Positions 1-13,093 are shown, counted from the stretch's first letter. The stretch is 13,093 nt of DNA from an uncultured archaeon (GCA_964447495.1 CAYUTF010000087.1:1-13093); one strand, 5' to 3'. Translations and numbers: made by a program. The notes: generated from the sequence alone by a model not told the origin.

Positions 1-118
1 GCATCCAAAAATCGCCCTCAACTGCGTCTAATGGATTAATAAGATTAATTCTTGCAGGGGCTTGAACAATAATATCAGGATTTAAATTATTGATAAATTT
101 AAAAATTTGACTAAACAA
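1..118 (-). CDS. GHMP kinase family protein (galactokinase/glucuronokinase/mevalonate kinase-like), 5' part only; runs off the left edge of the window
   Basis: Manual translation of the - strand from TTG at 118 (in-frame TAA just upstream at 122-124) gives MFSQIFKFINNLNPDIIVQAPARINLINPLDAVEGDFWM. APARINLINPLD matches the GHMP motif 1 pattern (cf. galactokinase APGRVNLIGEHTD). Not in the supplied ORF track. Confidence 0.75.
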   Translation of the reverse strand, partial: MFSQIFKFINNLNPDIIVQAPARINLINPLDAVEGDFWM

Positions 119-256
119 GATTTACAATAACTGTATTTTTTAAATAAGTAACCTAAAAAAAAGGGCTATAAAAATTTATTTCAAATTTACTAACTGCATT
201 CTAATTTTTTTAGCAAAAGGATTCAAGATCCGGTTTAAATATATTGATATCTTTAA

Positions 257-1453
257 ATGATTAGCAAGAAGCAATTAAAAAATCTTTACGTTTTTATATC
301 TATTGTTTATAATAATATAGTGGTAGATAAAAAAGGAAAATTTAGGTTATTATCATATATAGTTGACACTAATTTAATTTTCTATAAAAGTGTTAATAGA
401 GAAAGCCGAATTATAGCTTTTACACTATTTCAATTATCTAAATATTATCCTGTTTCTAAAATTCTTCAAGATTTCCTTAGAAGCGGTCTAATATTTTTTT
501 ATTCGATTGAATTAAATATCGTTGCCCCTAATGATATCAAATATATATTATGTTTCACACATAATGATAAAAATAAGATTTTCAAAGATTTTAATTTAAT
601 AGCGGATAAGCTTTGCCAATTAGATAAATCAATAAAATTTTATCAAGATGACCAATTAGAAAGGGAATTCCTAAAAATTCTTTCCTTAAATAATAAGAAT
701 ATCACAATTAGAGATATTTTAGGTTCTTTAGTGTTAAAAAATGATTCTAAATTGATAACTCTTGACTTCTATTTAATAAATTATCATAAAAGCCCTAGAC
801 CTGATGAAGCAATTTATGAATTAATAAACTATATTGGTAGTTTAAAAAGAAATGGATTCTTTATTTTTAACTTCAGATTCATTAATAGCTATTTTGTTTC
901 AGAAGTTTATTATATTGATTTTATAAATGAAAAAAACATGGGAATTTCAAATTTAGAGTATGAAGTAAATAGCTTTTTTAATCTTGACTTAATATGTAAG
1001 TTTAGGATAAGTTTAAAACGAGCATTTTCTCCATTATGGCGCTACTCTCTAAGTAAATACCAAAATTCACTCAAAGATATATCTGAAGTATTAAATCTTG
1101 AATATTATTATAATTCTAAAAATATTATCATATTTAATGAAGAATTTATAAATCTTTTAAATGCTAATGGGATAAATTTTCATCAATTAAGTCAGAATTT
1201 ATTTTTTATAAATCAATCTATATTAGTTATAGTTTTAGCAACGAAGCGATTTAAGTATATATTAGATTTATTAAAGAAATATCAATCAAAATACATACTC
1301 TTGATAATTATACTAAATGATAAAGTCTATGATGATCTTATGAATATTAAAAATATTAATACGATTCCAAATCTAAAAATTATAAATTATGAAGATTTTT
1401 ATGAAATTGATTTGACCAGTTTAAAAGTAAATGAAAAATTAAAAGATACCTAA
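257..1453 (+). CDS. Hypothetical protein (398 aa; alpha/beta, apparently multidomain)
   Basis: A 1.2-kb open frame in very AT-rich DNA, where stop codons would otherwise be frequent. No recognisable catalytic motif. The start is uncertain (GTG at 320 is an in-frame alternative). The 3' end overlaps the 3' end of rpl23 by 15 nt. Confidence 0.75.
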   Translation: MISKKQLKNLYVFISIVYNNIVVDKKGKFRLLSYIVDTNLIFYKSVNRESRIIAFTLFQLSKYYPVSKILQDFLRSGLIFFYSIELNIVAPNDIKYILCFTHNDKNKIFKDFNLIADKLCQLDKSIKFYQDDQLEREFLKILSLNNKNITIRDILGSLVLKNDSKLITLDFYLINYHKSPRPDEAIYELINYIGSLKRNGFFIFNFRFINSYFVSEVYYIDFINEKNMGISNLEYEVNSFFNLDLICKFRISLKRAFSPLWRYSLSKYQNSLKDISEVLNLEYYYNSKNIIIFNEEFINLLNANGINFHQLSQNLFFINQSILVIVLATKRFKYILDLLKKYQSKYILLIIILNDKVYDDLMNIKNINTIPNLKIINYEDFYEIDLTSLKVNEKLKDT

Positions 1454-1702
1454 ATCAATGGCTATATCTTGAGCAGAATAATCTGGATGCAGTTTAACAA
1501 ACGCCTTCTTATCTCCTTTAGGTGTAATTTGAGTATTTACCTTTAAAACTTTAACATTATGAATTTTTTCAATAGCACGTCTGATCTGGCTCTTATTAGC
1601 CGATTTATCGACAATAAAAACTAATTTATTTTCTTGTTCAATTAAGTCAAAAGTTTTCTCGGTTATAAGTGGTTTTTTAATTATCTTGTAAATGCTTTCC
1701 AT
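1439..1702 (-). CDS. rpl23: 50S ribosomal protein uL23
   Basis: Motifs IIKKPLITEK, ENKLVFIVD..ANKSQIRRAIEK, V.KVNT.ITPKG.KKAFVKL; third gene of the L3-L4-L23 block. The ATG directly abuts the rpl4 stop (TAAATG). Confidence 0.97.
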   Translation of the reverse strand: MESIYKIIKKPLITEKTFDLIEQENKLVFIVDKSANKSQIRRAIEKIHNVKVLKVNTQITPKGDKKAFVKLHPDYSAQDIAIDLGIF

Positions 1703-2491
1703 TTAAAAAATCACCTCAAAATTATTTAATTCATCAAATGCAGATTGAGTCCATAATATTAATCTACCAGGTGAACCTCCTGGTGCTAAATTATTTATTG
1801 ACATCTTGTCACATTTAACGACTTCAATTCCCGGAATATTTCTTGTAGCTTTGATAATTCCAAAATCTTCTTTGATAATAAATAATACACCTTTCTTCTT
1901 CTTATACTTACGTCCCCTTCTTTTACCCTTACCTGCCCTAATCTTTTTTGAATTCTTTACATTGTTGACTTCATCAATTAATCCTAAATCAGAAAATATT
2001 TTAAACGCCGCAGATGTCTTTTTTACAGTTTGTATCTTATCATCAACAACAAGAGGTATCTCTGGTATATTGTCAATTATATGTCCTCGCTTCTTAACCC
2101 AATCAACATTTCCCGAAGCAGAGATTGCAGAAATTAAAGACAAAATATACGTTTTTCTATTAATTTTCTTTTTTATTACTTTATCTGTTTTTAATGGATG
2201 CGTACGACGACCTCCAACTGCAAAAGGTACTCTACCAACATTTCGGGCAGTAGAAAATCCCGATCCTTTAATTCTTGGTGCTCTAGACAAACCATGTCCC
2301 GTCCCCCAGCTCACTGCGGTGTTTCGTAAACCCGCTCTTTTATCCCTTCCTTGACGTTGTTTATTTCGACTCTCAAATACTTCACTTGCTTTTTGAATGA
2401 GGTCTTTACGAGGTTTTTGTATAAAAACCTTTGGAATTTCAATTAAACCCTTTTTTTTACCATCCAAACTGTAGATATTTACTTTTTCCAT
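1703..2491 (-). CDS. rpl4: 50S ribosomal protein uL4 (archaeal/eukaryotic type)
   Basis: Motifs TAVSWGTGHGLSRAPR, VGGRRTHP, IRAGKGKRRGR, NIPGIE, LAPGGSPGRLILWT. The ATG at 2491 (MEKVNIYSLDG) is preferred to the ORF-track GTG at 2503. Confidence 0.97.
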   Translation of the reverse strand: MEKVNIYSLDGKKKGLIEIPKVFIQKPRKDLIQKASEVFESRNKQRQGRDKRAGLRNTAVSWGTGHGLSRAPRIKGSGFSTARNVGRVPFAVGGRRTHPLKTDKVIKKKINRKTYILSLISAISASGNVDWVKKRGHIIDNIPEIPLVVDDKIQTVKKTSAAFKIFSDLGLIDEVNNVKNSKKIRAGKGKRRGRKYKKKKGVLFIIKEDFGIIKATRNIPGIEVVKCDKMSINNLAPGGSPGRLILWTQSAFDELNNFEVIF

Positions 2492-2512
2492 TTTATTATA
2501 CACTTATTTCTA

Positions 2513-3532
2513 CTATTTTCTTTGTTGACTTTCACGGCTAATAAATGTTATTTCTGGAACTGCTTCTATAAATGATTTTAATGGACGAATTGTTTTTCTA
2601 ATCCTCATTAATCTTTTTTTCGGTCCGGGAACAGATCCTAAAATAAGTAAATAATCCCCTTTAATCATGCCGTAACGGATGAAACCTCCTTTAGGATTTA
2701 TCTCTTCCTCATTTTCACCGATTAACATTATTCTTTTATGATATTCTGTTCTTTGGTGATATCCTAATTGACCTGGTCTTGGAACTGTATATAATACTCT
2801 AGCTGGATGCCAAGGACCTATACAAGCAACTGCTCTTTTAATCTTGCTATTTTTTCTGGGTAATAGTTTAATCCCAAACCTTTTTACGGGTCCTTGAAAT
2901 CCTTTTCCTTTACTAACAGCTACAATGTCAACTAATCCTCCTTGTGAGAGAACGTCGCGAGCTCTAATTTCTTTACCAAGATGTTCTAATACATAATTAA
3001 ATTCTTCAATCGGATTAGCCGTTGAGTTTAATTTTATTTCGATTATATCTGGTTTTTTTCTCGAAAGTGAAATCAAATAGGGTTGGGTTTGGAAAATGCC
3101 TCGTATTTCACTCTTATCATTTAAAATGTTAGTAAGAGATACTTTAACTTCTTCAAAATTATAATTTTCAATAATAGGAGTTGAGATTTTACGCTTTAAA
3201 TGGTTATTTAACTCTTTTGCATAGAGTTCTCCTTGGACATATCTCCCATATTCATCTTTGTTATAAACTCGGATACCTATAAGGTTTAATGGCGGAACTT
3301 CAATGATTGTTACTGGTTTCATTAATTCTTTTCCATAGTAAGGGCTATTCTTTTGATCTTCAATGTAGGTTATATGAGTCATACCTGCTTTAAATCCCGC
3401 AAAACCTAAGAAGTTAATCTCCTCGGAAGTATCTAACCAGTGTCTCACTCGACCTTTTTCTGATATTGCCCTTTTTCTAGGAAGAAATGCTAATGACCCA
3501 TGCCTTGGAGCGTGTTTTTTACGATGACCCAT
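2513..3532 (-). CDS. rpl3: 50S ribosomal protein uL3
   Basis: Motifs HAPRHGSLAFLPRKRA, FAGFKAGMTH, VSKGKGFQGPVKRFG, IGPWHPARV, GQLGYHQRTE, NPKGGF..YG, GSVPGPKKR. Confidence 0.98.
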   Translation of the reverse strand: MGHRKKHAPRHGSLAFLPRKRAISEKGRVRHWLDTSEEINFLGFAGFKAGMTHITYIEDQKNSPYYGKELMKPVTIIEVPPLNLIGIRVYNKDEYGRYVQGELYAKELNNHLKRKISTPIIENYNFEEVKVSLTNILNDKSEIRGIFQTQPYLISLSRKKPDIIEIKLNSTANPIEEFNYVLEHLGKEIRARDVLSQGGLVDIVAVSKGKGFQGPVKRFGIKLLPRKNSKIKRAVACIGPWHPARVLYTVPRPGQLGYHQRTEYHKRIMLIGENEEEINPKGGFIRYGMIKGDYLLILGSVPGPKKRLMRIRKTIRPLKSFIEAVPEITFISRESQQRK

Positions 3533-3664
3533 ATATAATCACTTATACTTTAAAACTTTAAATTATTCAAATTAAAAAAAGTTTTGTATTCAAATCCTAT
3601 TAGTTGTTGTAATTGAAAATAAAAAAATCGTTCTTTTTATTTTTTGATTTAAAATAGTTTTTAT
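3533..3664. promoter_or_regulatory. Divergent promoter region shared by the rpl3 operon and the pilus ATPase operon
   Basis: A 132-bp AT-rich gap between two head-to-head start codons (3532 -, 3665 +). Individual TATA/BRE boxes cannot be assigned reliably at this AT content. Confidence 0.6.
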
Positions 3665-5851
3665 ATGTCGTTAAAATTAAAAAACCTAACTCAATTTCAA
3701 GAAAAGGAAAATTTTGAAGGAAAAAAAGAGAAAACTTTAATTCTTAATTGCGATAATTGTATTGATAAAATTAATGAATCTATAGATTATGAGAAATGTT
3801 TTAGATGTTTTTTTAGGAATCTCTATATTAACCGAGCTCAAAATATTTCTTATATAAATATAAAAAGGTTTAATAACTCAATTGATAAAAAGAGTATAAA
3901 TAAATGCTTGGATTACTTCAAAATTTTAAGTAAATTAAAAAAAAATTTGCTGAAAATTGAGAGTTTTCATAAAAAGTATTGTCTTTACCAAGATTTTAAT
4001 TGTAAATTATTTAAAAAGGATGAGATTTTAGTCTCATTAAAACCTAATGATCTTTTTAATCCAATATTTTTTTATCTTAGTGTTAAAAAAAAATATTCTA
4101 CCTTAATCAATTCAATTATTGTCGATCCGATTTGTCAAAAATGTTCTTATAAGATAATGAAAACTTTAGAACTTATTTTAAGCGATCTAACTGATCTAAA
4201 TATTATCAAAGACCTAACAAGTTTTTCAAAACTAGATAAACATTTAGAAAATTCTCACAACTTCTATAAAAAATTCCTTTCTATTGACACCCCGCTAATT
4301 AATCAAGATAATAATATTCAATCTAATGAATCAATCCATACCAAAAGGTTAATTAGAATTTACAAAGTAGGAAAGTATGGATTATTTGATGTTCATATTT
4401 ATGATGTCCCATTTGAGTATGAAAAAAGATACTCAATAGAACTATTAATTGATAGAAATTTTGAAAATCATTATCAAAATAAAATGATTAGAAACGTTGC
4501 GGATAATATTAATCTTGTTGATATAGATGATAAAATACCCTTAGAGGCGTTAATAGAAACATATAAAGCTAAAGCAGTAGAATTTATAAGTACTAAGTAT
4601 AGTTTCAATCAATTAAAGGTTAAAAAAATTGCCTTCTTAGCAACACTTCAAAAAATCAAATTACTAAAGCTCTTTCCTCTTCTTGTTGATGATAATATCG
4701 AAGAAATCTTTTTGGATGCCCCTATAGATAGAATATATATTAATCATCAAGAGTTCGGGAGATGTAGGACAAACATTTTTTTTACTATGGACGAAATTGA
4801 TAGAATAAAAACATTTTTAAGACTATATAGTGGTAAGAGACTTGACTATTCAAATCCTTCGCTTAAATTCGTCTTAAAAAATAAATATTTTTATTGTAGA
4901 TTTGCTGTGGATATAGATCCAATCCATTCAAATAAGTTTGGAATGGATATTAGGAAATTGAATAAAAATATATTTAATATTCAAGATTTATTAAAAGTGG
5001 GGACTTTAAACCCGATGATGGCAGCATTTTTATATTTTTGTATTTTAAGAAGAATTAATATTACTGTTACAGGAGAAACTGACACTGGAAAAACTACACT
5101 AATAAATGCCTTAGATCTTATAGTACCAAAAGAATTTAGAAAAATTTATGTTGAAGATATAACAGAATCTTTAAACCAGTCGGCATTTGAGAGACATCAA
5201 TTAAAATTTAAAGTAGATTCAATAGAAAGCATGGTTGAAAAAAAATATTCTAAACAAAATCAGATTAAAAATTTGTTACATCGTACTCCTGATATTATTT
5301 ATTTAGGTGAAATCCTCACAAAAGAAGAAGCCGAAGCAATGTTTCATTGTTTAGCAGCGGGATTAAGAGGTTTTCAAACAATTCACTCAAAAGATTTGAA
5401 TTCCTTAATTAACCGTTTTATTTATCATTTCAATATTGACGGGTCATGTTTAAATGATCTAGATATAATAGTTCTAATGAAAAAAAGCCATTATGGTAGA
5501 AAAGTAATATCCATATCTGAAATATCAAACGACCCACTCAACTTAAATAATCTCCATAATATCTTATTTATCTTTAATCCTGAAACTCTTAGTTGGAAAA
5601 TACAATCCGACTTATTTAATTCGATTATAATTAGAAAATTAAAGGCAACAGAAAAGTTATCAAACGATAATTTTAATGAATTGCTTTCTATTTATCAAGA
5701 AATTTTTCTAATGCTTAGCAGGATGAATAAATTAACAAATCAAGAATTAATTGAATTCTTTGATAAAATAAATTACTTTTCTTTTAAATCTTATAATGCC
5801 TTAATAGATTATTGGCAAAATTGGAAAAAGAATAGAAGTTTAAATTTTTAA
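3665..5851 (+). CDS. Type II/IV secretion / type IV pilus assembly ATPase (VirB11/TadA/CpaF/FlaI family) with a long Cys-rich N-terminal extension
   Basis: PLLVDDNIEEIFLD (N-terminal traffic-ATPase motif), DIRK, Walker A GETDTGKT, Asp box YVEDITE, Walker B region RTPDIIYLGE, His box remnant TIHS, and RKVISISEI. Followed by pilin-like and platform genes. Confidence 0.92.
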   Translation: MSLKLKNLTQFQEKENFEGKKEKTLILNCDNCIDKINESIDYEKCFRCFFRNLYINRAQNISYINIKRFNNSIDKKSINKCLDYFKILSKLKKNLLKIESFHKKYCLYQDFNCKLFKKDEILVSLKPNDLFNPIFFYLSVKKKYSTLINSIIVDPICQKCSYKIMKTLELILSDLTDLNIIKDLTSFSKLDKHLENSHNFYKKFLSIDTPLINQDNNIQSNESIHTKRLIRIYKVGKYGLFDVHIYDVPFEYEKRYSIELLIDRNFENHYQNKMIRNVADNINLVDIDDKIPLEALIETYKAKAVEFISTKYSFNQLKVKKIAFLATLQKIKLLKLFPLLVDDNIEEIFLDAPIDRIYINHQEFGRCRTNIFFTMDEIDRIKTFLRLYSGKRLDYSNPSLKFVLKNKYFYCRFAVDIDPIHSNKFGMDIRKLNKNIFNIQDLLKVGTLNPMMAAFLYFCILRRINITVTGETDTGKTTLINALDLIVPKEFRKIYVEDITESLNQSAFERHQLKFKVDSIESMVEKKYSKQNQIKNLLHRTPDIIYLGEILTKEEAEAMFHCLAAGLRGFQTIHSKDLNSLINRFIYHFNIDGSCLNDLDIIVLMKKSHYGRKVISISEISNDPLNLNNLHNILFIFNPETLSWKIQSDLFNSIIIRKLKATEKLSNDNFNELLSIYQEIFLMLSRMNKLTNQELIEFFDKINYFSFKSYNALIDYWQNWKKNRSLNF

Positions 5852-5867
5852 ATTAAAAATTACATAC

Positions 5868-6281
5868 ATGACGAATTTAATTGAAAAAGCATTAATAATT
5901 GGATTTGGAATCTTTATAGCATCTATTTTTCTTTCATTTACTATGCCCTTTTTAGGGAAGATTATCTCGTATGATATTTATGTAGAGGATGATTTGAATG
6001 ATTATATTAAATTAATCGATGATGTGGATAAAGGTATAAAGTATATAATTGAAAATCCAAATAACATTTATCAGAAAGAAATTTTTTATCCTAATAATAT
6101 GAATATCACGATTGATAATTTTTATATCAATTTTAAATATATTATTAAAGAGGAATCTTCTCAAATTACTTTAAAATATAATAATACTTTAAAATCATAC
6201 TGTTTTTGCGAGATTTCACCAAAATATTATCTTTTTATAGTATGTTATGAGTTGAATTTAATAAAAGTTGAAATTTTTTAG
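5868..6281 (+). CDS. Type IV pilin-like protein (single N-terminal hydrophobic helix plus a small beta-rich domain)
   Basis: N-terminus M-TNLIEKALIIGFGIFIASIFLSFTMP has Glu at +5 after the Met and a hydrophobic helix. It lies between the ATPase (16-bp gap) and the platform gene (17-bp gap). Confidence 0.6.
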   Translation: MTNLIEKALIIGFGIFIASIFLSFTMPFLGKIISYDIYVEDDLNDYIKLIDDVDKGIKYIIENPNNIYQKEIFYPNNMNITIDNFYINFKYIIKEESSQITLKYNNTLKSYCFCEISPKYYLFIVCYELNLIKVEIF

Positions 6282-6298
6282 TTTTCCGATTTTGAATT

Positions 6299-7810
6299 AT
6301 GAAAATGCTCTCAAAATATATCTGGATATGTAATAAGCTTCATAATAAACCTCTGCCTAAATTTAAATTTAGAAATTTAAAAGATCGTTATAAACAAATT
6401 ATTCAAATAGAATATGAGGTTGATGAAGAGGATGTAAATAAAGCTACCTTTCTAATATTCTCTTTCACCTTTTTGATTGTTATCCTAATTTCATTATCAA
6501 TTAATCTTAATCTTGCATTTAGTACATTGATTTCATTAATTATTTCCTTCCTATTTTCCTATTTATTTAATAATTATTTATATAAGAAAATGTTTAAAAT
6601 TGAAGTAAGATTGAATGCTGTCCTTTATTTTATAAAGATTAATTACTCAATGATTAGGGAATCTCTGGAAAATAACTCTGATTTTATATTATCTTTTGTA
6701 AAATTAATAAAAAATTACAATTTACCAATTTCAAAAAATTTCGAATCTGTTCTGATAAAGATTCACGAGGGGGCTAATCCAGAAAGAGAATTAAGAAAAA
6801 TTGTAACCCCTTCTGCGGATTTTAATGATTATATGAAAAATTTATTGATTAGAACTCATTTGAATGAGAACCATTTCTATGAAGTTGATAATATGTTAGA
6901 ACGAAGATTTAAGGTATATTTGCGGCAAATAGAAACAAGAATGAGCCTTGTATTTTTTATTGGAGTTTTTTTTCCTTTAGGTTTATGTTTTTTAATAATG
7001 TTTTATAGGGATATCATTAATCTATCAATTTTCTTTGTTCCTATTTTTTTTTTAATTGTAAATTATTTATTTAAGGTATTAATAAAAAATGATACATTCC
7101 TCTTCGGACTTTTAAATGATTATAAAAAGGTAGAAAAAAGAAAATTTCTTGAATTTACATATTTTCTTAAAATTTTTGCACTTCATTTACAGGAGAATAT
7201 TTCACCAGAATCCGCTTTTATAAATGCATTTTCAACTAGTAGAAATCAATTAGAATTATTATGCGATCCAATCAAACATCAAATCTGTATGCTTTTAAAT
7301 CTATCATGTCCATTTGGAGATATAATTGATCTTTTAAAAATCCAAATGAAATCTGTGCGATACTATTTAATCTTGGATATAATAAAACATATTGTTATCA
7401 GTAACGCCTTTAATTCTTCTAAAAAGATATTTGGTATTTTAAAAATCATATCTAATCATCAAAAACTTGAAAAGAAATTAGAGACTGTTATGAAAGGGGA
7501 AAAATTTAAGGTTTTTATGTTCCTTTTTTTGCTACCTTTAATTATCGGAACAATAGGGGGGATGTTCCCAATTTTTACACTACTTGTGAATGTAAAAGAT
7601 GTAATTATCAATCAAAATTTAATTGCATTGATATTTTCAAGTGATTTCATAATAATTTTTATAACACTATTGATTTGCATTTTGATATCTTCATATTTTT
7701 TCCTTAAAACAATTAACTCATCGAGAATTTATGAGTGTTTAATTTTAATTTTTGTGATTTATACACTCTTATTCCTATTCTCTTTTTTTAATGCCTTCAA
7801 TTTCTTATAA
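6299..7810 (+). CDS. Type IV pilus membrane platform protein, TadB/TadC/FlaJ (T2SS-F) family, two-domain form
   Basis: Alternating TM hairpins and helical cytoplasmic domains, repeated twice (KIHEGANPEREL in the first half, LQENISPESAF in the second), ending in a multi-TM C-terminus. Downstream of a TadA-like ATPase. Confidence 0.8.
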   Translation: MKMLSKYIWICNKLHNKPLPKFKFRNLKDRYKQIIQIEYEVDEEDVNKATFLIFSFTFLIVILISLSINLNLAFSTLISLIISFLFSYLFNNYLYKKMFKIEVRLNAVLYFIKINYSMIRESLENNSDFILSFVKLIKNYNLPISKNFESVLIKIHEGANPERELRKIVTPSADFNDYMKNLLIRTHLNENHFYEVDNMLERRFKVYLRQIETRMSLVFFIGVFFPLGLCFLIMFYRDIINLSIFFVPIFFLIVNYLFKVLIKNDTFLFGLLNDYKKVEKRKFLEFTYFLKIFALHLQENISPESAFINAFSTSRNQLELLCDPIKHQICMLLNLSCPFGDIIDLLKIQMKSVRYYLILDIIKHIVISNAFNSSKKIFGILKIISNHQKLEKKLETVMKGEKFKVFMFLFLLPLIIGTIGGMFPIFTLLVNVKDVIINQNLIALIFSSDFIIIFITLLICILISSYFFLKTINSSRIYECLILIFVIYTLLFLFSFFNAFNFL

Positions 7811-7814
7811 TTAT

Positions 7815-8114
7815 TCAGGTAAAAAAAAATAGATAAATTATTTCTATAAACAAAAATATCCCTATTAAAAAATTAATCAAATTACAACAATAAGTAATTG
7901 AGCTGAGGAAAATATAGTCTGGTAAGCTCATTTTTTCTATGAAGCAAATCATAAATTCGATAATTTTAGAAAACGGTATTAATAATATTAAAAATATCAA
8001 AAAAGCCATAAATACTATTACTAAATCGTTTGAAATAGTTGAATAAATAAACAGAAACAAAAAAAAGCTCATAAAAGAAAATAGTTCAATTAACAATAAA
8101 CTTAATTCATACAT
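7815..8114 (-). CDS. Small hydrophobic membrane protein (about 3 TM helices), unknown function
   Basis: 99 aa, ATG start, almost entirely hydrophobic; fills the gap between the platform gene and the V4R gene. Confidence 0.6.
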   Translation of the reverse strand: MYELSLLLIELFSFMSFFLFLFIYSTISNDLVIVFMAFLIFLILLIPFSKIIEFMICFIEKMSLPDYIFLSSITYCCNLINFLIGIFLFIEIIYLFFFT

Positions 8115-8286
8115 TACTGTGAAGAAAATATTAAAAGAGTTATTTAAAGGTCTAAAATTTAAATGTATAAAAATTAGCTGATTAATAAAAATTTTAAATT
8201 TAATTATACAATAAAGTTAGTAAAGAACTGATTTTTTTATAAATTGGCATTAAAAATTAATATTTAAAAAAAGATAATTAATTAAT

Positions 8287-8775
8287 ATGAGAAATTTAAA
8301 ATTAAAAGGATTAAAATATAATAAGGGAAAATACGCTTTATATGATAATCGATTTATTTTTTTCCCTCCTCAGATAATTGATATACTTTCATCAATTTAT
8401 GGCGAGGGTGTTAAATCTTTATTAGTATGGCTAGGTAAAAAAGCAGGTTGGGCACTTATTCAAAATTGGGACGAGCATTTAAAATCAAAAACTATAAATG
8501 ACCTTGTAAGTCAATTTTGTAATATTTTAAGTAACCATGGATGGGGTAAATTTATAGCAAAGCAAATTTCTGAAGATTTAATCATTATTGAAATATATCA
8601 TAATGTATCTACTGTACTAGAAGGAAATTCCAAAAATGTTTGTTATTTCTTAACGGGTTTATTAACGGGTTTTGGAGAATATGTACTATACCGGGTAAAT
8701 GTCACAGAATCAGAATGTTCTATAAATAATTCCACCTTGGAATCTTGTAAATTTAAGATTGAAAAATTAGAGTAA
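8287..8775 (+). CDS. Stand-alone V4R (4-vinyl reductase; Bet3/TRAPP-related fold) domain protein
   Basis: Motifs LLVWLGKKAG, HGWGKF, CYFLTGLLTG, VTESEC and CKFKI give the V4R C...E.xC...C Zn-ligand pattern. Confidence 0.85.
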   Translation: MRNLKLKGLKYNKGKYALYDNRFIFFPPQIIDILSSIYGEGVKSLLVWLGKKAGWALIQNWDEHLKSKTINDLVSQFCNILSNHGWGKFIAKQISEDLIIIEIYHNVSTVLEGNSKNVCYFLTGLLTGFGEYVLYRVNVTESECSINNSTLESCKFKIEKLE

Positions 8776-8784
8776 AATATAAAT

Positions 8785-9174
8785 TTACCATGGGTCCCAT
8801 TCCTCAGGATTTAATTGGTTATCAGAATTCTTTTTTTCAAAGATATCTGAAGATTCAGAATTTTCAGTAAGTAAACTTTCTTTATATTCTTCTGGTTCTT
8901 TAATGTCTTCCTGTTGTTCTACGTTAATTTGGTCTTGCTCTGAAAAAATAGATTCATCTCCAATTACAACCTCTTTAAAAGCTGAGATCAACGAAAGAAA
9001 ATTAAAAAATTCCTCTTTGTTCATTTCTGTCATAATAGAACTATCATCTTTAAATAAAGTCAATTTAATTGCTCTGACTTCACCGCTAATTTCAACTGAT
9101 GTCAACTCAATATTCTCATTTTTTCTTTTTAACTGTATTTTCCAAGAAGTTTCTCTTGTTTTTTCAATTTCCAT
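8785..9174 (-). CDS. Hypothetical protein: small beta-beta-beta-beta-alpha domain plus an acidic disordered tail ending EEWDPW (possible PC4/PUR-like ssDNA-binding protein)
   Basis: Residues ~9-50 show alternating polar/hydrophobic beta patterns, followed by the helix MNKEEFFNFLSLISAFKEVV and ~55 residues rich in D/E/S/N. The function is inferred. Confidence 0.7.
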   Translation of the reverse strand: MEIEKTRETSWKIQLKRKNENIELTSVEISGEVRAIKLTLFKDDSSIMTEMNKEEFFNFLSLISAFKEVVIGDESIFSEQDQINVEQQEDIKEPEEYKESLLTENSESSDIFEKKNSDNQLNPEEWDPW

Positions 9175-9381
9175 GCTTATTAAATCTCATTTAAATTAAT
9201 TATAAATCACTAATCTTATAAAAATTAATAAATTTAAAATTTTATTTCTTAGGATATGAGATATAATATAAAAAAATATAAATAAATTATTTATTCAATT
9301 TTTTTATTCTAAATAGAATAAGATAATTTATCTCTAGAGCTTTCAAATCAATGTATATAGTAGCAATCTAATGGAATATCA

Positions 9382-10038
9382 TTATAAAAGTAATAAATAA
9401 TATACAATAATTATGATTATAATCAGTGGAGGTCTATATTGAGTTAAAATCTGTATTTTTTTGGTTTTATAATTAAAATATAAATCTAAACTCTTTATAT
9501 TATACTTATCACTAAAGGGAAAAAACAAATCTGAAATATTATAAAATTTATAAAAAGAAATTATATAAATTTGATAACTTTTTGAAATTTTTTTATTTGT
9601 CATAAAGAGTATTTTGAATGAAACTTTATTTTTGAAAAATTTATTAATCAAAAAATTGAAACCTGCAAAAAAAGAATAAAATATTAAAAACAAATTAAGA
9701 TATGAAAAAATTAGTGTAAAATTACTATAATTAATAGGAATTAGAAGAAATAATATTATTAGTAATTTCCCATCCGCCCCTCCTATAATTTTAAGGTTAA
9801 ATAAGAAGACAGAAATAATAAGAGTTAAAAATAGAATCAAAAATTTTGTTGTAAAAAATAGAATCAATGATTTAGAACTAAATACTAAATCTATAGAATT
9901 TATGGCAATTATTATAAACACAGTATATTTAAAGAAATAATTTGGGATTCTTCGAAATTTTATATCTAAATACAAACTGTAGAACATCAATATATTGATA
10001 ATAATGAAACTTAAAATAAATATTAAATAATTTATCAT
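9382..10038 (-). CDS. Prepilin/preflagellin peptidase, A24 family (PibD/FlaK/EppA-like GxGD aspartyl intramembrane protease)
   Basis: First catalytic Asp in SLYLDIKFRRIPN, second in IIGGADGKLL; multiple TM helices; the C-terminal QYRPPLIIII segment is like the archaeal PepC C-terminal tail. The in-frame ATG at 10038, 7 bp after the HTH stop, is preferred to the ORF-track TTG at 10065. Confidence 0.88.
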   Translation of the reverse strand: MINYLIFILSFIIINILMFYSLYLDIKFRRIPNYFFKYTVFIIIAINSIDLVFSSKSLILFFTTKFLILFLTLIISVFLFNLKIIGGADGKLLIILFLLIPINYSNFTLIFSYLNLFLIFYSFFAGFNFLINKFFKNKVSFKILFMTNKKISKSYQIYIISFYKFYNISDLFFPFSDKYNIKSLDLYFNYKTKKIQILTQYRPPLIIIIIIVYYLLLL

Positions 10039-10045
10039 ATTAAAA

Positions 10046-10333
10046 TTAATCTTCCCAAATTTCAATAAATCTCTTTAAGCTCTTTGCTTTTATATTTTCA
10101 ATTTTGTATCTAAATATTTTTATTCTCCCAAAATTCTTTTCTTGGACAAGATTTAACGATTTTAAATAATTAAGATGTTTACTAACACATGAATGATTTA
10201 AGTTTGTATTTTTAATGATTTGAGATATTGATTGTTCGAGATTTAAAGCTAAAACTTTTAATATTTTACTCCTAGCTTTTGATCCAAATAAATTTTCAAA
10301 TTTAAAGCAATCTCTTTCATTTTCTAAATTCAA
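10046..10333 (-). CDS. Winged helix-turn-helix transcriptional regulator (ArsR-like)
   Basis: LFGSKARSKILKVLA, SISQIIKNTNLNHSCVSKHLNYL (HTH), LVQEKNFGRIKIFRY (wing). The TTG start overlaps the cdc6 TGA stop (TTGA, 10330-10333). Confidence 0.88.
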   Translation of the reverse strand: MNLENERDCFKFENLFGSKARSKILKVLALNLEQSISQIIKNTNLNHSCVSKHLNYLKSLNLVQEKNFGRIKIFRYKIENIKAKSLKRFIEIWED

Positions 10334-11535
10334 GGCCTAATCCCTTTAGTTTTTAAAGTACTCATTATTAAATTTTCAAATTTTACTAACGGAATATCTT
10401 GAATTTCAATATAAGCTTTTCTTCCTTTTATCGCTTCACTTTTAATATTCAAAATGATTATATCTTCCTTTTCAAACTCCTTAAGATAGTTCCATAATTG
10501 TGAATAAGATCGTGCTTTCAATCCTAAATTCTCACAAAAAATATTATAGAGACTTAATATATCCGAAATTGAAATTTTTGATTTTTCGGTTTTCTTTAAA
10601 ATTTTAATAATACTTAACAAAAAGATTAATTTCTGAATAGATAAGTATCTTATAGCGTCTTGAGTTGAAAATGATATTAAATCTTGATTTCCAACTCTAA
10701 CACATTCTGAAGTTATATACTTTAAATTTCTACTTTCAGCAAATTTACTGGCTTTCCATAAAAGGTTTAAACCATATCTTATATCTCCCACTTTAAAAAC
10801 AGTATCAGATACCATCTCAATGATATCATCTGAGATTATATTTTCCTTTAAACTAATTCCTGCTCTATATTTCATAATATCAAATGTCTGCGCTTTTGTG
10901 TAGTTTTCAAATTTCAATATATTTCTCTGCAAGGTACTCATCGTACTAACATCTAAACTATTTATACATGAGATATCTCTAACTATCCCAATAATAGAAA
11001 TTCTTTGTTGTGCATTGACCATATCATCATTAATTCTAGTGAGAGAATAAATTAAGTCCCCTCCTTTATGAATTAAATAGCTAAACTCATCTAAAACTAT
11101 TAAAAGATGTATATCATGATTATTAAGATATTCTGTAAGAAATTCTAAAATATCCTGAGGAGAATAACCCCTTTTAGGGAAATTTTTATATAGTGAATGA
11201 ATAACTTTAATTATAACTTTATAATTAGTTCTTTCTTTTCTACAGTTAATGTGAACATATTTTATTTGAACATCTCTTTTACTTGAAGCCTCAACTAACA
11301 TATTTCCAAATAGCTTGACCGTCGCGGTTTTCCCTATACCTGTTTTACCAGTTATCAATATTTTTCTTGATATAGAATTTGGGTTAGTAATAAGTGTTAA
11401 GAATAATTGAGATAATATCGTAAGTTCTTTCTCTCTATGTGGCAATTCTTTAGGAACATAATTAATATCTAGTGCACTTTCATTAGCAAAAATAGAGGGC
11501 TTTTTTAATAAATTCTCAAAATAATCTGTAGTCAT
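10330..11535 (-). CDS. cdc6: Orc1/Cdc6 family AAA+ replication-initiator homolog, resembling the Orc1-2/Cdc6-2 clade
   Basis: YVPKELPHREKE, Walker A GKTGIGKT, YVHINC, Walker B LIVLDEF, sensor-2 GDIRYGL, and a C-terminal winged helix (YSQLWNYLKEF...KGRK). Confidence 0.95.
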   Translation of the reverse strand: MTTDYFENLLKKPSIFANESALDINYVPKELPHREKELTILSQLFLTLITNPNSISRKILITGKTGIGKTATVKLFGNMLVEASSKRDVQIKYVHINCRKERTNYKVIIKVIHSLYKNFPKRGYSPQDILEFLTEYLNNHDIHLLIVLDEFSYLIHKGGDLIYSLTRINDDMVNAQQRISIIGIVRDISCINSLDVSTMSTLQRNILKFENYTKAQTFDIMKYRAGISLKENIISDDIIEMVSDTVFKVGDIRYGLNLLWKASKFAESRNLKYITSECVRVGNQDLISFSTQDAIRYLSIQKLIFLLSIIKILKKTEKSKISISDILSLYNIFCENLGLKARSYSQLWNYLKEFEKEDIIILNIKSEAIKGRKAYIEIQDIPLVKFENLIMSTLKTKGIRP

Positions 11536-11673
11536 TGAAAATAACCGAAAAAATTAATATTAGAATTAAGATGCTTATTGTTTTTAATAGAATACAGAGT
11601 AAAAATTTTTCATTATAATTAATAAATAATTTATATTGAAGAACTAATAATTCCCTTTAAAATAATCTATTAA

Positions 11674-11690
11674 AATCTTTTTAAAAGATT
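11674..11690. promoter_or_regulatory. Perfect 8-1-8 inverted repeat AATCTTTT-T-AAAAGATT upstream of cdc6; candidate operator
   Basis: Arms at 11674-11681 and 11683-11690, in the 282-bp intergenic region about 140 bp upstream of the cdc6 ATG. The function is inferred. Confidence 0.35.
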
Positions 11691-11817
11691 ATTGAAATAT
11701 AGATATCTCAAAATAGAATCATATATTGATTATGTCGGTCAAGTTAATATAAGAAATGTATAAAAAATTCACTTAATTTTAAATTTACTATAAAATCGCC
11801 CTTCATTTAATAATTTA

Positions 11818-13059
11818 TCAAAATTTAAAGAATATTTCATTTACTTTTTTGAATCTTGGTTTCTTTTTCTTGTAATGATAAATATAATTTGCAATTACTA
11901 TTATAATAAAAACGCTACCCATTAAAATAACTAATAAGGAAATCAAGGAATTATAATTAGGAAGAGAAACCGTCAACATCTCGAAATTTAAAACTAAAAT
12001 TTTATAATTTAGTAATTTACTTCCATTGTAGACTAGTTGAAGATAAAATCTATAATCTTCTTGATTTATTTCATAAATTGGTGATGAAATGTTTATTTTT
12101 AAAAATCCGAAAGTGTCAATATTGAAAATTTTCTGGTATTTTATGCCAAGATTATCATAAATCATAACTCTTATGGGTTCATTTCTTAATGGGACAATTG
12201 ATTCGTTAAAATAATAAAAAAAAAGTTCTAATTCTATTTGTTCAGAACCTCTAAATTTGTTATTATACTTTAAGATGTCAATATATATAGGCGTCTTTTC
12301 TACTACTATTTCATAATAAAAAACAGTTCGATTGTAGATAATACCGTTTGAGACGTTAAAGATTAGTTTATTTATTCCAAGCCTCATATCATTAATAGAT
12401 GATAGATATAAGGAAATAATTCCATAATCATTTGAAGTATAGGTTTTTTGATAAATCATTGAATTATTTGACAAAATATAGAAATTAATATCATGTCCAC
12501 TTAAATTACTATTCGTATTATCGCTATAGAAATGAGCGTTAAACGATAAATTCTTACCAAGAATAACCTTTTCAGTAAAATTAAATAGCTCACAGGCTAA
12601 ATTTCTTTTAAAAATCGTTAGGTATAATGCTTCAAGAATTATTAGTTCCATATCCCCTCCATTAAATTCATTGAAATAAACTGCTTTAATAGAAATAATA
12701 TTTGAGTAGTAGTTAAAATTTAAATTAAGATTTCTTATGATAATAGTCCAATTTTCTTCAAAAACCCCCTTTCCATCAAATTCTGATGAATTCCAAAGTA
12801 ATGAATCCAATTCATCATAGATACGTATTTGAAAGTAAGGGTCATCATCTTCAACATAATCAAAATCCCAAGAAGCTTCAATTTCTATAACTTCATCCGC
12901 ATAATAGAAATCTTTATCCGTTCTTAAATATATTACTTGGCATATTAATGCTTTTGAAAATTGTCCACTAACCATAATTGATAAAAAAAGACATAATGCT
13001 ATGAAGAAAGTTTTTTTTCGTTTCACGTTATGTTTTTTAAATAATTTATAAAAACTCAT
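11818..13059 (-). CDS. Secreted, C-terminally membrane-anchored surface glycoprotein with about three Ig-like beta-sandwich repeats
   Basis: Basic N-region plus hydrophobic signal (KRKKTFFIALCLFLSIMVSGQFSKA); TDKDFYYADEVIEI domain start; two similar repeats (IYQKTYTSNDYGIISLYLSS / KYQKIFNIDTFGFLKINISS); C-terminal TM helix followed by KKKKPRFKK; 11 N-x-S/T sequons counted by eye. Confidence 0.8.
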   Translation of the reverse strand: MSFYKLFKKHNVKRKKTFFIALCLFLSIMVSGQFSKALICQVIYLRTDKDFYYADEVIEIEASWDFDYVEDDDPYFQIRIYDELDSLLWNSSEFDGKGVFEENWTIIIRNLNLNFNYYSNIISIKAVYFNEFNGGDMELIILEALYLTIFKRNLACELFNFTEKVILGKNLSFNAHFYSDNTNSNLSGHDINFYILSNNSMIYQKTYTSNDYGIISLYLSSINDMRLGINKLIFNVSNGIIYNRTVFYYEIVVEKTPIYIDILKYNNKFRGSEQIELELFFYYFNESIVPLRNEPIRVMIYDNLGIKYQKIFNIDTFGFLKINISSPIYEINQEDYRFYLQLVYNGSKLLNYKILVLNFEMLTVSLPNYNSLISLLVILMGSVFIIIVIANYIYHYKKKKPRFKKVNEIFFKF

Positions 13060-13093
13060 AGATTTCCAAAAAAATTTTAATCTATAAAATATT

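Follow-up and report, generated by a model that had tools for sequence, protein, structure and literature searches.

What does an Orc1/Cdc6 gene do beside the genes of a type IV filament? The question is raised by the 13,093-nucleotide stretch of DNA analysed here (the window), which comes from a 98.4%-complete genome of the Promethearchaeota and has a GC content of about 19-35%, the genome as a whole averaging 31.3%. Positions 3665-11535 encode a FlaI/GspE-type ATPase, a pilin-like protein, a fused TadB/C-like platform and an A24 peptidase (Table 1), and this is the sole type-IV-filament-like (T4F) assembly set found in this Asgard, Lokiarchaeia-type genome. A spare copy of a replication initiator next to the only pilus-type machine, in an arrangement conserved in relatives, suggests a dedicated control circuit, and we give roughly even odds (about 0.5) to the reading that the locus is a dedicated regulator-plus-machine module. 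An earlier reading of the window made without database searches (hereafter, the sequence-only reading) had placed the DNA in a probable Asgard archaeon, and the named sources of homologues are indeed Promethearchaeota or Lokiarchaeota MAGs. It also supposed the module to be undescribed in Asgard archaea; our literature searches found no description of it, and two archaeal T4F censuses make no mention of Cdc6 or Orc1.

Table 1. Features of the window, with strand and the basis of each assignment.
Feature	Coordinates	Strand	Basis
hyp398, cytoplasmic, outside the span 3665-11535	257..1453	+	without known family
Putative divergent promoter region, rpl3/ATPase gene	3533..3664	.	alignment, 14 orthologous regions
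FlaI/GspE-family T4F-type secretion ATPase, 728 aa	3665..5851	+	PF00437
Pilin-like protein, 137 aa	5868..6281	+	short class-III-like signal peptide
Platform, fused TadB/TadC (GspF/PilC)-like polytopic membrane protein, 503 aa	6299..7810	+	fold and transitive sequence evidence
Small membrane protein, 99 aa	7815..8114	-	hydropathy
V4R-like protein, candidate small-molecule or redox sensor	8287..8775	+	PF02830, sub-threshold
Acidic protein, 129 aa	8785..9174	-	alignment of 14 sequences
Intergenic, end of cdc6 operon and putative conserved promoter block for acidic-protein gene	9175..9381	.	16 orthologous regions
A24 (class III signal/prepilin-type) aspartyl peptidase, third cistron	9382..10065	-	PF01478
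ArsR/SmtB-type winged-helix (wHTH) protein, 95 aa, second cistron	10046..10333	-	HTH_5, 33.8 bits
Orc1/Cdc6 paralogue, first cistron	10330..11535	-	TIGR02928
Region upstream of cdc6, 282 bp, with conserved promoter-proximal block	11536..11817	.	8 orthologous regions
hyp413, surface-anchored beta-sandwich-like protein	11818..13059	-	termini inspected

The core T4F parts and the other genes named by the sequence-only reading were borne out by Pfam and NCBIfam matches, fold comparisons and alignments. The ATPase scores 58.9 bits against PF00437 (cut-off 24.9), its best solved relatives being A. fulgidus GspE (2oap, 103 bits) and FlaI (4ii7, 90.7 bits), with CpaF at 41 bits, and it carries a Walker A motif (GETDTGKTT, residues 470-478). 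The genome's second PF00437 match is a PIN-PilT-like protein, which leaves the window ATPase as the sole one of T4F type; likewise, no other platform or peptidase of this kind was found in the genome. The single pilin-like gene found has no family match in a Pfam scan, but its product starts with MTNLxEK[A/S/V] and continues into a hydrophobic helix across 13 sequences, with M1, E6, K7, G14 and P27 invariant in all 13, and small ORFs resembling orthologues of this pilin adjoin the ATPase or platform gene in other Asgard families. The window platform had no match in a Pfam scan either, and is identified as such because of a fold match combined with a transitive link to T2SSF. In its AF2 model (pLDDT 77.8), residues 274-404 matched GspF/PilC-type cytoplasmic domains, which make up all of the top five among 48,161 chains compared with VIA-align, at Z 8.4-10.6, that is, below 13, a range where helical bundles may match by chance. 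The orthologues in other families are encoded by two split genes, and two of the eight scanned pass the Pfam T2SSF threshold (30.8 and 35.4 bits); hydropathy shows blocks of TM helices alternating with two soluble domains.

The peptidase belongs to a tight operon with cdc6 and the wHTH gene, not to that of the ATPase, as the sequence-only reading had observed. The cdc6 stop and the wHTH start overlap by 4 nt, an overlap found in 12 of 13 relatives, and the three genes are contiguous and on the same strand in 28 of the 36 peptidase-centred loci; the other eight comprise two loci at contig ends, one with a peptidase that only Pfam detects, four second loci that are duplicates and one locus of another family. 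When loci are anchored on the wHTH gene, cdc6 is directly upstream in 73/74 and the A24 gene directly downstream in 74/77 of those with room for it. Counterparts of the wHTH protein at 10 further Asgard loci, spread over seven families, are 40-47% identical to it, and 18 columns of the alignment are invariant. The peptidase, the genome's sole PF01478 match (33.7 bits; cut-off 26.5), likely starts at the ATG at 10038; its second Asp motif, GGxDxK, is invariant in 16/16 sequences, 15 of which also have the first Asp.

Assignment of the Cdc6 paralogue to a class bears directly on its possible role. The genome contains three Orc1/Cdc6 genes scoring over the cut-off, one of which is that of the window (TIGR02928, 254 bits; cut-off 181), with Walker A (GKTGIGKT) and Walker B (DEF) motifs in the translation. 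A separate, clear Orc1-1 orthologue is encoded elsewhere (312 bits to 2qby_A), and, judged by these scores, the window protein is not the Orc1-1 initiator. Against solved structures, it scores 169 bits with Pyrobaculum Cdc6 (1fnn), 125 with Orc1-1, 75 with ORC2 and 53 with Orc1-3, and a profile of 11 Asgard sequences of the group ranks the same four at 294, 253, 185 and 136 bits. The protein probably falls in the Orc1-2 cluster, because its nearest solved relative is Pyrobaculum Cdc6 and the Thermoproteales, as inferred from PMC3914693, kept only Orc1-2; the scores are proxies with a modest margin over Orc1-1. The Orc1-2 label of the sequence-only reading thus stands as far as the separation from Orc1-1 and the best match to 1fnn are concerned, but as a label it is just likely. 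In the same source, origins are reported not to coincide with Cdc6/Orc1-2. No ORB-like repeats were seen beside cdc6 in the window and five other Asgard loci, a weak test given that the Orc1-1 control showed none either, and a repeat search upstream of cdc6 yielded nothing over AT-rich noise.

The linkage of cdc6 to the pilus machine is more than chance. Gene order is kept in 16/16 loci of relatives, whose proteins are 28-83% identical, the gaps corresponding to contig ends or to the poorly conserved 99-aa gene. Across the phylum, 16 of 36 ATPase-centred loci, representing 7 families, have this Cdc6 orthologue (scores above 250 bits) and the wHTH gene 0.8-6.7 kb from the ATPase gene; in the remaining 20, the pair is not within about 10 kb. 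The clustering of regulator-like and machinery genes proposed by the sequence-only reading, which had called for a neighbourhood comparison across Asgard genomes, is therefore present in relatives well beyond the genus, and survives rearrangement in other families. A divergent TFB paralogue (NF001658, 65.5 bits, versus 433 bits for the canonical TFB) also recurs in this setting: it is inside the fetched stretch in 28/36 phylum-level ATPase loci, a count that includes the six loci that supplied the model, often directly upstream of the ATPase gene, and in 27/36 class-level loci, about 1 kb past hyp413 in those checked. The sequence-only reading had foreseen neither the phylum-wide linkage with this paralogue nor the nearness to Orc1-1 described below.

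Under one alternative, Cdc6 and the wHTH protein act as a replication or chromatin factor without a regulatory link, and the T4F genes, ribosomal genes and TFB paralogue merely share an ancient, seldom broken neighbourhood near the origin. The surroundings lend this some substance: the neighbours include rpl3-rpl4-rpl23 as well as EF-2, RpoG-like, tRNA pseudouridine synthase and FtsZ genes, the Cdc6-group profile still gives 253 bits on Orc1-1, and in 4/4 single-contig genomes the module lies 10-192 kb from Orc1-1 (163, 192, 17.5 and 149 kb, the third measured from cdc6 and 10.6 kb from the ATPase gene), or 1.2-4.4% of genome length. Given this proximity and the housekeeping neighbours, some of the loose linkage may reflect conserved synteny near the origin. 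However, synteny alone leaves unexplained the overlapping cdc6-wHTH-peptidase cistrons; the persistence of the module in genus g14 (L083, L084), where the ribosomal genes have moved away; and the re-assembly in the sister family f2, where two peptidase-centred loci (L093, L094) have six co-directional genes in the order cdc6-wHTH-A24-ATPase-pilin-platform and two ATPase-centred ones (L131, L140) have cdc6-wHTH about 0.8 kb from the ATPase gene. Nor does it account for second copies of the module in three genera, with paralogues of the peptidase, the platform and hyp398, two of the four (L077, L085) also with a Cdc6 paralogue of their own. Taken with the separate, much better Orc1-1 orthologue and, for what the weak test is worth, the lack of ORB-like repeats seen beside cdc6, these observations make origin-proximal synteny an unlikely account of the locus.

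Several further genes lie around and between the two units. hyp398 had no match in Pfam and NCBIfam scans and no usable one in the ESM Atlas; its 11 homologues all lack Pfam domains, the few named sources being Lokiarchaeota/Promethearchaeota MAGs, and it accompanies the platform gene where the module is duplicated, adjoining the platform paralogue in L077, L079, L085 and L089. hyp413, conserved beside the cdc6 operon, carries a Sec-type signal at the N-terminus and, at the C-terminus, a TM helix with a basic tail; its orthologues show weak MG4 and PITM beta-sandwich matches, and larger counterparts (599-970 aa) are located between cdc6-wHTH and the ATPase gene in other Asgard families. The small membrane protein was detected by tblastn at this position in 8/16 loci of the genus and by HMM in other genera. 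The V4R-like protein, about 70% identical within the genus, matches PF02830 below threshold (18.5 bits; cut-off 31), as do 3/3 orthologues. Together with the wHTH protein it resembles a split MsvR: against the NCBIfam MsvR model, the former scores 30.8 bits on the V4R half and the latter 27.8 on the HTH half, both far under the cut-off of 220. Among the intergenic regions, that between rpl3 and the ATPase gene contains the conserved blocks TAATCACTT, TAAATT and TAAAAAAAGTTT and may act as a promoter, and the block TCAAT.A.TTAATAAAAATTAAC.AATTTAAAATT could be the promoter of the acidic-protein gene. No motif common to the promoters of the module was identified, the conserved blocks differing from one another.

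The acidic protein, which the sequence-only reading took for a possible ssDNA-binding protein, has an N-domain of four strands plus a helix (AF2 pLDDT 73-91 over residues 1-70), joined by an acidic linker to a C-terminal peptide, LNPEEWDPW, that is invariant. Weak but convergent leads suggest a PUR/PC4-like fold, of the type that binds single-stranded nucleic acid: VIA-align ranked four Pur-alpha repeats (Z 6.6-6.8) first among 48,161 chains, Foldseek returned nothing at E<=0.001 but Pur-alpha rows with probability 0.96-1.00, and the ESM Atlas lead is DUF3276 (score 0.77). Of the 69 relatives retrieved by a profile search, 38 were scanned, all without a PUR match in Pfam. The earlier suggestion thus retains a fold lead, but one that is weak (Z<8) and lacks a sequence link.

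These features also recall subclade 4D of the Thermoproteales, for which Makarova et al. (2016) describe an ATPase whose additional N-terminal domain bears conserved cysteines, together with a TadC-like protein that has diverged, an operon that includes a TFIIB homologue, and RPB8 close by; pilins are lacking, and the authors suggest a role related to transcription. By analogy, the window could encode a repurposed T4F-derived machine that, instead of building a pilus, takes part in a process tied to DNA or transcription, such as the movement or retention of nucleic acid at the membrane, with Cdc6, the wHTH protein, the acidic protein and TFB as working parts, not regulators. The window ATPase likewise has a cysteine-rich N-terminal domain (~270 aa), in which cysteines 29, 32, 45, 48, 106, 113, 157 and 160 are invariant in 10/10 sequences. 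The TFB paralogue is linked to the ATPase gene phylum-wide and preceded by an RpoG-like gene in 3 loci of one family, the acidic protein has, besides its fold lead, an acidic tail of SSB style whose tip is invariant, and ATPase homologues in 228/251 Asgard genomes (E<=1e-10) represent a near-universality unusual for an accessory pilus. By contrast, the ATPase operon includes the gene of a pilin-like protein whose class-III-like signal peptide is conserved, and the module has kept an A24 peptidase with apparently intact catalytic motifs, pointing to a substrate that is processed and a mechanism of filament type. Moreover, the platform is recognizably of GspF/PilC type, unlike the 4-5-TM TadC-like protein of 4D, the PUR-like leads are weak, and ComEC was not found in the genome. 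We therefore consider such a repurposed machine quite unlikely.

We favour a dedicated regulator-plus-machine module, in which the Cdc6 paralogue and the wHTH protein would be DNA-binding transcription regulators devoted to the T4F machine. The peptidase, predicted to be co-transcribed with them, would cut the signal peptide of the pilin-like protein, so that maturation of the substrate would be tied to expression of the regulators. The product would be a filament or other surface assembly, and the control module may be joined by the V4R protein, which could sense a ligand or redox state, and by the divergent TFB paralogue that in relatives is encoded shortly beyond the end of the window.

A regulatory precedent comes from Sulfolobales, in which Orc1-2 is reported to be a non-initiator that binds promoters of the ups and ced genes (PMC6061795), these being described as under Orc1-2 and TFB3 control (PMC6061795, PMC6101594, PMC6101591). 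The locus could accordingly be read as a counterpart of that system, a DNA-damage-inducible pilus for aggregation, DNA exchange or transformation: both an Orc1-2-like paralogue and a divergent TFB paralogue are physically linked to the T4F set, a possible single-stranded nucleic-acid-binding protein lies within it, and the genome search for ComEC and DprA suggested by the sequence-only reading, although negative for ComEC, found a DprA-like gene elsewhere (128.5 bits). Nothing in the sequence points to DNA damage, however, the ANTTTC element being uninformative in DNA of about 23% GC; near-universal ATPase homologues and the housekeeping setting are more in keeping with a constitutive role than with one confined to stress, and the V4R/MsvR-like pair suggests that the signal may instead be a small molecule or redox state. 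Damage-induced DNA exchange is thus highly doubtful as the function. For the dedicated module, the Sulfolobales system would be a model at the level of mechanism: the window Cdc6 paralogue would work at target promoters as Orc1-2 does there, and the TFB paralogue would have company among archaeal T4P loci, in which TFIIB homologues are given as the commonest predicted regulators (PMC4858521).

The window comprises the entire contig C87 of a 3.81 Mb genome that is assembled into 223 contigs and is rated 98.4% complete. The homologues of its genes (see table) come from MAGs named Promethearchaeota or Lokiarchaeota, and the earlier assignment to a probable Asgard archaeon therefore stands. The sequencing runs listed for this stretch are 14 DNA and no RNA runs, all 14 labelled as salt marsh metagenome, and one of them may be the source sample. 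The GC content is 31.3% in the genome and 19–35%, mostly 19–27%, in the window, where values of 32–35% are reached in the ribosomal genes only.

Genes of the window with their coordinates, strand and the evidence for each assignment
Gene or product	Position	Strand	Evidence
hyp398	257-1453	+	no family
rpl23-rpl4-rpl3	1439-3532	-	Pfam ribosomal families
Secretion ATPase, 728 aa	3665-5851	+	PF00437, 58.9 bits (cut-off 24.9)
Pilin-like protein, 137 aa	5868-6281	+	conserved N-terminus
Polytopic membrane protein (predicted platform), 503 aa	6299-7810	+	fold and transitive links
Membrane protein, 99 aa	7815-8114	-	hydropathy
V4R-like protein	8287-8775	+	PF02830, sub-threshold
Acidic protein, 129 aa	8785-9174	-	fold lead
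A24 peptidase	9382-10065	-	PF01478, 33.7 bits (cut-off 26.5)
ArsR-type wHTH	10046-10333	-	HTH_5, 33.8 bits
Orc1/Cdc6	10330-11535	-	TIGR02928, 254 bits
Surface-anchored protein	11818-13059	-	termini inspected

Archaeal ribosomal clusters usually continue with rpl2 or rps19 after rpl23. Here, the rpl3-rpl4-rpl23 block ends at rpl23 and is followed, in all loci of the genus, by the unrelated hyp398 gene on the opposite strand. The hyp398 product has no match in Pfam, NCBIfam or the ESM Atlas, and its homologues are domain-free and come from the same lineage only.

Archaeal type IV filaments (T4F) are built by a FlaI/PilB-type ATPase, a TadC/FlaJ platform, pilins with class III signal peptides and a PibD/FlaK-type A24 peptidase. 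The best structurally solved relatives of the ATPase in the window are A. fulgidus GspE (2oap, 103 bits) and FlaI (4ii7, 90.7 bits), with CpaF reaching 41 bits, and its Walker A, Walker B and His box motifs are conserved in all ten sequences compared. An extra domain occupies the first ~270 residues, and eight of its cysteines, all within residues 29-160, are invariant across the ten sequences (10/10). Derivation of this domain from the TFB paralogue, a divergent TFIIB homologue encoded near the ATPase in relatives, was considered and rejected, as hhalign aligned only 24 columns (CxxC..CxxC) with a probability of 1.4%.

For the platform, a direct Pfam search returned no T2SSF (PF00482) match in the window or elsewhere in the genome, only one of 13 orthologues touched this family (E 0.025), and a profile search against PDB sequences retrieved nothing relevant. 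The AlphaFold model (pLDDT 77.8) likewise yielded nothing at E ≤ 0.001 in the Foldseek ‘pdb’ database, with a PilC model at rank 35. Structural comparison with VIA-align against 48,161 chains placed SpoIIIAB, the PilC N-domain, the PilC model, EpsF and TcpE in the top five positions (Z 8.4–10.6, rmsd 2.7–3.6 Å over 97–124 residues, within model residues 274-404), each alignment spanning nearly the whole target domain. At Z below 13, helical bundles can match by chance, but the fact that the five top hits are all family-specific (GspF/PilC-type) argues against this explanation. In other Asgard families, platform orthologues matching the genus-level HMM are split into two genes, of ~280 and ~240 aa; T2SSF was recovered at E ≤ 0.001 in three of the eight split proteins scanned and above the cut-off in two of the eight (30.8 and 35.4 bits). 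Given that the fold matches and the independent sequence evidence agree, we accept the 503-aa protein as a predicted fused TadB/C-like platform.

In all 13 sequences, the 137-aa protein starts with MTNLxEK[A/S/V] and continues as a hydrophobic helix, an N-terminus that we take, by a motif rule, to be a class-III-like signal. It has no Pfam match, and PF04021 is matched nowhere in the genome; because of this lack of a family match, we infer, rather than assign, a role as a pilin-like substrate. No further pilin-like gene was found. A crude genome scan for class-III-like N-termini yielded 12 unconvincing candidates and is unusable as a substrate count, because its hydrophobicity threshold missed the pilin-like protein of the window itself. 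In the A24 peptidase, the second catalytic Asp, that of the GGxDxK motif, is invariant (16/16 sequences) and the first is present in 15 of the 16. The genome encodes no second A24 peptidase and no archaellin, and HMMs for the module components found no paralogues. The only further PF00437 match in the genome is a PIN-domain plus PilT-like ATPase (G000:C3:38108-39778, equivalent to L010:721-2391), the gene for which sits between those for a tRNA-splicing endonuclease and Sir2.

Within the genus, the gene order is kept in 16 of 16 loci at protein identities of 28–83%. As conservation at this level could be plain collinearity, we widened the sample to the class, in which PF01478 is matched in 79 of 151 genomes. 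The cdc6, wHTH and A24 genes are contiguous and on one strand in 28 of 36 peptidase-centred loci; the other eight include two contig ends, four duplicated second loci, one locus from another family and one (L094) in which the peptidase, seen by Pfam only, sits between the wHTH and ATPase genes. In 12 of 13 loci, the end of cdc6 shares 4 nt with the start of the wHTH gene. Conserved blocks also mark the intergenic regions at 3533-3664, 8115-8286, 9175-9381 and 11536-11817. In a set of 80 wHTH-anchored loci, which overlaps the peptidase-centred sample, cdc6 is directly upstream in 73 of the 74 loci with room for it and the A24 gene directly downstream in 74 of 77; among the loci of at least 19 kb (n = 45), 41 carry the ATPase and platform genes, and 43 the V4R, acidic-protein and TFB-like genes.

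The module has also withstood rearrangement. For instance, in one family (f2; peptidase-centred loci L093 and L094), the genes follow one another in the order cdc6-wHTH-A24-ATPase-pilin-platform and are all co-directional, and in genus g14 the module is intact, with the ribosomal genes elsewhere. In three genera (g12, g15 and g17), the module is duplicated, the second copies (L077, L079, L085 and L089) having paralogues of the peptidase, platform and hyp398 and, in two of the four cases (L077 and L085), also a Cdc6 paralogue. Pieces of pilin-like and ATPase genes are additionally found in L085 and L089, and L079, L085 and L089 encode a protein of ~900 aa that has TM helices at the N-terminus and a zinc ribbon at the C-terminus. 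The sequence-only reading had described pilus components next to a cdc6-wHTH-peptidase unit and proposed that they form a module of regulator and machinery; gene families, copy number and the order conserved in Lokiarchaeia and other Asgard genomes bear out the observation, and the module, with its regulator-like genes, is real and conserved.

The A24 gene occupies two overlapping frames in 31 of the 80 wHTH-anchored loci (L173-L252). The break is located within a poly-T run, always at the same point of the protein (K-[I/F]-FFFF), and the second piece has an identical frame offset in all 27 cases measured. One catalytic Asp is present in each half. The longest T-run in the split genes ranges from T7 to T17, with a mode of T13; intact genes mostly have shorter runs, that of the window being T7. 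Either the MAG assemblies under-call the homopolymer, or expression of the peptidase is phase-variable and depends on slippage.

Beyond the class, ATPase homologues, some of which may be other FlaI-type paralogues, are found at E ≤ 1e-10 in 228 of 251 Asgard genomes. We sampled 36 ATPase-centred loci from 35 genomes in 17 families. The same Cdc6 orthologue (over 250 bits with the genus HMM) and the wHTH are encoded 0.8–6.7 kb from the ATPase in 16 of these loci, from seven families, whereas in 20 the Cdc6-wHTH pair lies outside the fetched stretch. The divergent TFB paralogue is present within the fetched stretch in 28 of the 36 loci, six of which served to build its model, and its gene is often directly upstream of, or overlaps, that of the ATPase. 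At the class level, the paralogue is encoded in 27 of 36 loci, ~1 kb past the surface-protein gene in those checked. In the source genome, its gene lies on contig C130 (C130:5121-6137; L147:1471-2487), which probably abuts the window. The paralogue scores 65.5 bits on the TFB model NF001658, versus 433 bits for the canonical TFB.

The TFB paralogue is conserved across Asgard families (loci L127-L170). Its neighbour on C130 encodes a zinc-ribbon protein of 132 aa (Auto_anti-p27, 58 bits). In a single Asgard family (L145:7260-7661, L146:7225-7626 and L170:12624-12989), the TFB paralogue is immediately preceded by an RpoG (Rpb8)-like gene, echoing the RPB8 gene of the thermoproteal loci known as subclade 4D.

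The Cdc6 paralogue of the window has the Orc1/Cdc6 architecture of AAA+ domain, lid and C-terminal winged helix, with matches to Cdc6_lid, Cdc6_C and AAA_22, and is one of three Orc1/Cdc6 proteins above the cut-off in the genome. Another of the three, encoded on contig C15, is clearly Orc1-1, with 312 bits against its S. solfataricus counterpart. The paralogue of the window scores 169 bits against Pyrobaculum Cdc6 (1fnn), 125 against Orc1-1, 75 against A. pernix ORC2 and 53 against Orc1-3, and a profile of 11 Asgard orthologues gives the same order (294, 253, 185 and 136 bits, respectively). In the account of Raymann et al. (2014, PMC3914693), Thermoproteales are inferred to have lost Orc1-1, and Orc1-2 is described as not coincident with origins. 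On the basis of that loss, we place 1fnn in the Orc1-2 cluster. The paralogue of the window probably belongs to this cluster as well; the Orc1-2 label proposed from sequence is thus retained as likely, through scores used as proxies (1fnn over Orc1-1) combined with the inference from the literature.

In Sulfolobales, Orc1-2 activates DNA-damage-responsive promoters via an ANTTTC element. This hexamer is uninformative at ~23% GC, where chance matches abound. The genome was also searched for the competence genes ComEC and DprA: a DprA-like gene is present elsewhere, but nothing in the genome, 98.4% complete, matches ComEC (PF03772), the channel of competence-type DNA uptake. Of the DNA-damage and DNA-exchange system envisaged in the sequence-only reading, the DprA-like gene would speak for uptake and the lack of a ComEC match against it, and a specific DNA-damage circuit, which would follow by analogy with Sulfolobales, appears very unlikely.

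Conserved synteny near a replication origin would offer a different account of the linkage. The module lies 10–192 kb from the Orc1-1 orthologue, or 1–4% of genome length, in all four single-contig genomes, and its neighbourhood includes ribosomal, EF-2, RpoG-like and FtsZ genes; the proximity to Orc1-1 and these housekeeping neighbours favour origin-proximal synteny as a partial explanation of the loose, kb-scale linkage. The overlapping operon, the six-gene cluster and the module duplications are left unexplained by such synteny, which we regard as an unlikely explanation of the locus. The individual distances are 163 kb in G038, 192 kb in G032, 17.5 kb in G152 and 149 kb in G186 (1.2–4.4% of genome length). 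The search for ORB-like repeat families upstream of cdc6 was negative both in the window and in five further Asgard loci. As the control loci, those of Orc1-1 and the third paralogue, yielded no such repeats either, this repeat-based test is uninformative here.

The remaining members of the locus offer hints as to its inputs and partners. MsvR, a redox-sensing regulator of methanogens, combines an ArsR-type wHTH and a V4R domain. The wHTH of the window resembles its N-terminal half (27.8 bits) and the V4R-like protein its C-terminal half (30.8 bits), both far below the family cut-off of 220; furthermore, MsvR is one fused protein, whereas the two genes here belong to different transcription units. 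The resemblance hints that the pair may respond to a ligand or redox signal.

PUR-alpha, PC4 and Whirly-type proteins bind single-stranded nucleic acids. In its predicted structure, the N-domain of the acidic protein is a confident four-strand-plus-helix repeat of ~70 residues, and Pur-alpha repeats occupy the top four positions in VIA-align against 48,161 chains (Z 6.6–6.8). Foldseek returned nothing at E ≤ 0.001, the Pur-alpha rows having probabilities of 0.96–1.00 with E-values above 0.1, and the ESM Atlas gave DUF3276 as a lead (score 0.77). A profile search of 1.84 billion representatives retrieved 69 relatives, none of the 38 scanned matching an informative family, PUR of Pfam included. 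The repeat resembles that of PUR-alpha in the predicted model, without a sequence-level link; the variable acidic linker and the C-terminal peptide LNPEEWDPW that follows it, invariant in 14 of 14 sequences, are not PUR features. The tail looks like a docking peptide for a protein partner.

We put at about one half the probability that the Cdc6 paralogue and the wHTH, perhaps together with the V4R-like protein and the TFB paralogue, constitute a dedicated control module for the one T4F-type machine that the genome was found to encode. A bolder version, which we consider speculative and unlikely, is that an ancestral and near-universal, T4F-derived machine is hard-wired in Asgard archaea to an Orc1-2-type Cdc6, a wHTH and a divergent TFB, as a physically clustered counterpart of the Orc1-2/TFB3-Ups/Ced circuit of Sulfolobales, and that in Lokiarchaeia the signal peptidase is in addition co-translated with the Cdc6 paralogue. 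In the literature searched, as far as its accessible text goes, non-initiator roles of archaeal Orc1/Cdc6 are shown in Sulfolobales only; if true, a conserved physical link in Asgard archaea between a surface machine and an Orc1/Cdc6 paralogue of this kind would be a second, independent case, and would define a concrete regulon for testing in the few cultured strains.

At the level of its genes, the locus resembles archaeal T4F systems in the family of its ATPase, in the GspF/PilC-type domain predicted for its platform, in an A24 peptidase that has both Asp motifs and in a small protein whose short charged N-terminus precedes a hydrophobic helix. It differs in the ~270-aa, cysteine-bearing N-domain of the ATPase, in a platform without a Pfam match, in the single pilin-like gene found and in that the operon of the peptidase also encodes an Orc1/Cdc6 paralogue. 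The main text of a 2026 census (PMC13705601) describes core T4F components as only rarely neighbours in Asgard genomes and reports 17 Asgard genomes with components specific to subclade 4D. For the class studied here, the ordered and conserved locus revises this picture of scattered components. The literature searched contains no description of a Cdc6-wHTH unit at a T4F locus, and Cdc6/Orc1 is mentioned in the main text of neither this census nor the survey that describes subclade 4D (PMC4858521), although the supplements of both may already depict the locus.

In Sulfolobales, Orc1-2 has been established as a non-initiator regulator of the ups and ced promoters (Sun et al., 2018, PMC6061795). 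Common to both cases is a paralogue distinct from Orc1-1 that is genetically associated with a T4F system. However, the link in Sulfolobales is regulatory and not physical as described in the main text of that study, the orc1-2 flanks being shown in a supplementary figure, whereas here the gene shares one operon with those for the wHTH and the peptidase.

The subclade 4D systems of Thermoproteales (Pyrobaculum-Thermoproteus), as described in the main text of Makarova et al. (2016, PMC4858521), combine an ATPase with a small cysteine-bearing N-domain, a diverged TadC-like protein with 4-5 TM segments, unlike TadC, and a TFIIB homologue in the operon. Their loci have RPB8 close by and lack both pilins and secreted proteins; a transcription-related role was suggested for these systems. 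Likened by this description, the Asgard locus shares the cysteine-bearing N-domain, albeit of ~270 aa, and the linkage of a TFIIB homologue, here outside the window, to ATPase and membrane-protein genes, as well as, in one Asgard family, a nearby RPB8/RpoG-like gene. By contrast, the Asgard locus encodes a pilin-like and a surface-anchored protein, the platform has 503 aa and a GspF/PilC-type domain, and the A24 peptidase, Cdc6 paralogue and wHTH have no counterparts in subclade 4D as described. The common features would be compatible with a repurposed 4D-like machine linked to DNA or transcription, which in view of these differences we consider quite unlikely, and we retain the dedicated control of a T4F-type machine as the preferred reading. 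Through the divergent TFB that is paired with the ATPase across the phylum, the Asgard system is tied to the 4D systems, themselves unexplained, which raises the question of whether this branch of T4F serves something besides adhesion or motility. Overall, the locus shares features with T4F systems, with the Orc1-2 circuit and with subclade 4D, and is a full member of none of the three.
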